Shown here: positions 1-64,000 of the stretch, piece after piece
How positions within the stretch are numbered: the first letter of the stretch is position 1
Layout of the letters: every line of letters begins with the position of its first letter
Origin: Takakia lepidozioides
Lineage: Eukaryota; Plantae; Bryophyta
DNA: 64,000 nucleotides
NCBI GenBank assembly: GCA_030704615.1
Contig: CM060731.1
Span: 34,844,001 to 34,908,000 of the forward strand
Direction: 5' to 3'
Made by a program: the position numbers and the translations under genes
Notes under the pieces: model-generated
What the model saw: the letters and a program-made list of their open reading frames with translations, nothing else
Databases searched by the model: none
Told to the model about the DNA's origin: nothing

Positions 1-3000
1 TTGGGATGACATGTTTTGGAGGGAAGCTTCAAGTTTGTATGTTTTTATTTATTTATTTTGGGTGTGTGTTTGTTAGGGATGGACATGTCAACCCTTACCA
101 AAACACATACAAAGCAGCATATGCAAGAAAATGTTGGTTTGATGTGAAAGTTGGCATGCACTTTGCATTTGTAATGTACATTATGAAAATTTGGGGTAGC
201 CCTTTTGGAAAATTCTCAAAGCCCCTCAACAAGCTTGGTCAAAGCAAATAAAGGTTTTTTTCAAAGCAAAAATTTAAAAAAACTTTCCCAGAAAAACAAT
301 ATAATCTCTCAAACCCAACGGTGAAAATTCCTGAAATTTGGGTAGATGGTGTAGAGGCCAACTAGATATGTATGTGTATGGTTCATTTTTGTGAATGAAT
401 GCTGGTAGATGGGTAGCCCCCGATTAGTTCCAAGGGGTAGTAGTTTTTGAGAGAGGAAAAATTCACCTTGTAAGGAAGCTAAGGATTAACTACCAAATAT
501 CTATATCTAAGCACGTGAGAATGTCGATACCCACCTATAGCTAGATAGGGGTTGGATATAGATTTTTCAAAAATTGTTTGTGTTGGTCTTATCTTGTATA
601 TTAACCTCCGTGAGGGAAAATGAACCCCCGTAATGATGACTGAATGTTAGATCTGAATGCTCCGGTTTTTGTCGCTTTCATGACTTTGGGCAATTACAAT
701 CTCGCTAAGATTTTGTTGTTGGTGTTGCTAGCTCGGGGAATCCACTCCCTATATAGTTTAGGGAATCATGTGCGATAAAGAGGTATTTTGTATGAGGATA
801 TTACTTTTTTCTTTCTTGTTTCATCCACCCTATAATTGTTTGATTTTGTAATATGCACAACTATCTGGCATACTATTGTTTTTATATTTGAATAACATTT
901 GGCTTCATGGTCGTCGGAGACACTTCCATTTATAAGTTAACGAATACTTAGTTGTATGAATGTTTCGCCGTTTCTCTAATAAATGGTCCTCATTCTCACT
1001 GTCTACGTACAACTTGACTCTTCTAACCCAATAACTCTCAATCTTCAATTTGCGTGTTAATTATGCACCTACACCATGCTTTGGACCCAAGTGGGTGAGC
1101 TGGGAATGAACGATTATCTTCAACTAACCACCGTACGAGTAGGGAGAAAGTCCATGGACCAGTGATATGAAATCCCCCAAAATATGTTGTCTCGCCAAGA
1201 TACCCCATAGACTAGTTAGATGAGTGAGCATTCGAGGCATCCACTTTGCCAGGAGGGCCACAATTTGCAACAAAGGGGCAATGATACCAAACCCACCATT
1301 TTTTATTTTTTATTTTATTTTTTCTGGGTTATCTGAGCCCAACTGACCAAGCTCAACGCTTGGGGAAGCAGGAGTTGCACCCCACAAGAAGTTAGGGGAA
1401 ATGGGAGTGCTATGACCCTAGGTTTGCAGGTAACACCATCTTTGTGACCCCATTCGGTATACCACTGGAAAATATGAACTCAATGTTTTGAGCGTTGCTG
1501 GCCCAAACAAGGAATCATAGTGATTAAGGATGGATAGAGACAAGATAGCATCACGCATTCTTGTTAAGGCAGGGCTAGCAACGGCCACTGGAACATGCGG
1601 AGCTCCTCGCCTCCATCCCAACACTCTCTTTAATTTTATCTCGGGTTCCGGTTACTTTCAAAAACCTTAAATAACCAGTGGTTTTCATCAAATAACCGCG
1701 GGTATTGGGTGGTTCTTCAAAAGGTTCTTTGCTCGGTCATTTGAATGCCCTACCTCTGCCAATTCCTAATCGGACTGGTTATTTCATTATTTCACCTCAC
1801 AGGATGATCCAATCACACTGGGGAAGATGCCATTGGAAAGATCTCAGTCTGGGCTACAAGTTTGGATTTTGATGCATGTCAATTAGATCAAAATCCAGGA
1901 AGATGTTTGTTGTTGAAGAAAGGGCCTTCAGGGGTGAACTTCATCCTTCACCCAGTCCAAATGTGAACACATCTCAAAATTTAAAAAAAGGTTGAGAAAA
2001 ACTCAATGGAGGAGCACATTCAGTGTGTCCCGGCCAGCATGCTTTTGGTGAAATTGCACCTCAACCAAAAGAATAGTGACCTTGATATGAGGCAAATCTG
2101 ATAGCCCAACAATGCAGTTTGGATCACAATGAAGGAGCTTCCATCCCACCTCAGCTATTCATATACTGTCCACCACAGCTAGACAGTGTTACAAAGCAAA
2201 GGGAAAAGAACCCAGATTACTGTCTCAATAGTGCTAGCTCTGGTGGGTACTTAGGTGGCAAGTAATGTGGGCATCATTGCAGCGCGAGCCGGGTGGTGGG
2301 TTCCACTGCCCATCTTCTGATTGTTTTCTGCATTGGTTCTGGTAAGGCTGCTACCCTCCACCACACTCTGTTATTTCAATACTGGTAAGGGTAAGTCGTA
2401 AGGGGTGCTAAAATCCACATGTGGATTCTTATCAGTGCTCTAGGGAGTAGTCTATTTCTTGACAGACTAGAAAAGGGGGGGTCACACATTTGTTGTTGTC
2501 CCTTCCACTATCATATTTATATCTAGGTTGTCTTGCAGAACCAGTCACATCATCTGACACAACCGTTGCTCCAACTCGTGAAAGGGGAAACTCAGGGAAT
2601 TATGTCTAGCGCATGGTTAGAAATTGGACCAAGCATATTTGTGCAAGGAAAGGTAATACAAGTAAGGCGGCAGTTGTTTTTTTCTTTAAGGAGGCAGTTG
2701 TTGTAGAGAAGCATGGTGTTGATGGTTTTCCTCACCGTTCAATGTAGGAGGCAGGGTAAGCTCCTATTTCACAGGTTCTGTTAACCCTGCATCATACATG
2801 ATTGTGCATATTTTTTTCCTCTATTGCCAGGCATATGGTAGTTTATGGTACCTCAAAACTGGTGTTGGTGCCTCACAAACCCGAGTGTAGATTGTGGTCT
2901 CAACAATATAAAACCTGCATTGACAGTGAATCCTTCTAGTGATACACTTGCCTCATTTGGCAAGGAGTCATACTTCGTAGGTCTCATCTTCCAAGAAACA

Positions 3001-3331
3001 CATGGACTTTTAGGCCACATACCATGAAGGAAAGATTTGGCTGTGCCTTTAAATGACACTTGTAGCGTAAGGTAGAAGTTCCAGTAGGTATCACCTAGAG
3101 AAGGGATGGGTTTCAACCTTCAATTTTGTTGCGCAAGATTGCTGACTTCTCCAGATTTTAAGGGAACAAAACAGTGTACTACTATCATGCTAGACTAACC
3201 AAATACACGATATAACTCGGTGTAACTTCTCAGCTACCACAGTCTTTGTACAAATCTGTTTACGTATATATATATAAACCATATCTTCAGTTGAGGTTTT
3301 CCTTTTCCCAGGATACATGTGGATCTTCAAA

Positions 3332-6300
3332 CTATGTGGCTGGTGCTGCTGCTGCCTTCGATAGTTCTGGAGAAATTTTCTGCAGATCATTCACATCCGA
3401 AACATTTTAAAGTTTACCATCACTCAAGTCTCTCTCCCATAGTGATACATAGAGGCACTCAAATACACGTAAGGAAACACTTGAATAGATCAATCAGCTT
3501 CAGGCCAAGGTCACTCACTTTTTCAGCTTCTGACTGGCACTGCCGCTGTTTCATCAAGCCTGGTAGTTCATGGTCCAAAATCTCATTGGCCCATGTGTAG
3601 TCCACAGGCACCTGACAGAGCATCAATTCGTGACCAACAAGCAAAAACTCAAGCACAGAAAGTCACTTACAGCCATGTTAAGTGAGAAGCACAGAGTACA
3701 TTAAGCTTCTAGCACATACGCTATCATGAACATGTGTCCTATCCTTGAGAAAGGAGAAGAACACATTACAAAGTACCTCAATCAGTTTCACGCCCACTTT
3801 ATGATAGAGGCATTCATGTAGAAGTTCCGATAACTCATCTGCACTATTGACGCGGTGGCCCTTGGCACCATAGCTGCAGTGAATCATGCATGATGTTTGT
3901 CACAGTATCAGCAGAGTGAGGACAAATTGGGTAGCATCTCCCTTCCTTTTACCCAATTATTACTCTTGTGTGGCAGCTCCAGTCATCTCTGGAATAAAAT
4001 CACATGAAATTTTATGATTCTCGATTTTGGATGCCTAAATTAACTGATTTTACAGAGTATATAATAGATGCAATTATAAGCCACAGCTTGCAACATTGAA
4101 ACTACCATATGGTGTATTTGAAGCTCTTTAACCCTCTCCCTTAGCTCCCCTTCCTTTTGTGTTCCGCTCAAACTGGGCGCGGTGTCAATGGCCACAAGGC
4201 TACTGCAAACAGAGTCTTAAGAGAACATTCTCTCTTAACTGCCTCAGCTGAGAAGCAGCTTTTGGAGTTGGTGCAAGATTTTTAAAACTTTGCTCACCTG
4301 TTTGCATAAGCCACAAAATCAGGGTTTGTCAAATCTAGCCCAAATCTGCAAGACGCAATTTCACAAAACAAAGATTAGCTTCCATCAGAATGAAAACTTA
4401 GACAAAGCTTGCTTATACAAAGTACAAGCTACCGTTAAGAACCAAAGATGAAGACAAAACAAAGAAGACTGAGATCAATGAAAAGTGGAGGAGGATGAGG
4501 AGAGGATGCAGAAACTCACTTCTGAAATCCAACTCCGTTTTGCTTCCACTTTATCATTCCAAATGCATTATCGTTCAAAACGATCACAGTTAAGTTTAGT
4601 TGTAAGCGCACTGCCGTTTCCATCTCCTGCACATCCTCTTACTATCGTAGTAAGTATCTCACTTACCAAGGTTTTGCCTCCTCAACTCCTGTGTGCAACT
4701 CTATCTCTATCTCCCTAAATTGTTAAAACTCATTAAGAAATCATAATAACAGACTGAGAAAGGGATCAGAGAAACCATGCCTGCGAATTCATCATAAAGC
4801 CTCCATCACCACAGAGGGCCACGACTTTCTTGTCTGGGTGAAGTAGTGCCACTGCTATTGCTGATGGTAGCCCTGCACCCATGGATGCTAGGGCATTGTC
4901 CAAAAGCACCGTGTTAGGCAGAAAGGCCTGCCCACCCACCCACCATTGCCCTTCATTTGACTAAGTCAAGTAGTTTTTTGTGCAACGATTATCAACACAA
5001 AGTTGAATCTTTCGTTTCTCCCAAAGAACTGCTAGTCAAGTGCTACAAGGTCTGTTGAAGGAATACAATGAAACAATGAATGAGTAATATGGCCAACTTC
5101 CTCCTTTTGATGCTATAAGACTCTTTCATTTTGCCGAAATTATCTAGTCCCTAAAACATTCAGGGTTGTGCACAAACATTGACGTGGGAGGATAGGCAAA
5201 AGGAGACCGCACCTTGTAGCATCTTGCAAACCAAATCTTGTACAATCCTGCCCAAATAAAGAGAGGTATATATTTAGCTACATGCCACTCTCTTTCTCAA
5301 GGAGTTCCTCTGCTTGTTTGTGCTCTTCTCTAACTGTGCTCTGCTTAGGAAGGCTGCAGCAGACAAAGAGGACAATGGAAGGTAAAGAGGTTTGAGAAGG
5401 GGAACAAATTTACTCACCATTGTCCAAGCAAATAACACCATCATCTGGCATCTGTTTCCTGCATGTCAGCAGTTTTCGGAGTATAAGACTTTGTCTCTCG
5501 CAGGGAAGGAAATTGTAGACCTCTACAGCCTCTAAGAATGACCTCGTCAGTAAAGTTACAGAAGGGGGTAATGCAAGAATAGAAGAACAAAATTCAAGGG
5601 GAGGAAAGGAGACCAGTTGTCTGATCGTTGTCAAGAACCTTTGAAACTTCTCTTTTGCTGGCTGACATGCAAAGACGAGACTACTTGCACATATTACTAA
5701 GAAGGAGTTCATCAACTTGTTGAATACCGTAGATCAGAAACAATTCGTTGAGGCATCAACGGAAAGCGAGGGTCATCTGCACCCTTGCACAAGTGCTGCT
5801 CCAGCTCTTCTCTCACCTACACCATAGACCACAATCACACGCTTCACAACTCACCATAACACTCCACCTTGTGGCAGGAAAGGCTATCATAATTCTTTGT
5901 CCTTTTTGACCCCCACGATTCCCTGTCCATACTGTCCTCTATTGTACCATCTTTTTACGGGTGTCTGTCTGTTCCTTTGCATCAGAAAGTGCTGGAACTG
6001 ATTGCACATACTTTTCAGCTAGAGTAGGCTCTACAGCCCACATGCAGTCTCCAAGTTATCTTTCCTCAACTTCACCCTGACATTCCACCACACCATTGCA
6101 AGCAGTGACTCTGTCTGTACCCTCACTTCTAAAGGTAAGACCAACATTTAGGACCAATATACCTGCATCATAAAAGAAAAATCCCAGTGGGATTGTGGCT
6201 GCAAGTGCTCCTTAATCTGCCAAATTGCATTGGCTATGTCTCCCACCACGTCCAGCTGCACAAAAGAAGCCCCACACTGGTCAATGCGTACCGCTCATAT

Positions 6301-9300
6301 CCTCCCTTGAAGATTCATTGCAGGGCTGTGACATGGAGCAACCCCTGACCCAGTTCCTCGCCACTAGGTAGCAATGCCACCCACTTGTATTCTCTTGCAT
6401 AGTGTCAGTCTTGGCTGGATGCCAGTCCACACAAGCGACATTGCAAGAAAAAGCATGGAAGAGCCAACCTGAGGGAAATATATGTTGTCCACTTTTGCAG
6501 TGTAGAAGTTGACATGGATGACAAGGGGTTTTTTTCCATGTCTGCCAAGCCCACGCATCCACCATCTCTTAATTGACACACAGATCATGCCCTTTTGGTG
6601 TACTTACTTTTTTTACTGCTTTAATCCCAAAAACAAAACACCTATGAAAATGCTGCATCCTGTGCCACAAATCTGCATCTTTTGATTACCATGGGTGATA
6701 CTGTGTGACCAGAGACATTCCCTTTGGTTTCTGATGAGGATATCTGGCAAGTCAATTATGAGAGTAAGTGAAAACAATTATTGCACACATAAAACCTGTC
6801 ACCTGCATTATTCACCAAATATAGCATTCATAGATTCCTTCTTTCTCTTGTGCCATAAGCTCCTCGGGATTGTCATGGACGTTACAAACTTTCTTATAAA
6901 GTACTATCATTTCATTCCCCTCTTTCCTTCTGGCTGCCTGCACAACGGGCAATTGCACTCTCCTTTCCTTTCAGCCCTGAGTTTAAATTTCAGAGGACAA
7001 ATATTCATTTTCTGATTCACTGTCCGGGGTTCTCTCACCAGAGAGACACTCTCCTCAAATCTATCAAGGGAATTGTCCCTGTACCTCTGTTTATCAACTT
7101 TGAAAGTCTTGAGGCTGAGCCAAAAGCCCAGGCCCTTTTGGGGCCTAGTTATTGGGCAAACCATACACAGCAGATTGATGCTTGTCTGAAGGGATTTCTA
7201 GAGGATATCTGGAAAACCCGGATCAATTTTTTTTTCCAAGGTAAGTCTTACTACTGACGTCAGCCCCTGACAAAGGTAGGTTCTGTCCCTTCGTGTTCCG
7301 CTCAAACTGGGCGCGGGGTCAATGGCCACAAGGCTACGGCAAACAACGTCTTATGAGTACATTCTCTGTCCTCTCACTCCATACAAAAAGAGACATGCAT
7401 AGCCAGCCAGTCACTAACAGTACATACCCACAGTTGAGATGTGACGGAGGGAGAAAAGGTGAGTATCACATACTGCATAATGAAGGGGGGTTTCTCAACG
7501 ACATCATGCCCAACATTAATGATCAAATCTGCTTTCTCAATACACAGATGTACATAGTCATTGGCTGACAAAGCGCAGCATCCTAAATACAGTGGATGGG
7601 CCTCTGCAATGATTACAATAGTGGATTAGATCCCTGTCTCTCTTTGTTCTTCTACATGGTCGATGTATTTAATGCTTCCATAAATCTTTTGATCTTTATC
7701 TAGCATATACTGGTTGAAAATTTGTATGAGGAAACACAAACGGAGTCTGGGTGTGACGAGGTACATCACAACAGGCATCAACACTGCTCAGGGCAGCTCG
7801 GATATTGCACAAATGTTTATTACTAATAAAAACTTGACACTTGTCAGACACTACAGGGAGTCCACATGGAGCATACAGGACATCTAGAAGATGCCCTAAA
7901 ACCCCTATTCCCAGGGAAGCCACATACTAGTAAATTCCTGATGGAGCTAAGAGATATACCGGTGATAACACCCTTGCCCATTTGAGTTGTGATGAAAGGA
8001 ATCTTAAATTGGTCCACAAACTCACGGAGCCTGCCAGTCACATGGAGTTAGATCGAGTTGGAGAGTTATGACATCACCTGATTGCATTTCAGTAGGGGAA
8101 CCTCACATACTAAACAACTTACACCAGGTAGAGATCATCAAGCCTTAGATTGAGGATATAGGGAAGGCTAAAAGGATGGGAAAGTGTGATGGCCAACACT
8201 CACATCTTGAGCGTGTGTTTACGATTGGCCCCAGCCCCTACAAGTAAAAGTGGATGAGAAGCAGCATGTATCAATTCCACAGCTCTTGCAATGGCCTTCC
8301 CCTCTGCAATTGGCCGCCTCACTGGGTACACTGGAAATGGCTCTGCATTGGTAGTGGTGCCAGCAATGTCTTCAGGCAACTCCAGATGCACTGCACCTGG
8401 TCGTTCCTCCTCTGCCACTCTCATCCCCTCCCTCACCAATGATGGCACCAAATCTCCATCCACAATCTGTTTCGTGAACTGTATCCATTGTGCGAGACAG
8501 GTGCTGTCATTACACTCAGCAGTTTGTCCAGCTAAAAATAGCTGGATTTTCATCAATGACAACAACAGAAATTCTTCCTGGAAGAAACAGCCAAACAGAG
8601 TGGACGAGAGAAGACTCCGGCAGAAGCCAGCGTAAACATGAGCCCTTCCACTTGCTGGTACTGCCCACTCTCAGGCGTGGACTTTGAGCCTACACAGAAT
8701 TGAAACCTTCGTCCTGCCCTGTTTATTTTCTCATGCTTTTTGTACGTCATTAGAAGTAGATGCTGTACAATCCTCAGAATACCACACCAGGGCTCCATCC
8801 TGCTCACCTTCTCTCATAACCACACTTGCTCATACATACCTCAGGGACCTCTTCCCTTATCTGATGCACTGGACTGTAAAGCAGGTATAAAATCCCTCAC
8901 TGAAGAAAAGAGCGAAACAACATGCTCAAGGGCAGTTAACTTGCAGAATGAATGCAACAGTGGCACAGTGTCCACTTGGCAGCTTAAAACCTCTCCTTCC
9001 TTGACTAATACAAGACAGACCTACCTTAGTGATGGGTCGCATGTTTTCCACAATGTCCACAATTTGAAAAGAGCCTTGCTTGCTCTGCCGGATTGGTTTC
9101 TGCCCTGTGATCATCATCTGATTCCCACATCCAGCCCATGATTTTCAGTTATACATGACACCAGTCATGAATTCAACATGTCTTTAGTCCCCCAGTCCAT
9201 CTTCCACCCTCCCGCTCCCTCCACCCCTTTCTCCTGTCCAGACAATCAAATCACTGCAAAGTTGCTAACAAAGGGCTGAGTCTAGTATACTCTGGTGGGC

Positions 9301-10258
9301 TGAAGGCTCCACAACAGCTCTGCTCCCGTGACAGTTGTATTCAAGGGCTCTACGTCCTCACAATGGTGAGTCATGGCCAATGTTCACAGGAAGAGTCAAG
9401 GAGATAGCACTCCATCACATACACACACCATCCTTGGCCCCTCCCCTCCCCTCCCCTCCAGGTGTATTGAACAACACACAAAGGTGGTAAGAGGGTCACC
9501 ATGGGGAAGCCAGCCAATTGGGCATAGGCAGCTGCTGTCGCGAAATTGGTGGCACCAGGGCCAAGGGTGGACAAGCATACTCCAGTCTTGCCAGTGAGAC
9601 GACCCACTGTGGCTGCCATAAATCCCGCAGCCTGCTCATGTCGTGTCAACACCAGCTTTATACGCGACCTTCTCAGCGACTCCAGGAGGTCCAAGTTCTC
9701 TTCTCCAGGTATCCCAAAAATGTATCTGCCCAGACCAACATTACACTCCGTAAATATCACTGAACATATGTTCGACATGCACGCACGTTCATTCTTTAGG
9801 ATGGGAATTTGCAGCAAGGAAGCACCCTGAGCAATGAAAGGATCCCAAATTCTCTTCCCAGAAACAAGACACCCTCCATCACCATCAAGTCAACATCTCA
9901 TGTATGTATGGCAAGCTAAAAATTTCTCCGAGTCCAAAACGTACTTGTTGTAATAGATGATAAGGAAGAACACTGCCAGGACCCATCACGCTAAGCTAGA
10001 CAAGCATGCCAAAATCCTCCACGTAGTTCCCAAATTGATTGAGCTACACAACGAACCTCGGCTAAAGAGACGAGAAGTGTCAGCAGAGTCATTGCAAGAA
10101 AGGAATCTCTCAATCCAAAACACGAGTCAAGTTGTTGCCAGCTTCACAGGAAGGAACATGACAGGAAGAGTTGCAGGTCGCTCCACTTACTCAATGTTCT
10201 CATTCTCCAGAGCCTGAACCATAACATCCGATGTCTTCCGCTTACCATCCTGCCCCAT
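3332..10258 (-). CDS. Acetolactate synthase large subunit, bacterial PRK08322-like type (ThDP-dependent), 17 exons, ~577 aa
   Basis: Manually spliced exons: 10258-10191, 9725-9500, 9117-9025, 8478-8204, 8030-7960, 7603-7474, 6541-6469, 6255-6163, 5816-5728, 5458-5418, 5247-5213, 4927-4781, 4626-4520, 4345-4298, 3873-3777, 3611-3519, 3379-3332. Together they give 1734 nt in one open frame. Motifs: YIFGIPGEENLDLL, LTRHEQAAGFMAAT.GRLTGK.GVCLSTLGPGATN, ITGQKPIRQSKQGSFQIVD, RPGAVHLELPEDIA, LDNALASMGAGLP, and the ThDP motif GDGGFMMNSQE...LNDNAFGMIKWKQ. The last exon is less certain (alternative stop at 3459). Confidence 0.92.
4147..4232 (+). mobile_element. Non-LTR retrotransposon family A, extreme 3' fragment (in ALS intron)
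   Basis: Matches the 3' end of the 26005-26823 copy (gttccgctcaaactgggcgc...ggccacaaggctac...gtctta.gag.acattctct). Imperfect TSD tctcccttagct (4135-4146) / tctctcttaact (4229-4240). Confidence 0.75.
6928..7348 (+). mobile_element. Non-LTR retrotransposon family A, 3' fragment with 5' inversion (in ALS intron)
   Basis: 6992-7348 is colinear with about 26456-26825. 6928-6993 is the reverse complement of the adjacent upstream LINE segment (ctgaaatttaaactcagggc...gagtgcaattgcccgttgtg). Confidence 0.85.
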
Positions 10259-10809
10259 AGTTACAGGGAATGGTGCTCCCTTCCTCAGATTGCTCTTGGG
10301 ATCACTGCTGCAGATATGTAGAGCAGAAGGAAAGAGCAGACGAACTGGCCATCGCTCGATGCTGTGTAGGTGGCAGAAAAGGGGCGACACGTGCGACTTC
10401 CACTCAAACCTTAACAACAATCAATCATGTTTGCACACAAGTCTGATCAATTCTTCTTCATTTGGTGGAAGCATCTGTCTGTTTCCTGCAAATTCCTGTA
10501 TGTGGAAGAACTTTAGAGTTGTGGAAATGAAATGAGGATCCCAATGGAGGATGGGTTACTTGTTGTGAGAATAACCATGCTTGAAGAGCAATTGCAAATT
10601 GTTATGAGATCTAAAAAGCAATGAGGTTGTTGGGCTGTGAAAGGGTTAATGGCTCAAGTTATTCCATTGCATCTCATTTGTAAGCAGTCTGAAGAATTCT
10701 GGCAAACAGTAGAAATGTTAGTGAGTGCAAGTCTAAACCCTTGCATTTGATTCCATTCAGCAAAAGAAAAAGCTCATTGTCAATCTTGAAAGAATTTAGG
10801 AGACAGCAT

Positions 10810-12130
10810 CTTCTATTTGATGGGAGTACAAGCAACCATGGCTAACAGGAGAATCATGAAGGTAGCTACAGGGTTGTTTGGGTTTAGACACAAAACTAGG
10901 ACACTGACCAGTAGCTCTCTGATGAGCCCAGTGAAGCCCCGACAACATTTACAACCAATCTTGTCAGGTGTCAGCCCTCTTTGGCAGAACCTCAACTGCC
11001 ATGTACAGAAAAAACGTTGTGGAGCATACAGTTGGTAATCTTGAACAGTCACACTGCCAAAATGTGAATGGAAGGAACGAACAATCGGATTTCTTCCCTC
11101 GCAGTGGTAAGCATTTGAATCCCAATCTATAGGCCAGACTGTGATCAAGCTCAGCACTAACAGGGTGACAAATACACTCACTCCAGCCTTGCCTCATCAT
11201 CCTTTGCCGATTGAGTGACTTAAACCAAACGCTTGCAATGACAAGAGACTTCATCGGGAATGGCTTGCAACTCTACTTGTTATTCCAGGAGGGCGTCCAG
11301 GGCCGTCAACTTGTTGTCCTCTTCACTAGAAGCTGCTGCGTCAGCAGGGCCACGGGTGGAGTGTCTGACAGCAGCACTAGATTCTCCATTGACCTGGCTT
11401 CCACATCTTGGGTGGCACTCTTGAAATGATTCCTCACTGTGGTACTCATTCTCCGTAGCATAGACAACCTGCGAAGACCTACATCTTTGCCTGATTTGAT
11501 CGAAAATCTCAAAATGTAAGCTGCTTCACAACAATTCCCCGAAATGTGTCTTGGACAACCACTTAGCTGAACCGCTACCAGCATCACCGTACAAGGTTCT
11601 GCCAAGACGAATTCCCAACTTCACCTCCAGCAGGATGCCTGAAGTGTCTGTCCAAAGCAGATTGAATGGCTGTCACAAAGAGGTGGGAGCGACAGCAGGC
11701 AATCATGCAGGGCCCACATCTCTTGCATGTTCTCAAAGATCCCCACCATGGTTACAGATGAGTAGTCCCTGTCCACTGCTATTCTGTTTATAGTCTCCAG
11801 CAAACAAATCCATAACCCTTCGCCTGGTACAGGGGAGGACCAATATCTGTTCATACAAACAAGAACACAATCAACGTAGAACCTTGCCTTATTGGTCAGA
11901 CACGTGTAAGGTCAACAATTAGACATCATCCACTCACAGTATGACCTTTTGAAGGAGCCATCTACAATTTTTTAACTGTCAAGAAGACTACGACTACTGG
12001 TAGACATGATAGAAATTACCTGCATATTGCTTTGTAGTGAATCTCGGCATGTGGATTGAAGGAGACAGCGTGCAACCATACACTGATCTGCGTAGTTTCC
12101 AGCATGAGAAGATGTCAGTCAACTCCACAC
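10810..12130 (-). pseudogene. HAT1: Degenerate partial duplicate of HAT1 (3' UTR, last exon and one internal exon)
   Basis: 11178-11847 aligns by eye to HAT1 last exon 37957-38820 (LLETINRIAVDRD vs LLETVNRIAVDRD) with frameshifts. About 12020-12090 matches HAT1 exon 41219-41290 (gaaggagacagcgtgcaaccatac). 10810-11170 resembles the 3' flank at about 37580-37950. Confidence 0.85.
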
Positions 12131-12202
12131 GAAATTTAGTCAAAAGATCGCCTCAAAAAGAGTCTAACTGCAAGTTGCTAGCCGAACTTCAAAATCCGAG
12201 GA

Positions 12203-14557
12203 CTAAAGGCCAGAAAACGACCTACTCACATTATGGCCCTTGTAGCTGTACATTTTCATCTCATCTCCCAAAAACTGCTCAGAAAATTCTGGCAAAAGCC
12301 AGTTCTCCATCTCGTTGATTGCTTCACCAATAATCCCCACAAGAACAAGCCCCATCTTGGAAATGATGAAAGTGGTAAGCATCCCGTACAACAACTGCTC
12401 GCCCCACAATCTTCGATATGAACTTGGTGGCTGTGTGGCAGTCTCCACACACCCGGAGGTTTTTGATGATGCGGAGCGGCGTTGCAGGTGTCGTGCTGAT
12501 GAGCCCGAAAGCGATGGCAAGCTTCTCACTGTGGTGGGAAAGAGAAGATTCCTCTTGCTCCTCCTCATCATCAGAGGCACATACCCGGCCTCCTTCATTG
12601 GTTCAGATAATCTCTTTAGCTCAGCATGGATTTCCCCAATTTGTGGATGCAATTTGTCTTCTACCATGAATGAATGCACCTGGTTGTCAATCTCAATGTA
12701 GCTGCGCCCTGGCTCCTTCCTAACACCTCTGTTCTCCATCATTTTTCTGACCTTTGCTTTATCGTCCCACCTGCCAGCTGCAGCATAGATGTTCGATAGC
12801 AGCACATATGCTGCAGCATCCTGTGGATCCCACTTGAGAAGCCATTGTGCCGCATGTTCTGCTCGATACATGTCGCCATGAACTCTGCAGGCACCAAGCA
12901 AGGCCATCCACACTGAACAATCTGGTTCGATTGGCATTTTCTTAATTAAGTCTTCTGCCTCAACCAATCGCCCTGCACGGCCAAAAAGGCCCACCATACA
13001 GCCAAAATGCTCCATTGTAGGAGTGAGGCCATGATCTTGACTCATGGAATTGAAGTAATGGCAGCCTTCTTCGACCAGGCCCACATGGCTACATGCAGAG
13101 AGAACACATGTAAAAGTGATACCATCCGGCTTCAATCCTTCCTGTTGCATTTGTTCAAATAGTTGGAGGGCCTCCCTACCATACCCATGCTGCGCATACA
13201 CTATGATAATTGCACTCCATGTGACAACATCTCGGCTAGGCATATTGTCAAACACTCGATGCACATCTTTGAGACTCCCACATTTGGCATACATGTCAAC
13301 AAGGGTATTCTCCAGAATGATATCTGGTGCAATTCCACTTTTGTTGATGTCAGCATGGACCTCTTTGCCCTTTTTGAGGGCTCCTAGGCCTGCACAAGCT
13401 TTGAGAATGCAAATGAATGTGACCCTGTCAGGCATCACACCTTCCTTGATCATTTGCTCATAGATCTCTAAAGCCTCCCTGCCACACCATTGCTGAGTAT
13501 ATACTGCTACCATAGCACTCCATGACACCACATCCCGTCTAGACATATTGTTGAACACTTGATTTGCATCCTTTATGCTCCCGCATTTTGCATACATGTC
13601 AATGAGGGTATTCTCCAGAATGATATCTGGGACAATTCCATTTCTGATGATGTCAGCATGGGCCTCCTTGCCCTTCTCGAGGGCTCCTATGCTGGCACAT
13701 GCCTTGAGAACACAAATGAATGTGACCCTGTCGGGCGTCAATCCTTCCTGTTGCATTTGCTCATATATCTCTAAAGCCTCCCTACCACACCCATGTTGAG
13801 CATATCCTGCTATCATCACACTCCAGGAGACCACATTTCGTTTAGCCATATTATCGAATACTTGACGCGCATCCTTCACACTCCCGCATTTGGTATACAT
13901 ATCAGCAAGGGTAGTGTCCAGAATAATATTTGGTGCAATTCCAATTTTGATGATGTCAGCATGGACCTCTTTCCCCTTTTCTAGAGCTCTTAGGCTGGCA
14001 CACGCTTTGAGAAGGGAAATGAATGTGACTATGCTAGGAATCATGCCTTGCTGTTGCATTTGCTGATAGATCTTGAAAGCCTCCCTACCACACCCATGTT
14101 TGGCATATCCTGCTATCATTATATTCCATGTAAATAAGTCTCTTTCAGGCATTTTGTCAAACACCTGCCGTGCATCCACCACACTCCCACACTTGGCATA
14201 CATGTTGATAAGGGTGTTGAGTAGAAAGATGTTTGGCATGAATCCGCTCTGGATAATATGGGTGTGCACCTGCTTTCCCTCTGCTAGGCCTTTTACGTTG
14301 GTACACTCCTGCAAGACACAAACGTAAGTATTTGAGTCGGCCTGAATACCTTCTTGAATCAAAATATGCAGAGCCTCTTTCAATCGTCTTGCCTTACACA
14401 GTCTCATCACATCCCCACACCTGCCAGAGAGATTCAAGTTGATTCCCACTCTAGGCCTTCTTTCCAAAGCAGTGGTGATCGTGGTCCCTGCTTCCAACAA
14501 CGCTGCCTGATTCAACGCTGCTGTCCTGCGTGACTCAAAACTCTCCGTTACACTCAC
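12203..14557 (-). CDS. PLS-class pentatricopeptide repeat protein (RNA editing factor type), E/E+ with frameshifted DYW domain; possible pseudogene
   Basis: 784-aa intronless ORF with repeated P-L-S motifs ([12 protein letters not shown]...[14 protein letters not shown]), E domain and PG box ([10 protein letters not shown]). After GYVP the DYW domain continues in another frame ([12 protein letters not shown]...[10 protein letters not shown]...CSCGDYW, stop at 12324). The ORF opens on GTG, so the true start is uncertain. Confidence 0.9.
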
Positions 14558-16298
14558 ACTGATACATCACAAAGCTCCTAGATGCTAAAATGAAAGATGT
14601 TTTCATGAGGACAGGCTCCTTGGCAAATACTAACAGGTCACAAAACTACTGCAGTCATCTACGTTGAAAGGTACTGTAAATTCTATCTATTGCGATTGGA
14701 ACCCTCAAATCATTATGAAAACAATACCTCATACACCCTCGGCCTGGAGATCCATCGTGTCCATCGACATTAAAACAACAGACTTGCTCTCGACCTTGAA
14801 CCATGACAGATAGCTCCACTTCCACCCTAGGGCGGTTTGACCAACCCTCCATCCAAAGAACTTCATTTGTACGCTTGAGTCTCAAGTCGGCTGATCTCGG
14901 CCCATTCTGTGGAAACCAGCAGTGGGAGGCTGAGCACCCATAGCTTTGACCACAGACTTGCATATACAAGGCTACCACCGCCAAAGCTCCAAGCATATTT
15001 CAAACAAGACGAACGATCTACAGCAAGCTACTGATAACCAGTCGTGGTGCTTTTGTGCGAAGAGCAAAATTGGCACTAACTAATCCGGAGAAAGATTCTA
15101 GTCCACAGAACATAATCCTGCAGCTGTAAGCACAAACTCTCCTTCACAAATGACTGTAATCTCACCTTCTCGAACCTGCTGTGCCACCTCTGTGTAGGAT
15201 CTGAGGAGACCTCCAGCCAGAGGCGTTCTTTGCTCATTGAACTACGAGGGCATGAGAACTTCTCCAGTTTCCCATGGCCACAATCTCCTCGAGCCTGCAT
15301 AGCTCCGACCGCAAGGAGACCAAACGAACATAGCAAGTGTCACACATGCGCACCTTTCTTCCCTCCCTGCAAGCTGGGAGGCGTCGGAGCCATCCTTTGC
15401 AAGGGTATCGGCCCTGGCATCCCCGAAATTGATAAAGATATTAGTTCCGCAGCCATGCCAATTAATCTGCTGCTTGATGTAAGACCAACTGCCTGCCCAG
15501 CTTTGGAAGAAGATGCGGTCTTGGGTGTAGCCTCAGAGCGCCGGAGCACCCTGCCATCCCTTGTCTTCTCTCACGCTTACAAACACATGGCTTTTCTTGT
15601 TCTGCATCCCAAAAACCACGAAATCTCCCGAAAGAACAGCGCAATTGTTCAGTCCAAACACTTTGCTCAAAGAGAATTCGACGGCATGTGTTGCCACTTG
15701 TCCTGCCGACGTTCTCAAGTCCTAAGTGTGGGTGGAGTGAGCTTGTTGGCAATGTAGCTTAGTCATTGGAAGGTTCAACCTGCCCACTTGACCCAAGAGC
15801 TGCGAGATACTTGAAGCTCGAGCATGCAGATATGGGAGCAAGAACATACGGGAATGCGGGGCCGGGTCCGTGTAAGTCCATCGACAGGATTTCATAGCTG
15901 GGGTGTTTCGGAAGTGCATCGTTCAGATGTACCACGGAACCAATCGCTTGAGTGAGCCTTGCAAAGCCTTTCACTGTAACAAAGAGGCTGTTTGTGGTAT
16001 GCTGACTAAGGTGGGTTGTGAAGTTCATGAAGCACTGCCACATCCAACAGTTTGCACATGACCAGCGTTTGCATTACGGGGGGTTGCATTCTGTAAAGAT
16101 GTACTCATTGATGGGTTCTAAGATGGTGGCCGTACCGTATCCTTGTGGGTATCACTGCATCCTCACACAGAGACCAGGGAGAGAGTGCAGTCATGAAACT
16201 TGCTTGCCATACCCTTGTCGCCACAGACATTGTGCCCAGAATGAGGAAGAGAAACCCAGAGTCTTTTGAGGGATTGGCACCCACCAGGGTTTAGAGAA

Positions 16299-16392
16299 TG
16301 CACTCATAAGACTTTGTTTGCTGTAGCCTTGTGGCCATAGAGGAATAGACACTACCTTTGTGAGGGGCTCACTCCAGTAATGCTTACCTTGA
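16299..16392 (-). mobile_element. Non-LTR retrotransposon family A, short decayed 3' fragment
   Basis: Reverse complement matches the family A 3' end (aggtaag...gcccct.acaaaggtag...ggccacaaggctac...gtcttatgagt.cattctct). Flanked by the direct repeat cagggtttagagaa at 16285-16298 and 16398-16411. Confidence 0.7.
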
Positions 16393-16409
16393 CTTGGCAG
16401 GGTTTAGAG

Positions 16410-17038
16410 AATGTACTCATAAGTCGTTGTTTGCCGTAGCCTTGTGGCAATTGACCCCGCACCCAGTTTGAGCGGAAACCAAAGGAACAGAACCTACCTC
16501 TGTCAGGGGCTGACGTTGGTAGTAAGACTTACCTTCATACCTATAATTGATCCGGGTTTTCCAGATATCCTCTAGAAATCCCTTCACACACGCATCAATC
16601 TGCTGTGTGTGATTTGCCCAAAAACTAGGCCTCAGAAGGGCCTGGGCTTTTGGCTCAGCCACGAGACTTTCAAGTTGGTAAACAGAGGTACAGGCACAAC
16701 TCCCTTGATAGATTTGAAGCGAGCGTCTCTTTGGTGAGGGAACCCCGGACAGTGTATCAGAAAATGAATACTGTCTTCAGGTTGCCCACACAATGGGCAA
16801 TTGCACTCTCCTTTTCCTCTCTGCTTCTGTTTGCTGTTCAAAGGTAGGCTTCCTGCCCCGAGTTTAAATTTCAGTCTAGTGCCGAGAGTGGGTAGACCCT
16901 TGAGGTCATCCAAGATGTCCTCCCCCATGTCACAGACTGGAAACAAGTTCAGGGAAGTTTTCTGCCTAACTTCATTTTCATCAGACAATTTCATGGCAAC
17001 AGACATGGCTTTGCACACTACAGCCTCTAAGTCAGATT
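16410..17038 (-). mobile_element. Non-LTR retrotransposon family A, 5'-truncated copy
   Basis: ORFs 16632-17018 and 16417-16662 are near-identical to 26047-26817 (RLKFKL.AGSLPL...CPLCGQ.EDSIHFLIHC), with one frameshift. The 5' end abuts an (AG)n run at 17039-17053. Confidence 0.9.
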
Positions 17039-17184
17039 AGAGAGAGAGAGAGATGCAACCCTCCATCCATACGACCCAGAACTTATTCTGCGTACTGGAG
17101 ACGTTGAAGTTGAAGAAAAGGGGGCCAGATAGCCATCAACAATTGAAATGACAGCTCATGGGTTTCACTTATTTGACCTTCCTG

Positions 17185-19764
17185 TTACCAATAATCATTG
17201 CAGGAACACACCCCATTCTTGAAGTGATGAAAGCGGGTGGAATCCCTTGCAACAATTTCTCGCCCAACAACCTTAGAGATGAACTTGGTGGCAGTGTGAC
17301 AATCGCCACATACCCGAAGGTTTTTTATTATTCGGATAGGTGTCCCTGGGGTCGTGCTGATGAGCCCAAAGGCAATGGCCAGTTTTTCACTGTGGTGGCA
17401 GAGAGCCTGTTCCTTCTCACCTCCATTCACATTATGCAAGACAAAGCGCGTGTCTGGCACATATCCTGCCTCTTTCATAAGCCTCATTAATCTCTCCAAC
17501 TCAGTATAGATCTCCTCTGTTTGTGGGTGTGATCTATCTTCTGCAGTAAATGCATATACCATGCTCTTAACTTCAATCCAGGTGCACCCTGACTCCTTTT
17601 TCACACCTCTGGCCTCCATCACTTTTCTCACTTTTGCTACTTCATCCCACCTGCCAGATGCAGCATAGATGTTTGAAAGAATCACATACACTGCAGAATC
17701 TTGTGGTTCCAACCTGAGGATGTGGTATGCAGCCCGTTCAGCCAGCTCCACGTTGCCGTGAGATCTGCAGGCACCAAGCAAGGCTCCCCAGACAGGAGCA
17801 CCTGGTTCAACCGTCATTTTGCTGATCAAGTCCTCTGCCTCATTCAACATCTCTGCACGGCCAAGAACGTCAACCATGCAGCCATAGTGCTTCTCTGTTG
17901 GTGTGATGCCATGATCTCGACTCATAGAAATGAAGTAATGATGGGCTTCATCAACTAGGCCCACATGGTTGCATGCTGACAGCACACCAATAAATGTAAT
18001 ATTATCTGGCTTGACCTTGTGGGATTTCATCTTTTCAAAGAGTTGGAGGGCCTCCATACCATGCCCATGGTGGGCATATCCTATAATCATCGCATTCCAT
18101 GAAACAACATCTCGTTCAAGAATTCTGTCAAACACTTGCCGTGCAACCCCCACACTTCCACATTTGGCATACATGTCAACAAGGGCATTCCCCACACAGA
18201 CCTCTGACTCGAATCCAGATTTGAGAATGTTAGTATGGACCAGCTTGCCCTCTTCCAGGGCAGCTAGGCTGGCACAAATGTTGAGGATGCTAATGAAAGT
18301 CACCCTATCAGGCTTTACGCCTTCTCGCTGCATTTGTTGAAGGAGTTCAAATGCCTCTACACCATGCCCTTCCTGAGCATATCCTGCAATCATTGCATTC
18401 CATGAAACTACATTTCGTTCAGCCATTTTGAAGAACACTTGGCGAGCATCCACCAAACTCTGGCACTTGCAGTACATGCTGACAAGGGCAGTCCCCACTC
18501 GGACATCCGACTCAAGTCCCATAGTAATGATGCCTACGTGCACCCACTTACCCTGCTGCAGAAATGCTGGGATGGCACATGCATTGAGAATGCTCACAAA
18601 AGTAACCTTGTTGGGCTTCATGTCTTCCTGTTGCATTTGCCAGAAGAGTTCAAATGCATTTGTAGCATACCCTTCCTGAGCATATCCAGCAATCATTGCG
18701 TTCCATGAAACTACATTTCGTTCTGGCATTTTATTGAACACTTGGCGAGCATCCACCACATTCCCGCACTTGCAATACATGCTGACAAGGGCAGTTCCCA
18801 CTCGGACATCTGCCTCAAATCCAGCTTTCACGATGCCTGCGTGCAGCTGCTTACCCTGCTCCAGAGCTGCTGGGCTAGCACAGGCACTGAGGATGCTGAT
18901 GAAACTGACCTTATCTGCCTTCATGCCTGCCAGTTGCATTTGCCGAAAGAGTTCAACAGCCTCCTCACTGTGACCAAGCTGAGCAGATCCTGCAATCATA
19001 GCAGTCCATGAGACCACATCTCGCTTTGGCATCTTATCGAACACTTGCCGCGCATCCATCACCCTCCCATACTTGCAAAACATGCTGACAAGGGCAGTCC
19101 CCACATGCACATCTGACTCCAATTTGGAGTCAATGATGCTGGCATGGACATGCTTGCTTTGCTCCAGAGCTATTGGACTTGCACATGCGGGAAGGATGCT
19201 CATGAAGGTGACCTTGTTTGGCTTTACACCTTGTTGTTGCATTTGCTGGAACAGTTCAAATGCATCTTCACCATGCCCTTGCTGAGCTAATCCTGCAATC
19301 ATTGCATTCCATGAGATCACATTCCTCTTAGGCATCTTGTCAAATGCTTGGCGTGCATCCTGGATACTTCCACACTTCACATACATGCTGACAAGGCTGT
19401 TTCCTAGGAAGATATCCGACTCGAATCCCCTTTCAATAATGTGGGCATGGAGCCCCTTGCCATCTGCCAGGGCTTTTGTTTTGGCACACTCCTGCAAGAG
19501 ACCAGCACAGGTATCGCAATATGCCCGAAAGCCTCGTTGTTCCATAAGATCTAGAATATGTATTGCGTCTTTGATTTCTCCAGTATGGCATGTTGTGGTT
19601 CTCACATTCTCAACAGTTCCACCAGTATGCTTGTTGCCTCCCCCTCCCGTTGGCCTTTGAATGTGTCTTCCAGGACAAGCAGTGGTGATAGGAGACATGC
19701 CAAGACCTACACCCTTGCCCCCACTTTGATGCTGAACAATGTGCTTCCAAACTTGAAACCACAT
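17185..19764 (-). CDS. PLS-DYW pentatricopeptide repeat protein, organellar C-to-U RNA editing factor
   Basis: 859-aa intronless ORF from ATG. It has a PLS array, E/E+ domains, a PG-box variant (KKESGCTWIEV), the deaminase Zn motifs HSEKLA and CGDCH, and terminal CSCNDYW. Confidence 0.96.
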   Translation of the reverse strand: MWFQVWKHIVQHQSGGKGVGLGMSPITTACPGRHIQRPTGGGGNKHTGGTVENVRTTTCHTGEIKDAIHILDLMEQRGFRAYCDTCAGLLQECAKTKALADGKGLHAHIIERGFESDIFLGNSLVSMYVKCGSIQDARQAFDKMPKRNVISWNAMIAGLAQQGHGEDAFELFQQMQQQGVKPNKVTFMSILPACASPIALEQSKHVHASIIDSKLESDVHVGTALVSMFCKYGRVMDARQVFDKMPKRDVVSWTAMIAGSAQLGHSEEAVELFRQMQLAGMKADKVSFISILSACASPAALEQGKQLHAGIVKAGFEADVRVGTALVSMYCKCGNVVDARQVFNKMPERNVVSWNAMIAGYAQEGYATNAFELFWQMQQEDMKPNKVTFVSILNACAIPAFLQQGKWVHVGIITMGLESDVRVGTALVSMYCKCQSLVDARQVFFKMAERNVVSWNAMIAGYAQEGHGVEAFELLQQMQREGVKPDRVTFISILNICASLAALEEGKLVHTNILKSGFESEVCVGNALVDMYAKCGSVGVARQVFDRILERDVVSWNAMIIGYAHHGHGMEALQLFEKMKSHKVKPDNITFIGVLSACNHVGLVDEAHHYFISMSRDHGITPTEKHYGCMVDVLGRAEMLNEAEDLISKMTVEPGAPVWGALLGACRSHGNVELAERAAYHILRLEPQDSAVYVILSNIYAASGRWDEVAKVRKVMEARGVKKESGCTWIEVKSMVYAFTAEDRSHPQTEEIYTELERLMRLMKEAGYVPDTRFVLHNVNGGEKEQALCHHSEKLAIAFGLISTTPGTPIRIIKNLRVCGDCHTATKFISKVVGREIVARDSTRFHHFKNGVCSCNDYW

Positions 19765-20564
19765 TGCCCTGCACCAATATTTCTTTTAGAAAAGCTCCAA
19801 ACGGCTTTTCTCATGTGACGTCCCTCTCTCACACACACAGAGGTACACATAGCCACCGTTAATTCCTCTTTTAATCCAAACTAAGATCTTTAGGTTTAAG
19901 ACAGGCTCAAGAACAAGATCACAGTGACATGTTTCTCATGTGATAAAATCTAGTGGCACATGCCACTGCTCATACTCCCATAGTACTTCCACAAAATTTT
20001 ATACACAGACACATGCCTGCTCTTTCCAACATTTCTCATCTTTTCGTCAAAGCTCTGATGCATGCTTCAATACCAAAAGCTCTTATGCACTCAAGACAGA
20101 CAGCTCACTGTTACCAAACTTACTCTCACAAGTGCGCATTTTTTTCCTCTCGTAATTTATTAGCAGTTTTTTCCAACAGCGGTTGACAGTAAACAGGCTC
20201 ATTGCCTCATCATGTGGGTACTTCAATCATATCTCTCCACTAAGAAAGTCCTTGCAAGACCATAAAAATTCACCCTAGAGGTGTTAATGGCGTCATAACA
20301 GGACCTTCAACAGGAACCCACAGGTGCAGTACAAACAAAAGGAGAGAATTTACCTCCAAGATCCCTTCGCTCAAGGCAGCAACCCTTTGAAACCCCCGCG
20401 ATCCTTCGTCTCCATCATCACCCATGCCCACAACCTCAATTCTCATCAAATCCACCCAGACCCACTAATCACTAGCATTATTAATTTCTTATCGCTGCCG
20501 GGTGTGCGTAGCATGTGTAAATAAGCTAGTAAAATTTGGTGGTGTTCGACGATCACACTCTCGA

Positions 20565-20785
20565 ACTTTTTCACCCAGATCTGTGGGAAGCCACTCTGCA
20601 GGCCAGCAAACTCTCGGATTACCACGTTGCAACCAAGTGTCTTTCCAGGCTTCCACTCCTAGGTCGCCGAATTCCAGGCCATGGAAGAACACCACATCCA
20701 AGCTTGTCTCGCAAGCCTCAGCGTCGGGCGGCCATAACTGATGAATCTGCGGTGTGCACTCCGTGAAAGGTGAAGACAAGTACAC
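20565..20785 (-). pseudogene. Fragment of alpha/beta-hydrolase (SERAC1/PGAP1-like) domain, as found N-terminal in bryophyte hydrolase-NBS-LRR proteins
   Basis: Translation IHQLWPP...LDVVFFHGL...AWKDTW...VCWPAEWLPTDLGEKVR matches the conserved start of this domain. Similarity stops before the GxSxG nucleophile motif, and no NB-ARC is seen. Confidence 0.7.
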
Positions 20786-23700
20786 AACTTCAACCTTTTT
20801 AGCACCTCCAGATTAAAGACCATGAGCCTTCCTGGACAGAACATTGAAACCTCCTTTAGCACAGGGGAGCTGAAAGTCTGTGTGACGAGAAGGCCAACCA
20901 ACTCTCCTGGCACGAGTCTGAGTTACACTTCCACATGGGGCACCCTGAATTAGTGTAGGCCATCAAACTTAGTCGCCCATGCAACTCTTGACTGTGATAC
21001 AGCACATCCCGAATGCCTAGACTGCATATTTTCTCCAGTTCATTTTGAAAGTCTAGCTTCTGAGCTAGTATTATATGAAGGTATGGATTAACTCAGCTCT
21101 GCACAAACTCTGCGCAAATGGATCAAAGTGGCTTATACTTGTAGCGTTAGTATTATTGTTGTTGTTAACTGGGCTTGGTTGGTCCTGGCCCATCTAACTC
21201 ATCGTAAGGCTCAATTCTGGATCTTGTAGCTCTAGACGTACGAGAGGCACTTAAAAGATAGTTATCATGCCGAGTGTGTTATGAGAGTATTCGAATACCC
21301 TCAGTATTTTCTGGCAGTAGGGAATACTGACAGTAGGGAAGCAATGGAGAGTCCACTGTGCTCTAAAAAGTTGGACACCCGAGGATACCGAGAGTGCTTG
21401 GAACCAGCTGTTTTGAGCCTTGTGACGACCCCGGCTGTCAACGAAAGAAAGAACTTTATTAGGTCCGTTGGAGGCCCATGAGGTACAGTAGAACCACACA
21501 AACCAGCTTGTGTAAAATCGAGCACCTTCTATCAAGGGAGGTGCAAGGTAAAAATCTTCATGAACTGTCAGTGTTGCCATTCACAGATTTCTAATGTGGT
21601 TGCACTGTCAGAAGCAAACAAGTGGTAGGTCTCAATGAGAGACAAATTCATACAGAAATAAGGGACCAATTTGAGGAACTTCAATAGTTTAAAATGGTAT
21701 CAAAGCGCAGGAATTTGGTTTCTCGTTTATCTCACCCAAAAGTGGCGAGGTCGAGGTTTATGGTTCTCACCGGGTATTTGCAGGGCACGCAGGTAATTAC
21801 AGCGAGGAGATTAAAAAACTCTGTGCAAAAGACGATTTTCTATTTGAGTGCATTAAACTCAGCTGAAGATGGAGAAAGCCAGGATTTCAGCAAATGGTGG
21901 TGAGCCTTCCACTTTCACCCCTTCCGTTCTCCCTTTTAGAATGTGGGTATCCCATGTTTTCTCAGACACAGGAGGAGATCTGAAGCTCATTCTATGTACC
22001 CGATTGGTCTAAAGGTCTCAGAGCCGTGCAAGCTAGAGCTGCAATCCTTCAAGATTGCTTTGTATAAGGATATGGGCATTGATGATGAAATTGGTATCAT
22101 TTCTAAGTTCTCGGGCTTTCTTCTCCTTACCGCTTGCTAGAGGTTATGACATTTCTTCATTTCCTTTGGTCTTCCCTGTCTCGATAGCAAGATTATGTTA
22201 GGGTGCAAAAATGCTTCTTTGCACTTGGCAAGTAATGGGAAGCCATCTTATTATGAGGCACGTCATTGGTTGGAGGTTGAGAAAAAGTGACAGGTGGGCC
22301 AGCTGCATACCTGAATACATTGTGGTAATTGGGTCATTTGTGTGCAGCATTGGCATGCAAGACTGACATCCAGGATACATGCAATAAATGGCAGCATATG
22401 TCCCCTGGTATTGTGCTGAAGTGCTTGAGGTATGTACAAGAAAAAGAGCAACTCTTCCAGCTAGATCAATTGGTAAATGTTTGAGATTTATTTGTGGGAA
22501 CATTGTAAGAGAAGATAGGCCACCAAAGGTGCACGGCAGTGCTTCAGAACTAAGAAGGATACTGCAACAGACTACAAACTGGATCCCAGTTCACATGCCA
22601 AGTGTAGCGACGATGCTGGTAAGCTGTGCAAGGATGTTCCTGCCGAGGAAGGCCTTATCCAGGCTTGCCTGGTTTGACTCTCTACTTAGATGCTGCCCTG
22701 CCCTTTTACATTTTCTTGGTTCAGGTGTAGGGCATCTTCCTCCGATTGTGTCATCCAGGACACTCGTTAATAACATGAAGCAGTGCATGCAGTATCCACA
22801 TCACTTAGTTTGTAACCTTTGGATATTTTTTTGTTGGTCAGAGGAGAAACAACCCATGATATGCACTTGAGTATTCCACTTTACAGAGGTACTTGTCTCT
22901 TCATTGCATGACGCAGTCAATCTGACATTCCGCACAAAACCCCTGATTCTTATTTCAGTTCTTGCATTCCTTCTGTGGATTGCTATCTCGCCAGCAAGGT
23001 ATCTCCCTGATTCATGAATTCAGCTTAGGGCAGTTTATCACCAGTTCAATGTCTGTACAAATGTACTTTGATCTAACCAACATTTCTTGGGGCGAGACAA
23101 TGTTGTCTTTCTGAGAACTCCTTGGCCAGCCCAATCCAAATCAGAGGATTCAAGACTATGAATCTGGTTGGAAGTAGAAAGAGGTCCCAAATATAAAACA
23201 AGAGACAATCATGATAAAATTTCTATATCCAGCGACATGAGATTTTGAGTTTTACTAAGAAAACAGCTTAATTGATCTCTCCGAACCAATTTTTTTTTAT
23301 CATGTGGTCAGCCTGTCTCAATGACAAGCAGAAGTTCTGTAAGGATGTGCAACCTGGGGATGCATGATTGCAAGAGGGCCTAGAAAGTCACCACCTTGAT
23401 CCAGATTTTTTGCATGCCTGGTACACCTTTACCTTCTCATAACTTCACCATCACTGGTTCCGAACCATCTATGTTCAGTTAAGTGCTCAAAGCTTGTAGG
23501 GTCTGCCTCAAACAGTGAGTCTAGGTAGTTGCATGGGACCCTAATGAGTGCAAGGGCAGCGGGCTGATCCTCTGCTTAAACTTTTTGGGGGAAAATCCTG
23601 TGTAATGCGGATTTACTGAAATCATACAAATTTACCTCCTGTTTCCTGCCCAGAAGTAGGGATATGGGCTGAAGTGCTTGTTATGAGACCCTGGCAATTG

Positions 23701-26004
23701 GATTGTTATGTTTTTCGCGGATATGAAGGATATGTTTTTATGAATTTGGTAGTAGTGAACTTTGATCATCCAGGTTTGTTGACACTGAGACTCGTTGCTG
23801 GATTCTGCTTTGCATGACTTAAGACAGGGGAGCAAAGTGAAAATGTACACATGCTTCTAGCAAACCTATTTGATATATTTGAATGGGGATGGGATGTGAC
23901 ATTTCACAGTATTCAGAGTAATGTGGTATTCCATGTGTTTCAGCAAATATGAGTTCAACAAGATGATTGAGGGAAGTATTTTTGGTTTGGACCCAAGCTT
24001 CTCGAAATACTGCAATGATGATGCTTTCAAGGTACAGGTTCCTGGTGGCCTTGTCAGTCTTATCCTCTGTCTTCAATTGGTTCCACTTTTGATTCCTTTT
24101 CAAGCGAAGTTGAGAGTCTCAAGGCATTTGTACGTATGTGATTGTGTCAAGTTTAAAATCAGGAAGCCTGAAATTTAGTACATCCACTGGAAGCCCGAAC
24201 ACCCTATGGGGACCAAAAGCAACGTACAAATGAGAATTCTAAAATCAAAACAAGGTGTAACACTCCGATGGACATGGTCAGTTGCAGCTTACCAATTGCA
24301 GACAAAGAGGGAGAAAAAAAGAGAGAGACTTTATAAGAACCAAGGAAGTCCACAGAGCCTATGCAACAAGAAAATTTGAATGGGAAGGGGCCCCACTCAA
24401 ATAGGGCTCAGTTGTGATTGGATGCTTGCAAGCCAACACAGAAAAGATCAGAAGTGCCCAGTGCAAGAAAGAGGTGCACCGTATCACTGCACATGCTGCT
24501 GCGGATATCCAATTTGACTACTCTTTCTTGGAATCATGTCAAAGTATGATTTGCACAATCTCTCTGCACCCATAATTGTAGAGAGACCGGCCACAGAAAG
24601 ACAGAGATATATTCTGGCTACAAGTGTGGAAGCTCTACCTATATGGGTCATTCTTTGGCAGGAGTAGCTTTAGGAGACAAGGCATGTGATGAAAGTTAAG
24701 GGTTGGAAAGGAGGTTGGTCTGTCACTCAACTCACAGTTGGTAACCCTCATGTTGATAGAGGCACACGAGACCATTTGCAAGGGTGTGTTGGAGGGAATG
24801 GGCCAGGTGCTTCAATGCTTGCAATTCAATCGAGCAAAATTGGATGAAACCTGCCGTTCTGCTTTGTTTTTCATGGTATTGAGCTTTGCCATCCTTTCCA
24901 ATCAGTTCTGGAAACATCTCATACCGGTAAATACTAAATTTGCATATAATGCTTTCCATAGAAATATCAGCAGGAGACAGGGACATGGTTGCATTAGGGT
25001 GCACTGTACAGTGCAAAATTTAGAAGTATCTTCTAGACAGGGACATCCATTGTTTTCATGAACTAGTACACTGTTGCCTAAGACAGATTTTCAACTAATT
25101 AAAGCTGAAACCCTAGAGTCGAGTTTTCCAGGAAGTGCAAATTGCAGAAGACATTGATTTCAAGATTCCTATGAAACAAGCCTGCTATCAAGAGATCCAA
25201 CAATTTTGCAGTGGCATGAAAAGAGGTACCATTCATTTTCTTCTACCTTAGTACATTGTAAAATTCCCAAGAGATTGTTTACTGCCCACATTGCATGCAT
25301 GGATGGTGGCTTGTAATTTAATGGAGTCGTCTACTGAGTTGTAGAGGCAACAGTTATCAGAACATTTATATCTGGACCCCTTGCTGTAGTACGTGTTCAC
25401 TTGACATGTCTGCATGATTATAGGTTACATACATCTGCAGGTTATGATGCACTGTGGCATAGGAAGCTCACGAGGGAGGCTTGGGACAGGCCATGCTTCC
25501 ATTATCGAGTGCTTGCAGGAGCTGAGGAACCTGGACAACTCTCAGATGAGGAAAGAGTACAAGAAGGAAGTTGAGCACGACAGGGTGCTTTCTGCCCAAG
25601 GTTGAAATCTCTCTTATCACTTCAGTGGCAAGTTTTTCTAATATCTTCTCCTATATTCCCTCTGATGTATACTCTGCCGTAAGCTGGCAGTACTAGAAAT
25701 ACTCCAATTATTGGCCAGAATGAGCACCTGCAAGCCTGGGGAAGAACAAGGCACGAAAACTTCTTTTAAGCAACTCTTGAAAACTTCCCACGTTGTTACG
25801 CAACAGTCGCCTGCATGAATGGATACCCCAATTACAATGGCTTGGGCCTGTGTACTCCTCTTCATGAGACAAGAGATAAGATAACATTCTGGTTGGTATG
25901 ACAATTCAGACCATGAAAATGAAGGATCTAGAAGTGTGGTTCCGGAATTTCCTCCATGAATAGTAAACTCTCATACCATTCACTCAATCTCTCTTGAGCT
26001 ATGA

Positions 26005-26823
26005 CGAGATGAATTCAAGGTCAGATGGTGGGGTCAGCTGCAACTTATGCCCAACAACAGATATCCTAAGTTAATCGACTCTATATCTTGGAAACAGGAC
26101 TGCCCTGTCAAACAGGCTAAGTCCTGGCAGAAGAGAGTAGAAGAGATCCTCAAGGACCTGGACCTGGATCCGCAAGTCTTGACCCTGCTGGATAAATCTG
26201 ACTTAGAGGCTGTAGTGTCCTCAGCCATGGCTGTTGCCATGAGATTGTCTGATGAAAATGAAGTTAGGCAGAAAACTTCCCTGAACTTGTTTCCAGTCTG
26301 TGACATGGGGGAGGACATCTTGGATGACCTCAAGGGTCTACCCACTCTCGGCACTAGACTGAAATTTAAACTCAGGGCAGGAAGCCTACCTTTGAACAGC
26401 AAACAGAAGCAGAGAGGAAAGGGAGAGTGCAATTGCCCGTTGTGTGGGCAATCTGAAGACAGTATTCATTTTCTGATACACTGTCCGGGGTTCTCTCACC
26501 AAAGAGACGCTCTCTTCAAATCTATTAAGGGAATTGTGCCTGTACCCCTGTTTACCAACTTTGAAAGTCTCGAGGCTGAGCCAAAAGCCCAGGCCCTCCT
26601 GAGGCCTAGTTATTGGGCAAATCACACACAGCAGATTGATGCTTGTGTGAAGGGATTTCTAGAGGATATCTGGAAAACCCGGATTCATTCTTTATATGGA
26701 GGTAAGTCTTACTACCAACGTCAGCCCCTGACAGAGGTAGGTTCTGTCCCTTTTGTTCCCGCTCAAACTGGGCGCAGGGTCAATGGCCACAAGGCTACGG
26801 CAAACAACGTCTTATGAGTACAA
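26005..26823 (+). mobile_element. Non-LTR retrotransposon family A (RTE/RTEX-like C-terminus), 5'-truncated, with 15-bp TSD
   Basis: 256-aa ORF 26047-26817 with the C-terminal CCHC-type motif CPLCG..ED..HFL..C. Perfect direct repeat tctcttgagctatga at 25990-26004 and 26824-26838. Clade assignment is tentative. Confidence 0.9.
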
Positions 26824-27294
26824 TCTCTTGAGCTATGATCTAACACATTGTGTGGAAACGTGTCCAGATTATCGACTCAACCACCGTATAAAAGAAGAAT
26901 GCGCTGAAGACATCAACAGACTCTGTAGAAATAGCTGCCCGACCAACATGGGCTCCTTTTGTGGAGGGAAAATGCTGAAGTGCTTGACAGATCACATCGA
27001 CAAACTACAGTCAAATGCATGTAGAAGTGCAGTTTTTTCTTTTGAGAAGAATCAAGTTACAAATGTGCAGCTCGAGTTACCTCTCCGGGATGCCTGTAAA
27101 GATGATCTCATGCAGATGTCAGCAAGGACCACAGCCACACTCTCGGGTGTCTGCAGTCCCATCATAACCAGCTGTCTACAAACTGCCAGTTTGAAGAGCT
27201 CCGTTTCTCTATAATGGAGGTGTGCTTTCTTTCTTTGAGCTTCCCAGGGTTGCTATAAAGTTTCTCTCTGTTGCTTCCCCTACTGCCATAGAAC

Positions 27295-27700
27295 ATGGAG
27301 GGGGTGGATATTGTGTCCAAACAGGACCGCAGTAGATGCAACAGAAGAGAACTCATTGAACTGCACATCAGGTGGACATTTAACCCAGCCACTCTAACAA
27401 CAAACCTGCAATTCCATTGGGAGAAATTCTTGGATTTCGGTGATGATAGGATTTTGCGGCCTAATTACCAGTCTGCGGCTCTATCTCCCTCTCTTCTAAG
27501 GGCATTGGGTAGGTTCAGGGTGGACTCCCACAGTCTGCAGATAGAGATTAGTAGATGGGAAGTTCTGCAACGTGAAGACCTTTTATTCCGGGACCCAATC
27601 TCTCATATTACGAGGATCAGAAATGCTTGGCAGTTTACCTGCATGAAGCATGTACTCTTAGACAATCCCTTGAGCTTTAGTTGTTTCTAGGCTGTTTGTG
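27295..27700 (+). mobile_element. Decayed LINE 3' fragment (second family)
   Basis: Translation LRALGRFRVDSHSLQIEISRW...RED resembles the RFR.SSH.L.IE.GRW motif at the C-terminus of RTE/L2-like ORF2. Confidence 0.6.
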
Positions 27701-29292
27701 GCCCCTCTCTCTTTCTTGTTTCTTTCTTCCCATTGTCCCATGAGCTTCCTTTATAAGGTACCTCGTCATTTCTTAGTGGAACACTCCCTTCAACGGGGAG
27801 TCCCCCAACATATTCCTTTCTTGATTTGGATAAAATATAACTGTACTGGGGCTCTTTTACTCTAATAGTCTTATGCCCGTGTTACTTGTCTTTGACTACA
27901 GTTGGCATTTGTTACTAAATAATTGTTTGAGCTTGCAGGCATCAGATATCAGGCTCACTCCATCTTTGATGAATGTCTGTGGACATGGTAACTTCCCTTC
28001 TTTCTACTTCTTCATACCGCTGGAGTTCTGAATTTAATGAACCATGAAGCGTACTGTGAATTATGTTTGGGGGTCACCTGTGGCCTTGTCAAATACAGTG
28101 ATCAATCAGTTATGGGTCCTTCGCATATATATTCAACCTTTACTTCTTGTGTGACAGAGCTGAACTTCTGCAAATCAGTGGCACCAGACAAGGGCGACGC
28201 TTTTAATTGCTTGCAACTTCATTTGCAGGCAGTGGAGATGGTTGCCCCATGCAAAGGGGAGGTGAATTTGCAGGAGCTGCGGCATGCTTCAGATTATCAA
28301 TGCGATGTGTGAGTTCGTACGGAGTGCCAAAATGATGAGGCCTCACTCTGTAAAGATGTCAATACGTCTGAGGAGGGGCATGCCTCTATGCTCAAGTGCT
28401 TTTTGAACAAGTATAAGATGCTCTCTGGGGGCTGCCAAACTGAGGTACTCCTACCTGTGCCAACATGTTGTGTAACTTACAAGGAGAGAGCTTTCAAAAT
28501 CAGAAAACAGCTGCCAGTTACTGGACAGAAGAAGCAGCTTATCTCAGTTCATCAGTAAATTCTGAAGAACATGTGGTTTGAATGGAGAATGGCCTGGGAT
28601 GTGAGTGATGTGAATGTAGCATATGCTGTACGAATGGCACTCTGGTAATACAGCATGGGTGCCAATCTTACTACAAGACACTGTAATACAGTGGATATCA
28701 AAGAGATCAACAATGTGTGATAGGAGTTTATGGCCAGTGTCTCACCTCATAGCCAATTAAAAGCCTCAAGAGTCATGGGTTCAATTCCTGACACATTGCA
28801 TCAACTTACATATTAATATACATGAAAATGACCAATGAAATTTCATTGATTTTTGAACAAAACTATATATATAGATATATTGTATGATGAATTTATCAAC
28901 ACGTACCATAATGATGCCAACTCGAGTGGCATACCGAGTTGACACAGATAAAATGGTATCAAAAGGTTCAACCACATGTAGATGAGTGATGTAGCCGGAA
29001 GTGGTTTTGGTAACGGTATACCAAGGGCAAAATGATGTGCCAGTGGCGAAGACTCCACCTCTGCAAACGAGAGCGTATATACAATGTAGATCATGACACT
29101 CCACAAGAGTGAAGCGTACATGATGTCCATCAGACATGCTCAGCCCACGTGTCATAAGTTGCCCCAACTGGTCGAAAAGATGACCTCCATCTGGAAACGC
29201 CTCTATGTTGGCAATATGAGCAATAACCTCGGGGCCAGCATCTTTACCCTCCCACTTGGCAATGGATATACATGATAACAACCCGCAGCCAT

Positions 29293-31313
29293 GACAATGG
29301 TGCGAGGCTTCTATTGCTTGCTTTATTCATACATTTGCTTTCCAAATTTTGCTCTCCTTGCTTTCTTTATGTTGGGCACTGTTCTGAAGTGTGGTTCTCC
29401 ACTTTGCAGAACATGTCCATTGAGGAAATGGCGGACATGTCATCTTGCAATTTGGCAGAGACTGTGCACAACGCATGGTTGCAACAGTCTAGGAAACGAG
29501 GTCGGGATTTGTATGTGGCAACAACAGATGATCTGATACGTGCCTTGCAACAACAAACCAGGATACAATGATTTCTTGCGAGGTGGGGTTGGTGGCAAGG
29601 GTCCGGACAAACTGGAGTTGATGTTGCGTGCTGCAAGCAGATCTGGGGATCCAAGCAAGATAGCACGGGCGATGAGCATGTATGCCCAGGGAACGCCACT
29701 TGTTTCTAGAGTTCCACATCTTGAAGGGGAGGAGAGATCCGGCTCCTGTAAGAGGAAATTGAACACCCCACCTGGTTCGGATTCCGATTCGCACATGGCA
29801 GACCTTGATAACTTCTCGAAGCCTCGTGTTCCCTTGCATGAAAGATCTATGTCCGGAACCTCCATTTTGGAAGAACCTCCGACACGACGACAAGCTCCAG
29901 CATCAAACAGTGCCACTGAAATGGTACAGGAGAGAAACTACCCCCTTGATGTGCTGGAGTCCGCATGCCCCGACCACGTTTGACACATAAAACGCACAAG
30001 TGCAGGGTCTCGTGTGAAATGTACAGCGATTAAGGCAACTAATTTCGAAAAGTGCACTTCATCTATATCCAGAGGCGGTGCCCGGACTCTTGCTCCGACT
30101 TTCACGGGTTTGATGCGTCCGTACGGCCAACAAGAAGCCAAGAACCACAAGTTTTGGTTCTGTGCAGAGCCATCGTGCACGCCTTCATGCCCTGATTCTA
30201 GGGCTTGAGTCCCTGTCTGCCCCCTATCCCATTGTGGTAGATGTGTGGATGGAACTGTGCGTCCTTCCGTGGTGATGAAGCCAACTCCTCAAACCGTTTG
30301 GCCCGTCAAGGTGCGAGCACATCTCACAAGTCAGAAGATTGCAATGTTGGAGGAGGCAGGCTTTTCCCTTGCGAGATAACCCCAACTGCATGCATGTGCT
30401 TCTACTTCTGCGTCCTCTCGGGTCCCTCCGGCAAATCCTCACTTGTGGCCAACCAAACGAGATGAAAAACTGGTTCGGTGTTTCCCTCCAACCGCTGAAC
30501 ACTTCGGCAAAGTGGAGTTCGCAAGAATGCTCCAAGCTCGTGTTGCAAGCACCACGGAAGTGCCCGATCCAGGATATGGTCGGGTGTACACAATGATCAC
30601 TTCAACATCTGTTCATGACAGGGCCTATGACATCACGGTTTCCAATTTTCCCAATTGCACATGTCCTGATTTTGTGAATATGTTATCAACCAGTTTGGGG
30701 AAGAGAGATAAATTCATACCCTGCAAACATTTGTATTTCATATTTTTGAATAGGATGGTTTGCGATCCCAAACGTGACAACTTCGTTCACCAGGCCACTC
30801 TGAGTTTCAACGAGGTCGATACTCTATTGCAGCGGGATACAACACATAGGTAGCATCAACTATGCAATGTGGTATGTGGACGACCATGCTATGAAATGTG
30901 CAATTTGCAACATTGTCATGGAAATTCAATTCAAATCAATTCGTTTGCAACATCGTCGGCGGTGCAATGATATTGCGTCCCCTATCCCTCCATTATGCTT
31001 CCCTATACTGAGTGAGCTCTGAGTGACAACTTTTAAAAGCACATGCATCATTGCACATTTCGAAGTCTAAATGTTTCCTGTCGCTATGCATTGTAATCAT
31101 CTGTTGAAGATGATCCTAACTCTCATTGTTATTTGGGGAGGAAGCAAGGTCTTCCCGTGGCAGCCCCTATGGCGCACACTTTGTGAAGATATTTTCTCGT
31201 CCTTGTAATTGTAAAAGTGAAACAAATATTTGTAATTGCATAATGTTGGATGCTACAATTGTAGGCCTCATGGTAGTCTTGATTGTATTCAGCCAAGGAT
31301 TCCCTGCATTAAT
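29293..31313 (+). mobile_element. SWIM zinc-finger (MULE-related) element fragment inserted into the transposase
   Basis: Broken ORFs 29411-30853 end in the SWIM motif CTCPDF...PCKHLYFIF. Flanked by an 11-bp imperfect direct repeat, cccgcagccat (29282-29292) / cccacggtcat (31314-31324). Confidence 0.7.
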
Positions 31314-32508
31314 CCCACGGTCATATGACCATCCTCACAAAACAACTCCAATGCAACCTCACATACCTAAAAAAAAAAAAATCACATTAATAATTAACAT
31401 GAATGAAGTGACGTGTATCATACTTACAATGGTTGTAAAGATTACGTTACTATAACCAAATGTTTGGAATTGAATAAAACCTATCCGCCTTTGCCGTAGT
31501 GGAGTCGCGAGTCGATACCAAGTTTGACAACTACTTCATCACCAACTCGGCAACCAAAACGCTTCTCATAACACAATATCATATATGTGATCCATGCCTC
31601 AATGCTATCAACTTGCACGCCATATGTAACACCATCCGTGCGGCCCTACCCAAGCCCTGATGCTGAAACCTCGGTATAGAACTCCTAAACACAACAACAA
31701 GTTTAATTTTAATATGAATTCATATTGAAGTGAATATATAAAATACATAAACTCACAAACGTAATATAAATATGTATGCACAAACCAATAAATTAAAACT
31801 AACCTTCATCCGCTGAACGACATTTGTGGAATTAATGTTATTGAAAATGCCATACACATCAAACGACTTAAGAAGTCTCAAAGTGTTGTGAGTCATCCCA
31901 GTATCAACCATCAATGCTGCAATCCGTGTAGGGTCAAAACATTGTCGTATCTTTGTCAATACACGATCTGCCTCACGGTCACGAATAATAGGCCATACAT
32001 CCCAAGTCTGAACAATGTCGACGAGTGCCAAATGACGGTGCTCTATACTCTGGCCTATATATTGAATGACCCTAGAGCTCTCACTATCATGACACTCAGC
32101 CATTGGTACACCAGTGACAACAGATGCCAGATAGGTCATGCCCCACCAGTATTGCCACCTACGACGGTCATATGCACCAGAACCCGTCTCCAAATCACAT
32201 ATGGACAATCTCTGACGAGAGCTCGGCACCGGAGTAACAAACCGTGTGGTGTATGAATGCGGGCCAATAGGGACACGTATTGGTACACGCATGTCAGCAT
32301 GACCCGACTGTATAGTATGAGCAATATCCACATCGACATCAGCAGTCATAGAGACTGTACTATGAGCTGGAGTCATCTTGGGTATATCACTGTGACCATG
32401 AATGACTCGCTCAATACTCTCTAATGCCGCACCAAACTCATCTTCAGTAAGAGGGGGGGGGGGACATCTGGGTCAGGAACGAGATCCGTGTCCTCACGAT
32501 GATGAACC

Positions 32509-32559
<51 letters not shown>
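32509..32559. repeat. (TCA)17 microsatellite encoding a poly-Asp tract on the minus strand
   Basis: Direct reading. It translates as 16 consecutive Asp in ORF 32421-32804. Confidence 0.95.
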
Positions 32560-32977
32560 ATAATAATGCGACTTGGAGTGGAGGCTCCAACAGGTATGAT
32601 CGAAGGACCAGCGATATCTTGATGCAACTCTAATGCGACTGTCTGACGTACCGGTCGACTACCAGATCCACTGAAATGTAATTGTCCTGTCCATGGGGTG
32701 ACTAGGGTTGGAACAATGTCAGGGGCTCGATGACGTTGAGGCCTTGGTGGAGGTCTACGATCTGGCTCAAAACTGAGGGGCAAACCGGAAGAGTCGCTTT
32801 CCATACTTTATTTGACGGTAATAATCATGTTGAGCCCATCATAATTTTACATATTGACCCGCCAACACACAACAACAAACAAACATAAATCTTATGTATA
32901 TCAAAATACATAGTAAGATAGTCAAAATTTATTATATGATTAGATATTATATTCCCATTCAATATCCGGGTCAGTGA

Positions 32978-33137
32978 AGCGTAAAATAATGGTGTTTCTT
33001 GACCCCGAAGGACTACTACCTTCCAACATGAAGGTGGACACCTTTGTGACACCAATCAGTGGGTTCAACTCACAACCATTTCCGAGATTTTTATCCACCA
33101 CCTACTCAATTAACATTGCTATGACAGTTCCATGTAA
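32978..33137 (-). mobile_element. Degenerate copy of tRNA-headed SINE-like element
   Basis: Shares tggtgtcacaaaggtgtccaccttc...gaagg...ccttcggg...acaccat...tttacgcttc with the 34086-34268 copy. Flanked by tcagtga repeats (32971, 33138). Confidence 0.6.
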
Positions 33138-33248
33138 TCAGTGACTCCGTCGGACAGAGCCCACCCGAAAGGAGGCAGTTGCAACTTGCATAAACAATAT
33201 TCTTTCATGTTCGAACCAATGTTGTACTGGTATATCACTTTGCGCCTA

Positions 33249-33664
33249 GGTATGAGTAAGGGTATTGTAGAACATATCGGTTGGGTACGTCTTGGGGGCT
33301 TATACCCCGACTATATCCTGTACCCTCGGGTGTTGAACATTGGACCTACTCCCTACCTACCATACCACTCTAAGTATGGACTATTTTCATACTCCTTTAG
33401 ACCTGTATTGAGGATTGATGAACCCAAGCTAACATGGGTATGTGTAACGATACTCCTTATTTGTGCTTATCCTCATTCACATTTGTGCATTAATGTAGAA
33501 CATAACACTATATCTTTTGCAAATTTTATTCCAAAAAAAATAAAGAAATCATTCTCTACATATCCTATATTTACACATACATAATATATACTCCTAATAT
33601 GTCATACCATACACTTGCACATATAGACCTAGTATCTACATTTAAAATTTGACTTACTCATGCC
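33249..33664. mobile_element. MITE-like element
   Basis: Inverted repeats ggtatgagtaag (33249-33260) / cttactcatgcc (33653-33664), each flanked by TA. Non-coding, AT-rich interior. Confidence 0.4.
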
Positions 33665-34085
33665 TAGGATCAGGGTATGGCCCACATATGAATACTCATA
33701 CCAGCCATGTACCCTATCCACGCGGCCACTGTGGATGTACACTAGGCTCTACCATCTTGGCCTTAAAGGTCCATTAGGTATACCATGACCAGCCTGGAAT
33801 GTTAAAATGGACATACCAGTACAATACTGGTTCGAACCGGATAATGAATGAGATTCATCGTGTCCCATCCAACATTGAATATGTAACATTTTACCTATTC
33901 AAGCAGCTATTGAATAGGTGCACTGACCATGATGCTCGAACAATGCCCATTCAATTGATAATATATAATTTAAGTCGTTCACATATCATTGGAGGTATAT
34001 GGACTCAATACAATCAGTAATAAAGTAATGAAAGGGTTGATCCATGATATCGCCTAAACCCTAAAAGTATTGTTTGATTCATAAT

Positions 34086-34268
34086 ATTTAATATTTAATA
34101 TTTGACGCCTCCCGAAGGAAGCGTAAATTATGGTGTCTCTTCATCCCGAAGGGTTATTGCCTTCTACTAGGAAGGTGGACACCTTTGTGACACCAAGGGT
34201 GGATTGAACCCACAACCACTTCAGTAGGTGGTATGTACCCATTACCACCAGGCTACAACTTGGCTGTC
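34086..34268 (-). mobile_element. tRNA-derived SINE with structured body, tandem-repeat tail and 12-bp TSD
   Basis: A box TAGCCTGGTGG and B box GGTTCAATCC. 3' tail (AAATATT)3. Direct repeat ttgattcataat at 34074-34085 and 34269-34280. Confidence 0.75.
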
Positions 34269-34899
34269 TTGATTCATAATGTAATATGTCACTTACTGAT
34301 TGAAAATAATATCCCATCTTGATTTAGTACGGTAGTACGTGATGCATTGAAAAACCGACATTTTTAAGTCAAAAGAAGCAATATACCCAAAATATCCAAA
34401 AATAATATCGTATAACAAACATTTACATTTGTAATATTTATTCATTCGAAGATGGTACTATATATATATATTCAATTGTATTTTACACAATTGTATAATC
34501 CAAAGTTATATTAATTAGGAATATCAAAATCATAATATCGTAGATGGTAGAAACATCATACCCGACAAGTACAACGACGACACGTTCGTAGTGATTCTTG
34601 TCGGGGTGATCCGTATTTGCAACGTATGTCCTTCCTGCAACAAACAGTCCTTCCTTAGACTTAAGACCACAAAATAAAAACAGAAAAATAAACACAAAAT
34701 AAACACAAAAGTACAAAACAAAATGAAAAAACATTGCAATACAACAAGTAGGCATAGTGGATTGAGGCTTACCTTGAGAAGCTCGTAGAAGAAGCGCACG
34801 TTCAAATGAGGGTTTGCAATTCTTATAGTGTGCAATTAGCCCATAGCAATTAATGCTATGAAAGACCTATTAAAATTTATCGTCCATTGGGTAAAGACT

Positions 34900-35108
34900 A
34901 CCATCCGTTGGACGCAAGCGTGCATCGTTACAAACCACCGTTGAACTTTGGATGGTAAGGAGCATGCACCGTTGGACGGAATGGAATGGCCATTGGGTTT
35001 TGGATGGTAAATGGTTGTGCAATCGTTGGACTTTGGATGGTAAGGGACTTGCACCGTTGGACGGAATGGAACGGCCGTTGGATTTTGGATGGTAAATGGT
35101 TGTGCATT
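34900..35108. repeat. Subterminal tandem repeats (2 x 85 bp, with multiple ccgttgga motifs)
   Basis: Unit cgttg(a/g)actttggatggtaagg...ttttggatggtaaatggttgtgca starts at 34939 and 35024. Confidence 0.85.
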
Positions 35109-35399
35109 GCATATTAGGTGGATGGGATATCATTAATACGCATTGACTTGTGTGTGTGTGCATGGTGCATCATTATGATAAGCTAATAAGACAAACAATT
35201 GTAGTGGTTAGGTGTCATTATAAGGTAATTCATTCATTTGAATTGTTTGAATGCAGTACATTAAATACCCTGGCATGCACACAAGGATGACCGGCGAGAG
35301 CCGGTCATTTTTGGATTTTTGACCGGTTGTTCAAGGTTCAACAAATTTCGTGCAAGGATCCCACAATATAAGATGCGTTTTAAAGTATCTTTCATTGCT

Positions 35400-36993
35400 A
35401 GATACGCTCCTAGGGGCAAGGTTTGAGGGAGACTTTAGCACTTCCACATATATGTTATGGTGTTGCCTCTGGATTTGGTTTCCTGGACAATATGTGGGGC
35501 TTCCTCTCCTACGTGGGGTTTGCTAGGCTGCCAGCTTCGGGGCTTTTCGACGTTCGTATTATCAACCTCATGGATGGAGCTTGCAATCCTCAAATCCCCC
35601 CCCCCCCAAGGTGCTGAGACTCATTGGCTTGCATCTTTCATCTTCATGTGGTTTCTCAGAGCACCCCTTGCTAGGCTTCAATTTGACCCTAGCGAGTGGA
35701 GGTGGATAGACTCAAAGTACACCCCCTTTTTGGGGTATATTGTCAAGATGGGTTACAAGCTCCTGAGGCCTCCCAGACCCCGCACTCAGATCTGGAACAA
35801 AAAATGGGGTTTGAATTTGGATCTCCTAGCTTGGAAATATGTTTGGAGGCAGGTCTGGCATAAGGCGCGTGCTGCCAAAGTCAGCGCATTTCTCTGGAAG
35901 TTTGTTAATCAAATTCTTCCAGTGGTTTCCCCCCATCCCTCTACAGCAAAGCCCTGCCTCATTTGTACCCGCTCAGTGCCTGAGAATATTGAGCACTGCT
36001 TGCTCCAGTGCTCCCTTGCGAATGTTGTTTGGTCTCGGGTCACTATCTTCTATGCCTACTGGCACACCCTCCCCCCCACTCTCTCCTGATTTCATTCTTC
36101 TCAATTTGAATCAGTCTTCTGCTTTCGCTTCTTGCTTTGTATGGTGTTGTTTGCGAGCACATACTCTTTGCCAAATATGGAAATGCAGATGTGGTTTTAT
36201 TTTTGGGGGAGTGCACCTCAGCATCAAACTGATCTTATTTGGTATATTTTCGGTTTCGATGACTGAGGGGAGGAAAGCTTGGGCTGCTCTTTTGGCAGCC
36301 ATTGACAGGTATTCAGAGAGAAGAAGGGCTCAATTGTTTCAGGACTTCGAACCTCCTGGGCGAAGGGCAACATCCTCTGCACCCGTCACTCGGACTCTAC
36401 GATCTCTTGGCATGATCAGCAATGGCAGCCCCCTTCCAGAATCTGAGGATATGGATGTTAATTGGGGCCACCGTAAATGACGTGCAGATCGTATCAAGGC
36501 GCATCTAGACTTCTAGTTCTATGCCCTGCTCTGCCCCTTCTGGCATTGTCTAGCTCTGACCTTAGTTTAAGATCTGTAGTTCCTGGCCTGTGTTTTTGGC
36601 CTTATCTGTTTTTGGCCTAAGTGTTGTTAGGTCTGTTGCCCTACAGCTCAGCTATGTTGCTATGGGCTGTAGTTTAGCTTCCCCTTTAGTGTTCTGGTTC
36701 TTTCTGCTCTGTTGCTCGGTTCTGCTGCATCGAGTTGTGGTTAGGCTTGCCCTTTAGTTCATGCTATGGAAGTTCTCTTATTCCTCGTGTCCACTCTCTT
36801 TTTGATAGACTGGCATTCTTTCCCCTCTTGACCTCCCTGGTCTTGAGTGTTCTCAATAGTTTCTTGGTTTCGGGGTAGTATCCCCTTCATATGCTTTACG
36901 GTTGTATCCCAATGGGTTATTTTTTCCCGTTATCTTATTAATATGATTTTCAGGGCCTCCATCCCCTTTTTATTTAAAAAATAAATAAATAAA
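35400..36993 (+). mobile_element. L1-type LINE 3' fragment (zf-RVT domain, 3' UTR, A-rich tail)
   Basis: W..VW...RAAKVSAFLWKFVNQILPV...CLIC...ENIEHCLLQCSLANVVW is the zf-RVT signature. Frameshifted. Ends in the A-rich tail aaaaaataaataaataaaa at ~36976-36993. Confidence 0.85.
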
Positions 36994-37956
36994 ATGTTCG
37001 ATTCCTTTGGCATGAGTGTCATTTTCCAACCTAGTTGCACATATGGACGTGACATTAACACGTCAATGTCATGTCCTAAACAGACGTTGTCCTAAGTGTG
37101 CATCTATTCTATCATCGACCAAGTCTACCTATTCTCATGTGCATGATAGGGTCGTTCGTCGTTCGACCAGAGTCTTAACTTATGAAACAAGTGTTTCTCG
37201 ATGCAGAAATCAAAGACATGCGAGTCTCTATTGTAGACGAATCTCTCCGCATGCTTTTTCTAGGGGACGATGTACAACCCTAAAGTTACATCTGCATATT
37301 CTCTCTAATCAAATCTCTTCATGGCAGGTTTGATTCTTGTTACGGACGACCCAACTGGAGGAAGGGTTGTTTGTAGTTGGAGGAAGTTGTTTGTAGTTGG
37401 AATAAGTAGTTTGCAGTTGTCCAGTGGCACTGGATCTCAAAACCACTGCAAGGGTTGAGGGCTCAAATATTCCAGTGATGCAGCTCCTCTATGTCCAGCC
37501 AATCAGATTGGAGCACGTATTTACTGCTCTTGGAGTGGCAACCTGTAACTGCAAGCTTAGCTCGGAGCAGAATGGCCTACTCTAATCTGCTGTGTTATCA
37601 GGTTGCATCAGGGGTAGCTGGAGAGTGGTTTGTTTCAAACACAAAACAATGACCACCAGATCTCTGATGAGCCGAGTGAATCCCCCAAGCAACACTCTCA
37701 TCATGCATAAGCCGTCTTCAGCACAAACCTGAACTGCCATGGACAGCATGCAAACAGTGTGGAGCTTGATGTAAATACCACAGTTGATCATCTCGGAGAC
37801 CAATTATGACAGTGGGGTCAAGCAGCAGCAGCTGATTAGAAATTTAAATGACAGGCACAGACTATGGAGTTTCTTCCCCTCAGTCGTACCAATATCAATC
37901 CCAATCTACAGGCTAGAAGGTGATTAAACTCAGCACATTAAAGTTGATAGACATTG

Positions 37957-40900
37957 TCACTCTGGCCTTGCCTCATCGGCCTTCGCTGATCGAGGGACGA
38001 TACCCAAACGTCTGCAACGATGAGAAACCTTATCAGCAACAGCTTGCAACTCTACTTCTCGTTCCTCCAGGAGAGCTTCCAGGGCCTTCAACTTGCTATC
38101 CTCTTCACTGGCATCTGCTGCACCAACAGTGCTGTGGACAAAGGGTCCGACAGAAGCACTGCAGTCTCCATTGACCTGACTTCCACTTTTTTGCGTCGCA
38201 CGCATCATGACAAAAGTTTTCTCACTGTCATACTGACTCTCCGTATCAAAGATCTTCTTGCCAAGACCTACATCTTTTTCTGACTTGGCAAAAATCTCGG
38301 AATGCAACCGTTTCACAAGAAGCCCCCGAAATATGTCTTGAACAACCACTTCTGACGTCTCTAATCGCAAGAACAGCAATGACTCCCAGCACCGCTTCAA
38401 CTGCATCTTGCTAATTTTTAGACCCTTTCTAACGTCCTCCACCAAGCTTGGAGGTGGCAACAACATGCCATTAGATCCTGATTCTAGCTGACCAAGGCTT
38501 TTGTTACCCTTTCCATTAGCTGAATTGCTAATGGCGCGACTTTCACAAAGTTCTGCCGAAGCCGACAGATTCTCTACTACATCCCCAACAGGATGCTTTG
38601 CCAGTCTACTTATCTTTGCCAAGGCACAGTCAATGGCCATCACAATAGGTGGGAAGGACAGGAGGCGGAAAACATCCATGCAGTCCCGCAACTCCTGCAA
38701 GCTCTCTGAGGGGTCCTCCATGGTCACATCATAGCAATCCCTGTCCACCGCTATTCTGTTGACGGTCTCAAGCAAGCGAAACCCATAACCCTTCCCTTGG
38801 TATGGAGGAAGGACCAGTATCTGTTCATAGAAACAATAATTAAATTAACATGGAACCTTGCCATTTTCATTGGTCGGCATGCACACCAAAATCAGAAGGG
38901 CCTGTGACTTCATCAAGAAATTGGCAAATGTCCTATGATTCCAAAGGAAGTCCAACTCTCAATTAGTATCTCCCTCATAGAGTAAACTCTTAGCTGAGCT
39001 GGTTTCTGCAACCCATCTCTGTCTTCATTTTCAGTTCAGGCAACTCAAGATGGCATTGTACAAAGAAGGGACGATGAGAGGAGACTACACCTGACTAACA
39101 CGCAACCTTGTGCTGTCTGGGTAATGATAGAAGCGGTAGACTGTGCAAAATCCTGTCACCACCGTTTCTGGACCTTCCCCTTCTAGGGACACGTACATCT
39201 CCCACAATGGATCGTCGCTCTCAATAGGACGTCCACCTGGGGCACCCCATATCATGCACAAGCAACCTTTAGTGCTAGGTAGACTCAGTAAGAGGCATGC
39301 CAACTTCCTCGTCAAGTGATGAAGCTGCTCTTTAAGTCCAAGGGATGGTCAACATTTGGGGTTCTGTTTTTGAGTTTTGGCTCTGCAATACCAATTCTTT
39401 GATTGCTCTGATAATATTGTGCATAAAACGCAACTGACAGCTCCACAACCCCACTGCAATCAACACTAGAATACAAGACTCAAAATTTGGCATGATAAGC
39501 ACAGGCATATCCATGATAACCAATTGGTGTGTATGAGCATATTCGAAGAACCAGTAGTTAAGGAGCTAACACCAATTCCTTGATAACACCATTCCCAGAT
39601 TCCAGTAGCCCCAGATAGCAGGCTTGCTGATGCAGACTTGCAGCAAGCATCCATAGAAAAAAGCTGGTACAGATTGACAAATATCACCCTGCAGAATATA
39701 GCAAACTGAAAGTCGACATACCTTCAATGAACAACAGAACAAGGGGCGTCAGGCGCGCGTACCACTCCCTGACCCGGAAATCTCTCAACTCCAGCCTCAC
39801 AATCTGAATCACCCAATCCAACATTGTAGGCCTCTTAATAGAGACCCTCGAACTGGAGTGGACCACAGAACTGCAGATGATTTTGCCTTTGCCCAAAGAG
39901 AGAAAATGCATTTGCAGAATAATACAGGACTCATGACCTGATTTCCTCCAACGTAGAACGTAGTTAAATTTAGGAGCAGTGGCAGTGCGACAACCTGTCC
40001 AAGTTTTCCAGAAGCCTCTTGTGAAAGTGAAGCACTGGCAGCCTCCATAGTCCTGGGCTTCTCTTCTGAGACAAATCTCCAGGATGTCATAACCTCCCCC
40101 TGCTCTTGCAATAATTGCCTGCCATCACAACCAACCAGCACACAGCCTTAGTACCGGAGCAAATACGAGCCATTAGATAACCAAACCTCTAGCTCTTGTG
40201 CACCCTACCAAAAACATTCATCTAAGCGGAATTCACATGCTACCACTTATAGAGGAAGCTGGTTATTGGGTGGTCTTTTGAAAGGGGGAGGACAAACTGG
40301 AGTGCATGGATAGCCAAAGTGGTGAAGGGATGGTCCATACAGGAAGGAATTAGTGTAACTGGCAAACGACTCAGAGAAGACATCCCGCTTCTCTATTAGT
40401 CCATCACCAAAAATCTCCTGTCAAAGAAAAACATAATGCTTCATCAGTGCACATGAGATCTGCCCTTTCCACAACTACCAGACTGCATCATACCAAAGCT
40501 GGTCAATCCATCACAATCAGCAAAGTCATTCTTAGAAGGACTCCCAAAACTAATTGCAACAATTAACACATTGGTCTGGCTTACTTTATGTCCCCGAATC
40601 CCTTGGCTGTGGTACAGATTCAACAGATGAAGGGTCTCTGGGAAAGGAACCCAAACAAGAGATCAAGAAATAAACAGAGGGGGTCCACAAAGAGGATTCT
40701 TAGTAGTGTGAGAAGATTAGTCACAGATGCGGACCATATGTAGAGGTTTTATGATCCACATGGGCCTCCCTGCAAATATCTGGGAATCCAAGGCTCCCAG
40801 GTGAAAATATATTGCTAATTAAGAGTTTACACCAAGATCTCAGATGTGACATATACACCTGCTCCGAAGGGTAAGTCCTCATCAGAGAGCATAACTCTCA

Positions 40901-42941
40901 CCTTGATTTTGGAGTGCACATCTGTGGTGGGTTTCCCAGGCCCTGCATCCTGTAGAAGAGAATCCTCTAAGTTACTCCACAAACTAAGGGGACCCAAACA
41001 GGAGATTTAAATTGCATATGTTGGTATCTTTATGGAACTAAAATATCAGGCTACAAATCCCCACCTTACAAGGCTACTGTTATTTGCTTCAAGTGGAAGA
41101 CTCAAGGAAATAATTCAAACTAATAATGATATGATACGATAATTAAATCATAGTAGAGGACCTCTTCAAAGAGCCATCCATAGTAAAGAAGAAGACAGTG
41201 CAAGACGAAATAGAAGTTACCCGCAATTTCGCTTTGTAGTTAATCTCTGCATGTGCATTGAAGGAGACAGCGTGCAACCATACATCAATCTGCATATTTT
41301 CCATCAGAGAAGAAGATTTCAATCAACTCCACCAAGTGCAAATCCACAGATGTCCTGAAAATTGAAGGCACACAACCAAGAAACAACCCACTCACTTTAA
41401 GGCCTTTGTAGCCATAGATTTTTCCCTCTTCTCCAAAATACTGCTCCGGAAACTCTGGAGGAAAGGTAAAATCCGAGTCTCCGTCTCCTTGCAGCTCAGC
41501 CGCAGTACTAACTGTACAATATAAACACAGCAGCCACATATCAGCATTCCAATACCTCGTAACAGTCTGCTCCATTGGTGCATAAATCCCCTTGCTTGTA
41601 GTGCAATTTGCAAATATCAGTGACACAAGCTGGCAACTTCTGGTGAGAGCTGGGAGAGCAAGATGCTTACCGAGGTGTAAGTTTATGCATTCATCAGCAT
41701 TGCAGGCCTTTGCATCTGCAACCATTTCAATACCCAGAGTTACACCTCCACTACCAGGCACCAGATCATTTTACAGCCATGTAAATGGTGTCCTTTTTGC
41801 CCTTTCATCTGCCTGTTTGCTTCCTTTGAAAATCAATCATCAATCTAACCCTGCATATCAACGCTACTTTCACCAGTTACGACCCCCACAATGTGTGAAG
41901 GTTGGTCTAGCTTCCTTGCAACATCAGGCATGGGCGTCCTGAGAAGACTGGCGTATTGCACATTGGAACCCTAGCAATAATTTAATTTGCCAAGTGCTTC
42001 GATAGTCACCCCAATTGTCACCCTTCAAATGATAGTACTGGGATTCACAAGCAATCAGGCTGCTTGCCAGAGCCCAATGCCATCCACACCTACACAGAGT
42101 ATCAAGTCACCATGCCTGCATATGTACCCTCCACCTTCCAAGCAGGGTGAGAATCAAATTGGTGTCACTCCTCAGATTGCATGGCACTAGGCAGTAGGAG
42201 CTTTGCAGATCAAAGGTGCCATTGTAGCACACCCGTTTCGAAAAGGCATGCAGGTGATTCAACAGAGCATCTACTGAGAGTACTCACTGAACAAAGCGAC
42301 AGGCAAAATACAACCACGACCATGACGCAGGTCCAACAAAATGGTGAATGCTTCCAAAATATTCTTTCAATCGAAGTTGAGAATACCGAGTTGCATGAGC
42401 CACGCATTTTCTACCCAAGGTGGTATCTGTAACTATGAATGCGGATGGGTTAGCCGCAACAGTGTAATAGAAATTGTTAGGGATCCCATGTGCTGCATTC
42501 CAAGGATAAGAAATTTAAGAAGGGGAAGCACCAGCAGAGAGGAACCGCGGAGATGGGTGGCTTCATGAAGTAATGTGAACATGTCAACCCTAGAAAGTGT
42601 CACGCATCTGGTCAGCCATGGAATACAGTTAGTGAACGCTTTCACCATCTCTAGTCAAGCCTGTCAATCCATCCACCTGATTGATGAGGCACCTGCAGTC
42701 GGGAAGCCCCACACACTACCCTTGTGGATATACGTGTCGCAAATAATCCACTTCCCCACGAGCTTCAAAAGCATTCAACAGAAATAACAACCGGACGTCT
42801 TACCTAGGATACACTACGGACATTGAAATGCACCACCTAGAGTAAGAACTGCTCACCTGCGTCGGAACCCACTTTGCGGCGTTTGTTTTTCTCCGAGCCT
42901 CCATCAGGGTCCGACCTCTTTGCCTTCCCCTCCTTGCTCAT
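37957..42941 (-). CDS. HAT1: Histone acetyltransferase type B catalytic subunit (HAT1/HAG2), multi-exon
   Basis: Exon 1 42941-42857 (MSKEGKAKRSDPDGGSEKNKRRKV, NLS-like). Further motifs: F.PEF.EQYFGEEGKIYGYKGLK (41396-41515), WYARLTPLVLLFIEG (~39720-39800), GFCTVYRFYHYPDSTRLRVSQ (39089-39240), and GNAT motif A ILVLPPYQGKGYG in the last exon 38820-37957. Confidence 0.93.
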
Positions 42942-43364
42942 TCCTTCCGGAACAACCCCCCTCTTCTCGAGAAGAGCTGAACTCAGTGCAGCCCTCGCAC
43001 TCCGCAGCAAGCAGACACAGCAGAAGCAGGAATCCGAGACGAAAGATTTGAGGAAGAAAAAGGAGGCAAAGATTAGCGTTCCCGCGCAGTGCTGCCTATC
43101 TTGCACCCTGTCGTCCTCCCCACACGGACGCCATGGCTTCTTCAAGCCTGAGCTCGATTCCGACACATGTTCTTCTCTGATTCGCTTACTTTACTGTGGA
43201 AATCCTCTGGGCCGCACGATGTTGAGGCCTCTGCATTTTCCAGACCGTCTGTTTTTAATCACCCATTCCTTTGAGGCTTGGTTTCTCTTCTCTTTCGTTT
43301 TTTCTCTTCTGTTTTGATTTTGTTTTAAGAAAAGGAGAGGAACACTTAAAGAGCTGCAAGATCC

Positions 43365-43372
43365 GCGCGAAA
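43365..43372 (-). promoter_or_regulatory. Candidate E2F-binding site (TTTCGCGC) upstream of HAT1
   Basis: Exact TTTSSCGC consensus about 420 bp upstream of the ATG of an S-phase gene. It is a short motif, so a chance occurrence is possible. Confidence 0.4.
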
Positions 43373-45279
43373 GCATCTAGAGTAGGTTGAAACTTGCAAC
43401 ATGAAGACGACTTCAACAAGGGGCCGGATATGTTCAAGAGAGTTGGGACTTGAGATGCCATAATTTACGGCAACACGTCCTTAATATTCAAGAGAGTGAG
43501 TCATTTGGCCTCTCGTTTGGAGTAATTAGCTCTATTTCTGGCATATTGCCAACAATGGGGCTCAAAATCTTGTTCACTAGGAAGAGGAGTAATAAGTTTG
43601 ACTAGAACACACCATATGTATCCACGGAAAGCAAGATATGGGAGTTCGTTGATCCATATGTAAATGCCGAAGTCGATGGTGATAAGAGATTGTTTTAGAT
43701 CTAGTCGCACAAGTGTGTGATAGAGAGAGATGACGGCCAGCAGAAGCCAGCATAAATAAGAGTCTCTTTCCCCTAGAGGCTACTCTGGCCGGCCCCTTTC
43801 AAGGGTGGGCTCTAAGTATTGTGAGCGACATATTCAAGTGTTCCAGAGAGAGTCGTTGTCATCCATTTCTTTCTAGACCGACAACTCTTGGTGAGGTCAT
43901 TATCAGGGCTGTAGAGAATAATATAGCTAAGAGATAGCAAGTTTTTCTTTTGGAAACAGGGAACAGAGGCCCAGGCGCGTTGTCGAGTGCCAAACTTGGT
44001 ATTTACATTCAAATTCCCAGAGTGCAAGTACTCGGGTCGGCCTCGCGGCATGCAATGTGTTTGCTTTATGTCTCTACAGGGTTTATTTTTTTCCCTTCTT
44101 TAGTATTATGAAATGCCTGCCAAGAGCTCTGTCCCCTCTTTTAAGAGAAATAAATACATACTGGCGAGCATCCATAGTTTGGATGGATGAAATAACACAT
44201 ATGCAAGGTCATTTACTGATGAGGGAGTACAGATTGCATAACACAACATGATATGACACTTGCCACCTTTGTAAAATTTGCAGTAGGAATAACGACTTAT
44301 AGAGCAAAATGATGCTGGTAAAGTAACATTTATCTGTAGCAATGAAATTTTCATGCTGATTACTGATTGCAATGATCTCAGTTGTGTTTTCCCTATTGAA
44401 AAATTTGTTGTCTCTGTTGTACCTACTAACTGGGGAAGGTGTGCAAGGGACAGACTTCTTGGGTGTAGAGGAGCTTCAGGGATGATGTAGGAGCACTCTT
44501 TGCAACAGGGGGTGCTTGCCATTTGCAGTATGGTACTGAGAAAGGTCACATTGCGCAATGGTCTGTCTACAGTATGACCTTCAGATGCGTGTACGAAGGA
44601 ATGTGGTGTTTGGGGATGCATTGGTTTCACCTATGCACCTACAAGCAGCACTGACGGGGATCTGCAATTGCAATTGCAGCATTTGGCTTTAATGATACAA
44701 CTAACTACCTCATGAGCTACCACTCTCATGACTCTGAACCTTAGAAGAGGTCTTGAGAATTTACACTTCGACCATGAAGAATACTGGTGTCCACTAAGGT
44801 AACAACTACACAAGCAATTATTCCATGACAGAAGTACTTGCATGTACAATTCAAACTTCTAGGAGACTTCGATATGAATTCCGATATGGAGGGAATGCCA
44901 ACAATGTTTCAGACTAAGCTTTTGCAGCTCAGATGCAAACAAGAGGGATGCATACAAAACCATTCTGGAAAAGGAAAAATCAGGACCAAACCTACAAATG
45001 GGTATCTTTTAGCTGGGACATAAATGGAAGTCGTGGTTGGCTTATAAATCAGAGTGAGATAGACAGAAAAGAGGGTGAGTATCTGATCTAATATGCATTG
45101 CACTAGGCAACTTTCACTTGTCAACAAGCACACTTGCTCACAGTCGAAACGCACGGGTGGCCTAAATGAAAACTCTGTGACTGTCTTTTGAAAAAAACGA
45201 ACCAGAAAATGCAAAAAGTGGAAAAGACACTTCAGGTGGCCTCTTCCTGGTGTACTTCAAGAGCTGCAAGTTAAGTTCC

Positions 45280-48200
45280 CTACCTTTTTCGCTTCCCACC
45301 TTGACTGGCTTTCACATCTTGGCCTTTCTTCCCCTTCGTGAGCTGCGCTGCTGGACTGGCCTTGGGTTTAGCCCCTCTACCGCGCCCTGTACTTGGACCT
45401 ACACAAAAATCATCACCACTCTCAGCACAAAATCCCCAAACCCTGATAACACAATCCACAGTGATTAGGGAGTGAATGTAAGGTGGAAAGGCGACAATGC
45501 TCTAGAAGTGGAGTTGGATTTGGCAAACCCTGTTGCCAGGCTTTCCATATGTCTGAGACCCCTCCATCCATGCAGTGTGGAGGAGTAAATCAGCAACACA
45601 GGGGATAAAGCTGTACACCCGATATTCATAGGACTTCATAGTTTGAATTGTTGAGACATCCATGTCGAATAGGAACAAGCTCTCCCTTGCAAATCATCAA
45701 GAGAGAGATACTTACTACCTTTGGCCTTGGCATCGTCAAAAGTTACACTGATTCCTGCTCTAGTCTTTCCCAATGTGGCTGCACATCCATCAAAGATTAA
45801 CTCATCATTAATACAAAACACTGCCAGGTCCATGCTCCAGTGATTCGTTGCAAGTAGAGGGCCACATGTAATCACCCACCCATCAATCCAGTAGCACTTG
45901 TGTGTACAGCACACAGCCCGTAGGCCTGCCTAAGGATTGCATATATTTTGGAAACAAGAACAGAAGTGACAAAGTAAAAGGCAAGAGAAGAAGACCTAAT
46001 CCATTCTCATCAACAGGATCTTCCTCTCTCTCCACGTCCCCTTCTTCTTGTTCCTCTGGATGATTCCAAACCATGACAAGCAAGGTCATAAGAGAGCAAA
46101 AATCCAGTTCTTCAACCTTCATGATCCTAACTGAAGGAAACGAAACATGGCAGTATCAACAAGTAACAGGGAGACTCGTCATCAAATGGGAACAGATCAT
46201 TCAGTGAATTATACATTGCGTGTGTTCAAATCTTTCAAGGAATAACTGAAACAAAACTCCACGGATGATCATTAGCTTTGCCAGCACACTCCTTCATGGA
46301 GGCCTGAAATCGGTTAAATCCAACAAACTCACCATCAATGTACCTTGACTGACACATTCTGTGGAAATGGTATAAAATATTTCTTTGAAAAAAACTGGCT
46401 GAAGATGAAGTACTTATATACAGATACTATGGCAAACAATTAGAGTCAACACTTGTAGGCTGCAGCAACGTACCAGCTATCAAATCCTCTTCGAGCTTGT
46501 CATCGTCATCAATGGCCAGTATATTTAGGCGTGCCGGCCTTTTAGGAGCCTTTTTCTGTCCTGGGAGGACAAGAGCTGGAAGGAGATCAGCAGAACGCAC
46601 ACGGCGTTCTCCCTCATGCTGCTTGTATGCCTTTGTGAGTGCTGTTTTCACAGCTGGTGGGACCCCCTCAAGCAAACCAGATTCTCCCTGTTTACCCACC
46701 ACCATTTTTTGCCAGTCTTAGAGAAGGTGATCACAGTATTATACTATGACTGGAATGACCTTTTTCGAGCTCCATTTGAGCGTAGCAGAAGTTCTACAAT
46801 AACACATGACTAAAAATAAATTGAACAAAACTGCCATGATTGTCCAAGATGCAGCAAAGGAGCAACAATGTGCAACCCTATGCGAAGCTCACTGAAGAAT
46901 TAACCTGAAACCAGTGTGGATATATAGACCTGCACTCCTTGTCATCAGGAGTGATTCAAATTTTTGTGGACCAGATGGATGAAGTGATCCAAACTTCAGG
47001 TAAGTACATGATGGATAACACACCTGTAATTTAGAAAGTTCAAGGATGGTATCGAAGTCATCCTGAGTAAGGGAATAGTTGTCCATCACATCCACCACCT
47101 TCTCCACTGCCACCTCCTGCCACAGCATACACCCCCCACACTTCCAGTTCAAGCCTCACTTCTGGGGCATCCACAGTTGACAATATGCTGTGACTATCAG
47201 CATGGTGCATTTAACAACCAAGGCACCCAAAACACCACTAACTTTCAGGGTTACTTGTTCAAAAGTTCAAGCAACCATTAGTGTCGATTGATTTGGAAGG
47301 TGCAAGAGAACTGCAGGCCAAATATATCAACGACATCTCCATTACCAGGTCAGATATTTGTATTTATTTCGCTCAACGACATAAGACTTGATAAAACGTA
47401 TTGTGCAAGTAATAAGCTCGGGAAGCCAAGCAGAGATGGCAACTTATAGGATAAATCCAGGAAGTTATGCATTCCTTCACATGCATGGGAGATGAATGTT
47501 TCTTATCATCCAGTTCAACAGTGGATAGATTATCGGGAGAATTGTCCTCATCTTCAAAAAGCTGCATTCTTCAGCATATACCACTGCTTGTGGCTCACCA
47601 GCACCTCCATGATGGTACGAATGTCAGAGAAATAAGGAAATCTCTGTTAGCAACGATATGTCACATCTAGTTTTAGCATAGATAATGATTATGCCCCCAA
47701 CAAGAAGCTCAAGGGTGCAAACCCAAAGTGGAATTGGACTGGGCCCATGTCCTCTTCAGAACAGTTTTGGTATTTCATTTCTCTTTGAATAAAACTTGGG
47801 TCCAAGGCAGGTCAGATAACTCATAGAGTACCCATACTTCGGTAAGAATGGAAAGACAGCTAAATGGGAAGGAGTGGCCAGTAAAGAGGGACATGAAGGA
47901 AGACTGAACTTACCTTGGGCAAGCTGTGAAGGGGCTGGGATAACTGCACTGAAAGTAGAGGTAAGTAGTCCAATCGTACTGCCTCCCTGAGATGCACGGC
48001 AAGCAGAACAAGCAGACCACATACTCACTCGCACTTTCATCTTCAAAGGAGCTTTCCCTAAAACTCCATACCTTACTGCACACTCAATGAGCATGGCCAA
48101 TTACAGAATAGCCAGAAATATTTCCTTATGCTTGAGAGTCTCCAGGTGCCAAACTGCACAAGGAGCTTGGCTGAACGGGGGAATGTGGCTCGAAGCACCT

Positions 48201-51200
48201 CTTTCCCACAATGGCGACTTAATATAGTGCTCAACCTTGCTGGTCTGAATCACGACACAGACACCGCATATTTCTCACAGAACAGAAGCTGAGTAGTGAC
48301 ACAAATAGCAGGCATTTCAAAAGGATGGGGTAAAGTGTGAGTTGTGCACAAGTACCTCGTCGGTTCACAAATGCGGGAAGCCAGAAGGTGAACATGCACA
48401 TCTTCTAGCCGGCGGAGATTTTTGCCAAATGTGGAGTTTTTTCCCAGCCAACTCCCAAACCTATTAAAATTCCGCTCTCCCTGCAGCCCATGTTAATCAT
48501 ACAATCAACAGTGAAGAATGTTAGAAACAATCCCAGATGACATGATGCCACAAGTATAATGTTAAGGAAGTAGTCTAGTCATAGGGAACTCTAAAGAGAG
48601 AATCATTTCTCAGATGCATACCCTTTCATGCCAAAATATTACTATTTGCAGAGGATTCTACCAACCAACAAAGAATGACACTCTTAGCGACTTATCCAAC
48701 AATCCTGAGGAAACAGGGACTGTGCAGATTGCTGAAGGCAACGTCAAACCTGAGGAGAGATGAAAGCAGACATTAGCCTTCCCTCACAAGATAAGAATCT
48801 TCCCAATTACCTGAACTAATGTCTCCCGCTGACCATGCATTAAAGCCGCCCTGCCAACCCCACATTCAAGTATATCCCCCAACAGGTAAGTGGTGCAAGT
48901 ACATAGTGTTGGAAATAGCAAGGTGCTGTGCTCCAAAGAACTAAGGATGATGGTCTTGCTACGTCATCATTAACCCTTGCAAGCATTTAAAAAAGAAATG
49001 GAGCCATACGGGATAATAGAGGACATAAAAGCTCCCATCTGAGCATGCTGCCACTGACGGAACCTCCGGATCTGCACATTCACTATGTCACCCTCTGCTA
49101 TACACATAGCAGCACGAGCTGCCAAGTCCATCCGCGCAGTACCATTCTCATCACGGCCAGCATCGCTAGGACGATAATTCAAATAGTTTTCCTGTATTGC
49201 ACAATGAAAGCTCAATGCTTAGATGGACTTGAGCAGATAACAATAACTGAGAAAACTTTACGTCCAAATATCCACACTCTGAGCAGCAAGCTTGCCATCC
49301 CATCCATGTAAGTGCAAGCTACAGAGAACGCAGACACCATATACAATGCAAAAGAAGAAGCCTGTGAAACAAGAACTTGTAAATCTACCTTGCAATAGAT
49401 CAGAAAGAAGGGGAAGACCTTGGAAGAACCAAGGCACAAATAGCAATGCATCCTTGAATCTTTGTGAGTCAATATTCAAGTCCAAGACAATTCAGCTATT
49501 TCCTCAATGGCATGGACTCACTGCTAAGCGATCCTATATGTGAATACAATAGCATTTGTTGACAACCAAGAGCATATCCTCTGCAAGCTGGCTACGACAT
49601 TCTCGGAAGACATTACTGGCAAGTACTGTGGGGAAACATAGGCGGCAGACCGTATGACAACCAACAGGTTGAGATTCTTTCCCAGGGAAGTCCTCCTATT
49701 TTAGAAACGGATGCTTGGACAAGGGTTGCGCCCAACTTTCCCAAATCCACCAATAAGTGACATCTAGTCCATGCTTCATCAGGTGCTTTCAAAGAAGAAG
49801 CTGGCTCTTGCAGATGTCCAAGATTGTCCCTTATTACTGAAGAAAACCCTTAATAACAAGTCAAAAACTCCTAGCAAATAGAAGACCACAAGAGTGTTGG
49901 AGTGTCAAGGTTATAGCCCTTGCACGGCACTTTGAGAACAGAACGGGACGGGTAGCTCAGTGGTAGAGCACCCCACCGGAATGGGGGAGGTCCTAGGTTC
50001 AATCCCAAGCCCGACCACACGCCAGTGGTTCTCCAACATGGTATCAGAGCCAAGGTTGGGGCGGTGGTCAGAATGGGTGGGCATTAGCTATAAGGGCTAT
50101 GCCTTGAGGGGGAGTGTTGGAGTGTCAAGGTTATAGCCCTTGCACGGCACTTTGAGAGCAGAATGGGACGGGTAGCTCAGTGGTAGAGCACCCCACCGGA
50201 ATGGGGGAGGTCCTAGGTTCAATCCCTAGCCCGACCACACGCCAGTGGTTTTCCAACAAAGAGAAATTACAAGTCTCCCAGAAAACAGGACAGAAAGGAG
50301 CACCTGAATAAGCAGAGGCACCAAATCAAAATCTGACATGGTTGCATCCATGCGTTCCTCCATCCGCAACCGGCCTCCATCATATCCCAACAACCTGCCT
50401 CCCACCCATGCCATGTCACTTCATGCCAGACAGGTTCCAGAACAAAGCATTACTTTCAGCTCCTATCCATGCAATAAGCTGCTACTTTGCCAATTGTAGG
50501 AGTCCTTTTCTTCATTGTGTGGTGGAGAATGCAAAAGGATTGGCCCCCATTGGAATGCAATGAAACTGTGAGAGAAGTGGAATCTGAGTTGTGTTCCAAT
50601 GCTTCTACAGCCAGAACAGGCACTGCAGCATTCTTGTGGACAATGGGAAAAAGGAGGAGTTGGCATCAGTATGCAAGTAAACTTAACTGAGAGAAGTAGA
50701 ATCTGTGTAAGAGGATAACCTAGGTATGAACTTGTTGGTAAAAGTGAGTTCATAGTAAACTGGAATACTGACTTGTCAACGGCAGAGAAAGGACTGATGT
50801 CTTGATCCTTGCCACTAGCCATGAGGCGGGTGTGCATGTCAGCGTATTTCACCACTCGTGTACGCAAGCTCATGTACTGGAGCTGGTTCAAAGCCATCCG
50901 CATGTCCCCACTGACCCGCTCAGCCAGCTCCTCTAGCGCTATCTGTTACCACAACAGTTCTTTTTACATTATGTGGACAAAGATGGCTGGAACACTGCAG
51001 TGTGTGCCAAAACAACTGTCACTAGTGATAAGGTCAAACCATTGACGAAGGGATGGGGCCAAGATGGCTCCTGAGATGTCTACTGACATACCCAAAATCA
51101 GCTCCATTGCACTTGTCTCTGAAATAACATAACAGTAAATTGTTCATGTATAGGGAGCCAAACCAACACTGCTCAAAGAGCCTCCAAACAACATCACCAA

Positions 51201-54200
51201 CCATGTAGGACACAAAGCCCAGGGTTTTTCCTCTGCCGCGATGAAATAAGCAATTTGCAATACTTGACAAGCAAGATGGCAAAGAAAACAACCAACGTCA
51301 ACTTCCTTGCAGTGAGATACTTAATGACTGCTTGTGGAACACATTACATAAAACTCGAACAGCTTAGATGGTTGGCTCAGACATGTCAGTAGGAAAACAA
51401 ATCGTCAAGGTTTGTTATTGCACATAAGATCAGACAGGCTTCAGTATGTCTGCAGACAATTTGAGACTCAATCAGTTCCCAGTGATGGACCCCGAATCAC
51501 CTGCTGTAATACGGACCACTAGAGTTTCACAAGCCGCTTGTGAGCCTTACCATAGAGACCCTAGACTGTCTAGCATGAAATGAGATAGTCTATTTGCATG
51601 TATTCTATTTGCAAGTATTTCCAAGTGCTAGGATAGTTGGCCACATTCTCAAGGGGTTCAGCGGCACCAAAATTTTGGGACTAGTCGTCCACCTCTTATT
51701 GAGGTGACCAGAGTCACACTCAAGAGCATGTATAGAAAGAGTGCCCAGGCACTTACATCATCAGCTTGAAGGCCTTCAGACTTTGCGATTTGCTGCAGCC
51801 TCTTGGCCATCTGCAGTCAAAAGAAGCCATAATTTTCCCAATGATAACAACCAGGCGGCAGGCAGATTCCTCTAGACAGTTATTCAATTTGTAGATCTCA
51901 AGGCCAACAGAACTACGCAGTGAATGCATATCACAAGTTATGAGACGCTTAACCACATTTCCATGACATAGTCACAGCCACTATCCAGGACTCTGACTTC
52001 AAAGACATAAGATAAAAACTAATATGGTTCCCCGCTGTCTCGTAGTCTAATCAGGACCTGCTGCATAACTTGCCTATAATCCATACCTGCTGTTTTGTTG
52101 GCTTCCTGAATGCCAAGGGCAGGCAATAATTGATAAGACTCTTCAGCTTCTGGCTGTAACGGTCATTGCAAATACAAATGATGGGTATACGGCTTGCTTT
52201 TATGCTCACGATCAAGTCTGCTACTCCCCCTCGGTCACCACCTGACATGCCGTCGACCTCATCCATAATCAGCACCGGGTTCCTGCAGTTTGTACAATAC
52301 CCATTCAACTTGTGTTCTATCCAAGCTCTGCCGCAAAAGACCATACAGAGTCAAAATTGGAAAATACAGCTCATCTTGGAGACTAAACTCCGTTTATTTC
52401 TACAGAGCAACCACCCCAAATGGTAAGGGACTGCACAGGTACGAAGGAAATTGCTGGTTCATCCATAAGCACCATTGTTTTGAACCACTACGATCCTGGA
52501 AAATATGGGATTGGAGACCAATTGAACCGCCCTACATGGAGCTAACCACTCATTAAATGAAAGAGAAACACACTTACAATAGCAAGTTTTAGTTTTGGAC
52601 TGTCTGAAATGGCGAGAGTCAAGAGAAGGAAGTAGGAAGTAGGAAGTGGATGCACACACATATAGAAGGGAAGCAATCTCTCCACGGAGCTCTATACTTA
52701 GGTCACTAAGTTTGGCATTCTCAGGTAACTTCTTATGTCACTCCCTGAACTACTTTGGACTACAGATTAAAACCAACTCCTAGGAGAAACTGGCTGCACA
52801 TTGCACTAGGCTGGAAGGAGAATTGCAGAACGTGTAAAAATAAAGGCATTAGTATTGATATCCCAATATTGTTGTTTAGGGTGTGTTTCTAAGGCATGGT
52901 ACAACTGGAAAACAGGATAGGATGAGAAAGCAGGTAGCAATTACCTGCCACCCTTGCTGCCAAAACTCAATGCTTCATTGCCAACCATCTCTTTAATGGT
53001 ATTGGCAGTCCTGCCGTCCATGCCTTTGCGTATGTTTGAATCTGCCTTTCCACGACTATCACTTGCATTCACCTGTTCCAGGCACCAGATTCGACCACTA
53101 AGTGCATGAATCTCACCCATTTCACTTCAAGGAAAACTTTGATCAGGCAACAAGTTATAAGAAATAACTGATCCATTCAAGCAGGAGGCCGACAATCAGA
53201 AAACCATTGGGTAGAGAGAGTAGCCACTATGACAACAGCCTGTTAGCAACATTAACATGCGGAAGGGTGACGAGAAGCATCTGCACAAAATGGGCCGTAA
53301 CCAAATCTGCATCATTGTGGACCGCGGAGAAACATTCAAAATACCCAACATCTTACGATACGTAGTCTATCTAGTCTATCTAGGAATTTTGATGGCAGTT
53401 CTTTGCACCTTAACCCAATGCATACCATCTGTAGGATAATACATGGACTGTTCCCGATCAGGGTCTCAAAATAGCCTTGTTCATAAGGCAGAAAACAACA
53501 AAAGTTGAAGTTAAGCACGACACTGTCTGATATTTCAACTTGAGGACAATCGCCGCAGTTTCTGTATGCTGTCCACATGAGCAATTTAGTAACGTCAAAC
53601 CAATGGACAAGTAAAAAAACTTCAGTCTCTTGAAACCTGCCCTAATTTGTAACTACAGAGAGTACAAGAAATTTTGTGAAAATGAGTCTCCACTAATGTC
53701 TACAAGAAGAAAAAAGCACCTCAAGAGCCTCGAACCCCAGCTCCTGGCAAAGAAGGCGTGCCGTAGTGGTTTTACCGATGCCTGGCTGACCGCTCATCAG
53801 CACGGCCTTCTTTACTGCTGTACTGCTGCTGCTGCCTGACCCCTTCTTTCCCTTACCACCCTTGTGCCCCACATGTCCGTGGTGTTCATCCCAGTGCAGT
53901 AGCCATTCTCGTACTTGTTTCACCTGTCATTTCCGTTCATGGGTGAATAGCTCTAACGATTTTCAAGCACCTTACCATGGTCTCGCCAGTGTATGCATGC
54001 CTAATAGTTGGTTACCAGTAAGAATGCATGGGCATACTGGTGCAATTGGTTCTACGCATTAACCGCACAAGAGTGGAACTGCATTATACTGTGGAATAAG
54101 TGCACCAAACACAACCATGATGGATCCCCACTGGCTGATAAAATTTGCACTTTGAGAATGTAATTCATTACAAGCCCCTGTAACAGTCAGATGCACAAAA

Positions 54201-57200
54201 CTGCAACAATAACCCGAAAACATACACCCTATCGGCAAGCATAATCGCAACATGGCAGAATGACGGAGAGTACAATGCTCTGATTGCCTATGATGTCATT
54301 TGTGGATTGCGGCCGATGCTTATGTGGCCAAGCCTCTGTCTCCGGTACTAGGGCATTTCCTCCTCCTGACATCAGAACCCTTGTCTCTGCTCTTTGCTTC
54401 CCTCCAACACCATCTCCCTTTGAACTTTTCGTTCCCTTAGCAGGTGGTCCTGGAGGTCAACCTCAACATCTGAGACATCACTAGTTATTTAACAATATTG
54501 ACATTCTACTGGTACCAGTTTTAAGGAAGACTTTCGTGAAAACCAAAAAATCAGCCTAAAGTAGACTATAAATTCTTACACGGTTTTAAGGGCAGTCTTA
54601 TGCATCTTTTGAAAAGTATTGCATTTACTTGGCCCAAAGGAAGATCAGAAAGTTTGATAGTAGAAGTTTGAGGGCGGTGCAGCCCACAAGGAATGCTACC
54701 AACACCCCTGATTCCCCCTTTGCCCATGTCTCATGGGCCCCATGGGTCTAGGGTGGGGCAGGCCACTTGATCACTGACGTAGGTCAAAAGGGAGAGAGGA
54801 CAGAGTAGAGATCGAGGCAACTCTCAGGGTGAATATGACACCAATAGGAGGAACAAAGCAGACCTCCCTAATATGTTGCCAATATGGTAGCATGAGACGA
54901 GCAAGCACATCAACTATACAAGCTGGCACCTCTCCTCAGACACTCTTTCCATCTCTGCAAAATCATGAGGCCCCCAACATGGAAGGTTGCCAGCAACTTT
55001 GTTGATGTATACCTATGGCAATATCTTTCTTCGTGGGAAGCTGTTGTGTGGCTGATGAAGGCTTAGGCTTGGATGCCCGAATCATATCAAATAGACCATC
55101 CTCTGTCAGAAACTTCACTCTGCACCCAAGCCCGCAGCAACCAAGATCTTAGCCAATGATGTATTCTAACTTCTAACATATATGAGTCAGTCATTTGGTT
55201 CATTTTGTATATTATGTAGCTAACATGTCCAATTACACCAGTGCATGGAATATATCAATCATCACTAGTTTGCAAAATGCATGACACATGAAAATCATTC
55301 AAGTCAATTTTCAATAAGAAATGTGGCATTCCAAATCAGTTTGTTGAGTTAGTGAACATGACTAACTGATTAATTATGTCGTGGTTACTTGTGGTAGAAA
55401 TGTTGAGATGTTTGCATTACAAAGATGTCGAAGATGGAATAATCAAGTGGAAACCCTCACCCCAGCTCCTTAGCCTTCTGAGATTTGCGTCCCCCAATGT
55501 CTTCATCTGCTAATAGATAGTCCTGTCGGAGATACACAACATTCCACGTTAATTTCCACAGATACTGCATTGGCGAATGCTTCAAACACTCACTCTCAAT
55601 CATTCCTGACAAGAGGTTGGCTTATGATGATTGAATGTTGACAAAACAACTGATAGACTTTGGGCTCATAAGTGGCTTTGTTTTGACACCTGGTCAGTAA
55701 ATGTAGAAAGGTCTAATCAATTTGCAGGATCCATATCAATTTCACTAGCCATTGATTGACTATTACATATGCCCCTAGGAGGCCTATCACAAGCAGTTGG
55801 AGAAGCTGCCTGCTGCCACCTTGAAAGAAAAGGACATGACTGGCAGCCGCCACTGTAGAACCTGAGTGTTGATCTGGCAGAGAGCGGTCCCCAGCATCCC
55901 AAACCAAAAGTCAAGGCTCAGAATATAGACCGTTTTTTTGCTGACAGCACTGGTAATGCGTCCACCATGTCTCTTGATGAGGTCCTCTGCCTCCTCCCTC
56001 TCCAAGCTGCAGAGCCATCCATCACATTGCCAAGTACACATCAGCTTCTGATAGGACATTGCATAGTTACTGAGAATTTCCACCATCCAGTGTCGAATTG
56101 ATAGCATGCTTTAACAAGCCATGCTGTGATACGTGGGTTGCACTAAAAGAATGCCTACACTCAAATCTAAAAATCTCTGTGTTGTAAAAGTACCAATAGA
56201 TATCTGACATTGGCATAATGAAGACAATCTCTCCGAAACTGTATAGACCAAACTGCCCCTCAAAAGTGGTCCAAAAGGCCAAATTTGACGAAGCGGGATC
56301 AACCCTCCAGGCATATGTCACATCATCTCGTTACCTTTGTGATCTATACAATTTGTAAAAAGTGTTCCTTACAACATGGATAAATCACTTCCACATCTCA
56401 CAGAGGAAGCCACATTGGCGTACCACGTCCACATGGGGAAAATAACCAAAGCATAAAATGGCCTAGAGCCCATTTTTGCCTTCAACAGCCACCGTCACTC
56501 CAGAATGCAAAATCAACAAAAATATTGTATGAAAATCTGGACATGTAGATGTTTGCCATGTTTAAAGGTGCCAGAGGCATCCGATTAGTACAGATCTAGA
56601 AACCTTACAAACAACCATGCAACTATTTGGAGGCACATAGCAAGAGGGGGCAGGTGAAATACCTATCCAGGGTTCCACTGATTACAAATGTGAATCCCGC
56701 CAGTGCATCGTCTGCACCTTGCGGAGTTTCCTTCTCACCAACCCATACACGCATAATTTAGATATAGCAGATTTCTTAGTCCCTACAGAAAGAATACCCA
56801 TGGCTTTGATGTACAGCAAACACTATCAACCAAAGATGATGAAGTCCAGGATCTAAATTTCATCAAAAGACTATCTGGCAATAAAACGCTTTGAACGACA
56901 GTCCAGACATTGAAACTGCTGGTAATAATGAAAAAATTAATGCAGCACGATGTTGATCCAAGGGTATTTTGTGGGATGGTGGATATAGCACACTGCTGCT
57001 GACAGTCCCCTTTCGGTCCTAGTAAACAGATTCAAATAGCTGCAGAAAAGCATGACTTGACCACCATCACTAAACGTTTGGGAAATGCTTGTCTTACATC
57101 ACCCATAACACCCCAGCAGAGAATCTGCCAATGTAGAAGGAGCAGTGCATACCTTTTCACCTCTACGAGGTGGCGGAACCCGTGCAGCCATGTAGAATCC

Positions 57201-58260
57201 ACCCCGCCCACCACCCCTTCCACCTCCTCCTCGTCCTCTCCCACCTGATCCTGGTTTGTCATCTTCCTGGGCAGGTACAGATTTCCCCTTGCCTCTTCCC
57301 CCTGGCTTTTTTGGTGATGGCTCAGGAGCCTCTGTGTCTGATGTGCTGGCCCCCTCCTGACTGGCAACAGAGACTTCTCCCCTCCCCCTACCCGTACCCC
57401 TTCCTCTTCCCCTGCCTCTACCTCCTGCAGGCAGCTTTTGTAAAGCTTCCGCTGCCTGCCCATCAGCCACTTCAACATTCTCTTCATGGCCAGAACTCGA
57501 TCTGCCTCTTCCTCTCCCTCTCCCTTTCCCTCTGCCCCCTGAGCCATGGACTTGGGCTGCCTGCCCATCAGCAGATTCAACAGCCTCTTCATGGCCAGAA
57601 CTCGATCTGCCTCTCCCTCTCCCTCTCCCTCTGCCCCCTGAGCCATCCAGTTGGGCATCCACATTGCTTTCCTGGTCGCTTACCCTGCCAGCCCGACCAG
57701 ACGCCGCGCCTCCTATGTTCGCAGACCGGGCCTTCTTCGGCGACGGCCGTTCCACCTCCCCGCCATCCGTATCCTCATCAAGAGTGCCACTAGTCCTTTT
57801 GCCTCTAGCGGGAGTCGACTTGTGCAGTTCAGGTTCATCGTTCCGGTCTTTCGTCTTCCCTGGCGTAGCATCAGGAAAAAACTTGCTGACATTCCTGGGT
57901 TCACCTGTCTCGCTCTTATCACCAACTTTTGATACCTGCTGACACATTGCAGTGCCCGCTTAGATTCTTAATGCAGCTGCCTCTCGGTGACAATTGAGGA
58001 GAGGAGAAAAGCGCACATGTGTGATGACGACAAAGAACTACAAGGAAAAGGGCGTTTGACATCAAAACTCTCCTGCCCGTTTACTCTGCGTACCCGATGG
58101 ACTCCAATCAATCACACACGATATCTCTCCTCTTCTATACTACAACATTCATGCAGTGGGTATAATCACATACAAGTTTGGAAGTGGCAGCAGGAGCACT
58201 AGCATCCTTCTTGTGGGGCTGCTTCAGAAACCACTTGCGTATATCCCCCTTTCCCGCCAT
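45280..58260 (-). CDS. RFC1: Replication factor C subunit 1, multi-exon
   Basis: Start MAGKGDIRKWFLKQ (58260). BRCT exons (LAGFTFVISGTLD; LEREEAEDLIKRHGGRITSAVSKKT). Walker A SGQPGIGKTT (~53780), NASDSR, Walker B LIMDEVDGMSGGDRGG (~52260), GDMRMALNQLQ, and RFC1 C-terminal WLGKNST. Stop TAG at 45282-45280 after GGKRKR. Confidence 0.95.
49946..50017 (+). ncRNA. tRNA-like cloverleaf in 5' LTR (pseudo-tRNA, Pol III A/B boxes)
   Basis: GGACGGG TA GCTC AGTGGTA GAGC A CCCCA CCGGAAT GGGGG AGGTC CTAGG TTCAATC CCAAG CCCGACC A. Confidence 0.75.
50166..50237 (+). ncRNA. tRNA-like cloverleaf in 3' LTR (pseudo-tRNA, Pol III A/B boxes)
   Basis: Same as the 5' copy, with a perfect T stem CTAGG/CCTAG. It has C33 instead of U33 and a GGA triplet with a short variable arm, so it is unlikely to be a translating tRNA. 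Confidence 0.75.
57330..57650 (-). repeat. Internal coding tandem repeat (RG-rich units) in RFC1 N-terminal exon
   Basis: GSGGRG(RG)nRSSSGHEE.VE.ADGQAA occurs twice, followed by a third GGRGRGRGRG block. Confidence 0.85.
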
Positions 58261-59135
58261 TGACTGACTGTCGAGAATCAATTTCCTCCGTCGTCTTTCA
58301 GGGAGCTATACAATCTGCAAATTGACATCGTATTCCTAAAACCCTCAGGACGGGAATCTACCATTTTTCCGAACAGCCCCTGATTTCAACACCGGAGCGG
58401 GCCAGATTGCTACCGTCACAGCTGCATCAAAGAAATTTCGTGTTGGAGTCCCCCTTCCGAGATCAAACACTCCCAGGCATTCTAAAACCCAGTGGCCAAA
58501 GAAATCGCTGCATGAACTGATCGACAAAAGAGTAGGTTCACAAGGCCAGAAATTGGAGAAACAACACAGCAATCAAAGTCCAAAAATTCATTCTCACAAA
58601 GCAGAAACTCGACCAGGTACACAAAAAAGAACAACAGCCTGTGCTTTGTCCTTCATGTCCGCCTGCAAATTTTCTCAACCAGCCACAATGAAACTACCCG
58701 TGCTTGAAAGCCACCCTCAAAGAAAGAAATATAACAAACCCATATGGAATTCTCACCATTGTGGAGATCAAAAGCTTCACATTACCAGATCTTGCAGCAG
58801 ACTTTTCTCTCGCCAAATTGGAAGACGATCACCTGCACGTTGCTCGCACAGTCCGAGAACAGAACGAGCTGTAAAGGAGCCAAGCAAGAGAACGTATGGA
58901 TGGAATCCCTCCGACCGACGAATGTTGAATGAATTACCAGCCAAGTGGGATGTTTGCATCCATCTATGGAAGATCCCGAGTGCGAGAGAGAACTTGTTCC
59001 CCTCATATGAGAACTAGAGGGACGTGTTCTCTTTATATGGGAACTCCAAGCCACGAAGAGCAGAGAGGAGGAAGAGATGAGACAGCTTCTTCTCGGGAAG
59101 AAGGCGAGAGGGATGCTGGAGCTGCTGGATTTGCA

Positions 59136-62100
59136 ATGGAGCCCACTGGTCGGCCTGCTGTTGTAATCGACAATGGCACAGGGTACTACTGACCCCCTTC
59201 TCTCCCCCCTCATTGTGTGACTTGTGCATGTCTCTCTGCACATGGACAGAGAGACTTTGAGATATCTCTAATGTGACTTGTACATCTCCTTGTGTCTGCC
59301 TGCATCTGCCTTTCTCTTCCTCCTAAGAAAGGTAAAGTTTTACTTCGATGTGCTGTCTGCGGTTACCGGATTGGACTTTCTCCAGGATCTTCACTGTTGG
59401 ACAGACGTAGCTCAAATGGAGACATAACAGGACGTGCTATGTGAAATCGTAAGCAATGAATTACGATATAAAGTTTGCATATTGGGGTTTAGACTGGAAT
59501 GTACCTTGCTCTTAATACCGGTTCTCTGCCTCTATGCTTTTCTGTCTCATGCTGTCTTGTTTCATCCGGATCTGCTTTTTCACTTCCACTTACATTTTTT
59601 TTCCCAATAGCGCACGCCTCTCTTCCTTCTCCCTCCTTCTTTGTAATTTCATGTGTCTTCTCCATACCTTCGCTTGCCTCTTGTCGTAATGGACGAGAAG
59701 CTGGACTGGGAAAGTATTTGCTTAATGTTTAGTAGCTCAACAAGAACACTGGGTCTCAATCAATTCAAGTTTGAAGGTGAGGGGGCTTTGAGGCTCGTTT
59801 GCCAAATAATCGCTCTCATGATAATTGCCCGGCCTGTGCAGATCCTTTGCTTCATGACCTAGCTAGCAGTACAGGTGAATGTATTTTAGAATTGACCCTC
59901 TAATGGTTGGGCCGACCTGCTATGCTCAAGGGCCTGTGAGTTCTGCTGCAAAGGCCTGCAAATACTCTAGAGTTCTGCAGTTGAAGCACTTTGTCAGCAC
60001 AAATATGCATGAAAAATAATGTGCATTGCTTTTGAGGATCCTTTGCAAGCTTCTTCTTGTCTGTAAAGAGTCTCTACAGGCTTTCAGTTGTTAACCACGC
60101 ACTTTGGGTTTTAGCCTTAAAAACGTTTTCATGCAGTTGTAGTGGGTCCAGCTTCCATTGCTATAAATTATGTACCCGAACTGTCAAGTATCCTACCATG
60201 TGTCAATAATCTAATGAATTGATGCAATGGTCTTGTAGGTACACAAAGATGGGATTCGCCGGAAATGTGGAACCATGTTTCATCATCCCAACAGTGGTGG
60301 CTGTCAATGAGTCAGTCCTAGGTCAAACAGCCAGCCAATCAAAAGGCGGATTGGCTGCCTTCCACAATGCAGGTGTGATGGCGGACCTTGATTTTTTCAT
60401 TGGTGAGGAAGCGCTTGCACGCACACATGCAAGTGCTTACACTCTCAGTTACCCCATCCGCCATGGCCAGGTGCCCACCGTGATTTTGTCTAGTTTCTGA
60501 TCTGCAGTTTTAACGGAAATTGAAAGAATATTGTTCATGGTTCACCCTACAACATGCAAAACTGTGTGGAACACGTTGGAACTTTAGCTTGTTAATCATA
60601 TTTTTCTTGGATCGTCCACAGTCTCCAGTCTTTGTGGGGCCGCTCTAAAGGGCATAAAACTGTAGGAGAAGCAGGCTGCCTTGAGGAGTCATCAGAGGGT
60701 GTAATGCTTCACTGGGTTTTGGCAGGTGGAGAATTGGGACACAATGGAGAGATTTTGGCAGCAATGCATCTTCAATTACCTGCGATGTGACCCTGAGGAT
60801 CACTATTTTCTGCTGACTGAGAGCCCCCTTACAGCACCTGAGAATCGTGAATATATGGGAGAGATCATGTTTGAAACCTTCAATGTGCCAGGCCTCTATA
60901 TTGCAACACAAGCTGTCTTGGCCCTTGCTGCTGGCTACACCACATCAAAGGTATGCCCTGGCCCTCTGCACTGATCATCATCTTTGTTTATGGTGACTGT
61001 TACAAGACTTACAACCCTTAGTCAGTCAGAAATATGTGGTTTCAGGTTGTTGTAAGCAAACTCAGTTGACGCAAGAAATAGAGGAAGCCTCTCTATGTGT
61101 TTGCAGATGTTCTATGGGTTTCGATGTTTGTCCTACATTAGCCTTTGGATGTGTTTACAGGAGGTAGTGAAAAACATACATTTTGCAAATCGGTAATGGT
61201 TTGTGTTGAACCATGTCTAGATTCTAATCTTTTCTGAAGGGTTTATATTCCTTTAGCTTTATCATTGGATGAGTCCAAATGTCTTTTGGGTTGTGACTGG
61301 TCCAGTTGCATGCAGTGCTATATCAGTGGCAAGTTCAATGTGGGCAGATTAGCAGACCGCACCATTTTAGTTCTGCCACAACGTATAGAAATAGCGGAGG
61401 TTCTATACTTCCTGTGTAAGTTCGGTTTGTTTTAGACCACAAGCTGCAGATGTATGTGAAGTGCCAGTGTGGCTGAGTACGCAGAGTACGAGGGTATAAA
61501 TTTCGGGTTTGGGGGGGTGTGCTGAATGCAGTGTGAAATGACGGGGGTGGTGGTGGATGCTGGGGATGGCATGACACACGTGGTTCCAGTCGCAGATGGT
61601 TATGTCATTGGCAGCAGCATCAAGTCAATTCCGATTGCAGGCCGTGACCTCTCCAACTTTGTCCAACAGCTCATGCGGGTATCTTTTGGGTACCTTCTTC
61701 TTCACTGCAAGCTTGGGCATGCTGCTCTTATACTGTTTGTGCAATCTAAGATGTCAGATCTGAGAGATGGTTCTCAACCAGTGAATGTTTATTATGTGGC
61801 AGTCGTTTTACTAATCTCAATTCGTTTCAGAAGCTCATTTGTGGTTATGCAAAATAAGCTGGCTCATCAACTGAGAACTGGTTGTCAGGAACGGGGGGAG
61901 CCTGTTCCACCTGAGGATTCCTTGGATGTGGCAAGGAGGGTGAAGGAGGCCTACTGCTACACCTGTGCAGACATAGTGAAGGTAGATGCCATCTGCTATT
62001 GAATGGCAGCCGAGCTTGCCTCCAGTCCTTTTAGTGTGAAATGAGCACCAGAATTTGGTACATTGAACATATGGTTCTATGATGACTGTCCCACTGGCTG

Positions 62101-63941
62101 TTGGAGGACCAGCAACTTAACACTCCTCAGAAGATGCTGGTCTGGAAGTGGGAAGCAATTTGTATTTTCTTCAATATAAAGCACCATTTCATTTCATTTC
62201 ATTCCAATTCTGACGCTTTTTGAAGTCTGTGAATCCACAACCAAAGAGATGCATTTGTAAACAAGCTCTCTACTGCTAGCTGCTAATCTGTGCCCCGGTG
62301 TGATTCCAGGAGTTTGGCAAGCATGATAAGGAGCCTGCCAAGTATATCAAGCAATGGACAGGCAATAATACAAAAAGTGGAGCATCATATTCCTGTGATA
62401 TAGGATATGAGCGTTTCCTTGCTCCTGAGGTTTGGGCTAGTTACCTGTTTCACCGCAGATCCGTCCTTCCCCCAATTTTGGCACTAGTGTCTGGCTATAA
62501 TTGAAATAAAAATGAGGAGAGGAGATTGCTGTTGATTCTCATGCAGTATCCTGGTAGTGTCTGCAATGATGTTGTTGCTCAGTAATCAAAGCATGCATAT
62601 ACAGGACGCAGACAAATGTTCTGCAGCCAAGCATGTAAGAAAATTTGCAGGAGTGGATGTTGTTACTGCTAAAGATTCCCAATTTCTTGACCAGGAAGAG
62701 CATACTCACTAGATGCAGCAAAGAACTGGGCAAAGTGGCTTATAGACTGTACTCTATAGATACTTATACCAATAGTACTGGTGACCACCATTAGCTTGCA
62801 TATGTGCTCAGGTATTTTTCTCTCCAGAAATTTATAGCAGTGACTTTACAGTGCCGCTGCCAGAGGTCGTTGACAAGTGCATCCAGTCCTCGCCAATTGA
62901 TACACGTCGGGCCCTGTACAAGGTTCGTTCCATACCCTTTGGAAAGAGTACTATATCCAGCTCTTTGTTTGTACTACTCATACTGCAATGAGTATTTTCT
63001 TCCCATGAGCTAACCCTGGTCCTAAAGAGGATCTCTGAAGGTTATATACGGCCAAGGTTCCTGAAAGAGCTCGAGTAACTATTTCACCTGTAAACTGACA
63101 CTAACATACACTAATGGACATTCATTGAGTGTAGTGGATATATGTAATCAATTATCTTGGCCTGTGGGGAAGAGATTTCAGTGACTGCTGGTTTGGAAGT
63201 ATGTCAATATCTAGTGCATAGTAATCAAATACAGTATGTTTGCATGTATTGCTTGGAATGCAATTTGTTGGCCAGGAACATAGTCAATGGCTTTGACAAA
63301 GCTTTTGGTTGCAATTTTCCAGAACATTGTCCTCTCAGGAGGCTCTACCATGTTCAAAGATTTCCAGAGACGACTACAGCGTGACATCAAAAAGATTGTA
63401 GATGCACGGACCCTGTCTTCAGAGACTCGAAATGGTGGGACACTAAAAGTGGGTACTTTCTGCAGCTGAAATCGCTGTATCTTTCTCTCTATCTCCATAA
63501 TAGGTTTGTTTTGCTGATTTTGCAAAGCATTTACTTAAATCTGTCAGAGGGTAACATGCTTGATGGTAAATTTCCACACCCCCAGCTTTCATGGCCGTAT
63601 CCTAATGATAATGGATGAAGTGAGAATCAATCTCCCCAGGTTCAGTGGTCGGTCTTCCCGAGCGTTGTTGCCCAGCAGACTGCTCCTCCTGGGGTATGCA
63701 GTTATTCTGCAAGCCTGAAATCGGCAGCCCTTTTTCTAGTGTTCTTTTGCAATGAGGTGTTAATTTCGACTTGCTTGTCTTGAGATGGACTTTGATATAA
63801 GTTCACCACACTGACTGGAAGAATGGGTGTGGGAATGGACAGGCACAAGCAGTGGATGTGAATGTGGTGGGGCATCCCATGCAACGCTTTGCAGTTTGGT
63901 TTGGAGGCTCCCTTCTCGCTTCCACACCGGACTTCTATAAT
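59136..63941 (+). CDS. ARP3: Actin-related protein 3 (Arp2/3 complex), 3' end beyond window
   Basis: Exons 59136-59182, 60239-60470, 60726-60950, 61532-61678, 61889-61981, 62310-62429, 62812-62922, 63323-63448, 63843-63941. Motifs [63 protein letters not shown] and [13 protein letters not shown]. Confidence 0.96.
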
Positions 63942-64000
63942 GTACCCTTCTGTCTGCTTCTATACTCAGATTGCTGGAATAGTGGTTACAGGGTGCCTAA

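Follow-up and report, generated by a model that had tools for sequence, protein, structure and literature searches.

The locus analysed here raises the question of whether a land plant carries the remains of a transposase gene related to RAG1, the enzyme that shuffles antibody genes, and, if so, whether the encoded protein carries a LysM domain in its zinc module. Both had been proposed in a first-pass annotation of the window, i.e. the whole 64,000-nt stretch of Takakia lepidozioides DNA. Descriptions of RAG1 and Transib come from animals and a small number of other eukaryotes. The annotation's remark that plants are not known for Transib agrees with the founding Transib paper, in which plant genomes seemed to be without recognisable Transib (PMC1131882), and in the literature we found neither a report of Transib in moss, bryophytes or Viridiplantae nor a description of a RAG1-like family in plants. 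We suggest that the copy in the window is a dead, 3'-truncated land-plant gene and that the protein of its family is quite probably a DDE nuclease/transposase with the build of RAG1 and Transib.

The gene remnant lies on the minus strand, is spliced, runs from 32804 to about 28731 and is homologous to a genuine protein family. In an exhaustive search of 1.84 billion representatives, the exon at 28907-29281 (minus strand) retrieved 30 proteins, the best of them at E 2.3e-26 and 46% identity, and the N-terminal part is colinear with a relative locus, L010 (38-48% identity, E 1e-35); these matches confirm that the spliced minus-strand exons are real. Exon 1 (31804-32804) encodes the N-terminal region and a poly-Asp tract in two overlapping reading frames that swap at a C10 run (32460-32469), and its residues from about 32229 on are 38% identical to the N-terminal exon of L010. 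Exon 1 has no Pfam match, and the 207-residue N-terminal piece retrieved nothing in a word-based homology search; language-model leads to PUF for this piece were weak (0.89) and were judged to be noise. With intron 1 (31685-31803, GT-AG, 119 nt) excised, 19 residues spanning the junction match L010 without a gap, and L016 is interrupted at this point by an intron that starts similarly. Exon 2 (31481-31684), which is 33-48% identical to L001-L007, L010 and L011, encodes the pre-RNase H hairpin and helix and then strand 1, where the first Asp lies (codon 31513-31511); the corresponding segment in the structural model of a relative is strand 1 with the Asp inside. Intron 2 (31367-31480, GT-AG, 114 nt), whose donor lies directly after the TAG at 31483-31481 and whose acceptor follows a T run, has a position common to L006, L010 and L016.

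Exon 3 lies in two parts. The first (31328-31366, VCEVALELFCEDG) corresponds to strand 2 and matches VCEV.LELL of all relatives, and the second (28907-29281), which is 47-50% identical to L006-L011, comprises strand 3, helix 1 and strand 4 as mapped from the L001 model, the second Asp in ECHD (codon 29092-29090), CPWY (29029-29018) and the first half of the LysM-like segment (28978-28907). This segment is split by intron 3 (28788-28906, 119 nt, phase 0); the GT-AG intron that the annotation had placed at 28904-28788 is real, and its bounds are corrected to 28906-28788. Every genomic relative has an intron at this position, and L008, a processed pseudogene, carries the exon 3/exon 4 junction without it, in support of the earlier joining of ELNP across the intron. 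ELNP is a genuine exon start: the same exon begins with EMNP, ELNx, ELNP or EINP in L001-L005, L010 and L016. ELNP as an antisense B-box reading was rejected, Rfam and ARAGORN having found no tRNA or SINE at 28777-28788. The exon 4 remnant (28731-28787) consists of ELNP, a TGA (28775-28773), about 13 further codons, RHWP and then TAA; it is shorter than exon 4 of the family and homology stops at its end. Thus, the copy does not end at 28775, as had been thought, since RHWP after ELNP matches RHWPMDR of the family; the exon HMM places RHWP at the right profile position, a match that is weak alone (E 2.4). Searches with tblastn, using the L001 and L006 exons, and with exon HMMs gave no convincing later exon in the window. 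A C-x2-H exon remnant at about 28670-28560, suggested by alignment by eye, was unsupported by HMM, and a 13-bit match at 11911-11624 is probably due to chance.

The copy is dead. It has three in-frame stops, i.e. the TAG at 31648-31646, which stands in place of the conserved Trp of the GLGW motif, the TAG at 31483-31481 and the TGA at 28775-28773 after ELNP; a zinc Cys has been lost in the change of CPWC to CPWY; and the C-terminal third, including the His pair and the Glu, is absent. Both TAG stops had been recognised at the outset, as had the loss of the third catalytic residue, which lies in the sequence missing downstream of the exon 4 remnant, and CPWY had been taken for a possible decayed CPWC. 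In place of the several frameshifts assumed at that time there is one, in the C10 run (32460-32469). A foreign insert of 2046 bp (29282-31327, a multiple of three) with a decayed coding fragment on the plus strand interrupts exon 3. The first-pass annotation saw this insert at 29293-31313; the borders given here follow from the contiguous exon 3 in L006, L010 and L016. Excision of the insert restores an ungapped alignment, so that no frameshift is needed at this point and GCYHVYP, which had been read as protein, lies outside it. Plus-strand frame 0 of the insert is open from 29537 to 30850 save for three stops, a Mutator-like Glu motif was recognised in it by eye, and Pfam reports a SWIM-type zinc finger at E 0.0016 and 18.3 bits, slightly below the 19.6 cut-off; the MULE core is absent from the fragment, and neither inverted ends nor a target duplication were seen for 29282-31327.

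The family to which this copy belongs has so far escaped annotation: of roughly 50 relatives, not one has a Pfam family, and the three that carry a name in their source are each called 'hypothetical protein'. Relatives read FCPWC where this copy reads FCPWY, 21 residues past the second Asp, and share, beyond CPWC, a C-x2-H motif, as in YC(A/T)RHA, and H-x4-H with a Glu about 20 residues on. In the clade of this copy the last two elements appear as HIQ.AH and KNE..ERKH, the Asn-Glu lying 20 residues after the His pair, and they may correspond to the His pair and the catalytic Glu of RAG1. Exon sums put about 275-292 residues between the second Asp position and the Glu position; the published distances are 206-214 residues in Transib and 253 in RAG1 (PMC1131882).

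The relatives fall into two clades. In the clade of this copy, the best members keep Asp, Asp, CPWC, H-x4-H and Glu, and many members are decayed. Neither the second Asp nor the Glu survives in the sister clade, which occupies a fixed locus adjoining DnaJC11, with the same neighbours in L001, L003 and L004, under strong purifying selection (dN/dS 0.02-0.20 at dS 0.31-0.46). Given the fixed neighbours and the strong purifying selection, we conclude that the sister clade is a domesticated host gene. In being single-locus, syntenic and under purifying selection with its catalytic residues replaced, it resembles FHY3/FAR1 (Mutator) and DAYSLEEPER (hAT), but its origin lies in another transposase group, and for that group we found no domesticated plant gene in the literature. 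Conservation in related copies, on which the initial proposal could be judged, differs by element: the LysM-like segment and CPWC are kept, and the Glu is kept in the best members of this copy's clade and lost in the sister clade. A metagenome scan for further loci yielded a single new short contig, which left too few loci for flank comparison.

An AlphaFold model of one exon of a relative (L001:10130-11008; mean pLDDT 60.6, core 70-92) contains an RNase H-type core of the order strand-strand-strand-helix-strand-helix, with GID in strand 1 and ECH(H/D) at the end of strand 4/start of helix 2, so that the two Asp positions fall where they canonically lie; this copy has Asp at both catalytic positions (codons 31513-31511 and 29092-29090). 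In an exhaustive VIA search of 48,161 chains, RAG1, HzTransib and BbRAGL made up the top six (Z 6.5-5.2, rmsd 2.8-3.6 over 113-134 residues; next Z 4.2), and in a second structural comparison all of the top 34 entries were RAG1, HzTransib or amphioxus RAGL (Z 6.6-5.2; next 4.1; Hermes 3.2), where Z 6-6.6 is modest and, according to the tool's own warning, Z under 8 can reflect merely a common arrangement. Foldseek gave probabilities of 0.93-0.98 for HzTransib and RAG1 with all E-values at 0.013 or higher. The fold anticipated for the protein is therefore present in a relative's model, with RAG1/Transib as the nearest solved structures. By language-model features, RAG1 clusters scored 0.97-0.93 with 175-197 shared features and Transposase_21 scored 0.93 with 143. 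A fold search of the ESM Atlas placed Transposase_21-bearing clusters in rows 1 and 5 (TM by query 0.45-0.50, 168-202 residues aligned), the remaining rows around them having no common family. Pfam searches with all exons and the relatives at E up to 10 gave no RAG1, Transib or other relevant family, and profiles of the family found neither RAG1 nor Transib among Protein Data Bank sequences. The 83-residue exon with the His pair and Glu, folded alone, forms three helices with non-specific helical matches only.

Combining the motif and fold data, we suggest that a family member would have a small pre-RNase H unit ahead of an RNase H-type catalytic core that carries one Asp on strand 1 and another just past strand 4, Cys-x2-Cys about 21 residues on, roughly 270-290 residues with C-x2-H, then His-x4-His and a Glu about 20 residues on. 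The initial proposal had pointed to a RAG1/Transib-like order and spacing, and the positions of the two Asp residues and of CxxC bear this out. Compared with mouse RAG1 (4WWX and 6CG0), HzTransib (6PQN) and amphioxus BbRAGL (6B40), the family is alike in the pre-RNase H unit and RNase H core, the Asp on strand 1, the Asp after strand 4, the Cys-x2-Cys about 20 residues past it and, as far as the putative His pair and Glu correspond to those of RAG1, the long spacing from the second Asp to the Glu and the long insert with an x2-His motif followed by His-x4-His and a Glu about 20 residues on. It differs in having no detectable sequence similarity or RAG1 Pfam match, a land-plant host, many exons, an unrelated N-terminal region in which no nonamer-binding or RING/Chapa region was recognised, an extension of about 26 residues past the Cys pair that includes the LysM-like motif, no known RSS-like inverted ends or 5-bp duplications, and no RAG2-like partner seen. 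If it works as RAG1 and Transib do, an intact member would hold a single zinc ion between its Cys and His pairs and would nick and then cut DNA by means of an Asp-Asp-Glu triad and divalent metal; the copy in the window can do neither.

Several other explanations of these data have to be weighed. That the exons are chance open frames has the lack of any Pfam match in its favour and nothing else, and the match at E 2e-26 to independent sequences, the common introns and colinear homology over about 400 residues leave this idea with practically no credence. A more substantial alternative, which we nevertheless consider unlikely, is that the family belongs, as a divergent branch, to the CACTA/Mirage/Chapaev (CMC) group and not to the Transib/RAG1 lineage, in which case the RAG1 matches would merely mirror CMC-Transib kinship and the absence of a solved CMC structure. 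Multi-exon transposase genes are usual in plant CACTA elements, which counts for this possibility. The CMC group is common in plants, often has many exons and shares the order Asp, Asp, Cys pair, His pair and Glu with the family, and its Transposase_21-bearing clusters are nearest among the ESM Atlas predicted structures (TM 0.45-0.50). However, Transposase_21, DUF4218 and DUF4216 gave no match at any of the thresholds applied, and in Pfam no piece hit Transposase_21 or one of its companion domains even at E up to 10; language-model features place RAG1 clusters above Transposase_21, with more shared features; and the putative His pair of the family has the x4 spacing of RAG1, against x3 in CACTA. 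CMC and Transib are treated as near kin with Chapaev assigned to either (PMC4411706; bioRxiv 10.64898/2026.08.26.747230), and this kinship also speaks for CMC membership. Since the Protein Data Bank holds no CACTA/CMC transposase, the separation among solved structures is compatible with a CMC origin as well. With moderate confidence we assign the family to the RAG1/Transib-CMC assemblage, within which Transib proper is one possible place. Accordingly, the earlier assignment to a Transib/RAG-related element stands in that RAG1, HzTransib and RAGL are the sole outstanding solved structures, and falls short for Transib proper in that Transposase_21 predicted structures match about as well, no RAG1 or Transib sequence profile matches and no element ends were found.

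It is also possible, though we are inclined to doubt it, that this copy was never part of a mobile element and is a duplicated pseudogene of a host family that stems from an anciently domesticated transposase. Consistent with this, inverted ends were found neither flanking this copy nor, at more than 16 nt, in the 12-kb merged L010+L009 locus, the intron positions are common to the relatives, the L010-type gene occupies one and the same locus in 13 contigs, and the sister clade is clearly a host gene. No terminal inverted repeats with a CACNNTG heptamer and no 5-bp target duplications were found in the material at hand, i.e. one truncated copy and single-locus relatives. Such a history is harder to reconcile with the decay of this copy's clade nearly everywhere examined (L006, L008, L010, L016, P0002-P0025) and with its best members, which retain the catalytic residues like transposon families. 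We favor a dead copy from a family of RAG1/Transib-like DDE nucleases/transposases, one that may or may not have been mobile.

Family members conserve both the LysM-like segment and the phase-0 intron that splits it, and the segment past CPWC could be a true glycan-binding-type LysM domain set into the zinc module, a reading that we hold only tentatively and somewhat against expectation. It matches the LysM consensus (PF01476) without gaps over about 43 positions in the form h-x-V-x3-DT-I/L-x2-I/L-x3-Y ... L-x-E-L-N, at the right length and in order across an exon end and the next exon start; both clades keep DT(I/L), Tyr, Leu and (E)LN; and the stretch from the Cys pair to the x2-His motif is about 26 residues longer in the family (exon sums) than in RAG1. 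Moreover, the L001 model, in which this segment is represented by its first helix and the beginning of its second, has helices at DTINSLCLSY and the next turn. The exhaustive search also matched P0030, a true four-repeat LysM protein (E 2.5e-4; Pfam LysM 1.4e-66), but this score is the sum of four near-identical repeats, each contributing 23 bits or less. A custom LysM profile from the P0030 repeats, which is too narrow to inform, gave 23 bits for this copy, 5 bits or less for other family members and nothing for second-half exons. Thus, the LysM module of the first-pass annotation is upheld as a conserved motif, in order across the intron, and not as a Pfam LysM match for either half, none being found exon by exon at E up to 10 in this copy, in the L001, L002 and L010 halves or in the processed copy P0003. 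In contrast to known LysM domains, the segment is intron-split and would lie within an intracellular nuclease, not in a secreted or wall-binding protein. In RAG1, a strand-helix stretch ending in Ser-Asn-Pro directly follows the Cys pair, and the segment may accordingly be a native element of the zinc module that merely resembles LysM.

If both parts of the argument held, mosses may have their own branch of RAG1/Transib, a multi-exon DDE transposase with a LysM-type module between the Cys and His pairs that has left decaying copies such as this one and a conserved, catalytically disabled host gene beside DnaJC11; we regard this full scenario as rather improbable. If the LysM-like segment is real, it would provide a natural variant of the zinc module for comparison with RAG1. 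A plant family with a RAG1 fold would represent a further origin of domesticated transposase genes in plants and would broaden the known range of RAG1-type cutting machinery, especially as sequence profiles miss it.

The broken RAG1-like transposase gene was modelled by reading the minus strand in comparison with its relatives, and consists of exon 1 (32804-31804), intron 1 (31803-31685), exon 2 (31684-31481), intron 2 (31480-31367), an exon 3 whose two parts (31366-31328 and 29281-28907) are split by a foreign insert (31327-29282), intron 3 (28906-28788) and a remnant of exon 4 (28787 to ~28731). This model confirms, with small corrections, the spliced minus-strand gene proposed in the first-pass annotation.

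The exons are not chance frames. Exhaustive scoring of the 125-residue exon at 28907-29281 (minus strand) against 1.84 billion representative proteins gave 30 relatives (best E 2.3e-26), 12 of them at E 1e-10 or better and all of them unannotated and without a Pfam family. Exons 1 and 2 are colinear with the relative at locus L010 (38-48% identity, E 1e-35), excision of intron 1 gives an ungapped match over the exon 1/exon 2 junction, and the relative at L016 shares this intron position. Exon 4 starts with EMNP, ELNE, ELNA, ELNK, ELNP or EINP in L001-L005, L010 and L016. A 573-bp contig, L008, holds an intron-free, frameshifted copy that reads through the junction between exon 3 and the ELNP exon; this copy is a processed pseudogene, which shows that the family gene is transcribed and that its splicing follows the model. 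The additional frameshift and the residues GCYHVYP proposed earlier are not needed because the two parts of exon 3, interrupted by 2046 bp in the window, are contiguous in a single exon in L006, L010 and L016, and because the alignment becomes ungapped again once 29282-31327, whose length is divisible by three, is excised. The alternative that ELNP is a chance reading of an antisense B-box was dropped: neither ARAGORN nor Rfam reports a tRNA-like gene at 28777-28788, and given that the exon start is conserved in the relatives and that L008 crosses the junction without an intron, ELNP is a true exon start and its likeness to a B-box is an antisense coincidence.

The window copy itself is dead, as the first-pass annotation held. 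It carries a single frame shift in a stretch of ten C (32460-32469), a TAG (31648-31646) in place of the Trp of the GLGW motif, which is kept in L010 and in relatives of the catalytically altered sister clade, and a TAG (31483-31481) as the final codon of exon 2, in addition to the split exon 3. The FCPWC of the family reads FCPWY in the window, and the guess that CPWY is a decayed CPWC was thus correct. Exon 4 starts with ELNP as in the family, meets a TGA at 28775-28773, is ~13-19 codons shorter than in the relatives, and reaches RHWP (RHWPMDR in the family) before it stops. None of the later exons, which in the relatives carry a C-x2-H motif, a His pair and a Glu, was found across the 64-kb window. 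The insert in exon 3 contains a decayed plus-strand coding sequence in which only three stops interrupt frame 0 between 29537 and 30850, and which has a SWIM-type finger (Pfam SWIM E 0.0016, slightly below the cut-off) as well as a Mutator-like Glu motif; no inverted ends or target duplication were seen for 29282-31327.

The surroundings of the pseudogene contain further elements. A tRNA-derived SINE with an A-box and B-box head lies at ~34118-34265 (minus strand), and a second, 5'-truncated copy (81% identity over 107 nt) at 32976-33082 (minus strand), ~170 bp upstream of the pseudogene ATG; between both copies lies a MITE-like unit of 629 bp (33209-33837) with 33-nt inverted repeats that are 85% complementary. 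Tails of non-LTR retrotransposon ORFs are found on the plus strand at 35457-36089 (Pfam zf-RVT 7e-09) and at 26047-26817, the latter with a similar Cys/His motif and without a Pfam match. An open frame at 26753-27214 (plus strand) has two Cys_rich_FGFR repeats (Pfam 4e-11) and probably belongs, as an exon, to a gene of the Golgi-apparatus-protein type. Farther away, 17185-19764 (minus strand) encodes an intact, intronless PPR protein of 859 residues with E, E+ and DYW deaminase domains (Pfam DYW_deaminase 1e-44), of the organelle RNA-editing-factor type, by which the genome is recognised as that of a land plant. On the plus strand, ARAGORN reports a pair of tRNA-like cloverleaves (49946-50018 and 50166-50238), spaced 220 bp apart, in which the anticodon loop is irregular.

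Pfam has no family for any piece of the transposase, and family profiles searched against Protein Data Bank sequences retrieved no RAG1 or Transib chain. For this reason a relative was folded, L001:10130-11008, in which window exons 1-3 form one continuous exon, in an AlphaFold model of 293 residues from an alignment of 36 sequences (mean pLDDT 60.6; core residues 110-240 at 70-92). The model opens with a hairpin and a helix, after which come three strands, a pair of helices, a fourth strand and a closing helix, in the arrangement of RNase H. The first of the three strands holds GID, and ECH(H/D) is found where the fourth strand ends; in the predicted structure these are the positions of the first two DDE catalytic residues. 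When the model was compared exhaustively with 48,161 solved chains, places 1-6 went to four RAG1 entries, HzTransib and amphioxus RAGL (Z 6.5-5.2, rmsd 2.8-3.6 over 113-134 residues), and the next chain had Z 4.2. A second look at Foldseek candidates, for which E-values were weak (at least 0.013) and probabilities for HzTransib and RAG1 were 0.93-0.98, gave RAG1, HzTransib or RAGL for all of the top 34 entries (Z 6.6-5.2), followed by Prp8 (Z 4.1), HIV integrase (3.7) and Hermes (3.2). By language-model features, residues 255-458 of the L001 relative are nearest to RAG1 clusters (0.97-0.93), which carry the RAG1 pre-RNase H, RNase H, ZnC2 and ZnH2 families; a Transposase_21 cluster scored 0.93 with fewer shared features.

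The Protein Data Bank holds no CMC (CACTA/Mirage/Chapaev) transposase, and the standing out of RAG1 and Transib there is blind to CMC. Among the named predicted structures of the ESM Atlas, arthropod clusters with Transposase_21 come nearest (TM by query 0.45-0.50), and CMC and Transib are considered closely related, with Chapaev placed in either (PMC4411706; bioRxiv 10.64898/2026.08.26.747230). For these reasons we place the family at the level of a RAG1/Transib-CMC assemblage, leaning towards RAG1/Transib. The relation to RAG1/Transib proposed in the first-pass annotation is supported in fold, by comparison with solved structures, and in motif architecture, and is not supported as superfamily membership; the family is not filed under Transib because sequence similarity, a defining feature, was tested and not found.

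The architecture extends into the downstream exons, which are conserved among L001-L006 and L010 and contain a C-x2-H motif, YC(A/T)RHA, and an H-x4-H pair, TPY(F/I)HIQ.AH, followed after ~20 residues in the window's clade by KNE..ERKH with a conserved Glu. In RAG1, ZnC2 gives two Cys and ZnH2 two His to one zinc, and His795 lies in the active site (PMC7204232). The motifs of the family would match these residues. From summed exon lengths in the relatives, the second Asp position is ~275-292 residues from the Glu position; a long spacing is common to the family, Transib (206-214) and RAG1 (253) (PMC1131882).

The segment after CPWC fits the LysM consensus ungapped over ~43 positions, the first 25 ending exon 3 and the remainder continuing in order beyond a phase-0 intron, at the start of exon 4, and both clades conserve its DT(I/L), Tyr, Leu and (E)LN. 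This pattern is what speaks for the proposed LysM module; Pfam LysM matched neither half-segment searched singly at E up to 10. The exhaustive search matched a true LysM protein, P0030 (Pfam LysM 1.4e-66), at E 2.5e-4, which is really one ~23-bit match because the score sums four near-identical repeats. With a profile of these repeats only the window's half scores well, other family members reaching at most 5 bits and second-half exons scoring nothing. Directly after its Cys pair RAG1, too, has a strand-helix stretch that ends in Ser-Asn-Pro, and the segment may therefore be a native element of the zinc module. Literature searches on LysM with transposase and RAG1 returned unrelated papers only, and we treat the LysM reading as an unproven pattern.

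The relatives fall into two clades. In the sister clade (P0007, P0012, P0010 and P0031-P0036) the second Asp is His and the Glu position holds Ala, Ser, Leu or Gln. Its gene is flanked by DnaJC11 and an unannotated ORF of ~1100-1190 residues in three contigs, at 52-94% protein identity. DnaJC11 is upstream wherever the contig reaches (L001, L003, L004), and the single-exon ORF, ~1060-1190 residues across copies and in two frames in L003, is always just downstream (L001 15079-18645, L003 15019-18527, L004 6548-9868, L005 5646-8837); Pfam has no family for the L001 copy. With dN/dS of 0.02-0.20 at dS 0.31-0.46, the sister clade bears the signature of a domesticated, catalytically disabled host gene.

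The window groups with L006/L007, L008, L009-L015 and L016 at 47-50% identity. This clade retains Asp, Asp, CPWC, the His pair and Glu in its best members, and many members are broken nonetheless. Conserved catalytic residues in the best copies alongside many decayed ones make the clade look like a transposon family. Alternatively, introns in common and fixed loci make it look like a gene family, of which the window copy would be a host pseudogene. None of the best-preserved relatives is free of disabling changes, some of which could be assembly errors: in L006 the first Asp is Asn and the ELNP exon opens with a TAA (4606-4608), L010 has an in-frame stop (2638-2640) at the site of a window Arg, and L016 has a frameshift at GLGW; several fragments are without the Cys pair. 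No inverted ends or target duplications were found around the window copy or in the 12-kb merged L010+L009 locus, and a metagenome scan for more loci gave one further short contig only.

According to Kapitonov and Jurka (PMC1131882), recognisable Transib seemed to be absent from plant genomes, literature searches on Transib with Physcomitrella, Viridiplantae, moss or bryophytes found no report of it, and a liverwort repeat table gives Transib as zero. The window copy is an inert relic, and the interest lies in the family to which it belongs.
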